Positions 1-64,000 of a stretch of DNA of 64,000 nt are shown one piece after another; position 1 is the first letter of the stretch; every line of letters starts with the position of its first letter. The stretch comes from a virus. The position numbers and the translations under genes were made by a program. The DNA lies in the IMG/VR virus record IMGVR_UViG_3300046744_000223, positions 108,941 to 172,940 of that record. The stretch is one strand, 5' to 3'. Under the pieces are notes generated by a model. The model searched no databases and was not told the origin of the DNA. It saw only the letters and a list, made by a program, of their open reading frames with translations.

Positions 1-691
1 TGATGTTAGGCATTAGATGCACCGCGTACTTATAACTTGATAGGAGTTTCATCCACTCTGAAAATGTAACGTGTGGTAATACCTCTACCAATTGGCTTTC
101 GTTTGCAACTGTTCTCATTTTAGGTACTGATATTGGTTTGTTAAACTCACTCGATACCAAGTAAGAATCAAACCCACCATACCAAGAAGTGAAATTACCA
201 CCCATCATAACCTTTTCTTCTTTTGTAGTATCTTTTAAATATACAAAATTATCTTCAATAATCAAAGTGGGGATTGTGTGAATTTCTTTATCAGAAGAGG
301 TTATACCTTTAAAATAGTTAAAATCCGTTACATTTTCAGTAAAGATACCATCTACTTCTTGTAATAAATTATAATGCCAAATCTGATGATGAAGTTCTTT
401 TGTTTGATATATTTGCGCGGTTGCCTCTTGCATAAACCAAATCTTCTTACCAAACTCCCTCAAATCTGATACCAACTTTTCTTTTTGGTATACAAAATCT
501 CTGAGTTTATCAGTCTTACTAATGAGTAGAATGATATGGTCGTATTCAGATTGTAATTGCTCCATCTGATAGAAACAATAATGGTCTGCGTTTAGAGCAC
601 AAAATTGAGCAAACTCAGTTCTCATATGTGGGTGGTCTCTACCCACCTTACCAGTAAATGGTAACTCCGATATAAATGCTATTCTCCCCAT
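1..691 (-). CDS. Putative glycosyltransferase (partial, runs off window start)
   Basis: Manual translation from ATG at 691 (MGRIAFISELPFTGKVGRDHPHMRTEFAQF...YKYAVHLMPNI), open to the window edge; lies in the glycan cluster; not in the ORF track. Confidence 0.55.
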   Translation of the reverse strand, partial: MGRIAFISELPFTGKVGRDHPHMRTEFAQFCALNADHYCFYQMEQLQSEYDHIILLISKTDKLRDFVYQKEKLVSDLREFGKKIWFMQEATAQIYQTKELHHQIWHYNLLQEVDGIFTENVTDFNYFKGITSSDKEIHTIPTLIIEDNFVYLKDTTKEEKVMMGGNFTSWYGGFDSYLVSSEFNKPISVPKMRTVANESQLVEVLPHVTFSEWMKLLSSYKYAVHLMPNI

Positions 692-1446
692 AATTCCTCG
701 TATGCTCTTTTTATAAAGTATGATGAGTTTCTATTCAATCCATTTTTAGGAATTGCATTAAAATGATATACCCATGCTTGTTCGTATAGATTATCCATAC
801 CATCACCCCACCATGATTGGCCAAAGTTAAGTAGGTTCTTACTCGACATATGGTGTAGATTGAATGTGGCAGGTAACATCTTCAAATCAATTCCTTGAGT
901 TTGTATCAGATAGTTTATAACAGTTTGGTCAGTACCCAATCCTGCTTTTTGCTTTTCTACCAAAGTATCTTGATTTTTAAAATAAAAGTCTAATACGTAA
1001 TCAAAGAATTCTCTATGGGATTCGTTTACAATTTGAAATCCACCATTGAAATACATACCCCTATCCAACTTGTAGTCATCAAACATATCTTTGTAGTGTC
1101 TTAATGACCTACCAGTCCATTCCCAACATCCCAAATCAAGAACGCCCGTGTATTTACGTTCGTTCATTTCAAAGAAATTAGGTGTATCCGGATGGACTAT
1201 TGTATCAGAATCAACCATTAGAACTTGGTCAAACTCTATATCATTATGGTCAAGTATTTTAAATAAGTGATATCGTTGCCATGGGATAGTCATCTCTTCC
1301 CAAGTATATAACGCAGTATCCCAAATTACAACTTCAGCATTATTTTTCTCGGCCCACTTCTGCCAAGATTGAATACTGTAATTGTATGCGTGGTGCCTTC
1401 CACGACCTGCATCAATTGCCGGTATGAATATTATGTTCTTTTTCAT
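679..1446 (-). CDS. GT-A fold glycosyltransferase (GT8-like)
   Basis: VLMVDSD DxD motif, YFNGGF, TDQTVIN and C-terminal YHFN. Confidence 0.75.
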   Translation of the reverse strand: MKKNIIFIPAIDAGRGRHHAYNYSIQSWQKWAEKNNAEVVIWDTALYTWEEMTIPWQRYHLFKILDHNDIEFDQVLMVDSDTIVHPDTPNFFEMNERKYTGVLDLGCWEWTGRSLRHYKDMFDDYKLDRGMYFNGGFQIVNESHREFFDYVLDFYFKNQDTLVEKQKAGLGTDQTVINYLIQTQGIDLKMLPATFNLHHMSSKNLLNFGQSWWGDGMDNLYEQAWVYHFNAIPKNGLNRNSSYFIKRAYEELWGE

Positions 1447-2278
1447 TTATATAACTTGTTATGTAATTATCTATATCCTTAGTTGGCATCCAACCAAGTA
1501 TTTCATTAGCAAGTGTATCTTCACAAAGAGTTACCAATGCTTCACCTGGCTTATCATCTTCATAAACAATATCATCATAGTTGAACATATCTGCTATGTC
1601 TTTAACAGAGTAGTTTTTACCTCTACCAAGTTCAAAGTCATACCCATATGCCCCTTGTTCCATAATCTTTACTAATGCGTCTACGATATCGTCAATATGA
1701 GTAAAGTCTCTACGTTTAGTTCCATCACCAAAAATAGTAAGCGACTTCCCATCTTCAATTGCCTTTTCCCATTTACCAATTAAAGTACAATACCCACCAT
1801 CTTTTAGATGATGTGGTCCATATACATTGTAAAATCGTGTAATTGATGATTTCAACTCATAATGTTTCTGATAAAGTGAAATGATGTCTTCACCCACATC
1901 TTTTGAGAATGTGTATGGATTCTTAAATCTACCACTATGTTTTGATGATGAACCAGCGTATATGATTGGTACGTTATTATTAGCACACCAATCTACCAAG
2001 TTCAGAGTTCCATTTGCATTGGTAGTAAAATATTCTTTGGGTAATTTGAATGATGGTTGGATACGGGCAATTGCTGCCAAGTGAAATACAACATCAACAT
2101 CCATAAACTCAGTAATGTTTCTGAGGTCGTGGTTTAGATACTTACATCCTTTTTGATGATTTTGTACATTACCAGTATAATAATTGTCGATAGATACTAC
2201 ATTGTGTCCATCTTTCAATAATCTTTTGATGAGGTTTGTTCCTACAAAACCTGCACCACCTGTAACTAATATTTTCAT
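1412..2278 (-). CDS. NAD-dependent nucleotide-sugar epimerase/dehydratase (extended SDR)
   Basis: [13 protein letters not shown], YxxxK (YTFSK), RFYNVYGP, RDFTHIDD; start placed at 2278 (TAATG overlap). Confidence 0.9.
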   Translation of the reverse strand: MKILVTGGAGFVGTNLIKRLLKDGHNVVSIDNYYTGNVQNHQKGCKYLNHDLRNITEFMDVDVVFHLAAIARIQPSFKLPKEYFTTNANGTLNLVDWCANNNVPIIYAGSSSKHSGRFKNPYTFSKDVGEDIISLYQKHYELKSSITRFYNVYGPHHLKDGGYCTLIGKWEKAIEDGKSLTIFGDGTKRRDFTHIDDIVDALVKIMEQGAYGYDFELGRGKNYSVKDIADMFNYDDIVYEDDKPGEALVTLCEDTLANEILGWMPTKDIDNYITSYINEKEHNIHTGN

Positions 2279-2913
2279 TATCCTAATCCTTTCCAAGTTG
2301 CACCATTACCAGTATAGTAGTGATTTACTTCAACTTTTGGTGTATATAAATATGATTTACCATCTTTTAAAATATCAATTGCCCAATATCTATCTTCTTT
2401 TGTAGATAATTCCTCATCAAACGGAGTTTCTATCAAATCAGACTTATTGTAGAAACAAAACGCATTATGTAAAAATGGTCTATCTTCAATAGTAGAATGC
2501 ATATTAACCACCTCACTATCTACAAAATGAGACCATATATATCTCTTGTTAATTTTCTTTCCACGATATATTGGAATTTGATTACCAAATACTGCTGAAT
2601 GAAACTTTAGTAATGATTGGACCGATTTCAAATCCATCTTAGTAATTTGAGAGTGTGCTGATAGTATCAATATAATATCATTACTACACATATTGACTGC
2701 CACATTCAACGATTTACCTGGTGTATAGTTTTCTATATTAGAGGTTATTATATTGAGTCGTGTATTGAATAGTGTAACTACATCCATAGAATCATCAGTA
2801 GAGTTGTTATCCATCACAATCACCTCTGCATTAGGAATGTGGTCACATATAGATTGTAGTGTAAACCCAATATATTCACCCTCATTTCTATTTCTAACTA
2901 TGATACTTATCAT
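2278..2913 (-). CDS. Family 2 glycosyltransferase
   Basis: [26 protein letters not shown] motif. Confidence 0.8.
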
Positions 2914-3716
2914 TTAAATATCCTCGATAATGTTGTATAATCAATAGCTTGTGCTGGGTCACTTATAGACATATCTGGATTGGGGTGTGATTCTATAATC
3001 AACCCATCAGCACCAATGGCCATTGCAGCTTTAGATACCGGCTCTACAAAATTACGATATCCAGTTGAATGACTTGGGTCATATATGATTGGGATGTTAG
3101 TAAACTCTTTCAAAGCAGGAATCATCATAAGGTCAGGTGCCCAACGTGTTGTTGGGTGTATGTGTCTATAAGATGGCATTCCAACTACACCTCTAAGACA
3201 TATAGCAACATTTCTATTACCACCTACTAAGATTCGTTCAACTGCGCCTAAGATTTCATCAAGAGTTCCCCAAGTACCTCGTTTGAGTAATACTGGAGTA
3301 TCTTGCTTTCCAAGAGCGTCTAATAGTGTATAGTTCTGAAAATTACGAGTTCCTATTTGAAATACATCGGCAACCTCACCAACTTCATCAATCATACTCG
3401 CATCCATTACTTCAGTAACAATTGGGAGTCCAGATTCCTTCTTAGCAATCGCCAACAACTCAAGACCTTCTTTACGAAGACCCTCTTTCCACCCATTAGT
3501 TTCTTTTGTGATTGGGAATGTACATGGTTTGTAAGCACCTGCTCTTAGAGCATCCGCGCCACATCTTTTCATATCTTTTGCAATCTCAATGATTGACTCA
3601 CCCTCAACTGAACAAGGACCTGCAATCTTGAAGTAATCCCAATTGAAGGTTTCGTTTGGGTCGATTGAAATGTTTAACTTACCTTGGTCTTTTAGTGACT
3701 GAATGTATTCGTTCAT
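2910..3716 (-). CDS. DAHP synthase (class I-beta)-like PEP aldolase, catalytic core only
   Basis: [51 protein letters not shown]; KPRT replaced by KPCT. Confidence 0.85.
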
Positions 3717-4255
3717 TTGTAATATTGTTTTACTTTTTCTAAATCATCTTCAGTATGGATATCAGTAGCAGTTTCCTTTACACATCCGATTCGGTAACTA
3801 ACTTTACCTTGTTTGAGTAAGTCGTACTTGAATAATCTCATTGCACCACTCCTACGATATGTGTCATCTACCGTAATGATATCATCATACTTATTGTCAA
3901 TCATATAGTCAAGACACTCATCAAGAGTGTTGACTCGATTGGGGTTATCTGGTTGTAATCCAACTACAATATCATACTCTTCTTTGATTTCATTGATGAT
4001 GTGTTCATACACATCTACGACCTCAACATCCCCACACAAATCAGCAGGCCTCTTGTGGAATCTTACTTCGTATTTATTACAAATCTCCTCAACAACATCA
4101 CTCTCAGATGATACGATAACCTCTACATGGTATTGACTTGCGTTTGCGTAATCAACTGAATGTAGGAACATGGGTTTACCATCAATCTCTCTAATGTTCT
4201 TGTGTTTTAGTCTTTTAGAATCCAGCTTTGCTGGAATTATTGCTAGTACTCTCAT
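3713..4255 (-). CDS. CMP-ulosonic acid synthetase (NeuA/KdsB-family cytidylyltransferase)
   Basis: [32 protein letters not shown]. Confidence 0.85.
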
Positions 4256-5175
4256 AATTTATCTATACTCCATTTATATGCTTTGGTCTGACCTTGTATG
4301 GTCATTCCTCCTGTATGTGGTGTAAATATACAATTTAATTTTGAATTTTCCAAATTAAAGAATGGTGATTTAGATGGGTCACCAAACTCATTTTCGATAA
4401 CATCAGTACCATACCCCCACAACTTACACTCGTGTAGTGCCTTTATGATATCAGTTTCATTTACAATCTCACCACGGGATGTATTTACCAAGAACTTAAC
4501 ACCACGTGAAAGTAAATCATAATCAATCATATGTCGTGTTTCGTTTGTGACGTGTACGTGAAGTGATACTGCGTCACATATGTCAAACAACTCTTCCAAT
4601 GTGTCAATATTAGACTCATCTGAATATGGGTCGTGGATGTAAACCTCAGCATCAAACGCTCTACAAAACTTAGCCATCATCTTACCCAATCTACCATAAC
4701 CAACGATGCCAACTTTGTAGTCTTTCATTTGCTGGCCTACAAATGGTAGGTAATCCCAACTTTTATCTCGTTTGGTCACATTGTTTGACATTGTGATGTT
4801 TCTCATCAAGTCAAGGAGTATCCCAAACGCCAATTCTGAGGTAGATGGTAGTTGATTGATTAGTTCGAAGTCGTTTTTATGACATTGGATTTCAATACCC
4901 ACCGATTCACAATATTCTAAGTCAATGTGATTTAGTCCGGTAGATGCGGTATTGATAATACGAACCATAGTATTCCGTAACAACCCCTCATCAATTTTGT
5001 AACTTTGTTGATTTGGATTGCAGAATATAGTATCAATTGGGTTGTTAAGTAATAATTCTCTAACTTGGTGCCGTGTCCCATATTCTAACATAAAAACATC
5101 ACCTTTTGAATCTAACAACTCAACTACCCCATCCAAATGGGTTACGGGAGTAACAACTGCAATCTTATTTTTCAT
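4252..5175 (-). CDS. D-isomer-specific 2-hydroxyacid dehydrogenase
   Basis: VGIVGYGRLG, LVNTSRGEIV, TDVIENE, FTPHTGG. Confidence 0.85.
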   Translation of the reverse strand: MKNKIAVVTPVTHLDGVVELLDSKGDVFMLEYGTRHQVRELLLNNPIDTIFCNPNQQSYKIDEGLLRNTMVRIINTASTGLNHIDLEYCESVGIEIQCHKNDFELINQLPSTSELAFGILLDLMRNITMSNNVTKRDKSWDYLPFVGQQMKDYKVGIVGYGRLGKMMAKFCRAFDAEVYIHDPYSDESNIDTLEELFDICDAVSLHVHVTNETRHMIDYDLLSRGVKFLVNTSRGEIVNETDIIKALHECKLWGYGTDVIENEFGDPSKSPFFNLENSKLNCIFTPHTGGMTIQGQTKAYKWSIDKL

Positions 5176-5828
5176 TACATTGATTGTAAATCTTTCTCAA
5201 ATAACTCAATACCCGTTGTAGTCAATGCGTGTTCGAACATTTGTTCAAGTACTTTCAATGGTACTGTGATTACATCAGCTCCTGCTTTTGCTGCTTTGAC
5301 AACGTGCATTGGATGTCTTACACTTGAAACCATAATGTTAGTGTCAAACGAATATCTCTCGTTAAAGGTTTTTACCAACTCACCAATAAACAACATAGCA
5401 TCATGACCCGTGTCATCAAGTCTACCAACTAACGGACAAATGTAAGTGGAATTAACATTAGCACATAGTATAGCCTGATTATGTGAGAATATCAGATGCA
5501 TATTTGTTTTATCACCATTACGTGTTGCAGAATTACAGGCGTCAATACCTGCAGGTGAGAATGGAATTTTAAAAACCAAATCAATGTCATTTGATTTTGC
5601 TTTTAATCGTTCGATATTAGATAAGATTTCATCCTTAGTAGTACCCCATGCTTCAACGTGAATTTCACCAACTGGCATAACTCCTCTGATTTTTTTAATC
5701 ATATCGATGTCGTCATCCATACCATGTCGTTTCGCCAAAGTAGGGTTCGTAGTAACTCCGGCTAATATACCCATATCTGAGTATTTTTGAATTGAACTTA
5801 ATTCTAAAGTGTCTAAAAATACTTTCAT
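5175..5828 (-). CDS. Transaldolase/fructose-6-phosphate aldolase family protein (TalC-like)
   Basis: FLDT, GVTTNPTL, Schiff-base VFKIP, PLVGRLDD, SVRHP, GADVITVP. Confidence 0.9.
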   Translation of the reverse strand: MKVFLDTLELSSIQKYSDMGILAGVTTNPTLAKRHGMDDDIDMIKKIRGVMPVGEIHVEAWGTTKDEILSNIERLKAKSNDIDLVFKIPFSPAGIDACNSATRNGDKTNMHLIFSHNQAILCANVNSTYICPLVGRLDDTGHDAMLFIGELVKTFNERYSFDTNIMVSSVRHPMHVVKAAKAGADVITVPLKVLEQMFEHALTTTGIELFEKDLQSM

Positions 5829-5839
5829 AATTTTACGTT

Positions 5840-6310
5840 TTATTTAATTGATTTTAATGTTACTTTTAACTGACCTTTACGTCTATCCGTAGTAAACTTT
5901 TGAGATACCATCTCGTAGTTACAGGTTATGCCATACGTATGTGCTATTCTATAATGATTTGATTTACCATTGATTCCACCATGCCACTTTGAACAAAAGT
6001 AACCAAACGACTCCTCATTAAAAACTCGCTTGTGTGTTGGGTCTGCTAATGCCATTGCAGATGCTTCATGAGGTACTACGATATCTATCGTACCACCTGG
6101 TTTTAGGATTCGCCACAACTCATTCATAACAAAAATAATATTATCAATGTGTTCTAATATCATAATTGCTTTGATTTCACTAACCGTATTATCATCGAGT
6201 GGAATTCCCTTTTCGATATCACAACAAATATCTGGATTTACTGATGGGTCAATATCAACATTTAAGAATCCTGGAAACTTTTCTTTGTATGAACCTAAGT
6301 TTAATTTCAT
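5840..6310 (-). CDS. SAM-dependent methyltransferase (type 11-like)
   Basis: LNLGS..FLNVD, ILEH, RILKPGG, DPTH. Confidence 0.75.
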   Translation of the reverse strand: MKLNLGSYKEKFPGFLNVDIDPSVNPDICCDIEKGIPLDDNTVSEIKAIMILEHIDNIIFVMNELWRILKPGGTIDIVVPHEASAMALADPTHKRVFNEESFGYFCSKWHGGINGKSNHYRIAHTYGITCNYEMVSQKFTTDRRKGQLKVTLKSIK

Positions 6311-6906
6311 AATTTTATTTTTTTTAGTGATAACAAATGATATGGATTACTATGTGCTTTTCTACCTGGCTGATACCACTCATCTACAACGTCAAATCCA
6401 TTCTCGATTAGTTGACTACTGAGTAACTCTCCATCAATTTCCCAATGTTTATGATGTTCACCTTTTAGACTTTTTGGTGTTTTTTGCATATGTGGGTGTG
6501 AAACTATCAAATGACCACCTAACTCTAATAACTCATAAAACTTCATACAAGTTTCAATTAGAGGATTCTCTAAGTGTTCTAATGTTTCTAAACTAACGAT
6601 GACATCAAACTTACCATTCACATTATTCTGAAAATCAGATTCTAAATCAATTACATCGTATGTTATATTTTCAGCACCCCAATACGTTCTACAATATTCT
6701 AATGCTTCTTCTGAGTTATCCAATGATAATACTGACTTGGCACTTTGTGCTAAAATATTAGAACCATACCCAATCCCACAAGCTGCATCTAATACGACAT
6801 CACCATCACTAACAAACTTATTAGCAAACCGATACCTTTCTACGTGTTTTGGTTCAATTTCTTGAATATTTTTACCTATTTGGCGTTCGCCATTGAATCC
6901 ATCCAT
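6307..6906 (-). CDS. Class I SAM-dependent methyltransferase
   Basis: HVERY, VLDAACGIGYG, FDVIVSLETLEH. Confidence 0.85.
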   Translation of the reverse strand: MDGFNGERQIGKNIQEIEPKHVERYRFANKFVSDGDVVLDAACGIGYGSNILAQSAKSVLSLDNSEEALEYCRTYWGAENITYDVIDLESDFQNNVNGKFDVIVSLETLEHLENPLIETCMKFYELLELGGHLIVSHPHMQKTPKSLKGEHHKHWEIDGELLSSQLIENGFDVVDEWYQPGRKAHSNPYHLLSLKKIKL

Positions 6907-6915
6907 AATTTTATT

Positions 6916-7224
6916 TTATATTTCTTCTATTCTTTTTGTTTTGTCACAAATCAATAAGTCGTATGGTGGTTTCTCACCTACACTCAGGTGGTGATATTTA
7001 CATCCCCAATCATCCAATTGCTTCTTAGTTACATCATACCAATCAATTCCCGTAGTACTTCCACGAGCGGTCCAATAGGTTATAGTATGACCTTCATCAT
7101 ACAATATACGAATTTTTTCTATATTTTCCAAATTTGGAATAGCTTCTGAGTAATCTGGATTTATATAAGTTCTATTTTCATAAAAACATATGGTCTCATC
7201 TATATCAACGTATATATTCATCAT
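6916..7224 (-). CDS. Small HAD-superfamily phosphatase (candidate ulosonate-phosphate phosphatase)
   Basis: YVDIDETI DxD motif, WTARG, KP.YDLLICDK. Confidence 0.8.
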   Translation of the reverse strand: MMNIYVDIDETICFYENRTYINPDYSEAIPNLENIEKIRILYDEGHTITYWTARGSTTGIDWYDVTKKQLDDWGCKYHHLSVGEKPPYDLLICDKTKRIEEI

Positions 7225-8033
7225 CTAATAACTTTACATATATTATTTAACATTGTTTCAAAATCACTTAATTTAATTGAGCTTGTTCCATCCGATAGTG
7301 CGTTATCTGGATCATCATGTACTTCTAAGAACATACCATCTACACCTACGGCTGCAGCAGCCTTTGCTAATGGTTCTATAAAATGTTTATTAGACCCACT
7401 GCTACCACCAGAACACCCTTTTTGAACTGCATGAGTTGCATCAAATATAACGGGAGCGTATTCTCTCATAGTTACTAAGTTTCTCATGTCCACTACATAG
7501 TCACCATACCCAAAGGTATTTCCACGTTCGGTTAGAACAACTTTGTTATTATCAGATGATACTACTTTATCAACCACCCTCTCCATATCCAATCCATTTA
7601 CAAATTGTGCTTTTTTAATATTTACTGGAAGGTTTGTTTTTGCAGAAGCCACCAATAAATCAGTTTGTCTACATAAAAATGCTGGTATTTGTATTAGGTC
7701 AATTGAATCTTTTAATACATCAGCTTGCCATGGTTCGTGTATGTCAGTAGTTACTGGAATATCTAATTCAGTACGGATTTTATTAAATATACGAGATGCT
7801 TCTTCAATAGAAACTCCTCTGTAGTTTTGTAACCGAGTTCGATTTGCTTTATCAAAAGATGCTTTAAAAATAAAAGGAATACCCAACTTAGAAGTAATAC
7901 GTTTTAACTCACGTGCCATATGTAAGGTATGTTCTTCACTTTCTATGACACATGGGCCGGATATCAATACAAATGGCAATGATTCGCCAAATGTTATACC
8001 ATCTCTTATTGTAACTGATTTAATTTTTTTCAT
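7221..8033 (-). CDS. kdsA: KDO8P synthase (3-deoxy-D-manno-octulosonate 8-phosphate synthase)
   Basis: GPCVIES, FKASFDKANRT, QIPAFLCRQTDLL, NIKKAQF, ERGNTFGY, FDATHAVQ, FLEVH..PDNALSDG. Confidence 0.95.
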   Translation of the reverse strand: MKKIKSVTIRDGITFGESLPFVLISGPCVIESEEHTLHMARELKRITSKLGIPFIFKASFDKANRTRLQNYRGVSIEEASRIFNKIRTELDIPVTTDIHEPWQADVLKDSIDLIQIPAFLCRQTDLLVASAKTNLPVNIKKAQFVNGLDMERVVDKVVSSDNNKVVLTERGNTFGYGDYVVDMRNLVTMREYAPVIFDATHAVQKGCSGGSSGSNKHFIEPLAKAAAAVGVDGMFLEVHDDPDNALSDGTSSIKLSDFETMLNNICKVIR

Positions 8034-8673
8034 TTGCTAAACATTCTGCTATTTTAAAATCACTTGGTGTATCAATGTCCCATGCTTCCAACATATCAAC
8101 TGTTTTAATATATGGGTTGAAGCCAATTCTTCTTTTGTGTTTCTTATACATATCCTTCGAGAATATATATAATCCGGAGTTTTCAACAATAATTGGCTTT
8201 AAGTCTTGAGTACGACTAATAGTTGAAGACATATTATAATTTAAGGGATTACCATCATACCAACAAAAATTGTTTACTTCATATGCTAAAAATGCCGAAT
8301 CGTATTCGTTTGACTTTATTTTGTCTATCATATCTACTATGGTAGATTGTTTTACGAATGGGGAAGTTACTGATAAAAATACAATATAGTCTGTATTTAT
8401 ATCATCTATAACCGAATCCAATATATCGTTAAATGTAACATAGTCCCCATCAAACTTGGTATCTCTTTTTAAGAATGTATAGTCTAAACTTGGATTTATG
8501 TAATCCACAACAGTGTCATCACTACAATACAAAAGTGTATCACTAATATCAGAAATTCCTGCTGCCTTGTCCACGCATATATTAACTAACGGATTACTAT
8601 TAAGTGTCTTTATACTTTTTTGTGGTAATCGCTTACTATTTAGTCTAACTGTTATGTATGCTGTAAACTTCAT
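8020..8673 (-). CDS. CMP-ulosonic acid synthetase (NeuA-like cytidylyltransferase)
   Basis: RLNSKRLPQKS, TSPF, RTQDL, ENSGLYIF, DIDTPSDF. Confidence 0.88.
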   Translation of the reverse strand: MKFTAYITVRLNSKRLPQKSIKTLNSNPLVNICVDKAAGISDISDTLLYCSDDTVVDYINPSLDYTFLKRDTKFDGDYVTFNDILDSVIDDINTDYIVFLSVTSPFVKQSTIVDMIDKIKSNEYDSAFLAYEVNNFCWYDGNPLNYNMSSTISRTQDLKPIIVENSGLYIFSKDMYKKHKRRIGFNPYIKTVDMLEAWDIDTPSDFKIAECLANEKN

Positions 8674-9386
8674 TTTTTTCTTGTTCTTAGGTTATCATAT
8701 TCGAATGGATTTAGAAGCATTATTTTATTTTCAGAAATCCAGTTTTGTACAAAGTCCATTTGTCTAAATCTATGCTTATCACCTTTAAAGTAATCTTTTC
8801 GATTCTTTTTGTGTTCAGCATCTTCTTCTTTATTGTAAAAGTTTAAAGCCCTGTCATCCTCACCACCTTCTAGGTAAAAGGTATGTCCTATAATTGTTAT
8901 TTTAGAAAAGTTAATAATTGCCCTATCTAATGTAATTAAACCAGTACCAACTCCTATGAACTTTCCTAAAGCTTGATTTTTTTTATACTTATGTCTGAAC
9001 TCCTTACCACCATAGTGTTTCGTTAAAAACCCCCAAGTATCACTATGTACATTTACATTATCAAACTCATGGTATCTATGACTCATCTCGTGACCTACAT
9101 CATCTTTTCTTGGCCAAATTGTAAGCGGTTCGGATTTGATTGGATGAAAATAATCCCATCTATAATTGCCAGTAGTAGACCAAATATCTATTTTCCTACC
9201 TGTGTGTTGATACATACCATCGAAAAAACATTTATTTACTCTAATTACAGTTTTAAACTTATCAATATATTTACCAAAATTATAACAATTCAAAGATGGG
9301 CTTGTACCAACTACTATTACATCGGTTTGTGGTTCAAATGTCTCAAAGTAGTTGTCTAACTTTTTAATATTGTCCAAAATCACCAC
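8670..9386 (-). CDS. GT29 sialyltransferase-like glycosyltransferase
   Basis: L-motif-like VIVVGTSPSL..GKYIDKFKTVIRVN..TGRKID and S-motif-like GTGLITL..IIGHTF. Confidence 0.7.
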   Translation of the reverse strand: MVILDNIKKLDNYFETFEPQTDVIVVGTSPSLNCYNFGKYIDKFKTVIRVNKCFFDGMYQHTGRKIDIWSTTGNYRWDYFHPIKSEPLTIWPRKDDVGHEMSHRYHEFDNVNVHSDTWGFLTKHYGGKEFRHKYKKNQALGKFIGVGTGLITLDRAIINFSKITIIGHTFYLEGGEDDRALNFYNKEEDAEHKKNRKDYFKGDKHRFRQMDFVQNWISENKIMLLNPFEYDNLRTRKK

Positions 9387-9922
9387 ACCATTACTTTGTT
9401 ATTCTCAATAAGGGTATTTACATAATCTATTTCAAGATTCCAACTATGATTGCCAGGTATATCTGATGACCCCTCTACTCCCCAATAATGATTAGTCTTT
9501 CCAAAATCAAATCCAACCAAGTTTAACACCTCATATGTATCTAACAAATAGTTAATTGTTAGAATGCCAGTAGACATTTTTTTAGAACCTAATTTGAAAT
9601 CGGATATGTGGTAATCAAATCCATCATAGTTACTCTTTATATCCTCCAATCTACCAACTCGCTTATCAGTATTAGTAATCGTGGTAGTTTTAATTAAGTT
9701 TGGGTGTTGGTTTTTTATACTCTCTATGTTATTTACATAGTAGTTTCTACTATCGGTAGTAAGTGCATTGTTAAGTATCCAATGAGTACATTTGTTACCT
9801 ATATAATCTTCAAATCCACGTACTCTGAATCTATTGAATCTATAAACGTGGTCGTATGAATCAATCAGACTACCATGCTTTTGGGTTGTGTCGGCATTAC
9901 CTACTAAGATACATTTATTCAT
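9380..9922 (-). CDS. Minimal GT29 sialyltransferase-like glycosyltransferase
   Basis: Sialylmotif L (CILVGN..IDSYDHVYRFN..IGNKCT), S (STGILTI..VGFD), III (HYW) and VS (HSWNLE). Confidence 0.8.
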   Translation of the reverse strand: MNKCILVGNADTTQKHGSLIDSYDHVYRFNRFRVRGFEDYIGNKCTHWILNNALTTDSRNYYVNNIESIKNQHPNLIKTTTITNTDKRVGRLEDIKSNYDGFDYHISDFKLGSKKMSTGILTINYLLDTYEVLNLVGFDFGKTNHYWGVEGSSDIPGNHSWNLEIDYVNTLIENNKVMVW

Positions 9923-10599
9923 TTCTTACCTGTGTGCTTTCCGGTTTGTAAAAAATATTCATTGTCTCTACTATCACCTTTCAAAAAGTGATACTCAAAT
10001 CCAAGTTTCCACATAACATAGTCAAAACTTAATTGGTCTCTACGTGAGTTATACTTTATTTCATCCCACCATGCTTCCATAGATTCAATGACGTGTTCAT
10101 CATTATGATTTCTTAATATAATTGGATTTGTAGCTAACCCATTATTTTGTGGATATCCCTCATCTAAGTATCTCTGAACTTGGGTATACATGGTTTGTGG
10201 ATTGTCCTTGTAATTACCACCATTAGACTTACCCAAACTCATTATTGCCTCATACTCTTTGTAAATACAATCTCGTGGGTCCAGTCTTGTTTGATTATGG
10301 TCAAATACCTGATACGGGTGTTTGTTTACCAATGGTGTAAAATCTTTTCTAACCAATATATTACCATCAATCCATAACGAACAATCGTATTCTGATAAAT
10401 ATCTATGTGGTAATATTTTGTATTTTTTAGCGTTACGATTTGGGTCTGAATATATTGGTGTAGATTTAATAATCTTCCAAGTATCCGATTTTATATCCAT
10501 ATCAGTAAAGCATATATAATCAACACCATCTATTATTTGTTGATTTTCATGTAGATTATCATACCCACCAAAGATTGAAGTATAAACGGCTATTTTCAT
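9919..10599 (-). CDS. DUF616 (TOD1/MUCI70-like) glycosyltransferase
   Basis: VYTSIFGGYD, YICFTD, KILPHRYL, SLWIDGN, RDCIYKE, SRRDQLSF. Confidence 0.85.
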   Translation of the reverse strand: MKIAVYTSIFGGYDNLHENQQIIDGVDYICFTDMDIKSDTWKIIKSTPIYSDPNRNAKKYKILPHRYLSEYDCSLWIDGNILVRKDFTPLVNKHPYQVFDHNQTRLDPRDCIYKEYEAIMSLGKSNGGNYKDNPQTMYTQVQRYLDEGYPQNNGLATNPIILRNHNDEHVIESMEAWWDEIKYNSRRDQLSFDYVMWKLGFEYHFLKGDSRDNEYFLQTGKHTGKK

Positions 10600-11444
10600 A
10601 TGTAATGCTCACTTCTTACTAAGTTAGAGCCAAGATTGGGTCTAGCTACTGTGTATGTTGGTGTATAATTTGCAATCGTATCATTAACACCGGTCTGATT
10701 ACCAACGTTAAATTTAGCCTTGCTTTTGATATATAATTGAATACGTGTGTCAACGTGTCTGAGGTCTAAACACTTTTTATATTTCAATCCAAATTGATTT
10801 TTTGTAGTCCAATAAAACATTGGTAATTTATATTCATTGATTTTTGATTGGATTTTCTCAACTCCAGTGCCATCAAATCTATTTGATATCAATAGAGTAC
10901 CAAAATCACCATTAACGTGTTCTCTAATAATAGAATTACCCAACTCTCTTTCAGAATCAGACCAATAAACTTCCGGCTCAATATCGTCAAAAGAATCAAA
11001 TTGCCAAAACTTTAATATTTCTTCCATAAGTGGGATTTTATAAACACCTAAGTCATCATATATTCTATAATGGTCATTGAATACCTCCCCTTCAAATGAA
11101 TCTACAAATCCATCTATATATGGGTTGTTGTCAAAAATAGTATGAACCACTTGAAACGGGTCTGACCATGATGACCAATTTTGCTCTAAGTGACCAAATA
11201 ACTCTCTTAACAATTTTGGTGATGGTATCCAAACCTTACAATCAGGATATTTTTCTTTTAATTTACGTGGAAACGCAGAGATAATTCCCCAATCCCCAAC
11301 ACCAAAACAAGTTCTTAGGATTACAAAGTTTTTACCTTCCAAGTATTCATCAGGAATATAGGAAGGGTCACTTAAAGGAAACCCTAACTTATCAACCTCT
11401 TGTATAGGAAGTACTTTATTATCGAATGTTCTCCAAAATACCAT
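10596..11444 (-). CDS. GT9 (heptosyltransferase)-like glycosyltransferase
   Basis: LRTCFGVGDWGIISAFPRKLKEKYPDCKV and NNPYID resemble the GT9 N-terminus; start at 11444 (TAATG overlap). Confidence 0.55.
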   Translation of the reverse strand: MVFWRTFDNKVLPIQEVDKLGFPLSDPSYIPDEYLEGKNFVILRTCFGVGDWGIISAFPRKLKEKYPDCKVWIPSPKLLRELFGHLEQNWSSWSDPFQVVHTIFDNNPYIDGFVDSFEGEVFNDHYRIYDDLGVYKIPLMEEILKFWQFDSFDDIEPEVYWSDSERELGNSIIREHVNGDFGTLLISNRFDGTGVEKIQSKINEYKLPMFYWTTKNQFGLKYKKCLDLRHVDTRIQLYIKSKAKFNVGNQTGVNDTIANYTPTYTVARPNLGSNLVRSEHYI

Positions 11445-12280
11445 TATGAAACTGCCCTTCCTTCCATACCTTCCCAATCCTTATCAGTTCTAACCTCTTG
11501 ATTAGTTTTCTCAGTAGCCGATAGGACATTGTTTGTTGTGTTTAATAATTCCGTAAGTTTCAACATAGCTGATAAATCTTTAGGGAAACAATGTCCACCA
11601 AATCCTAAATCACCATCAGGACCAGGAACAGCCCAATGTGATTTACCTAACCTATCATCATATGTCGCATATTCTACAACCTTATCATAGTCCAATGATA
11701 GTTTATCACATACTTGATAAATCTCATTTGCAAAAGAAACTTTTGTAGCTAAGAACGTATTAGTTACATACTTTACCATTTCTGCGTGTGTAGAGCCAGT
11801 CTTTATGATTGGTGTGGTAGGAAAAACTAAACGATAGATTTGTTTAAGTGGAGTGGTTCCTTTACGTGGGCCCCCTAAGATAATCTTTGATTGGTTCTCA
11901 AAGTCTTGTACTGCGTTTGCTTCGGTTAAGAATTCCGGATTGAACACAATTGTGATACTCTTAAAGTTATTGTTAAACATCTCGGTTGTAGTTGGTGGAA
12001 TTGTAGATTTGATAACCACAACAACATCCTTACCTACGTTATTGATTTGAGACAATACCGATTCCACAATTGAAATGTCACACGACCCATCAACTCTCTT
12101 CATTGGAGTGGGTACACATACAAATACAACATCCGAAGCTTCGACTACCTCTTTTAGGGTATCCGTAGTTCTTTTAGACCCATCAAGGTCATAGGTTAAA
12201 ACGCTAAAATAGTTTTTAAACTTTTGGTAAATGGCATTTCCTACAAAGCCTTGACCCACTATTCCAATATTATATTTCAT
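11444..12280 (-). CDS. UDP-glucose/GDP-mannose dehydrogenase family protein, short form
   Basis: GIVGQGFVG, FVCVPTP, IKSTIPP, FNPEFL, AEMVKY..NTFLA, GFGGHCFPKD. Confidence 0.9.
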   Translation of the reverse strand: MKYNIGIVGQGFVGNAIYQKFKNYFSVLTYDLDGSKRTTDTLKEVVEASDVVFVCVPTPMKRVDGSCDISIVESVLSQINNVGKDVVVVIKSTIPPTTTEMFNNNFKSITIVFNPEFLTEANAVQDFENQSKIILGGPRKGTTPLKQIYRLVFPTTPIIKTGSTHAEMVKYVTNTFLATKVSFANEIYQVCDKLSLDYDKVVEYATYDDRLGKSHWAVPGPDGDLGFGGHCFPKDLSAMLKLTELLNTTNNVLSATEKTNQEVRTDKDWEGMEGRAVS

Positions 12281-12331
12281 AGATAAATTGTAAAATTTTC
12301 TTGTGACACACGATTCGTTTCCAAAATGGAA

Positions 12332-12958
12332 TTACACGAGGGTGTCGTAATATTCGTTTTGCTTTTCTTGTCGTTCGATTTGCTTTGGGTGATATAGGGA
12401 AAGTTCTTCCATCCAAGGTAAGTTTGATATAGTATCATACCCAACGAGTTTCTCGTGTACCTTATTTTCCCAACGAATGTTATCTGAGTTTTTGTAGATT
12501 CTCCATTGAGGGTCTGGAAAGTTTACCCAACCCTTATCATCCACTCTCCAACCCCACTTCTGAATGTGTTCTGATGTAAGTCCTTCTACCGTGTTTACAC
12601 GTGGTACGAGAATCACATCTACATCATTTGCTTCTAAGATTGCGTGGATATTGTCCATGAGGGTCTCATTAGGATACTCATCTGCGTCAATCTGAAAAAT
12701 GTAATCACCATCACAATGTTTGGTAAGTTCATTCTTTAGATTTGCGAAGTGTCCATCGAACTCATATGGATGCCATAGGAATAGAGTCTTCTCTGCATTC
12801 ATCTTACGGAGATATGTTTCTACCATTGGGTCACCATTCTTAGAGTCCCATAGAACCACAATCTCATCATGAGGTTGTTTTAGTGTGATTAACTTTTGTA
12901 GTAAGGTTTGAATCTCTAAGAACTCATTACATACTGTGACTGCGTAACTGATTTTCAT
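12332..12958 (-). CDS. Family 2 glycosyltransferase
   Basis: MKISYAVTVCNE, FQIDADE, WENKVHE. Confidence 0.8.
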   Translation of the reverse strand: MKISYAVTVCNEFLEIQTLLQKLITLKQPHDEIVVLWDSKNGDPMVETYLRKMNAEKTLFLWHPYEFDGHFANLKNELTKHCDGDYIFQIDADEYPNETLMDNIHAILEANDVDVILVPRVNTVEGLTSEHIQKWGWRVDDKGWVNFPDPQWRIYKNSDNIRWENKVHEKLVGYDTISNLPWMEELSLYHPKQIERQEKQNEYYDTLV

Positions 12959-12961
12959 ATC

Positions 12962-13459
12962 TTATATTCCTTTTAAGAAGTCCGGAGTGTCATCCTTTTC
13001 AAGACTATCTTCTTGTCTACGTTTTGCTTTAGTATCTATCTTATCGAAGATACCATAATCATAGTTATATACCATAACAGTTGATATATTCTTTTCAACT
13101 AATGTACGATAACCACCCTTTAACTTCTTATTTCTAATCTCATTAAGGTAAAATTGTTTAGAGTTTACATCAAGATTTAATTTAGTCAAATCCAACTTTT
13201 TTACTTTCGAGGTTGAACTGATTACTTCATTTAATGAAGATGCCATTTTTAGCATTTGTGGTGGTGCGATGTGTTTTAAGTCTAAACAATGAAAGTATGT
13301 TTTAAACTTTGGCTGTAACACGAATACATAATAATCTCGAGCCTCACCAGATACTTTCTTGTATCTGATTTTAGCTACCATACCTTTCTCTAATTTTGAC
13401 TTAGGTATACGAGTAGCGTCAGCAATTCGATTTCTATGCATTGTCGTGTAATCAGGCAT
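12962..13459 (-). CDS. Hypothetical basic protein (faint resemblance to T4 gp2 DNA end protector)
   Basis: Long ORF in the operon; FHCLDLKHIAPP weakly resembles the gp2 GLNLHYLPP segment. Confidence 0.35.
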   Translation of the reverse strand: MPDYTTMHRNRIADATRIPKSKLEKGMVAKIRYKKVSGEARDYYVFVLQPKFKTYFHCLDLKHIAPPQMLKMASSLNEVISSTSKVKKLDLTKLNLDVNSKQFYLNEIRNKKLKGGYRTLVEKNISTVMVYNYDYGIFDKIDTKAKRRQEDSLEKDDTPDFLKGI

Positions 13460-14778
13460 TACTCACCTACTTTCTTTAGTTTTGGTAATTTTAATTCAGT
13501 TGGCGTGTCTTTCTTTTTCAAAGTTGGTAACGTTAATCCAACTTGTTGTGGACCATCACCTACTTTGTAAATGTCAAGTATTTCGGACAATTTACTTGAC
13601 ATATTATCAAGTGTAAAGTTGTCTTTTACATACTTACGATTCTTACGAGACTTCTCAACTGCTTTCTTATAATTATCGTAGATTGTTTTTAAAGTATGAG
13701 CTGCGTCATTATAATTAATTGTAAACCACTTGGACTCTTTCCTAATCCAATTGTTTGATGCTGATTTGTCTACATTTTGAAGTTCACCACCAACTAAGAA
13801 ATTAAAATCTGAATTCAAGAAATCTATATGACCACTCCAATTTGATGCAATTATTGGTTTACCACTAACACAAGCTTCTAATAATGGTCTACCAAATCCC
13901 TCACCACGTGTAAATGATACGTGTGCCTTTACCTTTGGGTGATTATACAATGAATTCATCTCCTCATCTGAAAGGTCACCATCGAGAATATAGATGTTTG
14001 GTAGTATCTTTGAATCAATCATACCTTTAATCATTTCGATTCTCTTTCTCAACTCATGTACATTTGTGATGCCAGGCGCCGTGAGAGATGTCTTTAGAAT
14101 AAGTGCTGGTGTATTCTTTTTGTTTTTAAACGTATTTAGGAATGTGTGAATCAAACCACTTACGTTTTTTCTATCATGACCTATGTTACCTTGTAACCAA
14201 TGACCAACAAATAGATATGTAAAAGATTCTTTCACATTACTTAGTACATCATTAACAGATTGATGAACTTCAGATTTATTATCGTAAATCTTAGGGTCAA
14301 ATCCTTCGAATAAAACTTCAACCGGCTTTGTTAGAGATGTTTGACCTACCTTTTCTTTGGTTTTTTCATTTATTTTATCATAAACCACTTCGAGTGTTTT
14401 CTTAGAGTGTTCTGATGAAACCAATGTAAGGTCCATACGATTACACCCATCAATAAATTCAGCAGATGCATCGGTAGTTTCAATAACAGCCGATACCCCA
14501 ATGTTAAAGTGACCAACGGGTTGGAACTCACTTGGAATTGTAATCTGCATCCACACGTCTGGCTTCTGATTTATATTACCACTAATGAGCCTTGATGTTA
14601 AGTCTACATCTTCCGTTGTGAGTGCATTTTGAGGTGTATTACCCCATCGTTGTGGTAAGATTTTTATATCCCACTCTTCACCTTTGGTTTGAATTAACGA
14701 ACGGACTAAATCTCTCGAACGGGCACCATACCCACTTCTCGTTGCAATAGGGCAACTAACTACACATAACTTTTTCAT
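13459..14778 (-). CDS. GT-B (GT4-like) glycosyltransferase
   Basis: SGYG, DRKN, TRGEGFGRPLLEA, PIIASNWSGH. Confidence 0.85.
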   Translation of the reverse strand: MKKLCVVSCPIATRSGYGARSRDLVRSLIQTKGEEWDIKILPQRWGNTPQNALTTEDVDLTSRLISGNINQKPDVWMQITIPSEFQPVGHFNIGVSAVIETTDASAEFIDGCNRMDLTLVSSEHSKKTLEVVYDKINEKTKEKVGQTSLTKPVEVLFEGFDPKIYDNKSEVHQSVNDVLSNVKESFTYLFVGHWLQGNIGHDRKNVSGLIHTFLNTFKNKKNTPALILKTSLTAPGITNVHELRKRIEMIKGMIDSKILPNIYILDGDLSDEEMNSLYNHPKVKAHVSFTRGEGFGRPLLEACVSGKPIIASNWSGHIDFLNSDFNFLVGGELQNVDKSASNNWIRKESKWFTINYNDAAHTLKTIYDNYKKAVEKSRKNRKYVKDNFTLDNMSSKLSEILDIYKVGDGPQQVGLTLPTLKKKDTPTELKLPKLKKVGE

Positions 14779-16184
14779 ACTGAATAAATCTCAAATCTTT
14801 TACGAGGTGTCCAATTTTCAAGACAACCATCAATTGCGTCAATAAACTTACCACCCATATTTTCGGATGCCATCCCACTCTCACCTTGAACCCACTCATG
14901 TCCAATATGTCCCACGTATTCTAAGTGGTCTCTACCATCTTCAAGAGCGTTTCCTAACTTCTCAGCTACATCCATAAAGTCACATCTATCATCGAATATG
15001 TATGGTGTTTGTGGTGAACCTTGTAGTGACCTATTAGATGGCCATACAGGATAAACCCAACTACCACGTCCTAATAATTCATACTTAGACCATTTTCTTC
15101 TATCATGTAGTGACCCAATCTCAACATAATCTTCAGCAGTTAGAATTTCACCTTCCAAATCAAAACCACATTGGTCTTGAAGACCACCTGTTACGTTGAC
15201 TATAATTGGTGTACCAGCTCTCAATGCTTCACAAGAGGCGAGTCCGAAACCTTCATTAGAAGCTATGTTTAGAATGATATCACCTGAATTGTAATATAGG
15301 TTTAAATCTTCGGTAGTGAATTTAGCATCAGTAAATTTATAATCACCATAGTGACCATTGTGTTTGATTACCTCATTCAAGTCAGTTCCATTGTCATCAC
15401 TTCGTTGAGTATGGAAGAATAAACATACCTTCTTATCCTCATGTTGTTTTGCAAACTCATTGAATGCAAGAACTACATCACCTGGTACTTTTCTACGAAT
15501 ATTTCTATTGTTCCATAGAACTACAAAGTCGTATTCGTTTAATCCAAATCTGTTTTTGAATTCCACTAACTTTGCGTCATCCGATGGTAATGGTTTGAAG
15601 TGTTTGGATACTCCATGTGGGATATATTTGTATGCCCAATCGTCCTTCGCCATACCATACTTCTCAAGAGTTCTCTTGTTTATACCATAGGTTTGTTTTG
15701 AGATTGACAATAACATATCACACGATGCATAAAATGGTGCATTCCACATTGGGTCTGGTAATGAGTCCCAAATATTGTAATACATAATAGGAACGAACTC
15801 TCTTACTTCATGCTCCATATCGTACAACCACTTCCAAAAACGTGGGTCAGTGAAGTGTAAGATTGCATCAGGTTTCTCAATGTTAATAAGTTGCCTTAAT
15901 ATTTCAGGATTCCCATATCCGCTACTTGCGTATATTTTGAGTGATGCATCTTCTACACCAGTTTCCTTTTGTGTATCAGCTGAAACATCAAACATCTTAC
16001 CCTCTTCGGGATGTTTTAGTGCTGCCCCAAGTTGAACCCAATCATACTTATGAATTGTTGAAAAAACAATCTCTTTTGATTGTGTTGCTATACCACTATG
16101 TAATCTGAGGTCATCCGAAAGAAGTAGAATCTTTTTCTTCTTCGGTTTAGTTGGGTCTACTTTTCGTAGTTTTGGTAATTCCAT
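14775..16184 (-). CDS. GT-B (GT4-like) glycosyltransferase
   Basis: NRNIRRK, YIPHG, NEGFGLASCEA..GTPII..TGGLQDQ. Confidence 0.85.
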   Translation of the reverse strand: MELPKLRKVDPTKPKKKKILLLSDDLRLHSGIATQSKEIVFSTIHKYDWVQLGAALKHPEEGKMFDVSADTQKETGVEDASLKIYASSGYGNPEILRQLINIEKPDAILHFTDPRFWKWLYDMEHEVREFVPIMYYNIWDSLPDPMWNAPFYASCDMLLSISKQTYGINKRTLEKYGMAKDDWAYKYIPHGVSKHFKPLPSDDAKLVEFKNRFGLNEYDFVVLWNNRNIRRKVPGDVVLAFNEFAKQHEDKKVCLFFHTQRSDDNGTDLNEVIKHNGHYGDYKFTDAKFTTEDLNLYYNSGDIILNIASNEGFGLASCEALRAGTPIIVNVTGGLQDQCGFDLEGEILTAEDYVEIGSLHDRRKWSKYELLGRGSWVYPVWPSNRSLQGSPQTPYIFDDRCDFMDVAEKLGNALEDGRDHLEYVGHIGHEWVQGESGMASENMGGKFIDAIDGCLENWTPRKRFEIYSV

Positions 16185-16210
16185 TCGTAACTATTTCCTT
16201 TTTATTTAGT

Positions 16211-16218
16211 TATAAATA
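16211..16218 (-). promoter_or_regulatory. Putative late promoter TATTTATA upstream of the glycosyltransferase operon
   Basis: Same octamer precedes the structural genes. Confidence 0.55.
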
Positions 16219-16240
16219 TACAAAATATATTTATTAAATC

Positions 16241-18076
16241 CTAATTTTTAAAATACATCATATCGTTGATTACTAATATATCAACATCAGACTCATCAAA
16301 TAATTTCATTGCATCTTCGGGCGTTTCCACAATAGGTTCACCTTTTACATTCAGTGAAGTATTTAGTACAACTGGCACACCAGTTATGTCCTTAAATTTA
16401 GAAATCAAATCGTAAAATATAGGGTTATGGTCTCTTGTTAAAGTCTGAACACGTGATGTATTGTCTATATGAACTGCTGATGGTATTTCTTGTGGCTTTC
16501 TACATGGTACAGTATGTAACATAAATGGTGACTCAAAATCCATATTGAACCACTCCTCCTTATCTTCGGTTAACACTACTGGCGCAAATGGTCTAAACCA
16601 TTCTCTGAATTTAACTCTTGAGTTTAGAATATCCTTCATCTCTTTATTACGAGGGTCACTTATAAAAGAACGATTACCCAATGCACGTGGACCTACTTCA
16701 GAGTGACCTTGATACCAACACACAATTTTACCATCAGCAATATTTTGAGCAACTACATCCAAATCTAATGGAACTGCATTTGTGTCAGTTTCAGGTTGGT
16801 GGTCATATGTAACACCTAAATAAGCAAGTTCATTTGTAGTGTAGTTAACACGTTTACCACCTAAATTAAAGTGATAGTAAAACAATGCCGAACCAGCTGG
16901 TATCCCATCATCACCACACGCTGGGAAAAAGTGTATATTCTTAAATTTTGTTTCTTTTAATATCTTATAATTTGCGTTACAATTTAAAAATGTACCACCG
17001 GCTAAACACAAATTACCATCGTTGAAATTTTTAGTATCTTCATATAATTCATTGATATACTTAATAAGAGCACGTTCTAATAAATATTGAATACTTGCAG
17101 CAATATCCATGACTTCTTGAGAATCTGATTCTTCTTTTGAATACACTGTTTGGTATATTCTATTTATAAACTGATAACCTGGTTCTTTATTTACGTACTC
17201 TTTACGTGCTGTACTTATGAATGGGTATCTACCACTGATTTCTGAAAATAACCAATCACTATATCGGTGATATTCAGTACTAATTTGATTAAATGGGAGA
17301 CACCACTTTTCCCACTGCTCCATGGTCTTACCATTTACATTACCGAATGAAGATAATCCCATTAATGTACCTGCTTTTAATGTTCCCGGCCCTAACCCAC
17401 AAAACTCAGTAGCTACATCATAGAAGTTCCCCAACATAAATTCAGGAGATTTAAAAGATTGTAGTATACTACCATTACCAACCATTGAGGTACTACAATT
17501 TTTTGGAGTATGCATCGAAGCGTCGGCCGTAAATACAGCTGCCCTTGGAAATGGTGATGTATAAAATGCAGCTGCAGCATGGGCAGTATGATGTCTTACA
17601 AAGCAACCATTAATTGGTCGGGTGTACCCCTCTATATCAATTATCAATGGAAATGATTCACTATGTTGTATCACTTCAGGCCCAAATGGAGGGTCGATGT
17701 TGTCTATAAATTCCGGCAGAGATATCCCAAGCCCATCAACATATTCTGGTTTGTATGGAAACTCATCCAAGTGGTTGAGTATTCTCGTGTCTTGTCGTTG
17801 TGCGCCAAATGTATTAAGTGGATAAACGGAATTGGTTGGGCTGTATAGTTTTATCCAATTACAATTATTATAGTTCCAAAATGCCATTGTGATACAATCT
17901 ATATCATCAATAGTCATTTCGTTTACTTGTAGAAAGTGGTTAAAGAACTCTCTACTTAATACTTCATCTTTCTTTACCCTACTGTATCTTTCAACGCTTA
18001 ATGATGATACTAATTTGCCATTACGTACTAACGATAATGATGCATCATGGCCGGTGTGCATTCCTATTATATTCAT
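16241..18076 (-). CDS. NodU/CmcH/TobZ-family O-carbamoyltransferase
   Basis: GHDAS, ERYSRVK, HHTAHA, LMGLSSFG, GGTFLNCNAN, GDDG, EVGPRALGNRS, KFREWFRPFAP, LNTSLN..GEPIV. Confidence 0.95.
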   Translation of the reverse strand: MNIIGMHTGHDASLSLVRNGKLVSSLSVERYSRVKKDEVLSREFFNHFLQVNEMTIDDIDCITMAFWNYNNCNWIKLYSPTNSVYPLNTFGAQRQDTRILNHLDEFPYKPEYVDGLGISLPEFIDNIDPPFGPEVIQHSESFPLIIDIEGYTRPINGCFVRHHTAHAAAAFYTSPFPRAAVFTADASMHTPKNCSTSMVGNGSILQSFKSPEFMLGNFYDVATEFCGLGPGTLKAGTLMGLSSFGNVNGKTMEQWEKWCLPFNQISTEYHRYSDWLFSEISGRYPFISTARKEYVNKEPGYQFINRIYQTVYSKEESDSQEVMDIAASIQYLLERALIKYINELYEDTKNFNDGNLCLAGGTFLNCNANYKILKETKFKNIHFFPACGDDGIPAGSALFYYHFNLGGKRVNYTTNELAYLGVTYDHQPETDTNAVPLDLDVVAQNIADGKIVCWYQGHSEVGPRALGNRSFISDPRNKEMKDILNSRVKFREWFRPFAPVVLTEDKEEWFNMDFESPFMLHTVPCRKPQEIPSAVHIDNTSRVQTLTRDHNPIFYDLISKFKDITGVPVVLNTSLNVKGEPIVETPEDAMKLFDESDVDILVINDMMYFKN

Positions 18077-18468
18077 TGTATAAATTTAGCAGTTTTACCA
18101 TTACGACTTAATACTCGTTTAAAATGGTTGAATTCATTTTTTTTAATTTCCCCAAAGAAGTATAACTTATCTGAACCTCTGACTACACAATCATATTGAT
18201 GTAAAGGCTGAGTTGGGTGATATGGCTTACCATAATATTCAGATTCCATGCCACTATATAATGACATTATAGTATGTGCTGGATTATACTCTATATACTT
18301 AACACCTAATTCTAATGAGAACTTACGTACCCATTTTTCTATACCATCAGTGTTTCCACGTGTTACTAGTATTAATTCTTCTCCAAATTTTTGTTTTAGA
18401 TTCCAAACGAGTTCTTTTACTTCACCCCTATTCTCATACGTTGGACTCCCCAGCAGTGCTATTCTCAT
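18073..18468 (-). CDS. SLOG-superfamily (DUF2493/YspA-like) protein
   Basis: MRIALLGSPTYENR..LVTRGNTDGIEKWVRKF; start placed at Met44 of the track ORF. Confidence 0.55.
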   Translation of the reverse strand: MRIALLGSPTYENRGEVKELVWNLKQKFGEELILVTRGNTDGIEKWVRKFSLELGVKYIEYNPAHTIMSLYSGMESEYYGKPYHPTQPLHQYDCVVRGSDKLYFFGEIKKNEFNHFKRVLSRNGKTAKFIQ

Positions 18469-18964
18469 ATTTTTTGAGTCTTTTTTGAACCTTCCTCCAA
18501 TACTTCTTGGTTTGTTTTTTTTGTAATCCCTTCGGACCACCATTCCAACACCTAGCGATTTTTTCATATGAACTTGTTTCGTGATAATAATTTGCAACTA
18601 TGTTAAACATTTGAATAGATTTATCTCTACTCCATCGGTCTTCTAATGTAAATATGTAATCTGAACCTTTTAAATCCAAAATTCGGTTAACTTCTTTTAA
18701 CATTATTGGTCTAATTTGAAGAACACCAACAGCATCTTCTTTTTTACAATATGCAGACGTGTCACCACGACTTTCTACCCAAATGATTGCTTCTACTAAA
18801 TCGTTTAGGTTTCTTAACGAAACGGGTGCTAATTGTACATTTGGGGGTGTTACTTCGATTTGGTTAATTTCTTTTAAAGGAATATTAATTAAAGATTCCT
18901 TTTTTTTAATCATGTAGGTAGATGAAATTAATAAAATAGCAGGTACTAATAGTAACTTTCTCAT
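18434..18964 (-). CDS. Lysozyme-like/lytic transglycosylase with N-terminal hydrophobic segment
   Basis: AIIWVESRG (catalytic Glu), GVLQIRP, ARCWNGGPKG. Confidence 0.75.
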   Translation of the reverse strand: MRKLLLVPAILLISSTYMIKKKESLINIPLKEINQIEVTPPNVQLAPVSLRNLNDLVEAIIWVESRGDTSAYCKKEDAVGVLQIRPIMLKEVNRILDLKGSDYIFTLEDRWSRDKSIQMFNIVANYYHETSSYEKIARCWNGGPKGLQKKQTKKYWRKVQKRLKKYENSTAGESNV

Positions 18965-18967
18965 ATA

Positions 18968-19903
18968 TTAGGATTTGATTCTTTCCTTACGATTACACAA
19001 CTCACTTTTCTTGAAAGGACAATACTTACAATTCTTGGAGTTCTTACCTGCGATAGCAGGAAACTCACCTTCAGTATTATATGACCCATCTTCATTGAAT
19101 GATTTAGATATAAAATCATCGAATGATGTTGATACGTTTCTCATTGTAATACTACCATGAGCAGGTACAAACTCTTGAACTCTCTTCTGAGCAAACATTG
19201 CTTCTTCCCACAACTTACGTTTTACAATAAAGTATCTGACTTGAATCTTGTCGATAGGCCATCCGTATTGTTCTGAGAAGAACTTCTTATATAAAACTAA
19301 TTGAGCAGTCTTGGTTTTATCTTTCTTCTGATACTCATTCCATCCTCTTGTAGATGTCTTGATATCCCAAATCTCTATGATACCATCTTGGTCTTCAAAC
19401 ACTAAATCGATGAATCCCTTCATCATAATGTTTTTGTTTGAGGTCTCGTGGAAGATTGGTAACTCTACACCCCTCAAGCTTAACTTCTTAGTTGAGAAGT
19501 AATCAGTACGATTCTTTTTGATGTAGTCAATGATTTGAATACCATCATCATAGAACTCGTTCATCTCAGCTTTGGTTGTGAATGAACCATATCGTTCTGA
19601 CATTGATTTGTACTCATTAGCCATTGAAGTTAATAACAACTGACCCAAGTCGAGTTTATCTGCTTCAGTAGGCCCATCCTTATACAAGACTTGTAACCAC
19701 TCTTGGAGAGTCTCGTGCATGGCAGTCCCAAAGACAAGGTGAATGGATGGGTCAAAGTCTTTGTGACCATCCATATAGGTTAACTTCCATTGTTTAGGGC
19801 AGTTTGCCCACATTGTATATTGGGAGTATGATACTTTGGAAACCCCACCTACGTCTTCTCGTATGGAGAGGTTAAACACATTTGATACTTCTGACTTTTT
19901 CAT
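18968..19903 (-). CDS. PD-(D/E)XK exonuclease, Cas4/RecB-like, with Fe-S cysteines
   Basis: CPKQW, GTAMHE, GFIDL, DIKT, QLVLY, CKYCPF..C. Confidence 0.85.
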   Translation of the reverse strand: MKKSEVSNVFNLSIREDVGGVSKVSYSQYTMWANCPKQWKLTYMDGHKDFDPSIHLVFGTAMHETLQEWLQVLYKDGPTEADKLDLGQLLLTSMANEYKSMSERYGSFTTKAEMNEFYDDGIQIIDYIKKNRTDYFSTKKLSLRGVELPIFHETSNKNIMMKGFIDLVFEDQDGIIEIWDIKTSTRGWNEYQKKDKTKTAQLVLYKKFFSEQYGWPIDKIQVRYFIVKRKLWEEAMFAQKRVQEFVPAHGSITMRNVSTSFDDFISKSFNEDGSYNTEGEFPAIAGKNSKNCKYCPFKKSELCNRKERIKS

Positions 19904-19908
19904 ATACT

Positions 19909-19963
19909 CTAATATACGAAATTATAGTGAAACCACCAAATTTCTATGTTAAATAATTGTTAA
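19909..19963 (-). promoter_or_regulatory. Bacteroidota-type promoter (TTTG-N20-TATATTAG) with upstream TTAACA direct repeat
   Basis: ttaacaattatttaacat agaaa TTTG N20 TATATTAG, 5 nt before the ATG at 19903. Confidence 0.75.
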
Positions 19964-20127
19964 GATTGTGACTCTACACCTGCTTGATAAGCAAGTCTGA
20001 GACCATATCCGATGAGGATTCCACCAAGAAACGACAATAGGACTGAGTTGTAGGTATTAGAAAACCATATACCAAACACACTCATCCATATTGCGTGACC
20101 ATACTTGGTCAGTTTTACTTTGCCCAT
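19960..20127 (-). CDS. Small membrane protein (55 aa)
   Basis: Manual translation MGKVKLTKYGHAIWMSVFGIWFSNTYNSVLLSFLGGILIGYGLRLAYQAGVESQS; fills the gap; two hydrophobic stretches. Confidence 0.6.
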   Translation of the reverse strand: MGKVKLTKYGHAIWMSVFGIWFSNTYNSVLLSFLGGILIGYGLRLAYQAGVESQS

Positions 20128-20525
20128 TTTCCGTTTTGGACTAATTGAGCAATGATACCATATACTGATAAATCTGCATAGGTATCTTGTAGTGATTCAC
20201 CAACCTCATCGGGTTGACCTAATACTACGAGTTGTTTTAGTCTCTGAACCTTATCGTTCATTCTGAACCACAATCCAGTTAGTGATAGTTTCACATCATC
20301 TTTTGTCTCTAAAGTAGTTCCAACTGAGATGTTACCTGGTCCGTAGTTTCGTTGCTTCTTACAAAAGGTTTCGTATTGTTCCCACATGATTCTTTTGTAC
20401 TCTTCCATCATTTCAGGATAAGTATCCTCACAAAATTCTATTGCGGTCATCTCACCATATATGGGTCTTTCTTCTTCGTTAACCCACTCAACTTTAGTCT
20501 TTGCTTCTTTTATTATTTCAGCCAT
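20115..20525 (-). CDS. DUF1599 / nucleotide-modification-associated domain protein
   Basis: KKQRNYG, RMNDKVQRL, DTYADLSVYGII. Confidence 0.75.
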   Translation of the reverse strand: MAEIIKEAKTKVEWVNEEERPIYGEMTAIEFCEDTYPEMMEEYKRIMWEQYETFCKKQRNYGPGNISVGTTLETKDDVKLSLTGLWFRMNDKVQRLKQLVVLGQPDEVGESLQDTYADLSVYGIIAQLVQNGKWAK

Positions 20526-20953
20526 TTTTTTATGTCTTTTTTATCTACACCAAACTTTTGAATAATCTCAATTACTTCATCTTTTGATAAAATTTCAAGA
20601 TAATCCTTAACTTCACGTTCTGATACTTCGAAGTATCGTGTCAAGTAACTCAATACCTTATCATTATACTTGTCACCACCCTTTGCTTTTATATACTTGT
20701 CGAATGACTTTTTCTTAGGTAAGACATCCAAGTATAACTTGTATACATCTTTCGGTGAGAGTTGGCCAACGGTATATTGTTGTAACTCATTGACCAACTC
20801 AAGAAGACCCATATTCATAGATAGAAATCTATTTACCATATATGGTTCGAAACTCTTTTTGTCCATAACTGAAAGGGACTCCCAAGATGTTTTCTTCTCC
20901 TTTATTCCCGAAAGGTGTTGAAATAAGGTCTTAGCTTTCTTTGCTTCCGCCAT
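20513..20953 (-). CDS. Clamp loader small subunit (T4 gp62-like)
   Basis: FEPYMVNRFLSM..VNELQ, LPKKKSFDKYIK; near the gp44-like gene. Confidence 0.7.
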   Translation of the reverse strand: MAEAKKAKTLFQHLSGIKEKKTSWESLSVMDKKSFEPYMVNRFLSMNMGLLELVNELQQYTVGQLSPKDVYKLYLDVLPKKKSFDKYIKAKGGDKYNDKVLSYLTRYFEVSEREVKDYLEILSKDEVIEIIQKFGVDKKDIKKWLK

Positions 20954-21221
20954 CTTCAAAAAACTCTTTTGGAGTGAACTTTGGATGTACTGTCCCACAT
21001 TCATTACAAATGACTACGGGAATGGGTAACATGGATGCTTGACCTGATGGTGACTGAACTGCTGGCACTTCCTTGTACATGGAAACTTCCGTAAAAAATA
21101 TACCATCACAATTAGGACAAGTTACTGTTGGTAACTTGAATGGGTCTAATTGTATTTGCGGTGCTGTTTGTGCATTAGGTGGACCACCCATACTTACTAC
21201 TTTACCTTTTTTCTTAGCCAT
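20931..21221 (-). CDS. Zinc-ribbon hypothetical protein
   Basis: CPNC...CNECG. Confidence 0.6.
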   Translation of the reverse strand: MAKKKGKVVSMGGPPNAQTAPQIQLDPFKLPTVTCPNCDGIFFTEVSMYKEVPAVQSPSGQASMLPIPVVICNECGTVHPKFTPKEFFEDGGSKES

Positions 21222-21224
21222 AAC

Positions 21225-21395
21225 TTACTTGTTTTCTTCTACCGAAGCCTTACGATACTCAGTAACTAATTTCTTCAACTCACCAATTGCTTTTCTAGCT
21301 TGGGTAGCAGATTTCTTGGTTGTTCCGTTGTGAGACTCCGTGAAGTCTGCAAACAACTCAGTCATTTGCTCGAATAATTCGTTTGAATTTGCCAT
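21225..21395 (-). CDS. Hc1-like (histone H1-like) small basic protein, 56 aa
   Basis: Manual translation MANSNELFEQMTELFADFTESHNGTTKKSATQARKAIGELKKLVTEYRKASVEENK; ARKA..EL.K...EYRKAS pattern of Bacteroidota Hc1-like proteins. Confidence 0.7.
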   Translation of the reverse strand: MANSNELFEQMTELFADFTESHNGTTKKSATQARKAIGELKKLVTEYRKASVEENK

Positions 21396-21398
21396 AAT

Positions 21399-22319
21399 TT
21401 ACTTTCCTATTGTTATTAATATATTTAACATCATCGCCATTACGTTGATTTCCTTATCAACTACCATTGCGTCTTTGTACTGACCATCTGCGATGTTTAA
21501 GATAGTCTGACCCACTTTACCACTTGCGTAGTTATCTACCTCGTCATAAAGAGAACGATACAATGGTGTAAAATCCTTTAATTTTGAATCATTGATGATT
21601 TGTCTGATTTCCGTGAATTGTTCTTTGATGTCACCACTCTTTTGTAAAACCTTAATTACATTATCGGTGTAATTAGCTTGTACAGTAGATGTGGTATCAA
21701 TCTTTAACTCACCCTTGACAACTTGACGTTGTGCTGCGTTCAGTACTCTACGAATATCAGGATATCCACTATTCACCAACACAGCAAGGTCTTCGTTGTT
21801 AAACGTAACACTTTCTTCATTTAAGATTTGGTGTAAACGTTTAGCTACTTCCTTCTTTGATGGAGGTGCGATAGCAAATGTCTGACATCTTGATTGGATA
21901 GGGTCAATGACCTTCTCCACGTAATTACACGTTAATATGAATCGTGTTGATTTACTGAAAGTCTCCATTAAGTTACGGAGTGCTGCTTGTGCGTTTGGTG
22001 TCAAATAATCAGACTCATCTAAGATTACAACTTTCCACTTACGGAATCCCATAGATGATGCGAACCCACGAATCTTATCACGAACTGCATCAACCGAGTT
22101 TTCATCCGAAGCGTTGATGTACATAACATCACAATCAATTTGGTTTGTAATGATTTTAGCGAGAGTGGTTTTACCAGTACCTGCTACTCCATAAAGTAAT
22201 AGATGTGGTACATCATCATTCTCGATGTAAATCTTTACCTTCTCAAGGATATGGTCGTTACCTACATAACCTTCTAATGTGTCTGGTCGATACTTCTCAA
22301 CCCATAGTGAATTACTCAT
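21399..22319 (-). CDS. Clamp loader ATPase subunit (RFC/T4 gp44-like)
   Basis: LWVEKYRP, GVAGTGKTT, INASD, ILDESD, SRC motif. Confidence 0.95.
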   Translation of the reverse strand: MSNSLWVEKYRPDTLEGYVGNDHILEKVKIYIENDDVPHLLLYGVAGTGKTTLAKIITNQIDCDVMYINASDENSVDAVRDKIRGFASSMGFRKWKVVILDESDYLTPNAQAALRNLMETFSKSTRFILTCNYVEKVIDPIQSRCQTFAIAPPSKKEVAKRLHQILNEESVTFNNEDLAVLVNSGYPDIRRVLNAAQRQVVKGELKIDTTSTVQANYTDNVIKVLQKSGDIKEQFTEIRQIINDSKLKDFTPLYRSLYDEVDNYASGKVGQTILNIADGQYKDAMVVDKEINVMAMMLNILITIGK

Positions 22320-23506
22320 CGTCCTACTTCTTTTAAGTATTGTTTTTTTGCTTCTTCCCAAGACATACCAATGATGTCAAGATAAAATAATGGTTCTGGT
22401 TTAATACGACCCTCATCAAATAGTTTAGAGTATCGTTTAATAGCCTTCTTCTTCCACCACCTCATAGTGTAATCATCACCTTCCTCAAACTTCTTCTTTA
22501 GTTTCAATTCACTTTCGTCAATCTCATTACGAAGAAACTCATTTCCATTATCATACATCATAGCGAAGTATACACCTCGTTTGAATCCATGCATATAATG
22601 ACTTTGTTTAATACCCAATTCTTTGAATATCATTGATAGAATGCGTTGCTTTACACCTGATACAGGTCCAGCAATCCCATCTTTCTGAGTTGTGTGTCTA
22701 GCATACTCATCTGGCTGGTTTTCTTTTAACCATTGATGCCATACATCATAAACTGAATCATCTGGCTTGGTAGCAACTTTACCAGCTGACTCACCCAATG
22801 TTTTGAAATGTGGAATACCATTATATTGGGAGTGGATACCATATAGTGAAGTAGTACCTACTGCAATAAGTTCTTGTCCGTACTTTTCTTTCCAATGTTC
22901 ACGAACGACTGGAGATGTAGTCATACAGGCTACTAACTTACCACCTAAGAAGTTATATCCTAATGGTTGAGTACACACAATAGTACTTGCTATTGTAGTG
23001 TGATTCAATCTACCATCTTGGAATTTATTCTCCTTAGTCCATCCTATATAGTTATCCCTAACTCCCAATGAAGTGACATCAGAACCCAAAGAAACCAACC
23101 CCAACATCTTACCACTTACTCGGTCTTTAATGTACATCTTTACATTACGACCTGGATTAGCAGTGAATGACATTGTATGGATTAACTTACGGATTTCAGT
23201 CCAACGAGTGGATTCTTTGGAGTCAGTTACAATCTCAACGTATGGGTCAAGGTCCTCAATCTCTTTGATTGTTTGGTCCTTGTTCGTAATGTCAGTAGGT
23301 GACCATAGTTGGTCAATATACTGAGCCATTGCGGCTTTCCGTTTCATTGAAGTTGGTAAGTCTGAATTCCACTCATCCCACTTTTTGTAAAGCGTCTGCT
23401 CTTCTACTGACATTGATGAAAGGTAGTCCATATTCTCAATGAACTTTTCTTTCTCAACATTATAGTCAAACACCGGCTTCGTTGGTTCTGTGTCCCAAAA
23501 CTGCAT
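22316..23506 (-). CDS. DUF4338 (Druantia DruA-like) protein
   Basis: PGRN..IKDRVSGKMLG..SLGS, RDNYIGW, PLGYNFLGGKL, TTSLYG. Confidence 0.7.
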   Translation of the reverse strand: MQFWDTEPTKPVFDYNVEKEKFIENMDYLSSMSVEEQTLYKKWDEWNSDLPTSMKRKAAMAQYIDQLWSPTDITNKDQTIKEIEDLDPYVEIVTDSKESTRWTEIRKLIHTMSFTANPGRNVKMYIKDRVSGKMLGLVSLGSDVTSLGVRDNYIGWTKENKFQDGRLNHTTIASTIVCTQPLGYNFLGGKLVACMTTSPVVREHWKEKYGQELIAVGTTSLYGIHSQYNGIPHFKTLGESAGKVATKPDDSVYDVWHQWLKENQPDEYARHTTQKDGIAGPVSGVKQRILSMIFKELGIKQSHYMHGFKRGVYFAMMYDNGNEFLRNEIDESELKLKKKFEEGDDYTMRWWKKKAIKRYSKLFDEGRIKPEPLFYLDIIGMSWEEAKKQYLKEVGR

Positions 23507-23507
23507 A

Positions 23508-24203
23508 TTACTTAATCTCTACTAAATAGTAATTAGACTTGAATCCATCATGCTCAAATGCAACGTGAGCAAGACCTTGTGGTGAAATCTTCAAAGAAGA
23601 TGACTTAGCACCACGATTAGCACTTAGAATCTCTTTCAAGTACTTAGCTGAGAATGAAATTGGTTCAACATCACTTTCACACGTACACTCGACATTCATA
23701 GAGATTCGGTTAGAGTTGATTTTAGAGTAACCTAAAATTACCTCACCTTTGTTTTCTTTACACGTAAATGTAAACGTGTCTGAATCAGACATAGCACCCT
23801 TAGCTTTTGTAAAGGTAGCGATGAAATCACCATCCATAGTTACATTAGATGTAAATGGTGGAAGTTGTTTTAGTTCAGGTACTACTGGAATAACTGAGAG
23901 GTCAGCCAACATATAGTTTACTGAAGTTTTACCATCAGAGAATACCAATGCAGCCGTACCTTCGGATACATCAACTTGACTACCCAATACACCAAGTAGA
24001 CCTTTTAATTGAGATGTGGTATAAACCCCATACTCTCCATTTGGAAAACCAGTCTCTTCACTCTCAACAGTACCCAATAGAGTTTTGTCATCAGAGATGA
24101 ATGAAACTTGCATTCCGGCGTCAGTAGAATTAACTTTTACTGACTCCACTTCACCACCCAAGTTGTAACGAGAGATGAAACCTTCAATAGAATTCTTTTT
24201 CAT
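23508..24203 (-). CDS. Sliding clamp (PCNA/T4 gp45-like)
   Basis: 231 aa; FSAKYLKEIL and C-terminal YYLV; sits between PolB and clamp loader. Confidence 0.75.
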   Translation of the reverse strand: MKKNSIEGFISRYNLGGEVESVKVNSTDAGMQVSFISDDKTLLGTVESEETGFPNGEYGVYTTSQLKGLLGVLGSQVDVSEGTAALVFSDGKTSVNYMLADLSVIPVVPELKQLPPFTSNVTMDGDFIATFTKAKGAMSDSDTFTFTCKENKGEVILGYSKINSNRISMNVECTCESDVEPISFSAKYLKEILSANRGAKSSSLKISPQGLAHVAFEHDGFKSNYYLVEIK

Positions 24204-24227
24204 TGTTATTATTTGTTATTTATTATA

Positions 24228-24259
24228 CTAATATACGAAATTAAATTGGACTATCCAAA
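24228..24259 (-). promoter_or_regulatory. Bacteroidota-type promoter for the clamp operon
   Basis: TTTG-N20-TATATTAG. Confidence 0.75.
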
Positions 24260-26776
24260 TTAAAATGAGAAAAATTGTGCTGCGTGAGCAAGGTTAGGAT
24301 TTGGCTTCTCCCAATTCATTGCTTTATAGAAATCATCTAACTTATTGTTCAACTCCTTCTCCCAAATCAAATCATAGTCAATGTATTGTTCAATGAATGC
24401 GTTTATCTCAGGTGGGTCGGAGTGACCAGTAAATCCGGTAGTCTGAAGTCCAAGTGGATTCTTCTTTAGATATACCCATTTAATCTTATCACCATCCTTC
24501 ATTGGTTCATATTTGTAAGGAGCATCAAACTTCTTCAATAGTTGGTTGTAAGTAAGTGCAGCCTTTACGTGAGCAGGTGTCCCCTTCATGAACTCACCAA
24601 GTGCTTGGTCCTTAAACCTATACTTAGACATATCCTTTACAGCTGAGTTCTTTGCGATATTCACAAATGGTTGGTCAGTCATCCCATCCTTATAGTTTAG
24701 GATTTTATCGTCCAACTTCTTCTTGTCCTCATCCTTTAGGATATCCATCAGTACAGTAGACATTACCTCTTTGAAGTATACTGGAAATGATGAACGTTTT
24801 ACATCTAACCCCTTCACATCCAACTTATCACAATCAACGGTATTATCATTTATAATCCATTGAGCGTATCTCTTCTTCGATACCCAAAAACCACCCTTAG
24901 CGATAGTCTCTTGTTTGATGTCGAATCGGTGAGTGTCTACGTTGAACAATTTAAATGCCATCATATCATACACCTTGTTGATATGTTCCTCAACCTCTTT
25001 AGCGACTGATAGAATTGCTGGAATCATTTGTTCATCCGAGTTCTCATCGATTTCAGGATTACGAGCTTTTACAAGTGGTGCTGCCTGATAGAATACGGAA
25101 TCCGTATCAGTATACACATTATAATCTGCTTCCTTACCAATGTTCTTTGTGTAGTATTGGTTAGCAATCAACTCGGTAGTCTTAATTACAGTCTGGCCAG
25201 TGATTGTAGTTGCCTCAGCGTTATCCACATCATAGAATCTGAATGATGGTAACCCAAGTACTCCATATAAGGAGTTCAACATAATCTTTTGTACCAACTG
25301 ACGTTGAGAGTAGAACTTATACAACTCATCATTACCTTCCTTACCATACTTCTTCATAAGGTCTTTGTATTCCACGCGTTTGTCAAACCAAACATTAAGA
25401 ATCTCAGGAATCACACCTACCTTATCTCTACGATATAGAACACCATTAGCAGCAACTGAGTAGTTTGACTTTTCGATAAAGTTCATAAACTTATCCTTAG
25501 CTAATGGAGGAAACTCATTACCATCGTCATCGATAATTGAATATGTTTCAATCTTACCCTTCATATGGTCTTCAGCCACATAGTTCTTTAACTTACCAAT
25601 CTTTGTCTCTGGCGAGATATTGATGGTCATAATGATAGATGGATATAGTGATGTTAAATCCAAATCATATACCCATTTGTAAAGACCAGGTTTAGGTTCT
25701 TTTACATATGCGCCGGTAAACTTACCTTCAGCCTCAGTTCCATCATCATTACGTGCTCTTCGTCTTGGTTTGTTTGGAGCAACACGACCACTCCTACGTA
25801 GGAATGTTAACATTGCACCCTCTAACCACTTTGATGAGAATAAGAAGTCTTCATAGAATACGTGACCTGCGTGACATATTGCTCTAGCCAAATCAATGAA
25901 TTGAAGTTTCTTATCCATATCAACAACCAATTCAACATCCACCAAGTTATACTCAATAAACGTTTCCAAGTCATCTCTGAACAATTGGTCAAGGTTTCCC
26001 TCATACTCAATCTTACCTCTACCCAATTCTAACTTAGCGATAGTGTCTAATCGGTAGTTTGGATATTCAGTATATGTAAAGTTCTTAAATAAAGCGATGT
26101 AGTCCAATGCAGACACACCAGCAATCAAATAACGATTACGATACTTATTCCAATGAACTTTACCAATAGGTGATAGTTGGTTTGCCATAGACTCACCCAA
26201 CACTCTCTTCATTCGGTTGTATAGATACGTGACATCAAAGAAGTCAATGTTCCAACCAGTAATAATAGTTGGATTGATTTCTTTCCATTTGTTTAGGAAC
26301 GCAACTAACATACCCTCTTCAGTATCAAACGATTCTACCGTAGCACCTTTGATGGTCTTATTAATCTTCTCACCTTTATTTACAACATATACAAAGTAAT
26401 CACCACTCACCGAATCATGACCTGCGACTGAAGTCATAGCATTCTTAGCTTCGGTTGTATCAGGTAGACCACTATTCATCTCTACCTCAATATCAAAGGT
26501 AAGTACAGTATGTCCATTCGATACCTCATCTGAATCACCATATTGGTCAATCAGAAAACGTGTCATCTCGTTTACATCACTTTCATATAATTCAAGACCA
26601 TCGTCTTGCTTCCAAAAGTTGATTTTCTTTAACCTCTCTCCATGAATAGAAGTATGAGCACCATTCCCATCTCTAACGTAAGCATATCTACGGTATTTAG
26701 ATGTGAAGTAACCTTTCTCATCATCCCAACAATGGATGAGGTTGTTTTCTTTTTCGAAGTATACATTTTGATACAT
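24260..26776 (-). CDS. Family B DNA polymerase (T4 gp43-like)
   Basis: FDIEV, GWNIDFFD, YNLVDV, DLDLTSLYPS, KIMLNSLYG, YTDTDS, KKRY. Confidence 0.97.
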   Translation of the reverse strand: MYQNVYFEKENNLIHCWDDEKGYFTSKYRRYAYVRDGNGAHTSIHGERLKKINFWKQDDGLELYESDVNEMTRFLIDQYGDSDEVSNGHTVLTFDIEVEMNSGLPDTTEAKNAMTSVAGHDSVSGDYFVYVVNKGEKINKTIKGATVESFDTEEGMLVAFLNKWKEINPTIITGWNIDFFDVTYLYNRMKRVLGESMANQLSPIGKVHWNKYRNRYLIAGVSALDYIALFKNFTYTEYPNYRLDTIAKLELGRGKIEYEGNLDQLFRDDLETFIEYNLVDVELVVDMDKKLQFIDLARAICHAGHVFYEDFLFSSKWLEGAMLTFLRRSGRVAPNKPRRRARNDDGTEAEGKFTGAYVKEPKPGLYKWVYDLDLTSLYPSIIMTINISPETKIGKLKNYVAEDHMKGKIETYSIIDDDGNEFPPLAKDKFMNFIEKSNYSVAANGVLYRRDKVGVIPEILNVWFDKRVEYKDLMKKYGKEGNDELYKFYSQRQLVQKIMLNSLYGVLGLPSFRFYDVDNAEATTITGQTVIKTTELIANQYYTKNIGKEADYNVYTDTDSVFYQAAPLVKARNPEIDENSDEQMIPAILSVAKEVEEHINKVYDMMAFKLFNVDTHRFDIKQETIAKGGFWVSKKRYAQWIINDNTVDCDKLDVKGLDVKRSSFPVYFKEVMSTVLMDILKDEDKKKLDDKILNYKDGMTDQPFVNIAKNSAVKDMSKYRFKDQALGEFMKGTPAHVKAALTYNQLLKKFDAPYKYEPMKDGDKIKWVYLKKNPLGLQTTGFTGHSDPPEINAFIEQYIDYDLIWEKELNNKLDDFYKAMNWEKPNPNLAHAAQFFSF

Positions 26777-27894
26777 TAATTAAAGTCTTTTCTAGCCATA
26801 TTAATAAAGTTGTTCTCTACATCCCAACTTTTAAGTTGAGATTCCCATAGTAAAGACTCCGCGATATGAGTTACATCAGGACGTTCGATTTCACCATCCA
26901 ATAACTTAACAACCATTTCTTTAAATTCATCTTTACCATTATAAAGTAATGGATACTCTTCACCAACCATTTCGGGATAACAAAAATCGTTTGGAAGTAA
27001 GTAAGGTACACCTCGACTTAACCCATCAGTAGCCGACATTGACCAAGCCGAATATCCTTGGAATGTACCTACGCCAAAATGTGCTTTAGACATTTGATTC
27101 ATATACACATCTCTATCAGCGTGTCCAATATACTTGGTATATGATTTACCCATATCTTTTAATGAAGTCCATACTTGGAAGTCTTTACGAGTTTCCCATA
27201 GCTCATCCATCGCCTCGAAGAACCACTCAGCCCCAGTATACACTCCCCATCTATGATTAAATAGAATAGTTTTAGGTTCATATGTGGATGTTGGTGTAGC
27301 TGAATCACATCCCAAATACCAAGGTTGGATAATTTCCTCTAATTTATCAGTAATATGTGGTTGGAATGTTTCTGATGCTCGTTTAATAACTAAATCCTTT
27401 ACCCATTGTGAGTTTACACCACAAACTTTCATTTGTAACATACCTTTGACATTTTTCCAAAATGAGTTAACGTCTCTAGCTCCATTGTCTTTGATTTCCC
27501 ACCAATGACAATACCCAATAATAGGTTGTGATTTATTATATATTCTTGATACTTTGAATTCGTTTGTCCATTCCGGCAAATGTGACCATATGAGATTAAA
27601 CTCACCATTGTATTTTTCAATCAGTCTATTGAAAAACTTATGTGGATAGTCTACTCTCATTTTAGGTGGAAAGCAATCTAAACTATCCATTGATACCAAC
27701 TCAACATTTGGATGTTCAAATTTATTGATGATACCAGGATGATTATCAAAATCAGGATATGGTAGAATCCACTCCCACTCTTTTCCGATTTCAGTATTCT
27801 CTATAAAGGACTTGAATACCAATAGGAACGAGTCCCTATTGATGTCCTTAACAGACCCGAAATTTGTATAATTTGGTATTACTAAAACTCTCAT
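26776..27894 (-). CDS. GT-B glycosyltransferase, candidate DNA-modifying
   Basis: ILFNHR, WSMSATDGLSRGVPYLLP..YPEMVG; translationally coupled to PolB. Confidence 0.6.
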   Translation of the reverse strand: MRVLVIPNYTNFGSVKDINRDSFLLVFKSFIENTEIGKEWEWILPYPDFDNHPGIINKFEHPNVELVSMDSLDCFPPKMRVDYPHKFFNRLIEKYNGEFNLIWSHLPEWTNEFKVSRIYNKSQPIIGYCHWWEIKDNGARDVNSFWKNVKGMLQMKVCGVNSQWVKDLVIKRASETFQPHITDKLEEIIQPWYLGCDSATPTSTYEPKTILFNHRWGVYTGAEWFFEAMDELWETRKDFQVWTSLKDMGKSYTKYIGHADRDVYMNQMSKAHFGVGTFQGYSAWSMSATDGLSRGVPYLLPNDFCYPEMVGEEYPLLYNGKDEFKEMVVKLLDGEIERPDVTHIAESLLWESQLKSWDVENNFINMARKDFN

Positions 27895-27895
27895 A

Positions 27896-29692
27896 TTATG
27901 CTCCGAAATTTAAACCCGTTTCAAGGATTTGGTAAATTATATTGATTGATGAAGTGACAACTCGGGTTTCAATTAAACTCAAATTAGTAGACATCTTCTC
28001 GTTATGGTCAGCGAGCATCTCCCAATACTCATTTGGTGTACAATTCCAATTCTTGAATTTCTGATTACCTGTTAGATTATCATCAGTCATACCCAAAAAC
28101 CCATCTTTGGCATCACCACCGGTTGAGTTGGGTGATTTGTGTAACCATTGAACACCCTCACCAGTCTTAAAGTTCACAACACTTAACACATCAGTAGACA
28201 GTGGGTATAGTTTCAATCGTTGAGGCATCCCCTCCGACTCAAGGAAGGATGTGATTCGTGTCAGAGATTGGTCACGATATTCAGCTTGAAGGTTACGGTC
28301 TTTTGAACCAGCCTTCAGGTTAGATTCAACATTCTGAAAGACATACTTGAATATCTTTTCAAACCTACTATTTGCGTTCGTTGATGAGTGAATCGAAGAT
28401 TGTGTTCCAAAATACTCCCACACGTTAATTTGATTACCCTCATGGTCAACATTACCATTCAGCAATTTAGAATACTCATTGACTACTTTGGATGTTAACT
28501 TTGATAAACCAACCGACTTCTTGGTTCGTTTGAAGTATAAAACAAAGGTGAATAACAAAATTCCGGTATGATACTTTTTAATGTGAAGGTCTTCCATTGC
28601 TTTGATTCTCTTCCCATTTAGATGGTTGGTTACAATTTTGTTAATAGTAGTCGTTATTGTCTTCCAATCATCCGATTCAAATACCTTTACATATACACTC
28701 TCATACCACGTGGTTAACTCACCATAACTAATTTCCGAAATAACACGTTTGAACATAGATTGCCAGTATTCGGTTTCATTACCATCGGATGTTCCGTTTT
28801 CAAAACTAACGACCATATCGTTAAACTTTTTAAACTCATCAATGGTATCACAATAGTGAGAACCGATGTACGCCTGAATGATGGGAATCATCTTTGCTAT
28901 TTTGTGTTTCTCTGCGTATTTTTTATGACCAGACATCAACCCACCTCGTGTAAATTCAGCAGCACCGGCTTTATTAGTGAAATATTCTAAAAGTTGGTCA
29001 CCACAAAAATAAGTTTTGTACTCATCAGTTCGTTTCAAAGGAGTCATATAATAGTTGTAAGCCAACCAAGGATGTGGTTGTCGGTTACAATTAATCATGT
29101 CCTTCTCAAATTGTTTTACAGTATGTAGATTAACAACAAATGCAATTTCACTATTGTCAAAGAATTCACTAAATTCATCAGACCCATCTACCAAATCTTT
29201 TAAAGAATACTTAATATCAAGTTCTTGTGGTGTCTTGGTATTGAAATAGTCCATAATCATATTGATTACACACTTGTCATCCTCATTCGTGATGTCATAA
29301 TATTTAATAATGTCTTCACACATTATTAACCATTCATTACCTGTTAAAACACGACTATCATAGTATTTACCAAACAATAAGGAAAACAATGTACCATTGT
29401 CACGAATATAACCAACTTCACCTACCTTATCCTTTAAGACAGATACCAATAACTGACCTTTCTCTGAAATACCACTTATATAACGAATTAAATGATGTAG
29501 TTTACCCCAATACTTTTTGACATTATCCAAATCCTCATCTCGGTTAGCCTCATTATCAAGAGCACCACCCTCAATCAACTCACGACACATTTGAAATGTG
29601 ACAACACCCATTGTCTTAACAAAAATAGCAGGCTTTGATTTGTTCTTACCAACCCACACAAGTGCTTCTTTTAAATTCTTCATATCTTTCAT
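27896..29692 (-). CDS. Large hypothetical protein (598 aa)
   Basis: Long ORF with its own promoter; possible degenerate C-terminal HNH-like segment. Confidence 0.6.
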   Translation of the reverse strand: MKDMKNLKEALVWVGKNKSKPAIFVKTMGVVTFQMCRELIEGGALDNEANRDEDLDNVKKYWGKLHHLIRYISGISEKGQLLVSVLKDKVGEVGYIRDNGTLFSLLFGKYYDSRVLTGNEWLIMCEDIIKYYDITNEDDKCVINMIMDYFNTKTPQELDIKYSLKDLVDGSDEFSEFFDNSEIAFVVNLHTVKQFEKDMINCNRQPHPWLAYNYYMTPLKRTDEYKTYFCGDQLLEYFTNKAGAAEFTRGGLMSGHKKYAEKHKIAKMIPIIQAYIGSHYCDTIDEFKKFNDMVVSFENGTSDGNETEYWQSMFKRVISEISYGELTTWYESVYVKVFESDDWKTITTTINKIVTNHLNGKRIKAMEDLHIKKYHTGILLFTFVLYFKRTKKSVGLSKLTSKVVNEYSKLLNGNVDHEGNQINVWEYFGTQSSIHSSTNANSRFEKIFKYVFQNVESNLKAGSKDRNLQAEYRDQSLTRITSFLESEGMPQRLKLYPLSTDVLSVVNFKTGEGVQWLHKSPNSTGGDAKDGFLGMTDDNLTGNQKFKNWNCTPNEYWEMLADHNEKMSTNLSLIETRVVTSSINIIYQILETGLNFGA

Positions 29693-29707
29693 TTCTTATT
29701 TCTTATA

Positions 29708-29762
29708 CTAATATACAACGATTTTCTTAACTTACCAAATTATAATGTTAAGAAATCGTTAA
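29708..29762 (-). promoter_or_regulatory. Bacteroidota-type promoter with upstream TTAAC direct repeat
   Basis: ttaacgatttcttaacat tataa TTTG-N20-TATATTAG. Confidence 0.75.
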
Positions 29763-29764
29763 AC

Positions 29765-30559
29765 TTACCAAAAACTTACTTTATTTTCTGGCTCGAATGT
29801 TTCGTGTCTGACTACCTCTGATAGGAACTCACTTGCGTCTTTAGGATATGGGCTGACTTTGTGTTTGAGTTGTTTAGTCAACTTACGTTTCTCTGATTTG
29901 TTCTGACCCAATACTTGGATGTATCGGTGTTTAGCAGACTCCTTCTTTCTCCAAAACTCTTTTATGTTCTCCTTACCCATTTGAGTTTTTAGATGGTCTA
30001 AATTATGAGACCCCCAACGTGAGAATACAGTCCGTGAGTGTATCCACTTATGTGGGTTATCTTGGATTGATATAGAATAGTTTGGCATCAGTTGAATATC
30101 ACGACAATCTTGGTATAACCAATTTGTTGCTTGGTAGATACCACCTAAATGTAATTGTTCGGGGTCAGCGTAACTGAGTAACATCTTGATATTAGGAGCA
30201 TTCTCCTTAATCCATTGGAATGATTGACCCATAGCGTATGACTCGATATTAGACCCATACCCATCGTGTATAAACAATCGTGTCAACTCCAAACATTGGT
30301 CTTTCTCTAACCCATCAATAACTGACTTGATTGCTGACCTACCTACTGGATACCCATATACTAAACATCCAATTAGTTGTTCTGAATTACCTAATACGTC
30401 TTTCTTATTAGTTTCATAGAATATCCCAAGAGCGTATCTACACATCGTCCAAGCATGAGAATAGTGGTAAGTAACAATCATCTCTTTTGCGGTTGCCTTA
30501 CCAATCTCACGAATTGTAACACGTGACGTGTCTACGTATATTTTATTTGCTTCTTTCAA
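29765..30559 (-). CDS. Mom-like (GNAT-fold) DNA modification protein
   Basis: YHYSH, LELTRLF, IES, LSYADPEQLHLGGIYQATNWLY, KHRY. Confidence 0.8.
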   Translation of the reverse strand: MKEANKIYVDTSRVTIREIGKATAKEMIVTYHYSHAWTMCRYALGIFYETNKKDVLGNSEQLIGCLVYGYPVGRSAIKSVIDGLEKDQCLELTRLFIHDGYGSNIESYAMGQSFQWIKENAPNIKMLLSYADPEQLHLGGIYQATNWLYQDCRDIQLMPNYSISIQDNPHKWIHSRTVFSRWGSHNLDHLKTQMGKENIKEFWRKKESAKHRYIQVLGQNKSEKRKLTKQLKHKVSPYPKDASEFLSEVVRHETFEPENKVSFW

Positions 30560-31304
30560 TTGGGTCTAATTTGTATATCTCTTCTTTAAATTCCTCATTT
30601 TCCGTTGGATATGGTAATGATGGGTATTTCAATGACTTCAATATACGACTTTTTTTTGACTTATCCAAAATGTAAACGTATCTATGTTTCCTCAACTCCT
30701 TTTTAATCCAAAATGGCGTTGATGTCATTTCTTGTATTTTGGTAGGGTTGTTAGTACCAAACTTTACGAACGATGTACGTGAATGAGTCCATTCACCACC
30801 ATCTTCCCATCTAAATAACCACGAATCGTTTGGTCTGATACGATTACCTTGATAAATCCAATTTGTAGACATATAAATTGTTCCCTTATGGCCTACTTTA
30901 GGGTCGGAGTATGAGATAAGTGCTTTAATATGGGGAGTATTTTTGCGTAACCACTTGAAGGTCTGACCTACAAACCAACTTTCTATATTACACCCATATC
31001 CATCAAATACAAATAATCTGGTAAGTTCAAATACCTCAGTTCGGTCAATATGTTCAGAAATAGAAGCGCCAGAATGCCTACCTATGGGGTCGCCATACGT
31101 AGCCACTCCGACTAACTTCTCATTTACACCACTAAAAAACTGATGTTCTTCATCGGATTCATAAAACAAACCCAATGCATAAGATACTTTTGTCCAAATT
31201 CCAGCATAATGGTGATTTACCACTATGTCTTTTGCAACTGATTTTGAAATCGGTCTTACTGAAAATTTAGATGGATTAAAATATATCTTACCTTCTACTT
31301 TCAT
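30543..31304 (-). CDS. Second Mom-like DNA modification protein (tandem paralog)
   Basis: HHYA, FELTRLF, IES, ISYSDPKVGHKGTIYMSTNWIYQG, KHRY. Confidence 0.8.
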   Translation of the reverse strand: MKVEGKIYFNPSKFSVRPISKSVAKDIVVNHHYAGIWTKVSYALGLFYESDEEHQFFSGVNEKLVGVATYGDPIGRHSGASISEHIDRTEVFELTRLFVFDGYGCNIESWFVGQTFKWLRKNTPHIKALISYSDPKVGHKGTIYMSTNWIYQGNRIRPNDSWLFRWEDGGEWTHSRTSFVKFGTNNPTKIQEMTSTPFWIKKELRKHRYVYILDKSKKSRILKSLKYPSLPYPTENEEFKEEIYKLDPIERSK

Positions 31305-31504
31305 TGATAATCATTAAATTCTCCAAAAAGAATATGTGTCCAAGTTTCTCCCCTTACTATTCTACGAATGTTAGCGGGTGATACACCATTGTTTCGTGCT
31401 AAAACTCTTGTATTTCTATGACCAACAGCCCACAACTGGCGAATAGACTTTACTTGGTCCTCCGTAAGTTTATGTTGTGGATGTGATTCACCTCGTAGTG
31501 CCAT
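31301..31504 (-). CDS. Stand-alone HTH resembling the C-terminal domain of HNH homing endonucleases
   Basis: RGESHPQHKLTEDQVKSIR..LARNNGVSPANIRRIVRGETWTHI. Confidence 0.65.
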   Translation of the reverse strand: MALRGESHPQHKLTEDQVKSIRQLWAVGHRNTRVLARNNGVSPANIRRIVRGETWTHILFGEFNDYQ

Positions 31505-31505
31505 C

Positions 31506-31925
31506 TTAAACTTTCTCATTAAAAGGAAGTTCAATTTGAGTAGTATCGGCTAAGAATTGAGATAGATTTGGTTTTGAAAAATTAGGCCCTTTTAATACTT
31601 TACCATCCTCACGATAAATAGGTTTACCATCCTCACCTAACTTTGACATATTAGAGCGATGGACCTCATCAAAGACATCCTCGATGATATCACCCATACC
31701 ATGAGCAACCATAGTACCTAATAAGATATATAGTTGGTCAGCAAGTGCATCTGTAACTTCCACAATGTCATCGTTATTACAAGCCTCTAAATACTCCACC
31801 AACTCTTCTTTACCCAAACGATACCTTAAATAGTAATCATCTGGCTCAATTAATGTAGGTGTTGTATTCCGTGTTTGGTCATATATACTTTGGAAGTCCC
31901 AAAGTTGTTGTAACTGCTTTTTCAT
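31506..31925 (-). CDS. MazG-like nucleotide pyrophosphohydrolase
   Basis: KEELVEY, DALADQLYI, EVHRSNMSK, REDGKVLKGPNF. Confidence 0.88.
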   Translation of the reverse strand: MKKQLQQLWDFQSIYDQTRNTTPTLIEPDDYYLRYRLGKEELVEYLEACNNDDIVEVTDALADQLYILLGTMVAHGMGDIIEDVFDEVHRSNMSKLGEDGKPIYREDGKVLKGPNFSKPNLSQFLADTTQIELPFNEKV

Positions 31926-31929
31926 ATTA

Positions 31930-31961
31930 CTAATATACAAAAATTATTTTATTTTTCCAAA
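31930..31961 (-). promoter_or_regulatory. Bacteroidota-type promoter for the MazG/HTH/Mom operon
   Basis: TTTG-N20-TATATTAG, 4 nt before the ATG at 31925. Confidence 0.75.
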
Positions 31962-32527
31962 ATTATTTCACCATTTTCTACACCACTTGGCGCAGATGCC
32001 CATAGGTTTATTGCGATTGCGCTACGATTACCCTTTGTAACTTCAGTAACCCTATGTTTGTATTGGCCGGCTGGAAATATGACTAACCTATTATGTTTAG
32101 CTTTAATACGTTCCGGTTCGTTATCGTCACCACCACTAAATATTTCCAAATACCCACCTTCAATATCCATTGGGACTGGATAGTAAACTGTACCAATAAT
32201 TGGTGTTACTAATTTACCTTCAGTATTCCATAGATTCTCGTCTTTGTCAAAATGCATATTTAGTTCATGCAGTTTATCATCGTCAGCCGAGTATTGGCCT
32301 GTCCAATACTCAAAACCTTCCAATTGGATTGAATTATATCTTGGAAAATCCCATGGTGAGTTTTTAATCCAAAGTTCTTCTATCAACCTTTGTTTAAGAG
32401 TTGATGCCTTGGAATTCCAAGGACCACCCCACCACATATATTGACCATTATTCTCAAAAAACTGAGTGTCTTCTTGGAGTTCCTTTAAAAGGGACTCGTC
32501 TTTGATAAAGTCATCAACGATTATCAT
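31949..32527 (-). CDS. 2OG-Fe(II) oxygenase
   Basis: HFD, GGYLEI, NRLVIF, HRVTEVTKGNR. Confidence 0.8.
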   Translation of the reverse strand: MIIVDDFIKDESLLKELQEDTQFFENNGQYMWWGGPWNSKASTLKQRLIEELWIKNSPWDFPRYNSIQLEGFEYWTGQYSADDDKLHELNMHFDKDENLWNTEGKLVTPIIGTVYYPVPMDIEGGYLEIFSGGDDNEPERIKAKHNRLVIFPAGQYKHRVTEVTKGNRSAIAINLWASAPSGVENGEIILEK

Positions 32528-32760
32528 ACGCTTAAATATTCTGCTTTTTGTTTTACACCAATCATTCGTTTGACTTCTTGACCATTCTCCAATAGAACAA
32601 CTGTTGGAATACTACGAACGTTGTATTGTTGAGCAGTAGCTGAATCTTCATCAATGTTTACTTTTTGTACTGGGATTGTGTTACTAACCTCTGACATAAT
32701 TGGTCCTAGCATTCTACACGGACCACACCAAGGTGCTGAGAAATAAAGATATTGTTTCAT
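32524..32760 (-). CDS. trxA: Thioredoxin
   Basis: WCGPC and SIPT motifs. Confidence 0.93.
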   Translation of the reverse strand: MKQYLYFSAPWCGPCRMLGPIMSEVSNTIPVQKVNIDEDSATAQQYNVRSIPTVVLLENGQEVKRMIGVKQKAEYLSV

Positions 32761-32793
32761 ATTAACTTTTTTTAATTTACATTCACTTTTAAT

Positions 32794-32875
32794 GGTGAGG
32801 GGGGTAGCGAACTCCCCCCACCGATTTCCGAGAACTATCTCGGTCCTAAGATGTGGTCTTCAAACCACACTTCGG
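32794..32875 (-). other. Structured intergenic element (three-way junction plus GC-rich UUCG hairpin)
   Basis: Stems CCGA/UCGG, UGUGGU/ACCACA and CCGAGA/UCUCGG, then GGUGGGGGGAG-UUCG-CUACCCCCCUCACC, in an AT-rich background. Confidence 0.5.
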
Positions 32876-34660
32876 TTACCCATCACATGAGACACAATCG
32901 GGGTCAGTAGCTCTCATAGCGATATCACCGCGGAGTACTGATTCAGTTCTCATATAATATAGGGTTTTGATTCCTTCCTTCCAAGCTTCCATATGGACTT
33001 GATTAATCCACTTAGGACTTGCTTGAGATGGAAATGCAAGATTTAGGGAAACTGCTTGGTCGACATATTGTTGTCTGATACCTGCTTGTTTTACTAATTC
33101 CAACTGATTGATTTCTTTGAATGTTTTAAATACATCTTTCATCCAATCAACTTGCTTATTGTCGATATCAATTTGCTCGATACTTTCTTTATGTGTGAGT
33201 TTACCATTAACGTATCCCCAATTGTCCAACTCATTCAAGTCTTGGACTGAACCACCATCTTCGAGGATTTTACCCCAAGTATCTTTGTTGTTGATACCAA
33301 CTTTACGTAGCGCTCTCTCCAACTCTTGATTCTTACGAATAAATGTACCCTTTGCGGTTTGTTCAGTAAATACGTTTGCAGCCCATGGTTCTATACCGGC
33401 CGAAACGTTACCACTTAACTTAGAGTTAGATACCGTTGGAGCGATAGCTCTCAAGTGAGTATTTCTCAACCCACTACCAACACACCATAAAGGTTCTCCG
33501 TACTCATTAGCCAAATCTCTCGATGCTCTCTCAGACTCAATTTTGATTTGAGAGAATATCTTACGAGTTTCGAATTGAGCAGGTAGTCCTTCGAATGACA
33601 TACCCTTTTGTTGTAAGTATGTGTGCCATCCAAGAACACCAAGTCCTAAAGCACGTCCCTTTTCAGCTGAACGTACTGAGTTCTCAAAACCTCTCATATT
33701 CTTAGCTCTCTGAATGAACTCTTCGAGTACACCATCCAAGAACCATGTTGCTGTATAGATTAAATCGGTGTGTTTCCACTCATCGTACTTAGATAAGTTC
33801 AATGATGATAAACAACATACAAAGGAGTGTGACTCATCGGTATGTAATGTAATTTCAGAACATATGTTAGTCATATGAACCTTCAACCCATTGTTTTTGT
33901 ACATCTCAGGATTTTGTTTGTTAACATTACCCTTATACATTATATATGGCTGACCAGTTGCCTTACGTTTCTGAAGTACCTTACCCCATTTACTACGTGC
34001 TTCGGGATTACCATCTTCTAACTTTCTCATAAACTTATCACCAACGATTACACATTGATTTAAGTTCAAACATTGACGATTTACATCACCCTTTGGTTCA
34101 CGAATTTCAATCCACTCATCAAAGTCATCGTGTTCAATGTTTAGATTCACCGATGCAGCACCTCTACGTACAGCTCCTTGGTTTGTTGCAAGGATTGTAG
34201 AGTCGTAAATCTTAGCGAATGGTACTACACCATCAGATGTTCCGTTTTGAGTGATTTTAGCACCTGCTGGTCTAATCATATTGATACCAACACCTACACC
34301 ACCACCATGTTTAGCAAGTAACATCAATTCAAGGTTCTTTGACCCAATCTCTTGGATAGAGTCACCTACATCAATACCAAAACAACTGATTGGTAATCCT
34401 CTATCAGTTCCGGTGTTCGATAATACAGGTGATGCTAGATTTAACCAACCCTTCCATATGTAATCAAAAAACTTTGACGCCATTTGTGGTTTGTCAAGTC
34501 TACGTGCTACTGCCGTAGCAACTCTCCAATAAGCATCTTTTGGCTTTTCACCTGATAGTAGATACCCTTTGGATATAGTCTTAACATATATTTCAGTATT
34601 TGCCCATGTTGGGAAGTCTACTCCAAGCTCCCAACCTAATTCTTCTCCGTAATTCTTCAT
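32876..34660 (-). CDS. nrdA: Class I ribonucleotide reductase alpha subunit (no ATP cone)
   Basis: SPVLSN, ISCF, GGGVG, TNICSEI, AIAPT, TLYY, C-terminal CVSCDG. Confidence 0.96.
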   Translation of the reverse strand: MKNYGEELGWELGVDFPTWANTEIYVKTISKGYLLSGEKPKDAYWRVATAVARRLDKPQMASKFFDYIWKGWLNLASPVLSNTGTDRGLPISCFGIDVGDSIQEIGSKNLELMLLAKHGGGVGVGINMIRPAGAKITQNGTSDGVVPFAKIYDSTILATNQGAVRRGAASVNLNIEHDDFDEWIEIREPKGDVNRQCLNLNQCVIVGDKFMRKLEDGNPEARSKWGKVLQKRKATGQPYIMYKGNVNKQNPEMYKNNGLKVHMTNICSEITLHTDESHSFVCCLSSLNLSKYDEWKHTDLIYTATWFLDGVLEEFIQRAKNMRGFENSVRSAEKGRALGLGVLGWHTYLQQKGMSFEGLPAQFETRKIFSQIKIESERASRDLANEYGEPLWCVGSGLRNTHLRAIAPTVSNSKLSGNVSAGIEPWAANVFTEQTAKGTFIRKNQELERALRKVGINNKDTWGKILEDGGSVQDLNELDNWGYVNGKLTHKESIEQIDIDNKQVDWMKDVFKTFKEINQLELVKQAGIRQQYVDQAVSLNLAFPSQASPKWINQVHMEAWKEGIKTLYYMRTESVLRGDIAMRATDPDCVSCDG

Positions 34661-34666
34661 AACTTA

Positions 34667-35659
34667 TTAAAATATATCGTCCCAATCTTCACCTTCATTT
34701 GCCTTACTATAATCAGTAGGTCTCAAAGCGAAGAAGTCCGTATGTGTATGTCCACCAGTTAAGTGATAGAACCATTCTAATTGTGCTGCTGAGTCTTCAT
34801 CGTATGTAAACGTTGATTCGTAACCCAACTCATTTAATTTTTCATTTAATCTTTGATTGATAAAGTTCTTTAGGTCTTCTTTTTTAAGATTCTCTAAATC
34901 ACCCATCTCAAACATCTTATCAATGTATTTGTGTTCCAATACTTGAATCAACTTTGCAGCCTCTTCGATTGAATCCTTACAATCATCTAATAGTTCAGGA
35001 TATTCATTACACATATGTTTGAATAACTGACACCCCATTCTTGAGTGTAGTGACTCATCACGTACTGACCACTTCATTTGTTGACCAATACCCTTCAACT
35101 TGTTTCTCATTTGGAATGAGTACAATACTGCAAATGATGAGTAAAGTGCAACCCCTTCGGTAAATGCTGAGAATATAGCGAGTGACCTTGCTACCTCTTT
35201 ACGAGCTTCTGAATTATTCTTCAAATCTTCGGAAGTGTAATTGTTTGTAACTTCAGCCAAGTTCTCAAAACGTTCAGCAGTAGCAGGTTCGTGTAAGAAT
35301 GCCTCAAAGTCTTCCAATCCAAGTGACTCATTCAAATATGAATATGCAGTTGCATGAATGGTCTCTTGTGAACCGAACATCATAGCCATTTGCTTAATCT
35401 CATGCTTTGGAAACCAATTAGTGACCATAGTAGTCCAATAATCAGATACAGCACATTCCGTTTGTGCAAATCCAAGTAGGATATTACCCACTAAGTTCTT
35501 TTCTTCGGCGGTTAGATTTTCATTCCAATCCTTAATATCACCTTGCATTGGTATTTCGGTATGTAACCAAAAAGCTTGTGCTTGTTTCAACCAACCTTCG
35601 GTGTAATATTCTGGATATTCAAATGGTTTGAATGGTACTCGATTATCAAATAGACCCAT
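34667..35659 (-). CDS. nrdB: Class I ribonucleotide reductase beta subunit
   Basis: ETIHATAY, EGVALYSSF, RDESLH, HTDFF. Confidence 0.96.
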   Translation of the reverse strand: MGLFDNRVPFKPFEYPEYYTEGWLKQAQAFWLHTEIPMQGDIKDWNENLTAEEKNLVGNILLGFAQTECAVSDYWTTMVTNWFPKHEIKQMAMMFGSQETIHATAYSYLNESLGLEDFEAFLHEPATAERFENLAEVTNNYTSEDLKNNSEARKEVARSLAIFSAFTEGVALYSSFAVLYSFQMRNKLKGIGQQMKWSVRDESLHSRMGCQLFKHMCNEYPELLDDCKDSIEEAAKLIQVLEHKYIDKMFEMGDLENLKKEDLKNFINQRLNEKLNELGYESTFTYDEDSAAQLEWFYHLTGGHTHTDFFALRPTDYSKANEGEDWDDIF

Positions 35660-35717
35660 AGGGATTCCTTGTTAAATTGTTAGACATTATGTTAATTGGG
35701 GTGGTAATATATAGTCT

Positions 35718-37076
35718 CTAAAAACCGATATCACCACTCATTTCTTTATATTTTTGTGCCAATTCTTTTCTTACTAAACTCTCCCCTTGTTTCATATCTT
35801 TTTGAGTTTGTCTACCATTTATAGAATCCTCATTATATATGTGAATTTGGCCAGTTGAGAAGTTTGCTTTGGATGGGAATGTCATACCATCAGGTCCAAA
35901 TCTATTCTTAATTACGTGCCATCTACCAGTTCCAGCGAGTTTATCTTCAATCTTACGAGATAATGATACCACAAAATCAGCAGTCATCATCTTGGAGAAT
36001 GACCCAGCAATCTTAGTACCTGTAATGATGTCATCTTCTGCACCACTTCTATTAATCTGAGATGCTGTAAAGACTGGAACTTCATACTCACCTGCCAAAC
36101 CTCGTAGGTCTTCAATAATTTCTTCCAACTCCTCGTGTCTTTTTTCTTTTTGTGGCCCTCTTAAAAGGTCAGCGTAATCCACGATAACCAAATCCGGCTT
36201 CTTACCTTGTAAGGTCATCTTATCCATATGTGCTTTTAACGAAGTTACACCAGCTGTTTTAGTTGGATAGTGTTTGATTACCAAGTCACCTTTTACATTT
36301 TCAACTGCCTTTTGGACATCCTCCATATTATACTTTAGGTTAGCAACTGCTACACCACTCAAAACAGCATCATATCGCTGACCCGTATATCCTTCATTTA
36401 ATTCCAACGTATAATGAGCTACTGTTTTACCGGCTTTCATAGCATTGACACCAATATTAACTAATGCCCAAGACTTACCAATTCCAGGAGGAGCTGCGAA
36501 TAAAATTAACTCACCTTTACCAAATCCACCTTGAGTTATTTCGTCAACGACATCCCATCCAGTCGAAACTACATTACGGACTGTATCTTCGTATCTATCC
36601 GTAATCATTATTTTATAGTCGTGTCCAATATCCGAATCCTGACCGGCTTTCATAGCAGTATCAATGTTCTTCTTTATGGTCTCGTATCTTCCATCCTCTA
36701 ATAGTGTTACCGAATCTAATATTGCATTCTTAATGGATTGGTTCTTACAAAAGTCTAAAACTTGGTCTTTAACATACGAAAGGTCATCACTATCTAAGTG
36801 ATTCCATGCATACTTTAAGGTGTCTACTACTGATGTTTTTAAAACATCTCGTTCAATGGAATTGACTTTAACTTTTAAGACATCTAATGTTGGCATGGTC
36901 TCATACTCATCAAAGTGCTTCATGATGTTGGTTACCAACCATTCAGATGCTTCAGAGTCAAAGTATTCCGGCTTTAGTATATCGTAGATTTGACGTGTAA
37001 ACGGCCTATCGGATATTATAGCAGATATTACCTTATTTTGAAATGATGTACTAAATTTACTTCCTAACTTCTCCAT
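35718..37076 (-). CDS. DnaB-like replicative helicase (T4 gp41-like)
   Basis: APPGIGKS, TLE, VDYADL, TASQINR, KNRFG. Confidence 0.93.
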   Translation of the reverse strand: MEKLGSKFSTSFQNKVISAIISDRPFTRQIYDILKPEYFDSEASEWLVTNIMKHFDEYETMPTLDVLKVKVNSIERDVLKTSVVDTLKYAWNHLDSDDLSYVKDQVLDFCKNQSIKNAILDSVTLLEDGRYETIKKNIDTAMKAGQDSDIGHDYKIMITDRYEDTVRNVVSTGWDVVDEITQGGFGKGELILFAAPPGIGKSWALVNIGVNAMKAGKTVAHYTLELNEGYTGQRYDAVLSGVAVANLKYNMEDVQKAVENVKGDLVIKHYPTKTAGVTSLKAHMDKMTLQGKKPDLVIVDYADLLRGPQKEKRHEELEEIIEDLRGLAGEYEVPVFTASQINRSGAEDDIITGTKIAGSFSKMMTADFVVSLSRKIEDKLAGTGRWHVIKNRFGPDGMTFPSKANFSTGQIHIYNEDSINGRQTQKDMKQGESLVRKELAQKYKEMSGDIGF

Positions 37077-37083
37077 ATAGTTA

Positions 37084-37115
37084 CTAATATACGACTTTAA
37101 TTTGAACTATCCAAA
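37084..37115 (-). promoter_or_regulatory. Bacteroidota-type promoter for the helicase gene
   Basis: TTTG-N20-TATATTAG. Confidence 0.75.
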
Positions 37116-37116
37116 C

Positions 37117-37665
37117 TTAATTTAGTAAAAGAGGGGCTTTATGTATGTAACCCTCTTCACGCCTCGTAATATGTTTTTGAAATGGATAGTGTATGGTATG
37201 CATATACAGCCCATCTACTTCTACAAGATTACTTAAATCCTGTGGATTACCATTGTTTTTAAAATTATTACTAAGTCTATAACAATCATGATACTCTTCA
37301 TAACCCCCATATTTTGAATACAAATGTACAGGCCATAATTTTCTTTGAAAATGAAAATCAACAAAAACTCTAAGTTCAAATGAAATTTTCATAACTGTTT
37401 CGGCAATTTCCTTAATTTTAACAGGATCATATTCTCCTATAATAGCAAGGTCAATATCCCAAGATACCCACTCTTCTAATAAACCACCAACTACATATAG
37501 CTGATATTCTGATATATATTTTGATTCCGATAAACTCCTATCTATTAATGTTTTAAATAGAGGGTGTTCGGGACCACCTATACCATACCAACCAACTTCT
37601 TTAAGGTTATGATACTCAATAGTACCTTCCCATACTTCAGTTCTTAAATCAGGATTCATTAACAT
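37117..37665 (-). CDS. Pol-beta-superfamily nucleotidyltransferase-like protein
   Basis: LYVVGG..SWDIDLAI, with a third acidic residue in FVDF. Confidence 0.55.
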   Translation of the reverse strand: MLMNPDLRTEVWEGTIEYHNLKEVGWYGIGGPEHPLFKTLIDRSLSESKYISEYQLYVVGGLLEEWVSWDIDLAIIGEYDPVKIKEIAETVMKISFELRVFVDFHFQRKLWPVHLYSKYGGYEEYHDCYRLSNNFKNNGNPQDLSNLVEVDGLYMHTIHYPFQKHITRREEGYIHKAPLLLN

Positions 37666-38698
37666 GGTTTTTTAAATAACCATCTAATAAAGTAAATGAA
37701 TTACGTAACCATGAATCTACGTTTGAAAATGCAGTATATAATTTGTCATACATAAACATCTTCTTAAATTCTGGCACATCCAAAGTTGCCTCTTGTTCAT
37801 CCATAATCTCTCTAACCTTAGATTTGATTGAAGATGAGATTTCAGGATCTTTAAGTTGCATTAGATTGTAATTCATTTCGAGAGTTGTTACATTCTCAAT
37901 CAACTTTTGTGATAGTTTATCATCACACTCAGTTTTGATTTTAGATATGAATGTGTCCATTTCAAGAACCTCATCATTTAGGAATGTCATCTTATTAAGA
38001 ATGGTTTTAGGACCAACACCACGGACACCCTCAATGTTATCAGATTTATCACCCTCAATCATACGATAAAATACAAGATTTTGTGGTTTAACACCATAAT
38101 CCTTCATTACAAGTTCTTCGTCATACATTTTCTTCTTAGTTGGAGCGTATACCTTGATTCGGTGATTTACCAATTGTAAAAAGTCTTTGTCTGATGAGAT
38201 GATTGTAACGTTTTTCTTAAAGTAGTGATTTGCGAGATATGCCATGATATCATCAGCTTCTACATAATCAATATAGGTAAGAGAGATAGGTAAGACTTGG
38301 AGATACTCAATCAATCGTGTGAATTGATTTCTCATTGACACTTGTTGGTCCTCCAAATCTTCGTATCCAGCCAATCTATTGATTTTAGTCAGACCAGTAC
38401 GACCTTCCTTATAACCCTTATACATTGACTTTCTACGATTAGACCCACCTTTACCATCAAACACGATAACGACACGTGTAGGTTTCAATCTTCGGATGGT
38501 TGCAGCGGTGGACAAGAGAAATCCTGTCACACCACCACAATGTTCTCCATCATCATTCAACGCAGGTACTGCCCCAAATACTCTGATAAATTGATTTAAT
38601 CCATCTATGATTAGAACGTTATCATTTAGACTTTCGTCTTTAACTTCACTATGTTCTTTACTCACCTCATTGAGGAGTTCTGCGTATCTACTATGCAT
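37649..38698 (-). CDS. 5'-3' exonuclease/flap endonuclease (T4 RNase H-like)
   Basis: IIDGLN, VFDG, YKEGR, EADD, SSDKDFLQL, GDKSDNIEGVRGVGPKT. Confidence 0.93.
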   Translation of the reverse strand: MHSRYAELLNEVSKEHSEVKDESLNDNVLIIDGLNQFIRVFGAVPALNDDGEHCGGVTGFLLSTAATIRRLKPTRVVIVFDGKGGSNRRKSMYKGYKEGRTGLTKINRLAGYEDLEDQQVSMRNQFTRLIEYLQVLPISLTYIDYVEADDIMAYLANHYFKKNVTIISSDKDFLQLVNHRIKVYAPTKKKMYDEELVMKDYGVKPQNLVFYRMIEGDKSDNIEGVRGVGPKTILNKMTFLNDEVLEMDTFISKIKTECDDKLSQKLIENVTTLEMNYNLMQLKDPEISSSIKSKVREIMDEQEATLDVPEFKKMFMYDKLYTAFSNVDSWLRNSFTLLDGYLKNHVNES

Positions 38699-39821
38699 CG
38701 AAATCTTCTACTTCTACGTTATCTATATTTGCCTCTTCACTTGATTTTTTGTAAGACATAATATATGCATCACAAATTTGAGAATAAATTGACTCTTTTA
38801 GTTCGGGTCTCTCTTGTAGGAGGTCTTCGAAATTCTTGGCTTGGAACTTAATCTCCTCACCAGTCTCTTTATCCGCGTAAGTGTACCAAGCACCACTTTG
38901 GTCAATCAGTTTATAACTCTTCATCATTTGTAACCAAGAACCATAATTATCGATACCCCTATCAAAGTAAATATCGTAATCTACCGAACGAAGTGGTGGC
39001 CCCATTCTATTCTTAACTACTTGAGCACGAGTCTTAATACCAACCACTTGGTCTACACCACCTACTTTGGATTTTAACTGACCCATTTGTTTCAGTCTCA
39101 ATCTACACGATGAGTGGAAAGCAATTGCCTTACCACCACTCGTTGTCCAAGGGTCACCAAATGATACACCTAAACGTGTTCTCAATTGATTGGTGAAGAT
39201 TAGTGAAATTCGTTCTCGTCCAATAAGATTAGTTACCTTTCTCATTGCCTTCGAGATGATGATAGCTTTCTGAGTTGCGTAACCTGCTTGGTCATAATCT
39301 GCTGATATCTCAACTTTAGTAGATGCACCTGCTACGGAGTCAACTACGATTGTAACCAATTTCTTCTTATCAGAAGAACGTACTGATTCAATAATTGAAT
39401 CAATTGCTTCAAAGATGTCTTCCACTGTTTCTAATGGAACATATAACATCTTTTTGACATCAACACCAATTGCTTCTAAGAACTCTTGATTCATTGCGTT
39501 CTCGGTATCTATATAGACTCCAAGACCACCTTTCTTCTGAGTGTCTGCAATTGAGTGAGCTGCCAATAGTGATTTACCACTACCTTCTAATCCTGTAATC
39601 TCAGTGATACGACCTACTGGTAATCCACCATTTGGTCGGTTTGAGATTGCTAAATCCAACATAGGGGAGCCAGTCGATACCCACTCATCTAAGTCGGTAG
39701 GAGTTGTCTCCGCCCCATCCAAGAAGAAAGCCACCTTATTGGCGGACTTAAACTTCTTGTTTAGGTTGGTAGCGAGGATAGAAGATAGCTCATCACGTGA
39801 ACTTGCCTTCTTCTTAGCCAT
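38691..39821 (-). CDS. recA: RecA/UvsX recombinase
   Basis: GRITEITGLEGSGKS, YIDTE, VDSVA, NQLR, TSGGKA, KNR. Confidence 0.95.
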   Translation of the reverse strand: MAKKKASSRDELSSILATNLNKKFKSANKVAFFLDGAETTPTDLDEWVSTGSPMLDLAISNRPNGGLPVGRITEITGLEGSGKSLLAAHSIADTQKKGGLGVYIDTENAMNQEFLEAIGVDVKKMLYVPLETVEDIFEAIDSIIESVRSSDKKKLVTIVVDSVAGASTKVEISADYDQAGYATQKAIIISKAMRKVTNLIGRERISLIFTNQLRTRLGVSFGDPWTTSGGKAIAFHSSCRLRLKQMGQLKSKVGGVDQVVGIKTRAQVVKNRMGPPLRSVDYDIYFDRGIDNYGSWLQMMKSYKLIDQSGAWYTYADKETGEEIKFQAKNFEDLLQERPELKESIYSQICDAYIMSYKKSSEEANIDNVEVEDFDA

Positions 39822-39826
39822 ACTGA

Positions 39827-40588
39827 TTAGTCGTTAAATAAATCGTCAAATGCATCTTTTACATTAGATGCGGGAGAAGTTGATTGAGTTGGTTGAGATG
39901 TTTCAGCAACTGGCTGTTCTTTAGTATCTGATACTTCACCAGTTTCTAACCATTCTTTCAACATACCTTCCATTTCTTCATATGTTACTTTTTTGAACAT
40001 ACCTGGAAGTTCAATCTGCTCTTTAGATGATTCAATAATGTTTGAATCCTCAGAAATTGCAGTTGTGTTTGGTTTTACACGGATGTAGGTCTCAGGATAA
40101 GACTTACCCAATTCAGCAGCTGTTTTGAATTCTACTGTTACATCACGACCATTTACAGGATCGGTCAAATCACCATAATCAGGATCTGCGAAGAACCCTA
40201 ATAGTTCTTGGTAAACGTTTTTACCAAATCCCCAAAACTTAACACCTTCAGACTCTTCACCACGAACCAATACTGGTACGTATGTTCTCATCTTAGGAGT
40301 TAATTTACGAGACAATTGGTAATCATCACGATTTCCAGTTGCTTTCAACTTTTCAGCGAATTCCAATAAAGGGTCAGCCTCACCAAATGAACTTGGAGAG
40401 ATGATGTTTTTACCACCAAAACCAAAGTGGAAGTAAAGTTCAATAAACGGATTCGAAGCGTTGTGGGTGTAAGGTAAAATACGGATTTGTTGTTTACCTG
40501 GTTGTGGTTTCCAAAGATTATCAGTCTTTGTTACTTTTGTTTGAAGCGTGTTCAAACGATTGCGGATTGCATTTAAATCAATAGCCAT
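39827..40588 (-). CDS. Single-stranded DNA-binding protein (T4 gp32-like)
   Basis: IRILP, FWGFGK, DPVNGRD, acidic C-terminal tail FDDLFND. Confidence 0.8.
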   Translation of the reverse strand: MAIDLNAIRNRLNTLQTKVTKTDNLWKPQPGKQQIRILPYTHNASNPFIELYFHFGFGGKNIISPSSFGEADPLLEFAEKLKATGNRDDYQLSRKLTPKMRTYVPVLVRGEESEGVKFWGFGKNVYQELLGFFADPDYGDLTDPVNGRDVTVEFKTAAELGKSYPETYIRVKPNTTAISEDSNIIESSKEQIELPGMFKKVTYEEMEGMLKEWLETGEVSDTKEQPVAETSQPTQSTSPASNVKDAFDDLFND

Positions 40589-40627
40589 AATACTACTCTT
40601 TTTAATTATTAATTGTTAACTATGTCA

Positions 40628-40659
40628 CTAATATACAACATTTGGGTGACAAAACCAAA
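40628..40659 (-). promoter_or_regulatory. Bacteroidota-type promoter for the SSB/RecA operon
   Basis: TTTG-N20-TATATTAG. Confidence 0.75.
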
Positions 40660-40729
40660 TGTATTCTAAAATATTTTATTTTTTATTTTGTTGTTGTACT
40701 TTCGTACTCATATAAATATGGCGCTGGAG

Positions 40730-41116
40730 TTAATTAACGTCAATAATTCGGAATAAACTCGTCTTCATTACCTTAAACCCATCACCATCTGTAAGTATAA
40801 GTGAATTCCTATATTTGTTCCAATCTACTTGATACGATTTATCTAAATACCCACCATTTTCAGATGTTATTAATGTATTCAGTGAATTTATTGTGTACAT
40901 GGTATTCGATTCCTTCTTTCTATGTACCATAATCGTAGCTGGTAAAAATTTAACACCATTTGGTACTATATTATAACTTATTACCAACTCATTTGATGGT
41001 TTTAATTTTAGAACAAATATCTTACGGCTAAATATTTCATATGCCGATAATATATGTTTTACCATATCTTCGAATTCACTCTCAGTTGAAAATGTACATA
41101 ATAATTGTGTTCTCAC
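40730..41116 (-). CDS. Hypothetical protein
   Basis: 128-aa ORF, GTG start with upstream AGGAG. Confidence 0.6.
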   Translation of the reverse strand: MRTQLLCTFSTESEFEDMVKHILSAYEIFSRKIFVLKLKPSNELVISYNIVPNGVKFLPATIMVHRKKESNTMYTINSLNTLITSENGGYLDKSYQVDWNKYRNSLILTDGDGFKVMKTSLFRIIDVN

Positions 41117-41126
41117 CCATATCTCC

Positions 41127-42980
41127 TTATTTGCCGTATACTTCGGATTGTGCTTGTTCTAATCGTTTTGCAAATGATTTTTGATTTAATTGCATTTCAA
41201 ATTTAAACTGGCCACCATATCCTCGACCATCTTCTCTAATGACAATATCTGCAATTGCAAATACTTCACCAGACTTTTCTACTTTATAGCCAATGAATGG
41301 GGGTGGCCCATCTTCAGCAACTAAGTTTTCTTTTAGTTTACTATAATCACTCGTTCCGAATATAGTTTCCATTGTTGACTTATCCAATGAATTTGGACCG
41401 ATAGCCATAGTCTCTTCACCATCACTTACAGCTTTTAACGGAAACTCATTTTTAATGGTATTCAACATACCCTCTTTCATTTTTGGATTCTCAGTAATAG
41501 CCGTTATTGAATCAGCTTGAAATTTTCTATGTTCTTTATCATCAGCATCCACAGTAGATTGAGCGCTTTTGTTTCCGTTTTTAGCTAATTGATTAATAGC
41601 AGTCCATAGAACTTTTTGTTTAGCTCTGGAGTTACCCTGTAATGCCTCATCCAAATTCATCTTTTTGGATTTAAGTAAATCATTTAACAATGTACCTTCG
41701 GGTGATTTTAATAACTTTTCAATTTCAGCTCTATTTTCATTAACAACTGATATATTACGAGCTCTAGCCTTATCTCTATATACGGATTGGTTAATTTCAT
41801 CTGGTAGGTTTTTATCCCATTTTGAAAATTCACCAGCTCCTGAGTTTAAGAAGTTTACTTTAGTAGATTTTTTCAATGAGACCTCATCCATTACTTCAGT
41901 ACCATCTGGCTTTCTAACCTTCAGATACATATCGGTTGAAAATCCTTTATTCTTTCCATAATCCGACAATCCCATTGCTTCTACATCAGATTGTGTATCC
42001 CAAGCACCGGCTACGATTTCAACACCATCACCATATTGTTTAGTTAACCTATCCTTAATTGCTTTTCTACTTTGTGTTGCAGCCTTTACCCAAGATTTAT
42101 CAACTATTTTATTTTTAGCATTTTTCAATTTTGGGTTAGCTTCATTGAATGCATCATCGTGTTTAAGGATTGAGTTAGAGAATTCATCCCACTCTTCATC
42201 ACTCATAGTTGAACCCATCATAGTCATAAGTTCACCAGCTTGAGCGGATATCTGCCCAGCGCCACCTTCTATATCAGAAAAATGCCCCCATTTAGTTGCA
42301 TCACCCTTTGGTTGTGTATTAAGCATACGTTCTAATGCTTTAGTGTATTTCTTAGGGAACTTTGGATTGTCATTTAAGAAATCCGGCATTTTATATGGTT
42401 CAGGTGGGTTTGGATTTGCAAACTTTTTGTTTTTTTCCTCAAATTCAACATCATCCGGTGGTAATTCCATTTGATAAACTTCAGATTCTCGTGGGTCACC
42501 TTGTTTTAGTGCTTTATCTTTATCACCTACATACCCATTTGCTTGTTCTTTTGATTGGGATTCGTTATCATCGGTATTAGCTTGAGCATCTTTTTCTATC
42601 TGAGTCATCATACCAATTTGGTCGGATTTTGAAAACTTAGCATCGTCTTCTTTTTCTTCCGGCGTATCATTGGTATTTCTGAGGGTATCTGCTGCTTTGT
42701 ATTGAGGGGATTCTTTATCGGATGATATCGCAGTTTTATAAGTCGTGGTTTTCTTTTCACCATCCTTATTCTTATAAGTTACTTCAGTATCAGGATCGAC
42801 TTTATCATCTTTAGCTTCTAATAAGTTGATAAGTAACTCTTCTGCAATAGATTCACCTAGTATGTCTGAAACTACTTTGTATGTAGCTTTCAGTGACTCT
42901 TTGGTATGTATACCTTCATTTAAGGATACACCCACTTCGTTCCACACTTTTTTTGCTATGTAATTGATAAGTTTCTTCAT
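41127..42980 (-). CDS. Large hypothetical protein with possible PD-(D/E)XK nuclease motif
   Basis: STDMYLK..DEVSLKK; low-complexity N-terminal linker; preceded by a late-type motif. Confidence 0.5.
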   Translation of the reverse strand: MKKLINYIAKKVWNEVGVSLNEGIHTKESLKATYKVVSDILGESIAEELLINLLEAKDDKVDPDTEVTYKNKDGEKKTTTYKTAISSDKESPQYKAADTLRNTNDTPEEKEDDAKFSKSDQIGMMTQIEKDAQANTDDNESQSKEQANGYVGDKDKALKQGDPRESEVYQMELPPDDVEFEEKNKKFANPNPPEPYKMPDFLNDNPKFPKKYTKALERMLNTQPKGDATKWGHFSDIEGGAGQISAQAGELMTMMGSTMSDEEWDEFSNSILKHDDAFNEANPKLKNAKNKIVDKSWVKAATQSRKAIKDRLTKQYGDGVEIVAGAWDTQSDVEAMGLSDYGKNKGFSTDMYLKVRKPDGTEVMDEVSLKKSTKVNFLNSGAGEFSKWDKNLPDEINQSVYRDKARARNISVVNENRAEIEKLLKSPEGTLLNDLLKSKKMNLDEALQGNSRAKQKVLWTAINQLAKNGNKSAQSTVDADDKEHRKFQADSITAITENPKMKEGMLNTIKNEFPLKAVSDGEETMAIGPNSLDKSTMETIFGTSDYSKLKENLVAEDGPPPFIGYKVEKSGEVFAIADIVIREDGRGYGGQFKFEMQLNQKSFAKRLEQAQSEVYGK

Positions 42981-42992
42981 AAACATAAATAT

Positions 42993-44219
42993 CTAAAGAT
43001 TGACCTTAACCATATCTTTGTAATTATCTCCAATTTCAATGTCAGTTGGAAACCCACCGGACTCCATAACTTTTTTTATTTCTAAAATATATTCAATACC
43101 ATCATCAGAATCCACATCAAACAATATTGAGTCATATGTGTATAATATAGGTAGTGATTTTTGAGAGCTTTTCATATTAGAGAGTTTCTCCAATATAAGT
43201 ATGTTTCTTTCAGTCTCAACCGATTGTAAGATGTAATTAAATAACTTATTTTTATTCAAATCCGTACTGAATGTCAGTTTTCTTTTAAGTAATGGTGTAT
43301 AAATTGTCTTATTGATTAAGAACTCACTCCAAAGCGACTCTATATACTCTGAGGTCTTACTAAAGAATGGGATGTGTTTGTATTCATCTTGAACCCCACC
43401 ATACAATTGTCTAAATGTGATTGCTTTTGCGTCTTTGAGGTCTGCCCCATATTGGTCTGCTAACCACTTATGTGCTTTAATGTCCAATGGTATTTCTACA
43501 CCAATCAAACTACCAATAAGTCGTAAGTGGTATCCATCAAAATCTAATTGATACAATTTACCACCCTCAAATCGTGATATGAACCTCTTACGAACATCAC
43601 CATCTTTTGGAAGTGCTGCATAGTTAATACCACCAAAGGTGTTTGATGGTCGGGATGTGGTAGTGAACATATTATATTGACTATACTCCATACCACCTTG
43701 TGTATACAACCCACTTTGCTCTATCCAATTAAGACATTTAGGATACAACTTACTAAATTTACTTGAGGTCGGATTTTGAGACCACATAACTTTCCAATCT
43801 TGGAATTGTTCATAGTGTTTCCAAATTGGAATGAGGTCATTTGCTTTGGGAGCTTTACGTCTTCTAAAGATTGTATATATAGGTCGTTCTTCTACATCGA
43901 AATCCTTCGCCTGATGGAATAACTCCATTTCAAGGTCGGACATTGTAGGTAGGTAGTCGTAATGGTGTAAGAACTCTTTTAAACCAACCACACATACCTC
44001 TTCGAATTGACTGAAGTCTATTGGGTCAGTTACATAACCTGCGTCTATATTATTGTAGTTTACAAAAATGTCAATATCACCATCAGATATCAAAATAGAC
44101 GATATACGGGAAAGATGAGGGTGTTTCACCAAACTTGTTAGAATGGGAAACACCAACACCTTACTTGACAGGGCAGAGATGCGTTTATGTAATCGTTCGT
44201 TTGTATCTACTATCTTCAC
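42993..44219 (-). CDS. Divergent family A DNA polymerase-like protein
   Basis: TTTSRPSN..INYAALPK, RKRF, motif A LDFDGYHLRL, motif B AKAITFRQLYG, motif C YTYDSILFD. Confidence 0.75.
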   Translation of the reverse strand: MKIVDTNERLHKRISALSSKVLVFPILTSLVKHPHLSRISSILISDGDIDIFVNYNNIDAGYVTDPIDFSQFEEVCVVGLKEFLHHYDYLPTMSDLEMELFHQAKDFDVEERPIYTIFRRRKAPKANDLIPIWKHYEQFQDWKVMWSQNPTSSKFSKLYPKCLNWIEQSGLYTQGGMEYSQYNMFTTTSRPSNTFGGINYAALPKDGDVRKRFISRFEGGKLYQLDFDGYHLRLIGSLIGVEIPLDIKAHKWLADQYGADLKDAKAITFRQLYGGVQDEYKHIPFFSKTSEYIESLWSEFLINKTIYTPLLKRKLTFSTDLNKNKLFNYILQSVETERNILILEKLSNMKSSQKSLPILYTYDSILFDVDSDDGIEYILEIKKVMESGGFPTDIEIGDNYKDMVKVNL

Positions 44220-44224
44220 AAAGA

Positions 44225-44256
44225 CTAATATACGAAATTATTCGTTAGTATCCAAA
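44225..44256 (-). promoter_or_regulatory. Bacteroidota-type promoter for the PolA-like gene
   Basis: TTTG-N20-TATATTAG, 5 nt before the GTG at 44219. Confidence 0.75.
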
Positions 44257-44427
44257 CTTTTTTGAACATCGTGTTGAACCTAAGTCGTAATGGTTTGGAT
44301 TTTTACCCTTACCAATCAACATCTTTTTGCGAAGTTCCACCATGGTCTCCCACTCTTGGGAATTTAACCCCTCCCATTGAAGTTTGTTGGCCATTTTTAA
44401 CCATTGTTCTTTTTCTACTTGTGTCAT
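44245..44427 (-). CDS. Hypothetical protein
   Basis: 60-aa ORF in a compact run of genes. Confidence 0.5.
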   Translation of the reverse strand: MTQVEKEQWLKMANKLQWEGLNSQEWETMVELRKKMLIGKGKNPNHYDLGSTRCSKKFGY

Positions 44428-44430
44428 ATC

Positions 44431-44646
44431 CTAACGATAAAGGGTTACTACACTACCGAAGTAGTGGTCAAATACTTTGATTAAGTTTTCATAGTCACCA
44501 TTCTTCATTTCATTCAAAATGAAACTCTCATTGAAATCGAGTTGGCGAGCCAGTTTCTTAGCAGTCCCAAGAAGGAAAAATGCGTTACCTTGAGGACCTG
44601 TTAGGTCAATTGTGATACCTTGACTTTTTGGTTTCTGAACTATCAT
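44431..44646 (-). CDS. Small phage hypothetical protein
   Basis: IDLTGPQGNAFFLLG..DYENLIKVFD pattern. Confidence 0.65.
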   Translation of the reverse strand: MIVQKPKSQGITIDLTGPQGNAFFLLGTAKKLARQLDFNESFILNEMKNGDYENLIKVFDHYFGSVVTLYR

Positions 44647-44649
44647 ATC

Positions 44650-44922
44650 TTACTTGTTTACTTCAATCATATTCATAGGAACTGTGTAAGTCCCATACCC
44701 ATTCAACACTTTTAGAACGGCCTTAGTTCGGTTGATTTTCTCAACTCGGAGTTGTTTACCCTTTAACTTAGGGTGGTTAACACTCACATTAGCACCAATG
44801 TAAAGTTCTTCTTTAATACTAAGTGCATTTTCACTTTTTTTCATCTTAATCACTTCAACTACTTTGTTGTTTAACACTCGTAGTTGTTCGATACTCAACT
44901 GATTTAATTCTTGATAGGTCAT
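44650..44922 (-). CDS. Hypothetical protein (SH3/KOW-like)
   Basis: LYIGANVSV..VEKINRTKAV..YTVPMNMI. Confidence 0.55.
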   Translation of the reverse strand: MTYQELNQLSIEQLRVLNNKVVEVIKMKKSENALSIKEELYIGANVSVNHPKLKGKQLRVEKINRTKAVLKVLNGYGTYTVPMNMIEVNK

Positions 44923-44975
44923 AATTTTTATTTTTTATTTTTTATTATCGTGGTAACATCCCCACATCAACAGTA

Positions 44976-45031
44976 CTAATATAGTGATTAATATTGAAAT
45001 CACCAAACTTTTAATGTTAAGAAATTGTTAA
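44976..45031 (-). promoter_or_regulatory. Bacteroidota-type promoter with upstream TTAACA direct repeat
   Basis: ttaacaatttcttaacat taaaag TTTG-N20-TATATTAG. Confidence 0.75.
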
Positions 45032-45034
45032 AGT

Positions 45035-45370
45035 TTAGTAACCTATGAATTCAAGTTCAACTGAAGGAACTATACCTTTTGTTACTCCATAGGGGTACTC
45101 TTCGTTTAACCAATAGTTTTCAACCATCCCTAACTCTCTAAGAGACTCATTGTAGATGTCTTCCATCTCAAACCCAATACCATATCCACTTGGACAAATC
45201 ACTGAAGCAACGTCTCTTAGAAGTTCCTCGTTTTCAGTTTTCATAGCATTGTTCAAAGCCAACCTCAACTCAGCTTTCATCAAGTCGGATACTTTGTCAT
45301 TGTGGTCGTACATTTCAACATTCCATGGTTTCGTGATTTCGATACCATATTTAATTTCTTTTACTTTCAT
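45035..45370 (-). CDS. Hypothetical protein
   Basis: 111-aa ORF with its own promoter. Confidence 0.6.
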   Translation of the reverse strand: MKVKEIKYGIEITKPWNVEMYDHNDKVSDLMKAELRLALNNAMKTENEELLRDVASVICPSGYGIGFEMEDIYNESLRELGMVENYWLNEEYPYGVTKGIVPSVELEFIGY

Positions 45371-45392
45371 AACTTATCTATCTTTTACATAG

Positions 45393-45447
45393 TAAAGATA
45401 CGAAAATTATTTGGATATACCAAATTTTAATGTTAAGAAATTGTTAT
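45393..45447 (-). promoter_or_regulatory. Bacteroidota-type promoter variant with upstream repeat
   Basis: ataacaatttcttaacat taaaa TTTG-N20-TATCTTTA. Confidence 0.7.
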
Positions 45448-45983
45448 TATTTTAAGAATTCTGAATAGTTAGTGATGTAGTTTGAAAGTCCTTTTATGGT
45501 TTCATTACCTAACTCTATCTGCTTGCGATTTACAAAGTCAGCGTTGTCTACCAATTTCCATCTAACTTCTGTTTTTTTATAGAACTCGGTACTAATAGTA
45601 GAATAAACATCTTTATTAACTTCAGTGATTACATCATTAAAATGACGTTTTACAAAATAACGAATAAAGTAACCATTTACATAATCCGATTCTATTGGTG
45701 TTGAAATACCATACACAGCAAAGTTGAAACTAACATCAAGCTTATTTAGAGAATCGTATTTAAATTTTTCAGAATTATCTATAAGTGATAGGTCAACATA
45801 CTTTATTAATTTTTCAGATACACCTTTTAAGTAAGCTCCTTTAGTAAAAACCTCACCAGTACTATATGTATGGTAATCGCCAATATATTCAGTACCATCA
45901 GGTGACATCCACTCCTTACCTTGAGTGTAAAGTCCGTTTTGAATTTGACCTTTGGGATAATATACTTTTAATCGTTTAGCCAT
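45447..45983 (-). CDS. Hypothetical protein in tail/baseplate operon
   Basis: Coupled (TAATG) to the upstream hub-like gene. Confidence 0.55.
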   Translation of the reverse strand: MAKRLKVYYPKGQIQNGLYTQGKEWMSPDGTEYIGDYHTYSTGEVFTKGAYLKGVSEKLIKYVDLSLIDNSEKFKYDSLNKLDVSFNFAVYGISTPIESDYVNGYFIRYFVKRHFNDVITEVNKDVYSTISTEFYKKTEVRWKLVDNADFVNRKQIELGNETIKGLSNYITNYSEFLK

Positions 45984-47839
45984 TATTGAGCATCCAATTT
46001 TAAGAATCCAGTAAAGCTTGTTTCCCAATTACCTTGTCCATCAAAGCTATGTTCCATTTTACCTACACAAAAATATTTACCTGCGCCGATGTATTTTGTA
46101 GGTAACCCATCGAAACTAAATGTATCACCAATATTTGTACCCCATACACCATAACAAGTTACAGATAAGTCAATCATGTATCTGTAACCGGTATCAGTAC
46201 CAGTTGGAGCTGGTTTATTACTTATGTATGACTTCATAATATCTTTAAGTCCTTGAGAACGTTCCGCTGATAACCCTGTACCTAATTCTTCTTTTTTCTT
46301 TTGAATGTCATCTAATGTTATTTGTACAGGTGGTGCGTTTGTTTCAAGATTAGGACCACAATCGTTATATAGATTATCAAACGCGCCTTTAGGTATCTCC
46401 CCCCCACGATTTGATACCAATGCTGCTGCGGCCATATCAGAATCCATATTTGATGATAAGTTGACTGATTTTAAAACAGAACCTAAGTCGTGAGTTTTAA
46501 ACGTATAAGCGGCACTGATACCCTTTTGGTGTTCTGCTCTTTCATTTACTATTAAAAATTTATTAGAGTTCTTAAACCCATCATTGTATATTGTTAATGG
46601 ATATAACCCACCAGTTAAATCTTTAATTGTTGCGCACAAAACTCTTAGGAAATTATTTACACTACTCTCACCCTTTGCATCTTTATCTTCCTTTGCTCTT
46701 TCAACCAATCGGTCTATGGTAGCGTTTATCAAATCCAACGATATCAGCATATCTTTTGCATTACCATCAAAGCCAGTTCCGGTTGCTAAATTATTTTTAA
46801 TACCATCATTGAAGGTTGTAGCCGCGGTTTCACCATAAGTTGCCATATCACCATCTAATAATAATTTCGATGGGTCAGCTGATGCAAATTGTGGTATGAA
46901 TTTTCCTTTTGCATCTCCAAACCCCCATTTGAATCCACTATTAGAATGTGCGGTATTGATGACATCAATCAATTCACTAAATTTTACGTATTTAACAAAC
47001 ATATCATCAAAGTCTACGTTTACCATCCCCAATATTTTAAAATCTGCGCCAGATTTTGTTTGTATATTAGCTACGGCATACCCACCACTAAGCTTTGCTT
47101 CACCATCCGGTACAAAGTCCTTGGTGCCCCCCTTTTGTATGACACTCGACTCCTCATACTCTGGAAAGGCAGTTATAAATCTATTGTTTAATTCACTTGG
47201 AATGTTAAATGCCGTGATATCGTTATCTTCCTCATCTTTAACTGTAGTACCTTTACCGGCTAATGTCTGGTCCATGGCTAAAACAGCAGAGAATCTATTT
47301 TTACCAGTTAGTTTCAGATTACATGAGTAAACGCCACTTGCATCCATTGAAAATCCAAAGTTATATACGTTTGCCGACATTGATGACCCAAAACCTAACC
47401 CCTTGTACCCAAATGATAAAAGAACACCATTACCTACTCGGAAAAATGCAGCTTCATATGTTGCAAATTGACTTTTTGAATAACACTTGAATGATACATC
47501 AATATCAAATAGAGCGGAATCTGAAACATCGTTTGAACCATCATTGTTTATTCTAACAGATTCTAATAATGGTTTACTTGGTACATCACGTGAACCATCT
47601 CTACTTATTAAAGAATTATACTTTTCAGAAGAATTTAGTGGGTTATCACCAAGGGTTACACCAGAAGCAGGAGAACATAAACCTGCATTGTTAGTACCAT
47701 TGGTTTGTATACTAATATACGCGTATTTTCCATAATTCCATATTTTCGAATTATCATCTGCATTTGGATTTTTTATATATTCGGATATTTTACCTAAATT
47801 ACCACTTGCGCCGAAACTTGCTCTTGAAAATACTCCCAT
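45983..47839 (-). CDS. Putative baseplate hub protein
   Basis: Position after the LysM-like gene; C-terminal LSVTCYG..IGDTF..LP..VGKMEHSF..WETSF pattern. Confidence 0.55.
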   Translation of the reverse strand: MGVFSRASFGASGNLGKISEYIKNPNADDNSKIWNYGKYAYISIQTNGTNNAGLCSPASGVTLGDNPLNSSEKYNSLISRDGSRDVPSKPLLESVRINNDGSNDVSDSALFDIDVSFKCYSKSQFATYEAAFFRVGNGVLLSFGYKGLGFGSSMSANVYNFGFSMDASGVYSCNLKLTGKNRFSAVLAMDQTLAGKGTTVKDEEDNDITAFNIPSELNNRFITAFPEYEESSVIQKGGTKDFVPDGEAKLSGGYAVANIQTKSGADFKILGMVNVDFDDMFVKYVKFSELIDVINTAHSNSGFKWGFGDAKGKFIPQFASADPSKLLLDGDMATYGETAATTFNDGIKNNLATGTGFDGNAKDMLISLDLINATIDRLVERAKEDKDAKGESSVNNFLRVLCATIKDLTGGLYPLTIYNDGFKNSNKFLIVNERAEHQKGISAAYTFKTHDLGSVLKSVNLSSNMDSDMAAAALVSNRGGEIPKGAFDNLYNDCGPNLETNAPPVQITLDDIQKKKEELGTGLSAERSQGLKDIMKSYISNKPAPTGTDTGYRYMIDLSVTCYGVWGTNIGDTFSFDGLPTKYIGAGKYFCVGKMEHSFDGQGNWETSFTGFLKLDAQ

Positions 47840-47844
47840 AACTA

Positions 47845-48141
47845 TTAACTATTTAATTGGTTGTACGCATTTACTATTTGTTCTATACTTTGTGGTATTC
47901 TTAATTGTTTACCAATTGGTACTACAAAATCACCATTACCAATATTATTTGCTCTTGCTATAATCCACCAATACGATGATTTATTATAATACTTATAAGC
48001 TAACGTATCCAATCTATCACCTACCATACCTATTATGTATATATCACTATTTTGTGGTTCTATAATAGGTAATTTTACAGTAGACTTAAATCTACGGCCG
48101 TTTTTATCTTTACGGAGTTCTATGTCATCATATCTATTCAT
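47845..48141 (-). CDS. LysM/Tail-X-like baseplate wedge protein (gp53-like)
   Basis: GDRLDTLAYKYY..WWIIARANNI..GKQLRIP. Confidence 0.8.
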   Translation of the reverse strand: MNRYDDIELRKDKNGRRFKSTVKLPIIEPQNSDIYIIGMVGDRLDTLAYKYYNKSSYWWIIARANNIGNGDFVVPIGKQLRIPQSIEQIVNAYNQLNS

Positions 48142-50874
48142 TTATGCTATATTTGAAACATTAGGGGTATCAATAGGAGCGCCAACACCTGTAATATCAA
48201 GTGGTGGTACAAAGTCGTATAAGTTAGGAGTACTGTTTTCACTGTGAACTGCGTCACCTACTAATGTGAGTCCAACTGAAACGTCTACAAATCTTGGGAT
48301 GGTTATATCTTTTCTAATGTCCCAAGATACTTCATCGGACATTGTATACGATAGTGATGTTAACAACGAATTGTGATTTTTCCATAAATCACCCAATGTA
48401 AAACTAAGAACTCTTCCACGATAACCAGTACTACTCCCATAAAATGGCATTGCGAAGGTTGCTAATTGTTTTAACTTTTCCCACATTGGGACTAATTCCG
48501 CTTTCGAGTACGCCATTACTTTAAAATTAAATGATAATGTTCTTTCGAATTCAGTCATCATATAAGCTTTATCAGCTCTACCATTTGGCTTTTCACCATT
48601 CCACGATGGTGAGAATGTTTCGGTAATTCCACTAACAGTTCCTCTAAATTGACATAGATTACTACTATTGGTTTTAAATACCAGCTTAACGATATCATCT
48701 AATTCAGCATCACCTACGTTTGCCGTACCAATCGTATCAAGTCGGGTCTCTGATAAACGTTCTGCATTTGTTTTGAAGGTTTGTCCGAGGCCGTATTTTG
48801 TTATTAGATTATTTGCGGTATAATCATCACCAGCTACCGTGGCAGAATCAATATTATAATTACTATCTTTTAGATTTCTAAAATCACCTTTGTAATCTGA
48901 TGGATTGTCACCATTTGCTATTTTAGCTATCGTACCATATGATATTGCTTCGTAATCTTTTATATCATTACCAGGACCTTTAGTTTTACCATCAGATTTA
49001 TACAATCCTCTGTTTTCAAACTTTTCATCAATTGGAATTGGTGATGCTTTTTGGGTTTGTTTAGCCAATGTGGTTTTAGTACCATCATCATTTGCTCTAA
49101 GACTATCATTTATTTGGAATTCATAACGTTTTTTAGCAAAAAGAACCGGATTATCTTTTTTATTTTTGGCATATGGTGAAGTCGGTCCTATTGAGAATCG
49201 ATTCTCCAATCCGATATATGCGGTTGTATTACCATATCGTGTACCACTATTATCAAATGTATTAATGAATCGTCTGGTTCTGGTCGTACCAATCCCATAA
49301 ATTGAGTCAAATCCACCTTTAAGGTCTTCGTTAAGTGGTAATACATCATTACCGGTTCTTAGTTTAAAAATATTATATATCGTACGTAATGGGCTTACGT
49401 TAATAGAAGAGTTTGGATTATATTTCCAACCCTGCTTACCTATTGGAATTAAGTCGGGTCGGTCAAACTTTAATCCTAAGTGTTGGCCACCAAGGGATGC
49501 AAGTAGATTTATTGGAGTCCAAGTTTTGCCATATTTCTGACTACGTTGTAATCCAATTTGTCGTACACCCCACAATAATCCTTTTGCTGATAAAAAGAAT
49601 GACCCAATACGGGCAACATCTACCAATGCTCGTGTAGTAGATGCTACAATACCACCTCTAATTAGACCATCATCTATACCAAGACCAAAGTCCCAAAATT
49701 GAGGTTCACCTTTTGATATTTTTTTACGTTGTATACCACGAAGTATGTAAGGTGCTTTTATTATGTTTAATGAGTTTGGCGAATCATCTTTAAGATTAAA
49801 CTTATGATACATCTTATCTAAAAATGATGGTGAATTACGTTGCTCCATCGTATCACCAATACTTTTATATACATCAGAGTATCGATTCCCATCAGGAGTG
49901 TATTTTTGAGTATCACCAGTTACACCACCAGTTCTAAATTGACCATAACCTGCTTCAAAAGACAACCCAAGATTTACTTTTTGGAAATCAGAATACTTTG
50001 ACAACTCTACTACAAACTCAGTTTTTTTAGACTCTTCATTTGTTGTAAATCCGGTTTTAAAGTTAGAGAACTTTGAAGAGTTTTGGTTGAACTCTTTAGG
50101 AGATGTAATTCCTGTAAATTTACTATCATCCATACGATTAAACTCAGAAGTAAACCCCTTTGCATGAACATCGGTAATGTAGTTTACTTCAGTTGGTGTA
50201 GTCTCACCTAAAAACTTTTCACTCAAATCAAAATCAGCTGGCGTAGTCTCACCTAAAAACTTCTCTTCTAAGTTAAACTCAGTAGGAGTTGTTTCACCTA
50301 AGAACTTCTCTTCTGAGTTAAACTCAGTAGGAGTTGTTTCACCTAAGAACTTTTCGGTTAAACTAAATTCACTTGGCGTAGTCTCACCTAAGAAGTTTTG
50401 AATGAATCTGAATTCGGATGGAGTGGTTTCACCTTTGAACTTTTCCTCATTGGAGTAGTCTTGAGGAGTCGTTTGACCCTTAAATCTATCTCCTTGAGTA
50501 ATATTTTCCGTTTTGGTTTCACCTTTAAATTTATCGCCTTGATTTACTTCTTGTGTTTCAGTTTGTCCTAAGTATCGTTCTTCCAACGACATTTTAGATG
50601 GGGTCGTTTCTCCCAAATAGTTTGATGAGTTATCAAACTTAGATGGTGTGACTTCTCCTAAGTGTTTTGATGAGTTATCAAACTTGGTTGGAGTTACACC
50701 TTGCTTAGGTGTAGTTGTATTTGATTTAGCGGCAGATGGAGACTTGTCCACAAGTTGGGACAATGGAGTCTGATTAGTAGACTTAGGAATATCCACTCTC
50801 TTCTTGTCAGAAAGCGGTTTCTCTGTTGGTCTTCTAAACTTTGATAAATCTGATTTTAAATCTTTTAATGCCAT
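48142..50874 (-). CDS. Large baseplate/tail-tube-initiator-like protein with N-terminal repeats
   Basis: C-terminal FRGTVSGITETFSPSW..GRAD..YMMTEFERTLSFNF domain; follows the tape measure gene. Confidence 0.55.
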   Translation of the reverse strand: MALKDLKSDLSKFRRPTEKPLSDKKRVDIPKSTNQTPLSQLVDKSPSAAKSNTTTPKQGVTPTKFDNSSKHLGEVTPSKFDNSSNYLGETTPSKMSLEERYLGQTETQEVNQGDKFKGETKTENITQGDRFKGQTTPQDYSNEEKFKGETTPSEFRFIQNFLGETTPSEFSLTEKFLGETTPTEFNSEEKFLGETTPTEFNLEEKFLGETTPADFDLSEKFLGETTPTEVNYITDVHAKGFTSEFNRMDDSKFTGITSPKEFNQNSSKFSNFKTGFTTNEESKKTEFVVELSKYSDFQKVNLGLSFEAGYGQFRTGGVTGDTQKYTPDGNRYSDVYKSIGDTMEQRNSPSFLDKMYHKFNLKDDSPNSLNIIKAPYILRGIQRKKISKGEPQFWDFGLGIDDGLIRGGIVASTTRALVDVARIGSFFLSAKGLLWGVRQIGLQRSQKYGKTWTPINLLASLGGQHLGLKFDRPDLIPIGKQGWKYNPNSSINVSPLRTIYNIFKLRTGNDVLPLNEDLKGGFDSIYGIGTTRTRRFINTFDNSGTRYGNTTAYIGLENRFSIGPTSPYAKNKKDNPVLFAKKRYEFQINDSLRANDDGTKTTLAKQTQKASPIPIDEKFENRGLYKSDGKTKGPGNDIKDYEAISYGTIAKIANGDNPSDYKGDFRNLKDSNYNIDSATVAGDDYTANNLITKYGLGQTFKTNAERLSETRLDTIGTANVGDAELDDIVKLVFKTNSSNLCQFRGTVSGITETFSPSWNGEKPNGRADKAYMMTEFERTLSFNFKVMAYSKAELVPMWEKLKQLATFAMPFYGSSTGYRGRVLSFTLGDLWKNHNSLLTSLSYTMSDEVSWDIRKDITIPRFVDVSVGLTLVGDAVHSENSTPNLYDFVPPLDITGVGAPIDTPNVSNIA
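50188..50682 (-). repeat. Eleven in-frame 45-nt (15-aa) tandem repeats, consensus Fxx(E/S)EKFLGETTPxE
   Basis: agtaggagttgtttcacctaagaac recurs at 50281 and 50326; repeats visible in the translation. Confidence 0.9.
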
Positions 50875-50878
50875 CTAA

Positions 50879-52999
50879 TTATCCCATCTGTTTATTAAAT
50901 GATTTATTCATCGATTGTTTCTTAGTAATTTCACTAATTACTCTACCATCTACTACAATTTGAAGAGGTTGATTACCCATTGCAGCTGCCAGCTTGTCGT
51001 AGTCTATACCACCACCAGCACTACCACCTGCTAATTTACCAGCCATTGCCGCTGGATTAGTAGTTGCCATAATAAAGTCTGCTGGATTGGTTTTGATTAC
51101 ATCACCACTTGGTGTAATTACACCATCATCTATGGAGTCGGATGCACCCTCGTCATATCCAGTGGATTTAGTACCACCACCACCAAATATAGCACCAATC
51201 GTGTCACCAACCCATTGAAATGGTGCTACAACAAAGTCATAAATTGCCTGACCCATCATCTTAATACCCTCAATTGGGTCAGTAAATAATGTAATAAATC
51301 CTCTAAGAAATTTGAATATCGCACCTACCATTTTGAACGACTTAATTATCGTTGGTAGAATCAGGTCAACCAAGTAACCAACAACTGGAAGAATAATAGC
51401 ACCTGCTTCAGCAAGAGCTGCATTCATCTTATCCATTGCAGCACTCATCTTTTCTTGTTGAGACTGCTTCTCTCTATCAAGTATCATTTGCTTGGCCTTT
51501 TCATCAGATAGACCAGCACTCATTAGTTGTTCCTTACTTACATTGTCTAAGTTTTTAACGCCCAACTTATTCATAACCATTTGTTGTTCATTCATCTTCA
51601 ACATTTGGTCAACTGACATACCCATTGCATCTGCAATAGCCTTTTGTTGGATTCGTGACTTTTGACTCACATCACCAAGCTCACTCATTTGTTTTGCTTG
51701 GAGTCGTAATACTTCACCTTGTTCACCTGCTAGTTGTGCTGCACGAATAGCAGTGTTATTGAGGTTAACACCAGTTAACACTCTTGCTTTCATCTCGGCC
51801 TGAAGTGCACTTTCCATATTAAGAAGATTATCTGCGGCATCGGATGATTCTTGTAGAGTAGTACCCATTGCTTTTGCTTGAGTAACTGCCATAGCCATCT
51901 CTTTAACATTACCCTTGAATGTAGAGCGCATTTCTAAAGATAAGTTGGATATGTCTTTTAGTACACCGGCGAAGTCAACTGAAGCGCCTGTAAGTTCATT
52001 AAACCCACCAACTGTCGATGCTACTTCGGTTTGCATATCACGAACACTCATACCAGATGCAGCTGACATCTTTTGGAAGTTTGCAGCCTCTTCACCAGAC
52101 ATACCCATATACTTAGTCAAGTGAATTTGGTCTTGTAACATTTTGGCGGAATATTCCGCAGTCATTCCTATGGACTCTGCGAGTTGTTTTTGAGCCTCAA
52201 TCAGACTCTTGGTATTAATATTCAAGTTACCACTCATAGTAGACATATTATTAAAGTTGGTAACCATTTCTTTAGCTTCACTATTAGCAATACCCATCTC
52301 ACGACTTAAATCAGCTACTTGTTGGTCAACTCCAAGTGCTTTTTTCAATAGAACCATTGCGGCTATAATAGGAAGAATAATCGGTAGGAGTGGTGAAATC
52401 GCGGCCCATAAAGTTGCCCCAAATGACATTATAGATGGGATTGCTGACCTAAACGACATTCCAATTGCCTTACCAGCAGGAACTCCCGTGGCAGTTAACA
52501 TTACGAATTGTTGGGTAATACCCTTCATAATACCACCCATTTGTTCTTTTAATCCACCAAAGTCCATTGTAGATGCTAATAAGCTCCCAACGAGTGGGAT
52601 ATTTTTGATTTGACCTTCCAACCCATCTAACATACCATTAGCTTTGGTAGTAAGTTCTTCCTGAAGGTCTCTACGTTTTTCCTCAGACGAAATTACATCT
52701 TTGAGTGTATCTACTTCTTCTTTTAAATTTCGACCATGTGTAGTTCTACCATCCACCAACTCTTTCATTGACGTTTCGTAGTCTTCTAATAATTGTCTTT
52801 GTTGGTCAAGATTATCAACCTCATCAACCATTCCACTTAGTAAGTTTTTTCTAAGCTTACCCAACTCCTTGGCATTTTCAATTTGGTCTTGCATTTTACG
52901 ATTGAGTAGGTCAGCCTGGCTATTAAGGAAGTCGTTGTCCTCCATAGCCTGCTTACGAGCCTTACTCTCCTCGTTTCTCTGCTTATTAGTCTTTGCCAT
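50879..52999 (-). CDS. Tail tape measure protein
   Basis: 706-aa Ala/Met/Gln-rich helical protein downstream of tube and chaperone genes. Confidence 0.8.
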   Translation of the reverse strand: MAKTNKQRNEESKARKQAMEDNDFLNSQADLLNRKMQDQIENAKELGKLRKNLLSGMVDEVDNLDQQRQLLEDYETSMKELVDGRTTHGRNLKEEVDTLKDVISSEEKRRDLQEELTTKANGMLDGLEGQIKNIPLVGSLLASTMDFGGLKEQMGGIMKGITQQFVMLTATGVPAGKAIGMSFRSAIPSIMSFGATLWAAISPLLPIILPIIAAMVLLKKALGVDQQVADLSREMGIANSEAKEMVTNFNNMSTMSGNLNINTKSLIEAQKQLAESIGMTAEYSAKMLQDQIHLTKYMGMSGEEAANFQKMSAASGMSVRDMQTEVASTVGGFNELTGASVDFAGVLKDISNLSLEMRSTFKGNVKEMAMAVTQAKAMGTTLQESSDAADNLLNMESALQAEMKARVLTGVNLNNTAIRAAQLAGEQGEVLRLQAKQMSELGDVSQKSRIQQKAIADAMGMSVDQMLKMNEQQMVMNKLGVKNLDNVSKEQLMSAGLSDEKAKQMILDREKQSQQEKMSAAMDKMNAALAEAGAIILPVVGYLVDLILPTIIKSFKMVGAIFKFLRGFITLFTDPIEGIKMMGQAIYDFVVAPFQWVGDTIGAIFGGGGTKSTGYDEGASDSIDDGVITPSGDVIKTNPADFIMATTNPAAMAGKLAGGSAGGGIDYDKLAAAMGNQPLQIVVDGRVISEITKKQSMNKSFNKQMG

Positions 53000-53018
53000 T
53001 TGGGTTATCCAATATTAC

Positions 53019-53189
53019 TTATTTAAAAGTATCTTTAGAGTTTTTGATGTGATTATCGATGTCTATTTTAAGTTGGCGTGAAGCTTTAGCTAAGTCGTTA
53101 AAGCTTTTATTGACAGCCGGGTCTTTTTGAGCCAACTTCTCCATACCTTTTAAAACTTTGCGAGCGACAAGCTTTTGTAAGAAATTCAT
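53019..53189 (-). CDS. Small hypothetical protein (56 aa)
   Basis: Manual translation MNFLQKLVARKVLKGMEKLAQKDPAVNKSFNDLAKASRQLKIDIDNHIKNSKDTFK; follows the late motif and AGGA. Confidence 0.6.
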   Translation of the reverse strand: MNFLQKLVARKVLKGMEKLAQKDPAVNKSFNDLAKASRQLKIDIDNHIKNSKDTFK

Positions 53190-53212
53190 ATATATATCCT
53201 ATTGTTATTTAA

Positions 53213-53220
53213 TATAAATA
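53213..53220 (-). promoter_or_regulatory. Putative late promoter TATTTATA
   Basis: Directly after a terminator, upstream of the 56-aa ORF and tape measure gene. Confidence 0.55.
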
Positions 53221-53222
53221 TC

Positions 53223-53251
53223 AAAGGGGAACTATTTTCGTGTTCCCCTTT
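53223..53251 (-). terminator. Hairpin, probable intrinsic terminator
   Basis: aaaggggaac N9 gttccccttt, perfect 10-bp stem. Confidence 0.6.
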
Positions 53252-53450
53252 GTGATTTATTTATAGATTCTGTATTTGCTTTGTTTTCAGCTTGTTTAAA
53301 TTCTACAATTTTACTGATGTAAAACTTACGGGCCCAAACTGGCATATTATATACATCGTTCCAAGTAAACCCACCATTTCCGTGATAAATTAAATCGAAA
53401 ATATGTGAATGTAGTTGCTGTCTGTAATTAATCTGCAGGCCAAAAAAAGG
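53232..53450 (-). CDS. gp51-like C-terminal extension of the tail chaperone, probably reached by +1/-2 frameshift
   Basis: Open frame GLQINYRQQLHSHIFDLIYHGNGGFTWNDVYNMPVWARKFYISKIVEFK..RK*; bounded upstream by TGA; no ATG/GTG/TTG before Met33; T7 run at 53442-53448. Confidence 0.7.
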   Translation of the reverse strand, partial: PFFGLQINYRQQLHSHIFDLIYHGNGGFTWNDVYNMPVWARKFYISKIVEFKQAENKANTESINKSQRGTRK

Positions 53451-54297
53451 TCACGTCCATAGGTAAGGACATAAACCTCCCTTCCCCAGTTTCCTCCGAA
53501 ATGAATTCCCATTCTAAATCCATATCAGGAGAAACTTTTTTAATATATGTTCTAAGAGCTCTACTATCTTGAGCAAATAACTCATTATCTACAAAATTGG
53601 CAATCATGCGTTGGTCATAGTCACCATCTATTGATAAAATTGTTTGTTTTAGTCGAGTAGTTAGTTCAGAGCTTGTTTCGTTTTTTAGTTTACGATTTTT
53701 CTTCTTTTCCTCTTCGAGTATATGCTTTACCTTCCTATCCTTAGATTCGGTTGTAATCATAAATGTCAACTTTCTCTTAGATTGTGGAAGTTCCAACTCG
53801 AATTCGTTTTTGTGTAGTTCTAATTGAGCTGAACCATCATATTCCTTATTATCAAATTGAGTAAGGTCAATGATTTCATCTTGAGTATTATCACTAAATG
53901 GGTCGTTTACTTCAACTTTATAGTCTTTACCATACCCCAAGATTCGTGCTGCTATCATAATAGCATTTTTGTCACCCACTATTAGGTCTACATACTTAAC
54001 CGGCATATCAGCACCATTTGATACAATGAGAGATTGAAATAATCGGTCTAAAACCGAACCATCTTTGATATACGACTGAGTTGTGAGGATATCTTCTTCC
54101 CTTGCAGTCATATATTTCATTTCTATCTTACCACTTGAAAGTGGGTTGTCTTTTGGATAAATCAAACCACGAGATGGTAGTTCGATAATTTCGGTTGGAA
54201 ACTTGTAATCACTTACTTGTTTCACCTCATGTGCTTTTTTTAATTGTTCAACTGCCTCTTCATTAGACATTTGATAGTCGTCTTGTAAATCTTTCAT
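53428..54297 (-). CDS. Tail/baseplate assembly chaperone (T4 gp26-like)
   Basis: IELPSRG, MTAREEDIL, GDKNAIMIAARILGYG, C-terminal FFWP. Confidence 0.75.
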   Translation of the reverse strand: MKDLQDDYQMSNEEAVEQLKKAHEVKQVSDYKFPTEIIELPSRGLIYPKDNPLSSGKIEMKYMTAREEDILTTQSYIKDGSVLDRLFQSLIVSNGADMPVKYVDLIVGDKNAIMIAARILGYGKDYKVEVNDPFSDNTQDEIIDLTQFDNKEYDGSAQLELHKNEFELELPQSKRKLTFMITTESKDRKVKHILEEEKKKNRKLKNETSSELTTRLKQTILSIDGDYDQRMIANFVDNELFAQDSRALRTYIKKVSPDMDLEWEFISEETGEGRFMSLPMDVTFFWPAD

Positions 54298-54361
54298 AAC
54301 TTTTCCTTGTTATTCTATTGGTTAACCTTATATAAGTATGTAACACGGGCATTTATAATAC

Positions 54362-54388
54362 AAAACCCCCACCAAAAGGTGAGGGTTT
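54362..54388 (-). terminator. Intrinsic terminator
   Basis: Minus strand AAACCCTCACC-TTTT-GGTGGGGGTTTT. Confidence 0.75.
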
Positions 54389-54416
54389 CTAAAATTTTAA
54401 AAAGTATTAAGTGATA

Positions 54417-54662
54417 TTAGTCGGTTATTTCATCGAATCTATAACCATCACCATCTTCTATAAGTGCGTGTGTTCCACCCGCGTAAGACACCGGCAATTC
54501 CATGTCAACTTCTACCTTTTCATAACCTGCGTCTGTACCATAATCTTGACCTGAAAGGTCAGCTATTACATCACAAGTTACACCATCTGTTGTTTGTGTT
54601 ACGTTTCCGTATGATGCAAATACGATTTCTTTTGTAGATACATCTCTAATGATTGATAACAT
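54417..54662 (-). CDS. Small acidic hypothetical protein in a moron-like cassette
   Basis: 81 aa, AAGGAG RBS, flanked by duplicated promoter and terminator. Confidence 0.65.
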   Translation of the reverse strand: MLSIIRDVSTKEIVFASYGNVTQTTDGVTCDVIADLSGQDYGTDAGYEKVEVDMELPVSYAGGTHALIEDGDGYRFDEITD

Positions 54663-54713
54663 ATATTCTCCTTTATTATTTGGTTAACCTTATATAAGTA
54701 TTATTTTTAAAGT

Positions 54714-54744
54714 AAAAAACCCCCACAATTACGTGAGGGTTTTC
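54714..54744 (-). terminator. Intrinsic terminator after the tail tube gene
   Basis: Minus strand AAAACCCTCAC-GTAATT-GTGGGGGTTTTTT. Confidence 0.8.
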
Positions 54745-54768
54745 AGTTTTCATTTTACAATCAATATT

Positions 54769-55257
54769 TTAGTATTGTAGTATTGCGTAATCATATGTCA
54801 ATGTCATTTCAACAGTAGCGATATCTTCACCACTATAATCCATGTCAGAGAAATTAGCAGACTGAATAAATGCTCCTTTTAATGTCCACTCTTCTACTTT
54901 ATCACCAACAGGACCCAAACTGTTAAATGTGATATCTTTTTTGTAGAAATCAGAGTAACCATCACGTCCAGTTACTGACTCGTGGTGTAATCTTACCCAC
55001 TCCATAGTAGCTTGTGCAGCAGATGGAACTACTGGGTCGTATAAAGTTACTGATAAGTCACTCCACTCAGAACGACCTTTTACATATCTACGGGTGTTGA
55101 TATGGTCAATAGTCACCTTACCATTTGTAATTTCAGGTCTTGCAGCGGTTTTCACCAAGTATGCAGGAATTCCTTCAATATACATAATGAACCGATTTGA
55201 CATCTTCGGTTCGAAGTTGGTGAACATAATTTCATTTGGGTCTAATAGCTGTGCCAT
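54769..55257 (-). CDS. Tail tube protein (T4 gp19-like)
   Basis: FEPKMSNRF, W.DLSVTLYD, YKKDI, WTLKGAF, LTYDYA. Confidence 0.9.
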   Translation of the reverse strand: MAQLLDPNEIMFTNFEPKMSNRFIMYIEGIPAYLVKTAARPEITNGKVTIDHINTRRYVKGRSEWSDLSVTLYDPVVPSAAQATMEWVRLHHESVTGRDGYSDFYKKDITFNSLGPVGDKVEEWTLKGAFIQSANFSDMDYSGEDIATVEMTLTYDYAILQY

Positions 55258-55304
55258 TTATAATCTCCTATTGTCTCTTTCTAATAAATAGTCTAATTCT
55301 ACAA

Positions 55305-57650
55305 TTATGCCTCAGGGAATGCAGCGCCAGTTGGAAGTATGTTGAAATCAAGAACAATGAATTCAGCAGTCTTCGTTGGTTGTAAGTAAATTTCCCCTAC
55401 CATAATGTTTCTATCAATCACATCTGGAGTGTTGTTGGAATCATCCATTACCACTTTAAATGTGTATAAACCTTGTCTTTGTTGAATTGATTCTAAGTAA
55501 GGATTAACGATTGCCAAGAATCTATTTCTTGTTGCAGCGGTGTTATTTTCAAATACCAAGTATCTTGTTGAAGATGCGATGTATTTCTTAACTGCGATTA
55601 ACAATCTTCTTACATTGATTCTATCCAATGCTGATGGTTTAGCTTGTAATGTCTTTTGGCCGAATACCGTAGCACCTTGTCCAGGGAACGTAGCGATTGG
55701 GTTAACACGGGCAGTATATAGTGTATCTCTCTCATCGTGAGTAAGACGTGTCTTAACTTCGATTACATTTGGAAGGCCACCACGATTCAAACCAGCGGGA
55801 GCGTACCATTCAGCAGCAACTGAGTCGTTGAAAGCGATAACACCTGGTAGAACAACACTTGGCGGAACCCATACTGGCTTGTTCTTATCAGTATCAAGGA
55901 TTTTAACCCATGGGTGATAAGTAGCAACATAGTTTGAGTCGAATGAAGTAAGTGAGTTGTTTACAGTTGCAATTGAGTCAGAGTAAGCTCCAGCATCCAT
56001 TACGTAGAAACAATCCAATCTATCTTCACACATATCTTTAGCGAATGTAGTTACTGAAGAGTGTAGTCTATTGATTACACCTGGAAGTACTACCATATTG
56101 ATATCGAACTCATCTGGATTAGAGATTGAGTTGATAGCTTTTCTATATGCAAGTGTTCCGGCAGCAGTAGCTGATGACATATCCATACCTTGGTTGTTAC
56201 CAGCAATAATATTATTACCTACATTTACCACTCTATTTGGTTCGAATCCATCGAAACCACCTTGGAATGGAACTAAGAACTTCTTAGCATCTATATCAGA
56301 CGATAATGTAATAGTAGACCCATTTGAGTGACACTCTGCCAAATCAAAGTCGTTACCTACTGTTTCAGTATTTGTCGCTGGGAGTGGTTGTAGGAAGTTT
56401 AAGTTGTCAGTTGACGTAAAGTCAAAATCATAACCAAAAAATACTCTCTTATTATATTCACCAGAGAGTGACTGAGATACATTATAAGTTGGAGATGGTA
56501 GGTTGTAAGTCGAATGTAATGGTGACGTTAATTTACCAAATCCGAATGGTACAAGTGTTGAATCAATTGAACCAGCTTCTACATCATCGGTAACCGATAC
56601 TCTAATATGAGCAGATGCGTTAGGGTAATCACCATTTGAAGTTAACTTACCATTGTCATCAACAGTAATGTATTTGTCACCAATTACTCTCTTGATGTAG
56701 TTTGGTGAGTTAGGGTCAAGATTTACACCTTGGAATTCTTCTATAATATTTGGTCTTGTATCGGAATCTTGTACACCTTGACCAAAGATTGAATTAGGAA
56801 TCTTACCAGTATCTACTCTACGTACTACAACACTAAATGTACCATATTCAGAACCTGGTACTTCAGATGCAAGTTTGATATTACTAATACCTACTTTGAA
56901 TTCGTAGTTAGTTGAGTTACCATGAGATAATGTATGGAATTGGAATAAATCAGAAGCAGTACCTGCAACTTTTTGTGATTTAATAAATGGAGTTGCGGCT
57001 TCTTGGTATGCGTTGGTATAATCAACATCTACTTGAGAAAGTGTCACAGTTGCTGTTTCACCTTCTTTAGCAAGCGATTCTGCTTGGAATGTTGAGAAGT
57101 TTAATTGAGTGTAAGCGTCTTTAGATGATTTTGGAGAATAACCATATAACTTAGTAATATAGTTAGCGTCTGCAGGGTCGAGTGATGCTGAATTAACATT
57201 TACACCACTACCACTTGAGATTGAACTACCGCTTAGGGTTAATTTAAATGCGGAAGCGCTAACACCGGTAATGATACTATCGTCAAAATCACCACTACCT
57301 AAAGTAGTAGTCGGATGTAGTAAAGCACCTACAAATTCACCTGCAGAGGAAGATATTACTAATCCTACTGGTTTTGCGGTATATCCATCCTTACCTAATA
57401 CTCTTACGATAGTTGCAGCACCTGCTTCTTCTAAATACGATTGAGCGGTATACGGAAGATATGAATCCTCAGTAAGACCACCAAACTTTTGTTGGAATTC
57501 TTGAAATGATTCTACTTTCGTTGGTACGAACGCAGGGCCCTTTATCGATTGCCCGATAAGTGCCGCACCTATCTCACCAATACCTTGTGGTAAAAATGAG
57601 AGGTCTTTTTCTCTTGTAAAAACTCCAGGACTTACAATTCTTTCAGCCAT
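55305..57650 (-). CDS. Tail sheath protein (T4 gp18-like)
   Basis: SPGVFTREKD, GPAFVPT, WYAPAGLNRG, VNPI, GQKTLQ, DRINVRRLL, PTKTAEFI. Confidence 0.95.
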   Translation of the reverse strand: MAERIVSPGVFTREKDLSFLPQGIGEIGAALIGQSIKGPAFVPTKVESFQEFQQKFGGLTEDSYLPYTAQSYLEEAGAATIVRVLGKDGYTAKPVGLVISSSAGEFVGALLHPTTTLGSGDFDDSIITGVSASAFKLTLSGSSISSGSGVNVNSASLDPADANYITKLYGYSPKSSKDAYTQLNFSTFQAESLAKEGETATVTLSQVDVDYTNAYQEAATPFIKSQKVAGTASDLFQFHTLSHGNSTNYEFKVGISNIKLASEVPGSEYGTFSVVVRRVDTGKIPNSIFGQGVQDSDTRPNIIEEFQGVNLDPNSPNYIKRVIGDKYITVDDNGKLTSNGDYPNASAHIRVSVTDDVEAGSIDSTLVPFGFGKLTSPLHSTYNLPSPTYNVSQSLSGEYNKRVFFGYDFDFTSTDNLNFLQPLPATNTETVGNDFDLAECHSNGSTITLSSDIDAKKFLVPFQGGFDGFEPNRVVNVGNNIIAGNNQGMDMSSATAAGTLAYRKAINSISNPDEFDINMVVLPGVINRLHSSVTTFAKDMCEDRLDCFYVMDAGAYSDSIATVNNSLTSFDSNYVATYHPWVKILDTDKNKPVWVPPSVVLPGVIAFNDSVAAEWYAPAGLNRGGLPNVIEVKTRLTHDERDTLYTARVNPIATFPGQGATVFGQKTLQAKPSALDRINVRRLLIAVKKYIASSTRYLVFENNTAATRNRFLAIVNPYLESIQQRQGLYTFKVVMDDSNNTPDVIDRNIMVGEIYLQPTKTAEFIVLDFNILPTGAAFPEA

Positions 57651-57687
57651 TTTCTTCTCCTAAAATATAAATTTCGGTTTTCCTTAT

Positions 57688-57695
57688 TATAAATA
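57688..57695 (-). promoter_or_regulatory. Putative late promoter TATTTATA upstream of the sheath gene
   Basis: Recurrent intergenic octamer. Confidence 0.55.
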
Positions 57696-57720
57696 CATTA
57701 AAAAATAACTAAACGACTAC

Positions 57721-58002
57721 TTATTTTGTAGGCGTGAACTCATTTTTGGAAATATCATAAGTCCCCTCACCATATTTCTCTTTTAATTCAACTGCTAGTT
57801 CAGTTTCTTGAGTACCCAATTGCTTATATTCAGATATAAGAGATTGTTTTTGTTGTTTCAACTCTTGAAATACAGTTTCTAACCCATTTATTTCTATCTC
57901 AACCTCGCCAACTTTTGTATTAATAGTTAATACTTTTTGTTGTAGTGTTTGAATTTTACTTACTTCGTCTTCGGTAAATTTAATAATTTGCTTTTCGTCC
58001 AT
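57721..58002 (-). CDS. Coiled-coil hypothetical protein
   Basis: 93-aa heptad-rich ORF ending LKEKYGEGTYD. Confidence 0.6.
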   Translation of the reverse strand: MDEKQIIKFTEDEVSKIQTLQQKVLTINTKVGEVEIEINGLETVFQELKQQKQSLISEYKQLGTQETELAVELKEKYGEGTYDISKNEFTPTK

Positions 58003-58025
58003 AACTTATTATATTTGTTGTATTA

Positions 58026-58033
58026 TATAAATA
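58026..58033 (-). promoter_or_regulatory. Putative late promoter TATTTATA
   Basis: Recurrent intergenic octamer. Confidence 0.5.
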
Positions 58034-58041
58034 TGTAAAAA

Positions 58042-58878
58042 TTATTCATTACCACTCGATATTGTAGAATCATTTTCGCCAGTTATATTAGTATTCCACA
58101 TAACCTTACCTACTGATATCCTACGTTTGGTATTATTTGAAATTCCGGCATATTCCGGCACTATATACGCTTTCGCTGTAAGACTGATATTGGCACGTGT
58201 AATTCTATCTTGTCCCATTTCAGATATGGTTTCAAATGAATACGACTCACCCTTTATTTGGAATTTATATCTATCACCAAAGGAACGTCCTTGGAAAAAT
58301 ATGATTTGTTCAACAATCTTATTGACCTGTTCCATATAATCACACCATACAACTACTTCATACTCTAAGTTTACATAATCAGGTCTTTCAACCGACATAT
58401 ATTCTTTTTTAGGAGTTTGACCAGTTAAGATTGAGAATTGGTCGTATCTATTTACATTTGTATAGGTTCTTTCGAACATTTGATGAGCATCTTCGTTTTG
58501 TGCTACCTTTAATTTAGCTAAATCAGTATTTAATGATAGATTATTTCGTTTGAATGATATAACAGGCGTTAATAACATTCCGTTATCATCTTTCATAAAA
58601 CCATCACGTTGTGCACTTGCCCACTTCTCAGGAGAGGCATACATTACAGGCACTGGATAGAATCTACCATCATCTTCAACAGTAGGTTTAATATCTACCT
58701 CTAAAAAGTTCTTAAATGCGGTATCAACATCGTAAATACCAACAGAAACGTTTTTTACGTTATCTTGGTCCCTACGTATCTGATTTGCCTTATTCAATTT
58801 CACATCTTCTGATGTTGAAGATTGTGTTTGAGTAAGGTTTGGTTTAGATTTGTCTTCGTTTCTATACTTTTGAGCCAT
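58042..58878 (-). CDS. Tail terminator/sheath stabiliser (T4 gp15-like)
   Basis: VPVMYASPEKW, PVISFKR, PDYVNLEYE..QVNKIVEQI; synteny with neck genes. Confidence 0.7.
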   Translation of the reverse strand: MAQKYRNEDKSKPNLTQTQSSTSEDVKLNKANQIRRDQDNVKNVSVGIYDVDTAFKNFLEVDIKPTVEDDGRFYPVPVMYASPEKWASAQRDGFMKDDNGMLLTPVISFKRNNLSLNTDLAKLKVAQNEDAHQMFERTYTNVNRYDQFSILTGQTPKKEYMSVERPDYVNLEYEVVVWCDYMEQVNKIVEQIIFFQGRSFGDRYKFQIKGESYSFETISEMGQDRITRANISLTAKAYIVPEYAGISNNTKRRISVGKVMWNTNITGENDSTISSGNE

Positions 58879-58879
58879 C

Positions 58880-59407
58880 TTACAATCCTAATGGTACTTC
58901 GTTATCATTTTGTCGTGAGTTACCCTTATAAGTATCTACTAATTTGATAGAAGTTTGACGTGTAACGTGTGTATCACATATAATAGATACATTAAGACCT
59001 TGTGAATCACCACCATCCCATGTTTGTGGGTTTTTACCAGCAACATATTGATACGAATATTGAGCATCGATTAAATGATACTCACCATTCCACTCAATAA
59101 CGTCACCAACCTCTGGCACAAGTGCTTTTTCAACCAAAGTATCACGAAGAAATCTAAACTGAACTTCACGTGAGTATGATTGACCGAAATCATCGGATAT
59201 TTGACTTGACTGACCCCTCTCAATAAGAGATGGTATTTTAATCGGCTGATTGAATACCTTATCTTTACCCTCACCATATAGATTTGACTTTGTATCAGTC
59301 AAAGCTACCTGATAATAGTAGATTTCAGTATCAATAATGTCGTTGATAAGTTCTTTATTCACTTTATTGAATAGAGCCATATCTCGTTGTCCACCGAATA
59401 GTGCCAT
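58880..59407 (-). CDS. Neck/head-closure protein (T4 gp14-like)
   Basis: NLYGE, PEVGDVI; synteny. Confidence 0.65.
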   Translation of the reverse strand: MALFGGQRDMALFNKVNKELINDIIDTEIYYYQVALTDTKSNLYGEGKDKVFNQPIKIPSLIERGQSSQISDDFGQSYSREVQFRFLRDTLVEKALVPEVGDVIEWNGEYHLIDAQYSYQYVAGKNPQTWDGGDSQGLNVSIICDTHVTRQTSIKLVDTYKGNSRQNDNEVPLGL

Positions 59408-59411
59408 TTGA

Positions 59412-60575
59412 TTATCCTATAAAAATTGGTCGTGGTACTCTATTTAGAGTTTCTTCCAAATATTCAGATTCTTCTTTTCTTGCTTCCATCAATGCTCTAC
59501 GAGATGTTGATTCCAACATTTCAGTTAATTGAGTCATCAATGCTTCTTTTTCAGCAGATGCTTCATTACGAAGGTCTGACCCATCAAGTGTTACATCAGC
59601 ACCTGGTATTGGTATAGAAGAAAACTTAGAACGAACTGCACCTAACATCTCTTTAGCTAATGCTAATGAGTATCTAGCAATCCACTGCTTACCTGATGAG
59701 TTGATATTTGAGTATACTAATCTTCCAAATGGAGCGTTAGACAAGTCACTCACTACGTTTGAGTTTGCGATTGGTGAATTTACTTCACTATCTAAGGTAT
59801 AATCAAAATACACTTTAGCGCCAGTATCACCACCACTTGGAATTGGATATAGTCTAATTCTCTGACCATCAACATGGAATCCATATGATGATTTACGAAT
59901 CTTATCGTTGAATTCAATCGCTTGAAGTCTTAAAAGGTCATCAAACATTGGTTGCATCATAAAAGAAACACCCGGTGAGTAGTTACCCCAACCAAAGGTT
60001 TCCATCATTTGTTGTGAACCCATACCAGTACCTACGAATGGGTCAAAGTATCTAATGATTGCCGGTGGTTGTGTATGGTATACTCTTCTTAATGTGATAC
60101 CATTTAATGTTGAACCACTTTCTAATGTGATTACGTTATCATCACCCAAATCATAAATTTGCTGCCCACCTACCATTTCGAATGAACCAGTATAAACTGT
60201 AACTTTACCACCACTAAGTGCTTCAGTACCATAGTCCTTAGCAATATTTACTAAGTTCTGCATATTAGCATTCATATTTGTATTTGACAAATCTAAATCC
60301 AAATCAGAACCTTGAAGAGATAACATATTCTCTTTTGCTCTATATTGGTTTACTTGAGATGAATACTCACTTACAGCTTCTTCAAGACAAGCAAACATAT
60401 TGATGTCTTGTAGTTCGATATCTATTATAGGATACCCCAGTCGTTTAGCACACCACTCAGCCACTTTGGGGGCATCTGATTGGAATTGTGTATCACCATC
60501 AAAATACCCAAATGGAGTTGATGAACCACTTGCGAATGAGCCTGAACCTGGCCAAATTGGAATTGTTACTGACAT
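59412..60575 (-). CDS. Neck protein (T4 gp13-like)
   Basis: RLGYPIIDIEL, WIARYSLALAKEMLG..RSKF..IPGADVTLDG, P..IFIG. Confidence 0.85.
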   Translation of the reverse strand: MSVTIPIWPGSGSFASGSSTPFGYFDGDTQFQSDAPKVAEWCAKRLGYPIIDIELQDINMFACLEEAVSEYSSQVNQYRAKENMLSLQGSDLDLDLSNTNMNANMQNLVNIAKDYGTEALSGGKVTVYTGSFEMVGGQQIYDLGDDNVITLESGSTLNGITLRRVYHTQPPAIIRYFDPFVGTGMGSQQMMETFGWGNYSPGVSFMMQPMFDDLLRLQAIEFNDKIRKSSYGFHVDGQRIRLYPIPSGGDTGAKVYFDYTLDSEVNSPIANSNVVSDLSNAPFGRLVYSNINSSGKQWIARYSLALAKEMLGAVRSKFSSIPIPGADVTLDGSDLRNEASAEKEALMTQLTEMLESTSRRALMEARKEESEYLEETLNRVPRPIFIG

Positions 60576-60603
60576 TTATACTCCTAAATACTATTAGTCA
60601 TTA

Positions 60604-60611
60604 TATAAATA
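60604..60611 (-). promoter_or_regulatory. Putative late promoter TATTTATA upstream of the neck genes
   Basis: Recurrent intergenic octamer. Confidence 0.55.
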
Positions 60612-60620
60612 GTATGTAGG

Positions 60621-62315
60621 TTATCTTTCCGTATTTCTCATAAAGGAAACTATGATATATCTTTTACCTGATGATACCGCCCTCGCCCCATGTTTATGGG
60701 TTATATTTCCAGGATGTAAAGTTACATACCCTATATCATTTTTTACTAATTCCTTTTGTCGTCTGAACCATGTACCACCACCCTCATACTCACTGAGGTC
60801 TGATAGTTGTACTAAACACGTTATATCAGACATATCATGGTGGATTGATAAATGACCTTGAGCATTTGGAGTGTATCTGGCTAAAAAGTTTTCTGATGTT
60901 AGGTTATCCCAACCCTTACCTTCCAATTCCCACATATGAATGGAAAGTGGCATGATATACTCTTTTAGAACATCCATGTAAATGTCGTGCATTCCAATAG
61001 TTTCTAATATCATATCAGTGGTTGGGTAATTTTCATGTCTATCAACTGTCCAAGCATCTGCATACTCAGCTTCTTCCCTAATCATTTTACAAAACTCAGG
61101 AGTAAATAATGGAAATGAGAACGTATTTGTAAATGGTTCATCTACAATCAAATCCCATTCTTTAGTTTTAGCTGAGTATGTTATGAATCGTTCTTTCCAC
61201 GAATGAGCGTTATCATAATATGTATACAATTCCGGATGTAGTTTATCAGGCATAACTTTAAACTCTATTGTATCTATCCATTTCTTATATATCTTTGGAA
61301 AGTCAAATTGCTTTACTTTATTTTTAGAATTATCTAATATTTTAGAAGATAGTGATGGTGAATTTTTCAACCTACCAATTTGCTGTATGAGTGAACTTTC
61401 TAAATCACTATCTTTTTTAGATGATGGTTCGATTATACCACACCCTTGTATTAGTGATAAAAGATTACCAGTATCAGTTGTTAATATCTTAACACCACCT
61501 TGCATCATTTCTAATGCGGTTATACAAAATGTCTCATCATACTTGGATGGGTACAACCAATATTCGGATTTAGAAATCTCATTATATAATTTTTTTGGAG
61601 ATAACCCATCGTAAAATGTAACACCATCTAAATCATCTTTATACGAATCATACCACTCAAGTGCATATGGTGGTGAGGTTACTATCAATGTAGCGTCTGA
61701 GTACAACGTCTTTATCTTCGGCCACATTCTTAGTAGGGTTTTTAATCCTCTATCTGGAGCTGATGAGTATATAAATCTATTTGGTATCTTTTCGTTAGAT
61801 ATACCACTCCAATCTGATAAGTCTATACCATTTGGGATTACTAAGACTTTGTGTTCTAACTCAGGATATTTTTTTAAGAATATTTCCTTTTGGTAATTCG
61901 ATACCAATACGATATTGGTCATTCTATCATCTAAGAAGAAATCATACCCATCGTTGTCTAATGTCATACCATTCCACCATGGATAGTATTCATTATTATG
62001 AATCCAAAAGTAAGATTTGTCGTATGTAATATTATGTTCAGCTAACTCTAATATATAATGAATATAGTTAGTACATATTACAATATCAAATTTATTATTT
62101 TTATATTTTTTGGAAAGTATCTCGTAATCTACATAGTCAACACCATCGATGTTGGCCGTGTCAACTTCACCAGTAACTACAACGTCATGGCCGTTTAACT
62201 TGAAGAAGTGTGCTAATTTGAGTACCATATACTCAGTGCCGCCAGCACCTTCGTTAATCCAAGTATCTAATGACCATTTAGATTTTTGATAACCTGATAC
62301 AAATAATACCTTCAT
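60621..62315 (-). CDS. Fusion of GT-B glycosyltransferase and PLOD-type procollagen lysyl hydroxylase
   Basis: N-terminal GGTE, YSSAPDRGL, YPSKYDETFCITALE; C-terminal LHPELY..DN..WKERFI..FPLF..C..ENYPTTD..NFLARY..HHD..YEGGGTWF..LHPGNITHKH..GKRYIIVSF, collinear with the PLOD lysyl hydroxylase domain as recalled. Confidence 0.88.
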   Translation of the reverse strand: MKVLFVSGYQKSKWSLDTWINEGAGGTEYMVLKLAHFFKLNGHDVVVTGEVDTANIDGVDYVDYEILSKKYKNNKFDIVICTNYIHYILELAEHNITYDKSYFWIHNNEYYPWWNGMTLDNDGYDFFLDDRMTNIVLVSNYQKEIFLKKYPELEHKVLVIPNGIDLSDWSGISNEKIPNRFIYSSAPDRGLKTLLRMWPKIKTLYSDATLIVTSPPYALEWYDSYKDDLDGVTFYDGLSPKKLYNEISKSEYWLYPSKYDETFCITALEMMQGGVKILTTDTGNLLSLIQGCGIIEPSSKKDSDLESSLIQQIGRLKNSPSLSSKILDNSKNKVKQFDFPKIYKKWIDTIEFKVMPDKLHPELYTYYDNAHSWKERFITYSAKTKEWDLIVDEPFTNTFSFPLFTPEFCKMIREEAEYADAWTVDRHENYPTTDMILETIGMHDIYMDVLKEYIMPLSIHMWELEGKGWDNLTSENFLARYTPNAQGHLSIHHDMSDITCLVQLSDLSEYEGGGTWFRRQKELVKNDIGYVTLHPGNITHKHGARAVSSGKRYIIVSFMRNTER

Positions 62316-62322
62316 ATTTTAT

Positions 62323-62922
62323 TTATTTAAATGGTTCACCACCCACCCACAATACAAAGGACTTTCGTGTACCTTTAGTTATAGGTGTTACTCTGTGTAG
62401 AAAGAATGATGGAAAAATAACAGCAGCTCCCTTTATACGTGGTGCTGTAATCCAACTACCACCAATATTAAATTGTAAATCACCACCCTCATATTCAGAT
62501 GGGTCGGATAATTGAACAGTTACTGAGACCTTCCGTTGGTTTTGTATACCAATACCACAATCCATATGCCAGTCGTACTGACCACCACCACTATAATATT
62601 CGGTATATTGAATTTGCTCTCTCATTTGAGTTAATTCAAAGTCCCACATGGTTTTATTAGCGGTCTTAATCATATCAGACAACTTTTCGTATACCCAATA
62701 CCACTCGTCTGATTGTGGACACCATTTAATTTTTGATTTTCTATAATCGGTGATTTTGGATTTAACATCTTGACCAGTTTGAGCGTCTACCCAATCCAAA
62801 TTAGTTGTGAGGGATTCTATATCAACGAGTTCGGTAGTAGTAAACCCATCTTTAAACCAGTAGTAATTTGAGTAGTCTACAAAGCTACGTGAACTATCAC
62901 TAAAATTAAAATTCTTTTCCAT
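62323..62922 (-). CDS. PKHD/prolyl-hydroxylase-type 2OG-Fe(II) oxygenase
   Basis: YDWHMD, RKVSVTVQLSDPSEYEGGDL, FPSFFLHRVTPITKGTRKS. Confidence 0.9.
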   Translation of the reverse strand: MEKNFNFSDSSRSFVDYSNYYWFKDGFTTTELVDIESLTTNLDWVDAQTGQDVKSKITDYRKSKIKWCPQSDEWYWVYEKLSDMIKTANKTMWDFELTQMREQIQYTEYYSGGGQYDWHMDCGIGIQNQRKVSVTVQLSDPSEYEGGDLQFNIGGSWITAPRIKGAAVIFPSFFLHRVTPITKGTRKSFVLWVGGEPFK

Positions 62923-62938
62923 AACTAAACTTATTTAC

Positions 62939-62946
62939 TATAAATA
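62939..62946 (-). promoter_or_regulatory. Putative late promoter TATTTATA upstream of the hydroxylase and GT-lysyl hydroxylase genes
   Basis: Recurrent intergenic octamer. Confidence 0.55.
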
Positions 62947-62957
62947 TGAAAATTTAT

Positions 62958-64000
62958 TTAATAAGATGAACCACTGAAGTAAGTTTCTACTACATAAAGA
63001 GGGTCACCACTTGAATAACCATATTCTTTGAATACCAACTTATCTAAAGACTCATCCCATTCAAAATATCCACCCGATAACTGGTTACCTTTATCACCAC
63101 CAGCACCTTGAGCACCTTGTGAACCAGTTTCACCAAGTGGTGAAGCGCCAGTCTGGCCTTTTTGACCCTCACCACCAGTATTGCCTTGTATACCTTTAGG
63201 ACCTTGAGCACCTTTATGACCTTGAACACCTTTAGGACCTTGACCGCCAGTTTCACCTTTTTGACCTTTAGGTGATAATCCAATTATACCCTTTATACCT
63301 TTAGGACCTTGAATACCTTTAGAACCTTGAACACCCTTATCACCACTATCACCTGAAATACCTGATGGTCCTTGAGCACCAGTTTCACCTTTTTGACCTT
63401 TAGGTGATGCACCTACTGCACCTTCATCACCTTGTGGGCCTTGAACACCTTTAGGGCCTTGAACGCCTTTAGGACCTTGAACACCTTTAGGACCTTGACC
63501 ACCAGTTTCACCTTTTTGACCTTTAGGTGATAATCCAATTATACCCTTTATACCTTTAGGACCTTGAATACCTTTAGAACCTTGAACACCCTTATCACCA
63601 CTATCACCTGAAGTACCTGATGGTCCTTGAGCACCCGTTTCACCTTTTTGACCTTTAGGTGATGCACCTACTGCACCTTCATCACCTACTCCACCTTGAA
63701 CACCTTTAGGGCCTTGAACGCCTTTAGGACCTTGAACACCTTTAGGACCTTGACCGCCAGTTTCACCTTTTTGACCTTTAGGTGATAATCCAATTATACC
63801 TTTTATACCTTTAGGACCTTGAACACCTTTAGAACCTTGAATACCCTTATCACCATCAGCGCCAGAAGCACCCGATGGTCCTTGAGCACCCGTTTCACCT
63901 TTTTGACCTTTAGGTGATGCACCTACTGCACCTTCATCACCTACTCCACCTTGAACACCTTTAGGGCCTTGAACGCCTTTAGGACCTTGAACACCTTTAG
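62958..64000 (-). CDS. Collagen-like (Gly-X-Y) fibre protein, C-terminal part (runs off window end)
   Basis: Manual translation ..GVQGPKGVQGGVGDEGAVGASPKGQKGETGAQGPS.. ending in non-collagen GNQLSGGYFEWDESLDKLVFKEYGYSSGDPLYVVETYFSGSSY*; missing from the ORF track. Confidence 0.93.
   Translation of the reverse strand, partial: KGVQGPKGVQGPKGVQGGVGDEGAVGASPKGQKGETGAQGPSGASGADGDKGIQGSKGVQGPKGIKGIIGLSPKGQKGETGGQGPKGVQGPKGVQGPKGVQGGVGDEGAVGASPKGQKGETGAQGPSGTSGDSGDKGVQGSKGIQGPKGIKGIIGLSPKGQKGETGGQGPKGVQGPKGVQGPKGVQGPQGDEGAVGASPKGQKGETGAQGPSGISGDSGDKGVQGSKGIQGPKGIKGIIGLSPKGQKGETGGQGPKGVQGHKGAQGPKGIQGNTGGEGQKGQTGASPLGETGSQGAQGAGGDKGNQLSGGYFEWDESLDKLVFKEYGYSSGDPLYVVETYFSGSSY
63200..64000 (-). repeat. 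255-nt (85-aa) tandem macro-repeat within the collagen gene
   Basis: ggtgataatccaattatacc recurs at 63271, 63526 and 63781. Confidence 0.9.

Follow-up and report, generated by a model that had tools for sequence, protein, structure and literature searches.

What does a marine phage make with a DAHP synthase-like enzyme that is encoded next to a cytidylyltransferase and a glycosyltransferase? The original prediction, which concerned five minus-strand open reading frames at positions 2278-5828 of the 64,000-nucleotide stretch analysed here (the window), was that these enzymes are not ordinary metabolic auxiliary genes and were repurposed to produce and CMP-activate an unusual 3-deoxy-ulosonate. 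This idea stood for the DAHP synthase-like protein (DAHPSl), as the putative ulosonic-acid synthase of a CMP-activation cassette, and found no support for the transaldolase as a part of the pathway. It is judged probable, from sequence comparison, that within a four-gene cassette DAHPSl makes a free ulosonic acid, a cytidylyltransferase (CT) activates it with CMP and a GT2-type glycosyltransferase (GT2) transfers it, the transaldolase being part of a Kdo branch.

Organization of the locus

The five genes overlap by 4, 4, 4 and 1 nt, and all of them, with the motifs quoted for them (KPCT, NMHL and the 19 protein letters listed between the two), were found where they had been predicted. They encode a GT2-type GT-A glycosyltransferase in which DxD is replaced by S-A-H (2278..2913, 211 aa; Glycos_transf_2, 62 bits), DAHPSl, a derivative of type-Ibeta DAHP synthases (2910..3716, 268 aa; DAHP_synth_1, 171 bits), CT, a minimal cytidylyltransferase of the CMP-ulosonate-synthetase fold (3713..4255, 180 aa; CTP_transf_3, 63.5 bits), a SerA-like D-isomer-specific 2-hydroxyacid dehydrogenase (2HADH; 4252..5175, 307 aa; 2-Hacid_dh_C, 130.7 bits, and 2-Hacid_dh, 26 bits) and a variant transaldolase/FSA-type aldolase (5175..5828, 217 aa; TAL_FSA, 130.4 bits). 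On the same strand, two SAM-dependent methyltransferases (5840..6906; Pfam methyltransferase families) separate the transaldolase from a mini-HAD phosphatase (6916-7224; weak HAD match), which is followed by a canonical KdsA (7221-8033; 355.9 bits against a cut-off of 242, NF003543), the only other DAHP_synth_1 member, and by a full-length NeuA/KdsB-type cytidylyltransferase (8020-8673; CTP_transf_3, 64.6 bits, profile positions 4-205 of 217), whose DID motif is intact in the alignment. The island of ~18 kb also encodes Ugd, an epimerase, and GT29- and TOD1/MUCI70-like proteins.

A conserved cassette of four genes and a Kdo branch

The functional unit consists of four genes, transcribed in the order 2HADH, CT, DAHPSl and the DxD-less GT2. 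The five genes had been called coupled, which is true insofar as they physically overlap in this phage and in the relatives nearest to it, but the conserved synteny covers only four. 2HADH and CT lie upstream of DAHPSl in all 11 related viral loci, and GT2 is directly downstream in eight, displaced by ~4 kb in two and absent from one. The transaldolase is missing from 11 of 11 of these cassettes and from five contigs of 50-65 kb, and occurs in only 2 of the 39 metagenomic cassettes with enough flank. Its proposed place in the pathway, for instance as the supplier of erythrose 4-phosphate (E4P) to DAHPSl, is thus not supported, since nearly all cassettes do without it.

By synteny the transaldolase, even though it adjoins the cassette here, is assigned to the Kdo branch, because relatives carry it with KdsA and the mini-HAD. 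Of the nine relatives that have the transaldolase, seven show the arrangement KdsA, mini-HAD, transaldolase; the remaining two loci are truncated, so that one retains only the end of the HAD gene and the other starts within the transaldolase gene. Seven relatives retain the mini-HAD beside KdsA and an eighth has a fragment of it, and the methyltransferases are missing from the relatives' KdsA, HAD and transaldolase loci. A single near-identical metagenome locus has the whole series KdsA, HAD, both methyltransferases (MT2, MT1), transaldolase, 2HADH, CT, DAHPSl and GT2. The transaldolase is closest, among solved proteins, to that of T. maritima (1vpx, E 2e-47), scores 181.9 bits on TIGR00875 (cut-off 245.95) and retains the Schiff-base Lys (FKIP), the Glu and the phosphate-binding Arg residues. 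It is ~39% identical to cyanophage transaldolases (TalC/type 3B), but differs from these and from FSA in that VSAE became IHVE, NVTL became NMHL (Thr of NxT to His) and SPFVGR became CPLVGR (Ser and Phe to Cys and Leu), variants that are invariant in nine relatives. Unlike the cyanophage TalC, it does not stand alone but is linked to KdsA and the mini-HAD.

The original prediction also pointed to bacterial O-antigen and capsule loci as a place to look for the five-gene synteny. DAHPSl, the GT2 subfamily and a CTP_transf_3 domain were found together in cellular genomes, and 2HADH is lacking in Prochlorococcus-type, Nitrospirae and Patescibacteria cassettes. The three occur in Nitrospirae and Patescibacteria, in a SAR11 single-cell genome, in a 201-kb contig of Synechococcus and in Prochlorococcus-sized genomes (including a 1.93-Mb contig), and in Elusimicrobia the CTP_transf_3 domain sits on a neighbouring DxD-bearing GT2. 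The linkage of DAHPSl to GT2 and a NeuA/KdsB-fold cytidylyltransferase thus spans phages and six cellular lineages, and the GT2 beside DAHPSl is one orthologous subfamily in all lineages examined. The redox partner in other lineages is a GFO/IDH/MocA enzyme, a radical-SAM/SPASM protein or none that could be identified; the redox step may therefore not be equivalent everywhere. Cellular copies adjoin MsbA-type ABC exporters and LIC12162-family O-antigen transferases, the latter flanking the Synechococcus and SAR11 cassettes (a family that takes its name from a Leptospira O-antigen gene), and these neighbours indicate a surface glycan as the probable destination.

The remodeled active site of DAHPSl

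The solved proteins nearest to DAHPSl are the unregulated type-Ibeta DAHP synthases of A. pernix (1vs1, E 1.6e-54) and P. furiosus (1zco, E 2.6e-52), with which it shares a core-only TIM barrel of ~262-276 aa, ~45% identity and, in the alignment, the metal ligands C, H, E and D as well as the PEP ligands. The end-to-end alignment with the 262-aa P. furiosus enzyme agrees with the predicted lack of a regulatory domain. However, DAHPSl stays below the cut-offs of the DAHP synthase NCBIfam models (264.5 against 335 bits and 235.7 against 267.75) and scores no more than 91.5 bits with the model for KdsA (cut-off 242). The variants constitute a single clade (SH-aLRT 93), apart from the canonical enzymes, and DAHPSl lies in a glycan island.

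Residues P55, R56 and T57 were described as E4P-binding, and the two loops discussed below as active-site loops (PMC12202928). In DAHPSl, KPRTS is changed to KPCTF and RGIR to RGVV. The KPR(T/S)S of canonical relatives is KPCT(F/Y) in 129 of 129 family members, and the second Arg of RGIR, present in 34 of 38 canonical sequences, is lost throughout the clade (0 of 16), so that the E4P-phosphate site is left without its Ser and its two Arg residues. Since KPCT is invariant in 129 members and dozens of loci show the same arrangement of genes, neither is due to chance. The insertion that had been noticed after this motif amounts, in alignment to solved type-Ibeta DAHP synthases, to six residues following KPCTFP, and a second six-residue insertion, absent from the earlier description, was found within a 12-letter segment; the two map to the beta2-alpha2 and beta6-alpha6 loops. 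We propose that DAHPSl is a putative ulosonic-acid synthase, in which the aldose would not be held via a phosphate at the canonical site. In many clade members a Lys or Arg recurs in the beta2-alpha2 loop, 4-5 residues downstream of the KPxT Thr (FPYR in Nitrospirae, Prochlorococcus-type and P0140 sequences, YPVR/YPVK in SAR11 and Synechococcus, FPITK in the phage), and is missing in the Patescibacteria sequence. This shifted basic residue could be a candidate binder of an anion, phosphate or carboxylate, at a moved position.

Exchange of DAHPSl with a NeuB-family synthase

Which substrate would such a site accept? In 65 related viral and metagenomic loci with enough flank, we classified the gene that lies immediately upstream of the orthologous GT2; it encodes DAHPSl in 25 of them and, in 31, a NeuB-family protein of 265-270 aa that lacks the SAF domain (PF03102, 170-202 bits). 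NeuB-type loci retain the same 2HADH and CT partners, and in one of them (L050) 2HADH, CT and GT2 are 79%, 67% and 72% identical to the window proteins. The tree of GT2 requires at least 13 changes of synthase type, at least six of them forced by well-supported branches. NeuB-family enzymes are known for unphosphorylated substrates, and the repeated exchange therefore implies that DAHPSl most likely performs NeuB-type chemistry, joining PEP to an unphosphorylated aldose to give a free 3-deoxy-2-ulosonic acid. The exchange means interchangeability within the cassette, not a strictly identical product, and it does not fix the chain length of the sugar, the heptulosonic or heptulosaric acid of the original prediction being a candidate.

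A possible but clearly less favored explanation is that DAHPSl still takes an aldose of another length that carries a phosphate or some other anionic group, the anion being held by new basic residues of the inserted loops. The product would then be either an ulosonate phosphate, trimmed by a phosphatase of the host or the island, or an ulosaric diacid, the heptulosaric (Dha-like) idea included, and CMP activation would follow. The recurring Lys/Arg is what such a site would need, but it is not universal, as the Patescibacteria sequence illustrates. The distal hydroxy-acid end of a diacid would be a natural substrate of a 2-hydroxyacid dehydrogenase, yet in the D-series this end is, by stereochemical reasoning, L-configured and ill-suited to a D-specific enzyme. 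SAR11-type cassettes hold an acid-sugar dehydratase that could speak for a diacid, but its best NCBIfam match, talarate/galactarate dehydratase, is far under the cut-off (126 against 500 bits). The contents of the island, with KdsA, methyltransferases, Ugd, the epimerase and the GT29- and TOD1/MUCI70-like proteins, are also consistent with an anionic aldose, whereas the substrates of the NeuB family argue against it, as does the conserved core of the 11 related viral cassettes, in which no phosphatase was found.

The partner enzymes CT, GT2 and 2HADH

The CTP_transf_3 match of CT spans only profile positions 2-128 of 217, and the protein lacks ~25-30 residues of the dimerisation/sugar arm. Its P-loop (IIPAKxDSxRLxxKN) and QPDxPxR do not vary among 12 orthologues, and D/N-I-H stands in place of the C-terminal D-I-D. 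In a fold search with the AF2 model (pLDDT 93.8) all listed matches down to rank 39 are CMP-Neu5Ac, -Pse, -Kdn or -Kdo synthetases (TMq 0.75-0.89), IspD and TarI ranking below them. CT is thus predicted to make a CMP-sugar, its catalytic competence being putative given the loss of the arm and the D/N-I-H motif. In GT2, LSAHS aligns with VDSDD of TarS and the DxD of K4CP, the E-D catalytic-base motif is retained (EDRxW), and 13 orthologues all share S85, H87, E173, D174, R175 and W177; the AF2 model (pLDDT 92.9) has the GT2 fold, with TarS, K4CP and SpsA among the matches. We propose GT2 as the putative transferase for the CMP-sugar, although to our knowledge there is no precedent for GT2 enzymes on CMP donors.

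2HADH falls under the cut-off of all NCBIfam equivalogs. Compared with the P. horikoshii phosphoglycerate dehydrogenase (PGDH, 1wwk), GxGxxG and the Arg/Glu/His triad align, and the Arg of GRAG is changed to Thr. Of 20 longer homologues, at least 11 are fused to a cytidylyltransferase domain, and fusions of the S-A-H type GT2 with CT-like domains were also found. D-2-hydroxyacid dehydrogenases normally act on the 2-oxo-acid group, which is required for CMP activation, and for this reason 2HADH fits the scheme awkwardly. Might the product not be a glycosyl donor at all? 2HADH would then reduce the synthase product to a 3-deoxy-aldonic (2-hydroxy) acid, to which CT would link CMP for a non-glycosidic acidic substituent. 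We regard this as unlikely. It would give 2HADH, with its intact triad, the normal reaction of its family, there are analogous pairs of reductase and cytidylyltransferase (TarI/TarJ, Bcs1), the CT::2HADH fusions resemble the reductase-cytidylyltransferase fusions known from CDP-alditol pathways, and CT deviates from the canonical NeuA/KdsB catalytic motif. However, the nearest folds of CT are all CMP-ulosonate synthetases, the universal partner is a GT-A glycosyltransferase with an intact base and not a TagF-/LicD-type phosphotransferase, and three lineages, as mentioned above, have the cassette without 2HADH.

That DAHPSl is an E4P-dependent DAHP synthase for aromatic amino acids, fed by the transaldolase and surrounded by unrelated genes, is very improbable: its identity to true DAHP synthases with retained catalytic residues, the frequency of transaldolase as a cyanophage auxiliary gene (501 phage records match) and an AroE-like gene beside DAHPSl in one Prochlorococcus-type locus would suit ordinary auxiliary genes, but the clade-wide loss of the E4P-phosphate ligands, the scores under every DAHP synthase equivalog cut-off, the strict tie to one GT2 subfamily and CT in unrelated lineages, the exchange with NeuB, the near-general lack of the transaldolase, the restriction of DAHPSl, as an accessory gene, to 6 of 201 picocyanobacterial genomes and the lack of a DHQ synthase in the whole 172,940-bp phage record, in keeping with the predicted lack of a shikimate context, all argue against them.

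Relation to known ulosonic-acid pathways

The preferred reading, a free ulosonic acid that is CMP-activated and transferred, is most reminiscent of the NeuB/NeuA/sialyltransferase pathways for Neu5Ac, Pse, Leg and Kdn, which likewise join PEP to an unphosphorylated sugar, activate it by a PF02348 enzyme and transfer it; the NeuB exchange and the fold of CT, closest to CMP-Neu5Ac, -Pse and -Kdn synthetases, support the likeness. In contrast to these pathways, the phage synthase is of the DAHPS/KDO8PS family, the NeuB of sister cassettes lacks SAF, CT is a minimal form with DIH/NIH in place of DID, the transferase is a DxD-less GT2 and not a member of GT29, 38, 42, 52 or 80, and the core has a 2-hydroxyacid dehydrogenase partner and no hydrolysing epimerase or aminotransferase. 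With the Kdo pathway (KdsD, KdsA, KdsC, KdsB, WaaA) the cassette has in common the superfamily of the synthase and the CMP activation of the product, and a complete canonical set of KdsA, HAD and cytidylyltransferase lies 3.2 kb off in the same island; yet DAHPSl lacks the phosphate ligands, the core lacks a phosphatase, and CT and the glycosyltransferase are of other families or forms. One further lead comes from Leptospira borgpetersenii: among solved proteins, the SAF-less NeuB of sister cassettes best matches its 290-aa 'sialic acid synthetase' 6ncs (E 8e-34), and the 228-aa glycosyltransferase 6p61 and the cytidylyltransferase 6oew are among the fold and sequence matches of GT2 and CT. 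As far as we know the functions of the three are uncharacterised, and the likeness is a lead only.

Concluding remarks

DAHPSl kept the metal and PEP chemistry, lost the residues for the E4P phosphate and remodeled two active-site loops. In the proposed mechanism it most likely joins PEP to an aldose or aldehyde-acid that bears no phosphate, yielding a free 3-deoxy-2-ulosonic acid; with such a substrate no phosphatase step would be needed. CT, judging from its fold, motifs and context, would turn this acid into a CMP-sugar, 2HADH would act on the same small molecule as CT, in a tailoring or a precursor step, and GT2, which keeps the E-D base but not the DxD that binds metal and diphosphate, would move the sugar from its monophosphate donor onto the glycan built by the island. 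If this is true, a sialic-acid-like acidic sugar would be made by an enzyme repurposed from the aromatic pathway, then CMP-activated and attached to a glycan, through a cassette that is common to a marine phage and some of the commonest bacteria of the ocean.

Gene order and the four-gene unit

The first 18 kb of the window form a glycan island in which every gene lies on the minus strand. Five of its open reading frames stand exactly where the original prediction had placed them, i.e., a glycosyltransferase (GT2, 2278-2913), a DAHP-synthase-like protein (DAHPSl, 2910-3716), a short cytidylyltransferase (CT, 3713-4255), a 2-hydroxyacid dehydrogenase (2HADH, 4252-5175) and a transaldolase variant (TAL, 5175-5828), with successive overlaps of 4, 4, 4 and 1 nt. 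They were assigned to the families GT2, DAHP_synth_1, CTP_transf_3, D-2-hydroxyacid dehydrogenase and TAL_FSA, respectively, and none of the five reaches an NCBIfam equivalog cut-off. The motifs KPCT, CPLVGR and NMHL, to which the prediction had drawn attention, were all confirmed in the proteins.

It was initially proposed that the five genes constitute one coupled unit, and this holds for four of them. Genomic contexts were collected by related-locus searches, a degenerate DNA pattern scan and genome retrieval. The DAHPSl scan of viral contigs gave 11 loci (62-84% identity), all of which carry 2HADH and the short CT upstream of DAHPSl, and GT2 is found directly downstream in eight, about 4 kb away in two and absent in one. 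No TAL was detected within 6 kb in these 11 loci or anywhere on five contigs of 50-65 kb, so that the recurrent synteny supports a cassette of four genes, with TAL missing from the cassettes of these viral relatives.

The DAHP-synthase-like protein

DAHPSl scores 171 bits against Pfam DAHP_synth_1 (cut-off 25.5), and stays below every NCBIfam DAHPS cut-off (264.5 vs. 335 bits for NF006421; 235.7 vs. 267.75 for TIGR01361). Its GPCSVE, DPSH, ESH, SD, KP, GTRN, KRG and LRG motifs align with those of 1vs1 and 1zco, and both the metal ligands (Cys, His, Glu, Asp) and the PEP ligands (KP Lys, GxRN Arg, KRG, RG Arg) are invariant in the clade and in canonical sequences. The end-to-end alignment with the unregulated enzymes of A. 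pernix and P. furiosus bears out that a regulatory domain is lacking, and the claim that shikimate genes are missing around DAHPSl likewise stands, as DHQ synthase was not found in the phage. In a quick maximum-likelihood tree the variants form one clade (SH-aLRT 93) nested in type-Ibeta DAHPS, and in this clade the sequences from phage, SAR11 and Synechococcus are interspersed.

The site for the phosphate of E4P is lost. All 129 close family members read KPCTF/Y where canonical relatives have KPR(T/S)S, and other short forms carry KP[C/L/A]T[F/Y]P. According to motif counts, the Arg of RGIR, which we take, with some uncertainty, to be a further E4P-phosphate ligand, occurs in 34 of the 38 canonical sequences and in no clade member (0 of 16). 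DAHPSl also contains two 6-residue insertions, after KPCTFP and after RGV, that occupy the beta2-alpha2 and beta6-alpha6 loops; in a type-Ibeta enzyme these are active-site loops, and P55, R56 and T57 bind E4P (PMC12202928). Since Lys or Arg frequently reappears 4-5 residues further down the beta2-alpha2 loop, DAHPSl may bind an anion at a shifted position. An automatic search for specificity-determining columns gave none at the thresholds set, because the DAHPSl clade is heterogeneous.

Exchange with NeuB-family synthases

Metagenomes scanned with the GT2 alignment yielded at least 480 loci, of which the best 80 were retrieved. The gene directly upstream of GT2 was classified in the 65 viral and metagenomic loci whose sequence extends 900 nt or more beyond GT2 on that side: it encodes DAHPSl in 25, a NeuB-family protein without SAF (265-270 aa; PF03102, 170-202 bits) in 31 and another protein in nine. 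The DAHPSl-type and NeuB-type cassettes share 2HADH and the short CT, which in both types are similarly identical to the proteins of the window; at the NeuB-type locus L050 the identity amounts to 79% for 2HADH, 67% for CT and 72% for GT2. Across a tree of 59 GT2 sequences there are at least 13 switches of synthase type, at least six of them forced by branches of SH-aLRT 95 or higher, and sister pairs are separated by only 0.07-0.15 substitutions per site. Thus, two unrelated PEP-condensing enzymes were swapped repeatedly inside one cassette.

Because NeuB repeatedly occupies the same slot, DAHPSl is taken to act most likely as a NeuB-type synthase, and there is strong comparative evidence that it would do the job of such an enzyme. 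NeuB-type synthases use unphosphorylated sugars and require no phosphatase. A phosphatase is absent from the cassette core, and a chemistry with unphosphorylated substrates would match both this absence and the lost phosphate site. The core of the original prediction, that repurposed enzymes make a CMP-activated ulosonate, is therefore supported by the loss of the E4P site, the conservation of the cassette and the exchange with NeuB. In some sister cassettes of the NeuB type the next gene encodes a DegT/DnrJ aminotransferase (L070:5659-6789), and at least some versions of the cassette may sit beside amino-sugar steps.

Cytidylyltransferase, glycosyltransferase and dehydrogenase

CT, a protein of 180 aa, matches PF02348 with 63.5 bits (cut-off 22.6) over profile positions 2-128 of 217 only. 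No variation was seen in the P-loop and QPDxPxR; the dimerisation/sugar-binding arm, about 25-30 aa long, is missing, and the NCBIfam equivalogs are far out of reach. The C-terminal acidic metal-binding motif is D-I-D in NeuA and V-D-T in KdsB. The CT of the window has D-I-H at this place and most orthologues have N-I-H, the His being invariant; the second cytidylyltransferase of the island retains DID. The fold matches listed for the CT model (pLDDT 93.8) down to rank 39 are all CMP-Neu5Ac, CMP-Pse, CMP-Kdn and CMP-Kdo synthetases, ahead of IspD/TarI, with TMq of up to 0.89 and a target-length-normalised TM-score of only 0.53-0.75.

The GT2 adjoining DAHPSl belongs to one orthologous subfamily in every lineage examined (PF00535, 62 bits, cut-off 23.3). 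Its model (pLDDT 92.9) adopts the GT-A fold, the best matches being AvpGT, TarS, K4CP, WrtF and SpsA. The DxD motif is absent: in the alignments LSAHS falls on VDSDD of TarS and on LDCDM and LDSDD of K4CP, the position reads S-A/G-H across lineages with S85 and H87 invariant, and control GT2s at the same loci retain DADD or DADE. The catalytic base is present, since the invariant E173, D174, R175 and W177 align to AED of TarS. Loss of the diphosphate/metal site together with retention of the base would fit a monophosphate (CMP) donor, for which we know of no precedent within GT2. In Prochlorococcus-sized genomes and Patescibacteria, DxD-less GT2 proteins were found fused to a CTP_transf_3-like domain with a degenerate P-loop (L044:6224-7618, L045:10991-12343, L033:6448-7803); this domain may be a nucleotide-sugar-binding module instead of an enzyme.

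2HADH exceeds the cut-offs of PF02826 and PF00389, and its GIVGYGRLG, NTSRG, DVIENE and TPHTG align with 1wwk. It retains GxGxxG and the catalytic Arg, Glu and His, and the Arg of the GRAG motif of PGDH is replaced, giving NTAS. It fits no characterised specificity among PGDH, GhrA/B, LdhD and PdxB, the best being PGDH (TIGR01327, 128 bits vs. a cut-off of 454), and the names of its homologues in the ESM Atlas go no further than a generic dehydrogenase. Enzymes of this family normally interconvert 2-hydroxy and 2-oxo acids, which suggests that 2HADH could form the precursor, act on an ulosaric acid at its distal hydroxy-acid, or reduce the product. CT::2HADH fusions of about 550-590 aa account for at least 11 of the 20 longer 2HADH homologues (L036:6290-8002; P0285, P0287, P0289, P0290, P0292, P0295, P0297-P0301), and rarer methyltransferase::2HADH fusions reach about 700 aa (P0291, P0293). 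To our knowledge, neither kind of fusion has been characterised.

The transaldolase and the Kdo branch

A canonical KdsA is encoded at 7221-8033 (355.9 bits vs. a cut-off of 242), adjoining a mini-HAD and a full-length cytidylyltransferase. The TAL scan gave nine loci (79-88% identity), seven of which show the order KdsA, mini-HAD, TAL; the other two are truncated, the first to no more than the end of the HAD gene ahead of TAL, the second to a start inside the TAL gene. In the window, two methyltransferases are inserted between the HAD gene and TAL. At L017, a locus with annotated neighbours, the trio has a PolB gene on one side and, on the other, two ORFs without annotation and then the Hsp20 and Cpn60 genes; it lies outside any glycan island and in a different phage type. 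KdsA, a mini-HAD of about 101 aa and TAL in its variant form thus stand on their own as a three-gene cassette (loci L016-L022) in a phage type other than that of the window.

TAL scores 130.4 bits against PF00923, and its FKIP, HVE, VGR and SVRHP align to 1vpx, 3r8r and 3s0c. The Schiff-base Lys, the catalytic Glu and the phosphate-binding Arg are retained; the canonical Thr of NxT, the Ser/Phe of SPF of transaldolases and the Tyr of FSA are replaced in NMHL and CPLVGR, and the score against TIGR00875 (181.9 bits) lies below the cut-off of 245.95. IHVE, NMHL and CPLVGR are unchanged in all nine loci.

Membership of TAL in the predicted pathway was not borne out, as synteny ties it to KdsA and mini-HAD, and on the same synteny TAL was rejected as a supplier of E4P to DAHPSl. 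Because TAL is linked to these genes in relatives and missing from nearly all cassettes, it was assigned to the Kdo branch, of which it would form a part judging by its neighbours. No SIS/KdsD domain was found in the phage, and the KdsA/mini-HAD/TAL cassette is likewise devoid of a KdsD/SIS isomerase. In a phage without KdsD, an attractive idea is that TAL may supply arabinose-5-phosphate, or may feed Kdo synthesis in some other way.

Phage background and cellular copies

The window is the final 64 kb of a 172,940-bp IMG/VR myovirus record with an estimated completeness of 90%. Among the proteins of the phage are a tail sheath, ribonucleotide reductase, a DnaB-type helicase and a DNA polymerase of family B, which shares 48.5% identity with its counterpart in Microcystis phage Mel-JY01 and about 32% with those in T4-like cyanophages. 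CsgG, a marker of most pelagimyophages, was sought as a host-type marker and not found in the phage. The GenBank phage collection yielded no annotated relative of the cassette, the protein matches being bacterial-looking contigs, and a 125-nt match to Synechococcus phage Bellamy falls inside an unrelated heptose-type island. The promoter and terminator scan gave no signal exceeding shuffled expectation.

The island further encodes GT1/GT4-type, GT2, GT29-like and TOD1/MUCI70-like proteins, a short Ugd, an SDR epimerase, two methyltransferases and a Nol-like carbamoyltransferase. At 8670-10599, the genes for KdsA and the full-length cytidylyltransferase are followed by those for two GT29 (sialyltransferase-family) proteins and one TOD1/MUCI70-like protein, all from families that are mainly eukaryotic. 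The region 11444-12280 encodes a 278-aa UDP-glucose/GDP-mannose dehydrogenase homologue with partial N-terminal and central domains and without the C-terminal UDP-binding domain; relatives L009 and L013 carry comparably short forms (about 280-293 aa). Further along the window, at 22316-23506, the gene for a 396-aa protein that matches DruA, a protein of Druantia defence (PF14236, E 7e-24), adjoins a clamp-loader-like AAA+ gene.

A degenerate pattern for a stretch of 10 residues gave 11 genome matches, of which eight are true loci in species-representative genomes and three (Gemmatimonadales, Limibaculum, Bacillota) occurred by chance, with no DAHPSl encoded. No tail-sheath homologue was detected in the five host genomes tested. 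A Synechococcus single-cell genome carries GT2, 2HADH, CT, DAHPSl, an MsbA-type ABC exporter and a LIC12162-family transferase in a low-GC island of a 201-kb contig. In a Pelagibacteraceae single-cell genome, GT2, a CT::2HADH fusion (570 aa), an enolase-superfamily acid-sugar dehydratase, a second 2HADH, DAHPSl and an ABC exporter were found. The Nitrospirae locus comprises radical-SAM/SPASM, DAHPSl, NeuB, GT2 and two CTs, that of Patescibacteria radical-SAM/SPASM, DAHPSl and a GT2::CT-like fusion, and that of Elusimicrobia DAHPSl and a GT2 fusion, the CTP_transf_3 domain being located on a neighbouring DxD-bearing GT2. Five of 200 further picocyanobacterial genomes (1.5-1.9 Mb) contain a KPLTFP variant with CT, a GT2::CT-like fusion, a GFO/IDH/MocA oxidoreductase and DAHPSl; in total, only 6 of 201 picocyanobacterial genomes carry DAHPSl, which among the loci examined always lies in glycan clusters.

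The constant core across cellular lineages is DAHPSl, one GT2 subfamily and a CTP_transf_3 domain, usually accompanied by a redox partner whose family differs by lineage. LIC12162-family (Leptospira O-antigen) putative transferases (L035:7160-9037, L036:3167-4960) and MsbA-type ABC exporters flank the Synechococcus and SAR11-type copies. A role of the cassette in DNA modification was rejected because such exporters and O-antigen-type transferases lie beside cellular copies.

Relation to known systems and significance

The cassette would be a variant form of known systems that make, activate and transfer ulosonates. It would follow the same working logic as the NeuB/NeuA/sialyltransferase and KdsA/KdsB/WaaA systems, yet each component misses at least one hallmark of its family: the E4P site and the context in DAHPSl, the architecture and acidic motif in CT, and DxD in GT2. 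Three solved, uncharacterised structural genomics proteins of Leptospira borgpetersenii (6ncs, 6oew, 6p61) resemble the three enzymes of the NeuB-type cassette and, as a lead only, appear to be the nearest solved proteins to that version. No published description of the cassette was found in the literature on phage DAHP synthase, ulosonic acids and auxiliary metabolic genes; for pelagimyophages, glycosyltransferase-rich hypervariable clusters were mentioned, with neither Kdo nor DAHPS (PMC7029224).

As to the sugar itself, any acid from C5-C7 up to C9 would be compatible with the swap for NeuB, with a phosphate pocket that is filled in and with the lack of the SAF domain. A more specific and rather improbable reading is that the product, made and then activated with CMP, is an ulosaric (dicarboxylic) 3-deoxy sugar, either Dha (3-deoxy-lyxo-heptulosaric acid) or a C6 homologue, whereby the synthase would use an aldehyde-acid and 2HADH would act on the distal hydroxy-acid end. 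Synthesis of the Dha class was still listed as unknown in 2012 for plant RG-II and prasinophyte scales (PMC3355719). If the ulosaric reading were true, this would be the first biosynthetic route to, and the first activated form of, that sugar class, with enzymes coming from abundant marine phages, SAR11 and picocyanobacteria.

If DAHPSl does act as a NeuB-type synthase, a third evolutionary route to CMP-activated ulosonic acids would exist beside those of KdsA-type and NeuB-type synthases, based on a DAHP synthase without a phosphate site that is interchangeable with NeuB. Three unusual forms would be gained, i.e., this phosphate-site-less DAHPS, a minimal CMP-sugar synthetase of 180 aa and a GT2 that lacks the metal site and whose donor is probably a monophosphate. 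Annotations would also change: many marine metagenomic DAHPSl-like proteins carry the name '3-deoxy-7-phosphoheptulonate synthase', and viral AMG surveys would count such proteins as aromatic-amino-acid genes. Marine phages have the cassette in common with SAR11-type, Synechococcus and Prochlorococcus-type genomes, where it lies in hypervariable glycan islands; being shared by phage and host, it would bear on surface recognition between phages and the most abundant cells of the ocean.

Follow-up and report, generated by a model that had tools for sequence, protein, structure and literature searches.

The stretch of DNA analyzed here (64,000 nt; hereafter the window) covers positions 108,941 to 172,940 of the IMG/VR record IMGVR_UViG_3300046744_000223 and comes from an uncultured marine T4-like phage. 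In the ORF list, three adjoining minus-strand ORFs at the end of the window encode a collagen-like protein, a 199-amino acid (aa) Fe(II)/2-oxoglutarate (2OG) oxygenase, and a 564-aa fusion of a glycosyltransferase with a lysyl hydroxylase (LH) domain (Table 1), all upstream of neck and tail genes. The intergenic gaps are short (35 nt between collagen and oxygenase, 7 nt between oxygenase and fusion). The fusion gene is directly followed by a gp13-like head-tail adaptor, beyond which lie, in order, two unassigned genes in the positions of gp14 and gp15, the tail sheath, and the tail tube. A preliminary description of this DNA had pointed to three co-oriented genes in a row beside neck genes, and both the ORF list and the phrog_211 match of the adaptor agree. 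A megablast of the region against cultured phages gave zero matches. A cyanophage origin was considered and rejected because psbA is absent.

Table 1. Features of the collagen and enzyme operon and of associated sequences
Feature	Position	Strand	Basis and remarks
Collagen-like fiber gene, N-terminal 867 aa	G000:C1:2-2602	-	Hint-like domain and collagen; start of the same record
Collagen-like fiber gene, 3' part (C-terminal 346 aa)	62958..64000	-	PF01391, E = 1.5e-34; ORF 62958-63998 has no start; open at contig end (= window end)
Conserved non-collagen C-terminal tail, ~40 aa	62961..63080	-	GGYFEWD..L.KL.F..G...G...VETY; also ends the collagens of related phages L007, L014, L023, L026, and L027
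TATTTATA motif	62939..62946	-	16 nt ahead of the oxygenase start codon; may be a promoter element for the enzyme operon
Fe(II)/2OG oxygenase, 199 aa	62323..62922	-	Prolyl-hydroxylase-like (PHD/P4H, PKHD/PiuC) group; 2OG-FeII_Oxy_3 (PF13640), E = 8e-14
Fusion protein ORF, 564 aa	60621-62315	-	ORF list
GT4 (GT-B, retaining type) glycosyltransferase domain, aa 1 to ~350	61266..62315	-	PF13439, PF13692, PF00534
EX7E motif, E261-TFCITAL-E269	61509..61535	-	Read from translation
LH-type Fe(II)/2OG dioxygenase domain, aa 357-564	60624..61247	-	Matches to LH3, L230, PF25238
LH catalytic residues H492 and D494 (60834-60842), H542 (60690-60692), R552 (60660-60662)	60660..60842	-	Align with LH3 H667, D669, H719, R729
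gp13-like head-tail adaptor (neck)	59412..60575	-	phrog_211, E = 2e-15; context
Stand-alone COLGALT1-like GT25	Outside window, ~100 kb from operon		Same genome; PF01755, E = 2e-14

The collagen gene is split by linearization of the contig, its N-terminal part (PF01391, E = 2.4e-86) lying at the other end of the record. This corrects the preliminary description, which rightly called the first gene a Gly-X-Y collagen, as the PF01391 match in the window confirms, although the gene is cut at the contig end. The protein is thus at least 1,213 aa long, and it is the sole collagen sequence within the 173-kb record, directly upstream of the enzyme genes. It contains 97 Gly-X-Y triplets in the C-terminal part and 242 in the N-terminal part, with uninterrupted runs of up to 133. 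Gly comes after every one of the 90 Lys in the collagenous regions (38/38 in the C-terminal and 52/52 in the N-terminal part); by triplet position, Lys occurs 0 times in X and 81 times in Y, and Pro 101 times in X and three times in Y. In the N-terminal part, Thr fills Y more often than any other residue (96 of 242 triplets), and in the C-terminal part Y is occupied by Lys 31 times versus nine times for Thr. The consensus of lysyl hydroxylases is X-Lys-Gly, and the Lys pattern of the fiber is consistent with lysine modification. It is not discriminating, because bacterial collagen-like proteins usually have Pro in X and Thr or Gln in Y, and Lys in Y stabilizes the helix. The conserved tail that ends this and other phage collagens is probably a trimerization or nucleation domain.

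The LH domain of the fusion protein is a real homolog of the lysyl hydroxylase domain of PLOD and mimivirus L230, by sequence as well as by fold. When residues 357-559 were searched against the Protein Data Bank, human LH3 (E = 3.3e-28) and L230 (E = 6.1e-22) were matched, with zero other oxygenases at E < 1. The domain scores 38.3 bits with PF25238 (cut-off 31), a model that also matches true PLODs (a choanoflagellate PLOD and an L230-like protein), and true eukaryotic PLODs are among the matches of the domain itself (E ~1e-22 to 1e-25). The motifs quoted earlier for this protein (LHPELY, WKERFI, ENYPTTD, NFLARY, HHD, YEGGG, LHPGNITHKH, and RYIIVSF) are all present in the translation, and the claim built on them, that the C-terminal ~210 aa follow the PLOD LH domain, holds up. 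Its catalytic residues are intact; the LH3 residues of Table 1 carry UniProt numbers, obtained by adding 23 to the chain numbers. Across 29 homologs with identities down to 41% (alignment A1), no substitution occurs at the iron ligands H492, D494, and H542, at the 2OG arginine R552, or at ~60 further positions of the domain. The AlphaFold2 model has a mean pLDDT of 88 and is of low confidence in the loops that bind the metal (490-492 and 538-543). It shows the LH fold, a double-stranded beta-helix with the LH-specific N-terminal helices, and in Foldseek it aligns with L230 (6ax6_B) at a target-normalized TM of 0.84 (rmsd 2.7 Å), LH3 chains being the top matches. A two-copy prediction of residues 352-564 scored 0.00, which speaks neither for nor against a homodimer. 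The domain is a candidate Lys 5-hydroxylase of X-Lys-Gly sites, a role with which the motif around every collagenous Lys is consistent.

That a glycosyltransferase is fused to this hydroxylase had been proposed before, and its type can now be given: it is a GT4 enzyme of GT-B fold, not homologous to the GT-A domain of PLOD. Three Pfam models score above their curated cut-offs (PF13439, 30.3 bits; PF13692, 29.4 bits; PF00534, 28.5 bits), and Foldseek matches PimA, BshA, and MshA at TM 0.65-0.73, as well as glycogen synthases. The EX7E motif is a mark of retaining GT4 enzymes, and both of its glutamates (E261 and E269) are invariant in the 29 homologs. The Pfam search found no PF25342 (GT_PLOD) in the fusion protein, which therefore does not have the PLOD architecture (GT-A, accessory domain, LH); its N-terminal 350 aa are GT4 GT-B instead. 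In other phages, the GT4 domain occurs as its own gene (33% identity, E = 2e-49).

The second gene had been described as a PKHD-type 2OG-Fe(II) oxygenase, and its Pfam match, together with PHD/PiuC-like sequence and fold, agrees. It matches PiuC at E = 3e-9, and its AlphaFold2 model (pLDDT 84) retrieves PiuC, PHD2, and the Pseudomonas prolyl 4-hydroxylase in Foldseek. The HxD...H...R set is intact, with H119, D121, H176, and R186 all invariant. Identity is 50% to the partner gene of a phage with a split module (L045) and 34% to gp219 of S-CAM9; the protein is a conserved partner of the putative collagen-modification module. The role of a classical collagen prolyl 4-hydroxylase was rejected for it because Pro is almost never in Y. 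A literature search on the function of PiuC found no report.

A quick maximum-likelihood tree built from 122 LH domains unites eukaryotic PLODs with L230-like proteins of ~900 aa (GT25-GT_PLOD-LH) in one clade (SH-aLRT 98). The LH domain of the phage fusion groups elsewhere, with GT4-GT25-LH forms (SH-aLRT 97). Of the kinship with PLOD1-3 and L230 suggested in the preliminary description, homology is thus upheld, and a place inside the PLOD/L230-like clade is not; it follows that specificity could differ. The whole LH-domain family, including phage, bacterial, and eukaryotic members, comprises 2,169 clusters at 50% identity, and within it the domain has been fused repeatedly to GT25, GT_PLOD, or GT4.

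Gene linkage was surveyed among relatives. Relatives at 56-60% identity, and three-domain variants as well, have their genes arranged as collagen, oxygenase, (GT2), GT4-[GT25]-LH, neck, and related phages preserve the series collagen, oxygenase, GT-LH, adaptor, two genes, sheath, tube. More broadly, the parts of the module (collagen, small oxygenase, GT4, sometimes GT25, and LH) recur fused, split, or with GT25 inserted in several phage lineages, among them the cultured cyanophages S-CAM9 and S-PRM1. In one lineage with different downstream genes, they are separate genes behind Lys-rich collagens. The LH homologs are linked to collagen genes with Lys in Y in four of the five phage lineages examined; one phage lineage has a lone LH with no collagen nearby. 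The expected synteny of collagen and LH is found in phages and not around the bacterial homologs: no collagen ORF lies within 10 kb of any of five bacterial GT4-LH homologs (41-46% identity). These stand alone among housekeeping genes, in genomes that have collagen-like ORFs with Lys in Y elsewhere. Viral-contig scans returned no loci, whether the query was the stand-alone LH P0144 or the GT_PLOD-LH protein P0167.

The galactosyltransferases that act on collagen hydroxylysine belong to family GT25, and close relatives have a COLGALT-like member of it between GT4 and LH. The genome under study has a stand-alone GT25, for which the Protein Data Bank search matched COLGALT1 chains only (E = 5.6e-14, residues 305-534). 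Its putative tie to the operon is its homology to the fused GT25 forms.

The enzymes had been said to share a putative late motif with the structural genes. The sharing is real in that TATTTATA, found upstream of the oxygenase, also precedes the gp13-like gene, a 93-aa gene, and the sheath gene; of its eight sense-strand copies in the window, seven fall in intergenic DNA, which makes up ~8% of the window. The motif is not the T4 late box: TATAAATA is neither enriched nor sense-oriented before these genes. In one metatranscriptome run (X20), two short contigs (164 and 241 nt) fall inside the GT4-LH gene. They do not show transcription, because such libraries can contain DNA.

With moderate confidence, we read the locus as a fiber-maturation operon, with which the phage would hydroxylate and glycosylate its own collagen fiber. 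This is probable because a glycosyltransferase fused to a true relative of the PLOD and L230 lysyl hydroxylase follows the sole collagen gene. The basis of the reading is homology, fold, intact catalytic residues, substrate motif, gene linkage, and the fusion and fission of parts. The collagen-like protein would be made in the host cytoplasm, probably as a structural (late) product. Homology suggests that the LH domain, with Fe(II), 2-oxoglutarate, and O2, would hydroxylate Lys in X-Lys-Gly of the still unfolded chains, and the fusions suggest that the attached GT4 could use a nucleotide sugar to glycosylate either the new hydroxyl or a first sugar, which, if present, may come from the separate COLGALT1-like GT25. 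The small PHD/PiuC-like oxygenase might add a second kind of hydroxyl. The modified chains would then trimerize from the conserved C-terminal tail and become the virion fiber.

The enzymes could also act on the fiber without the two halves working in series, the LH domain modifying Lys or another residue and GT4 O-glycosylating Thr or Ser in the manner of BclA. The prevalence of Thr in Y in the N-terminal part would suit this, as would the lack of kinship between the GT4 domain and the GT-A enzymes responsible for hydroxylysine glycosylation in animals and mimivirus; the sequence of GT4 does not reveal its acceptor. However, Lys far outnumbers Thr in Y in the C-terminal part, and GT4 is fused to LH, with the COLGALT-like GT25 between them in close relatives, an arrangement in keeping with a pathway that works step by step at a single site. 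We therefore consider independent action of the halves unlikely. Much less room is left for a catalytically silent LH-like domain that serves GT4 or fiber folding as a collagen-binding or chaperone module. Model confidence is low exactly at the metal-binding loops, but the iron triad, the 2OG arginine, and the many other positions that do not vary among the homologs form the pattern of a working enzyme, and we find silence highly improbable.

The target might also be something other than the collagen, such as a host protein (at the surface or in the cytoplasm), a different protein of the virion, or a small molecule; adjacency to collagen would then reflect the shared ancestry of a variable fiber region. 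The solitary bacterial homologs among housekeeping genes and the phage lineage with a lone LH would accord with such a target, and glycosyltransferases of hypervariable regions in marine myophages have been interpreted as host-surface modifiers (PMC7029224). Yet linkage to Lys-rich collagens recurs across lineages that differ in neighbors and domain layouts, the bacterial GT4-LH genomes do encode collagen-like ORFs with Lys in Y, and the closest characterized relatives all act on collagen. A non-collagen target thus has a small chance of being correct. In its boldest form, modification of the phage's own fiber would be one instance of a complete and modular glycosylated-hydroxylysine pathway on the collagen fibers of marine tailed phages. 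LH and a COLGALT-like GT25 would be joined in it by a second transferase, GT4 taking the place of the PLOD glucosyltransferase without being its homolog. Such a pathway would be widespread in the virosphere, and its origin or diversification, in phages and bacteria, may predate animals. We offer this extension tentatively, as a possibility that we would sooner doubt than assume.

Hydroxylysine and its glycosides are, to our knowledge, regarded as signatures of animal collagens, with mimivirus as the one viral exception. The nearest viral precedent is L230, according to PMC8968730 a bifunctional collagen lysyl hydroxylase and hydroxylysine glucosyltransferase with measured activity (Luther et al. 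2011, as cited there); structures of its LH domain are available (PDB 6ax6, 6ax7, and 9nev). Like the phage fusion, L230 is a single viral polypeptide with a glycosyltransferase and a C-terminal LH (28-29% identity between the LH domains), and its virus also has collagen-like fiber proteins. In contrast, Acanthamoeba polyphaga mimivirus is a giant virus of amoebae with GT-A domains of PLOD type, whereas the phage has a bacterial host, a GT4 GT-B domain, and an LH domain from another clade. Human LH3/PLOD3 and COLGALT1 (comparison structures PDB 6fxk and 8zgc) share with the phage system a homologous LH with the same HxD...H...R set, the expected X-Lys-Gly motif, and a COLGALT1-like GT25, which relatives of the phage fuse to LH. 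However, the phage fusion is without the GT-A glucosyltransferase and accessory domains of LH3, and the phage proteins are cytoplasmic and of bacterial type, with no ER context.

Among cultured phages, the marine T4-like Synechococcus phages S-CAM9 and S-PRM1 encode LH-domain proteins (gp218 and gp162, respectively) that were deposited as "hypothetical protein." In both, a collagen tail fiber (22-23 Lys in Y, 0 in X), two P4H-like oxygenases, and the LH protein stand in one gene row. Their enzyme consists of GT25, GT_PLOD (PF25342, E = 7e-47 in S-CAM9 gp218), and LH without GT4, a layout much nearer that of L230, and its LH is very divergent from that of the window (a long branch in the tree). 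In bacteria, BclA of Bacillus anthracis carries O-linked sugars on Thr of its collagen-like region, for which a hydroxylase is not needed. It resembles the proposed phage product as a glycosylated, prokaryotic, collagen-like surface fiber and differs in that no lysyl hydroxylase is involved. Collagen-like glycoproteins such as BclA are mentioned in general terms in PMC8968730, where prokaryotic and phage collagen-like proteins are said to be usually reported as unmodified. Our literature searches on phage lysyl hydroxylase, on procollagen-lysine with phage, and on hydroxylysine in tail fibers found no report; the publications found on hydroxylation and glycosylation of collagen lysine concern animals and giant viruses only.

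If the fiber-maturation reading is correct, common marine phages would bring lysyl hydroxylase-glycosyltransferase chemistry to the viruses of bacteria. Compact, cytoplasmic, bacterially expressible enzymes would then be at hand for making modified recombinant collagen, and the origin of PLOD and COLGALT could be approached from a new side. Glycosyltransferases in the fiber regions of marine myophages would also not have to be modifiers of the host surface, contrary to what has been assumed (PMC7029224). The stretch itself or a close relative is present in metagenome runs of 17 studies.

The 564-aa protein joins a glycosyltransferase to a lysyl hydroxylase (LH) domain. In a search of all solved structures, just two proteins matched residues 357-559: human LH3, an animal collagen lysyl hydroxylase (E 3.3e-28), and mimivirus L230, a lysyl hydroxylase-glucosyltransferase (E 6.1e-22), with no other oxygenase at E <1. 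Residues H492, D494, H542, and R552 align with H667, D669, H719, and R729 of LH3, and do not vary across 29 homologues with identities as low as 41%. The C-terminal half of an AlphaFold2 model of the protein (mean pLDDT 88) finds LH3 and L230 (TM 0.84, rmsd 2.7 Å versus 6ax6), and the N-terminal half finds GT4 enzymes of the GT-B fold (PimA, BshA, and MshA); the EX7E motif of the GT4 domain (E261...E269) is invariant. Given these matches in sequence, fold, and motif, the preliminary description was right to call the protein a glycosyltransferase-lysyl hydroxylase fusion. Its transferase, however, shares no homology with that of PLOD and L230, which have a GT-A domain, whereas the phage protein has a GT4 domain of the GT-B type.

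An exhaustive LH-domain search (E up to 1e-3) recovered 2,169 clusters at 50% identity, and the matches include eukaryotic PLODs (cestode, choanoflagellate, and springtail LH3) at E ~1e-22 to 1e-25. Based on local domain mapping, the domain occurs alone or as GT4-LH, GT4-GT25-LH, GT25-LH, GT25-GT_PLOD-LH, and GT_PLOD-LH. In the three-domain form, the inserted GT25 matches the human collagen galactosyltransferase COLGALT1, and the ~900-aa GT25-GT_PLOD-LH proteins match LH3 (E 1e-130), L230, R699, and COLGALT1. In a quick maximum-likelihood tree, eukaryotic PLODs group with the ~900-aa L230-like proteins in a single clade (SH-aLRT 98), and the 564-aa protein falls outside it, within the group of GT4-LH and GT4-GT25-LH proteins (SH-aLRT 97). 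Because of this position, we regard it as a member of the LH-domain family and not as a PLOD proper.

A literature search found no published description of a lysyl hydroxylase in a bacteriophage. Other dioxygenase families have been predicted to act on bacterial collagen-like proteins (Iyer et al. 2010; PMC2938197), a 2022 review describes prokaryotic collagens as mostly unmodified and leaves those of viruses out of consideration (PMC8968730), and a 2025 paper refers to collagen-modifying enzymes in some bacteria and viruses in a general statement only (PMC12279948).

The source virus is a T4-like myovirus. The window is the final 64 kb of a 172,940-bp IMG/VR record (~90% complete according to CheckV). 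Among cultured phages, the nearest is Microcystis phage Mel-JY01, whose tail sheath shares 57% identity with the one encoded here. The gene psbA was not found in the genome. The stretch, or close relatives, occurs in seawater and marine metagenomes of 17 studies. The three co-oriented minus-strand genes proposed earlier were borne out by the ORF listing (see table), with the 564-aa ORF starting just 7 nt past the stop of the 199-aa ORF.

Features of the collagen module, the neighboring genes, and related loci (window positions unless a record or locus is named; G000:C1 is the 172,940-bp record, and L numbers denote loci)
Feature	Position	Strand	Remarks
Collagen-like ORF	62958-63998	-	Without start, runs off contig end; Pfam Collagen E 1.5e-34
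199-aa ORF (oxygenase)	62323-62922	-	Pfam 2OG-FeII_Oxy_3 E 8e-14
564-aa ORF (GT4-LH)	60621-62315	-	Three GT4/GT1 models and PF25238, each above curated cut-off (Pfam)
gp13-like head-tail adaptor			Downstream of 564-aa ORF
Two unassigned genes in gp14 and gp15 positions			Downstream, after gp13-like adaptor
Tail sheath and tail tube genes			Downstream of gp14/gp15-position genes
TATTTATA, sense octamer	2345, 16211, 40711, 53213, 57688, 58026, 60604, 62939	-	Copies in window
Conserved collagen tail	62961-63080		
Hint/intein-like domain, 135 aa	G000:C1:2198-2602 (L015)	-	N-terminus of collagen protein
Stand-alone COLGALT1-like GT25	G000:C1:71815-72606 (L031:1087-1878)	-	~100 kb from collagen operon
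GT2, 429-430 aa	L007:6710-7999; L023:6495-7787		Between small oxygenase and GT4-LH gene
Second, nearly Lys-free collagen gene	L025:3-1568; L045:3-1709; L046:2-2263		Beside Lys-rich collagen gene

An 867-aa N-terminal part of a collagen gene lies at the start of the record, in the same orientation as the part in the window. It has 242 triplets, and before them comes a 135-aa domain ending in HNT; no further collagen sequence was found anywhere in the genome. The simplest reading is a single collagen gene encoding 1,213 aa or more, split where a circularly permuted genome was linearized. Two adjacent collagen genes, like those of some relatives, are also possible, because all related contigs likewise break within the repeats. 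The N-terminal domain is Hint/intein-like (weak Pfam Intein_splicing match, E 0.006), its end (...FHNT) abuts the first Gly-X-Y, and it may self-cleave from the fiber. A conserved tail of ~42 aa (GGYFEWD..L.KL.F..G...G...VETY), which also closes the collagens of related loci of this phage clade (L007, L014, L023, L026, and L027), is a candidate trimerization domain. By eye, the collagen fibers of cyanophage S-CAM9 and locus L042 end instead in sequence resembling a tail-spike intramolecular chaperone.

Within the triplets, Lys is found 81 times in Y and never in X, and Pro 101 times in X and three times in Y. Across the collagenous parts, G4G interruptions included, Lys is followed by Gly in 90 of 90 cases, a pattern that, at the level of sequence, corresponds to X-Lys-Gly, the collagen lysyl hydroxylase consensus. 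Bacterial collagen-like proteins usually have Pro in X and Thr or Gln in Y, and Lys at the Y position stabilizes the collagen helix; thus, the pattern is consistent with lysine modification, not diagnostic of it. Some loci have a second collagen gene that is nearly free of Lys (e.g., GSSGTNGTDG repeats), and the Lys-rich and nearly Lys-free classes may differ in being modified or not.

Relatives at 99% and 56-60% identity have a conserved gene order, namely the collagen gene, the 199-200-aa oxygenase, the GT4-LH gene, and the neck genes, with a GT2 gene ahead of GT4-LH in some that is absent from the phage of the window. Phages with GT4-GT25-LH have the same gene order, behind collagens of 1,800-1,900 aa. 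In a lineage with other downstream genes, Lys-rich collagens are followed by the parts as individual genes: an oxygenase sharing 50% identity with the 199-aa enzyme, a free-standing GT4 with 33% identity to residues 1-351 of the 564-aa protein, and either GT25-LH or a lone LH (52% identity over the LH domain). Of the comparative evidence, this fusion and fission of neighboring genes argues most strongly for joint function of the parts. In the cultured cyanophages S-CAM9 and S-PRM1, the tail fiber bears collagen with 22-23 Lys in Y and no Lys in X. Each phage also encodes a pair of P4H-like oxygenases and a "hypothetical protein" that comprises GT25, GT_PLOD (E 7e-47), and LH; one of these oxygenases, S-CAM9 gp219, has 34% identity to the 199-aa enzyme. 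Counting against the linkage, in one phage lineage collagen is not near the lone LH gene, and five bacterial GT4-LH genes (Granulosicoccaceae, a Bugula symbiont, Aliishimia, and a Rhodobacteraceae MAG) sit among unrelated genes. Lys-in-Y collagen-like ORFs occur elsewhere in two of the four bacterial genomes searched; that of the GT4-LH-carrying Aliishimia MAG (L033; G003:C1, ~1.497 Mb) has GDK/GDT repeats with 64 Lys in Y and one in X, and lies ~1.3 Mb from the enzyme gene.

The 199-aa oxygenase has an invariant H119, D121, H176, and R186 set, and is similar in sequence and fold to PiuC, PHD2, and the Pseudomonas EF-Tu prolyl hydroxylase. A role as a classical collagen prolyl 4-hydroxylase was ruled out because Pro is almost only in X. 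The stand-alone GT25 shares 34% identity with the GT25 inserted in the three-domain enzymes, and its only Protein Data Bank matches are COLGALT1 chains (E 5.6e-14). A gene for an FkbM-type methyltransferase is found near it.

We propose a scheme that, as a whole, we consider moderately probable. The fiber protein would be made in the cytoplasm, where the LH domain would hydroxylate lysines of X-Lys-Gly on chains that have not yet folded. GT4 would then add a sugar, perhaps following a first sugar placed by GT25, the second hydroxylase would put on another mark, and the chains would trimerize starting at the conserved C-terminal tail. Less probable, a rival reading has GT4 acting on Thr, against which stands its fusion to an LH domain. 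The enzyme could also act on another substrate altogether, a reading favored by the bacterial genes that have unrelated neighbors and disfavored by the recurrent collagen linkage in phages, or the domain could be silent, which the invariance of its residues aligned with LH3 argues against.

The octamer TATTTATA, the T4 late box in reverse complement, is intergenic in seven of its eight sense copies (the window is ~8% intergenic), and copies lie 16-37 nt ahead of several start codons. One sits 16 nt upstream of the oxygenase start, and others are found ahead of the gp13-like gene, a 93-aa gene, and the sheath gene. The octamer is a candidate promoter element of this phage group. The GT4-LH gene lacks its own spacer and is presumably co-transcribed.
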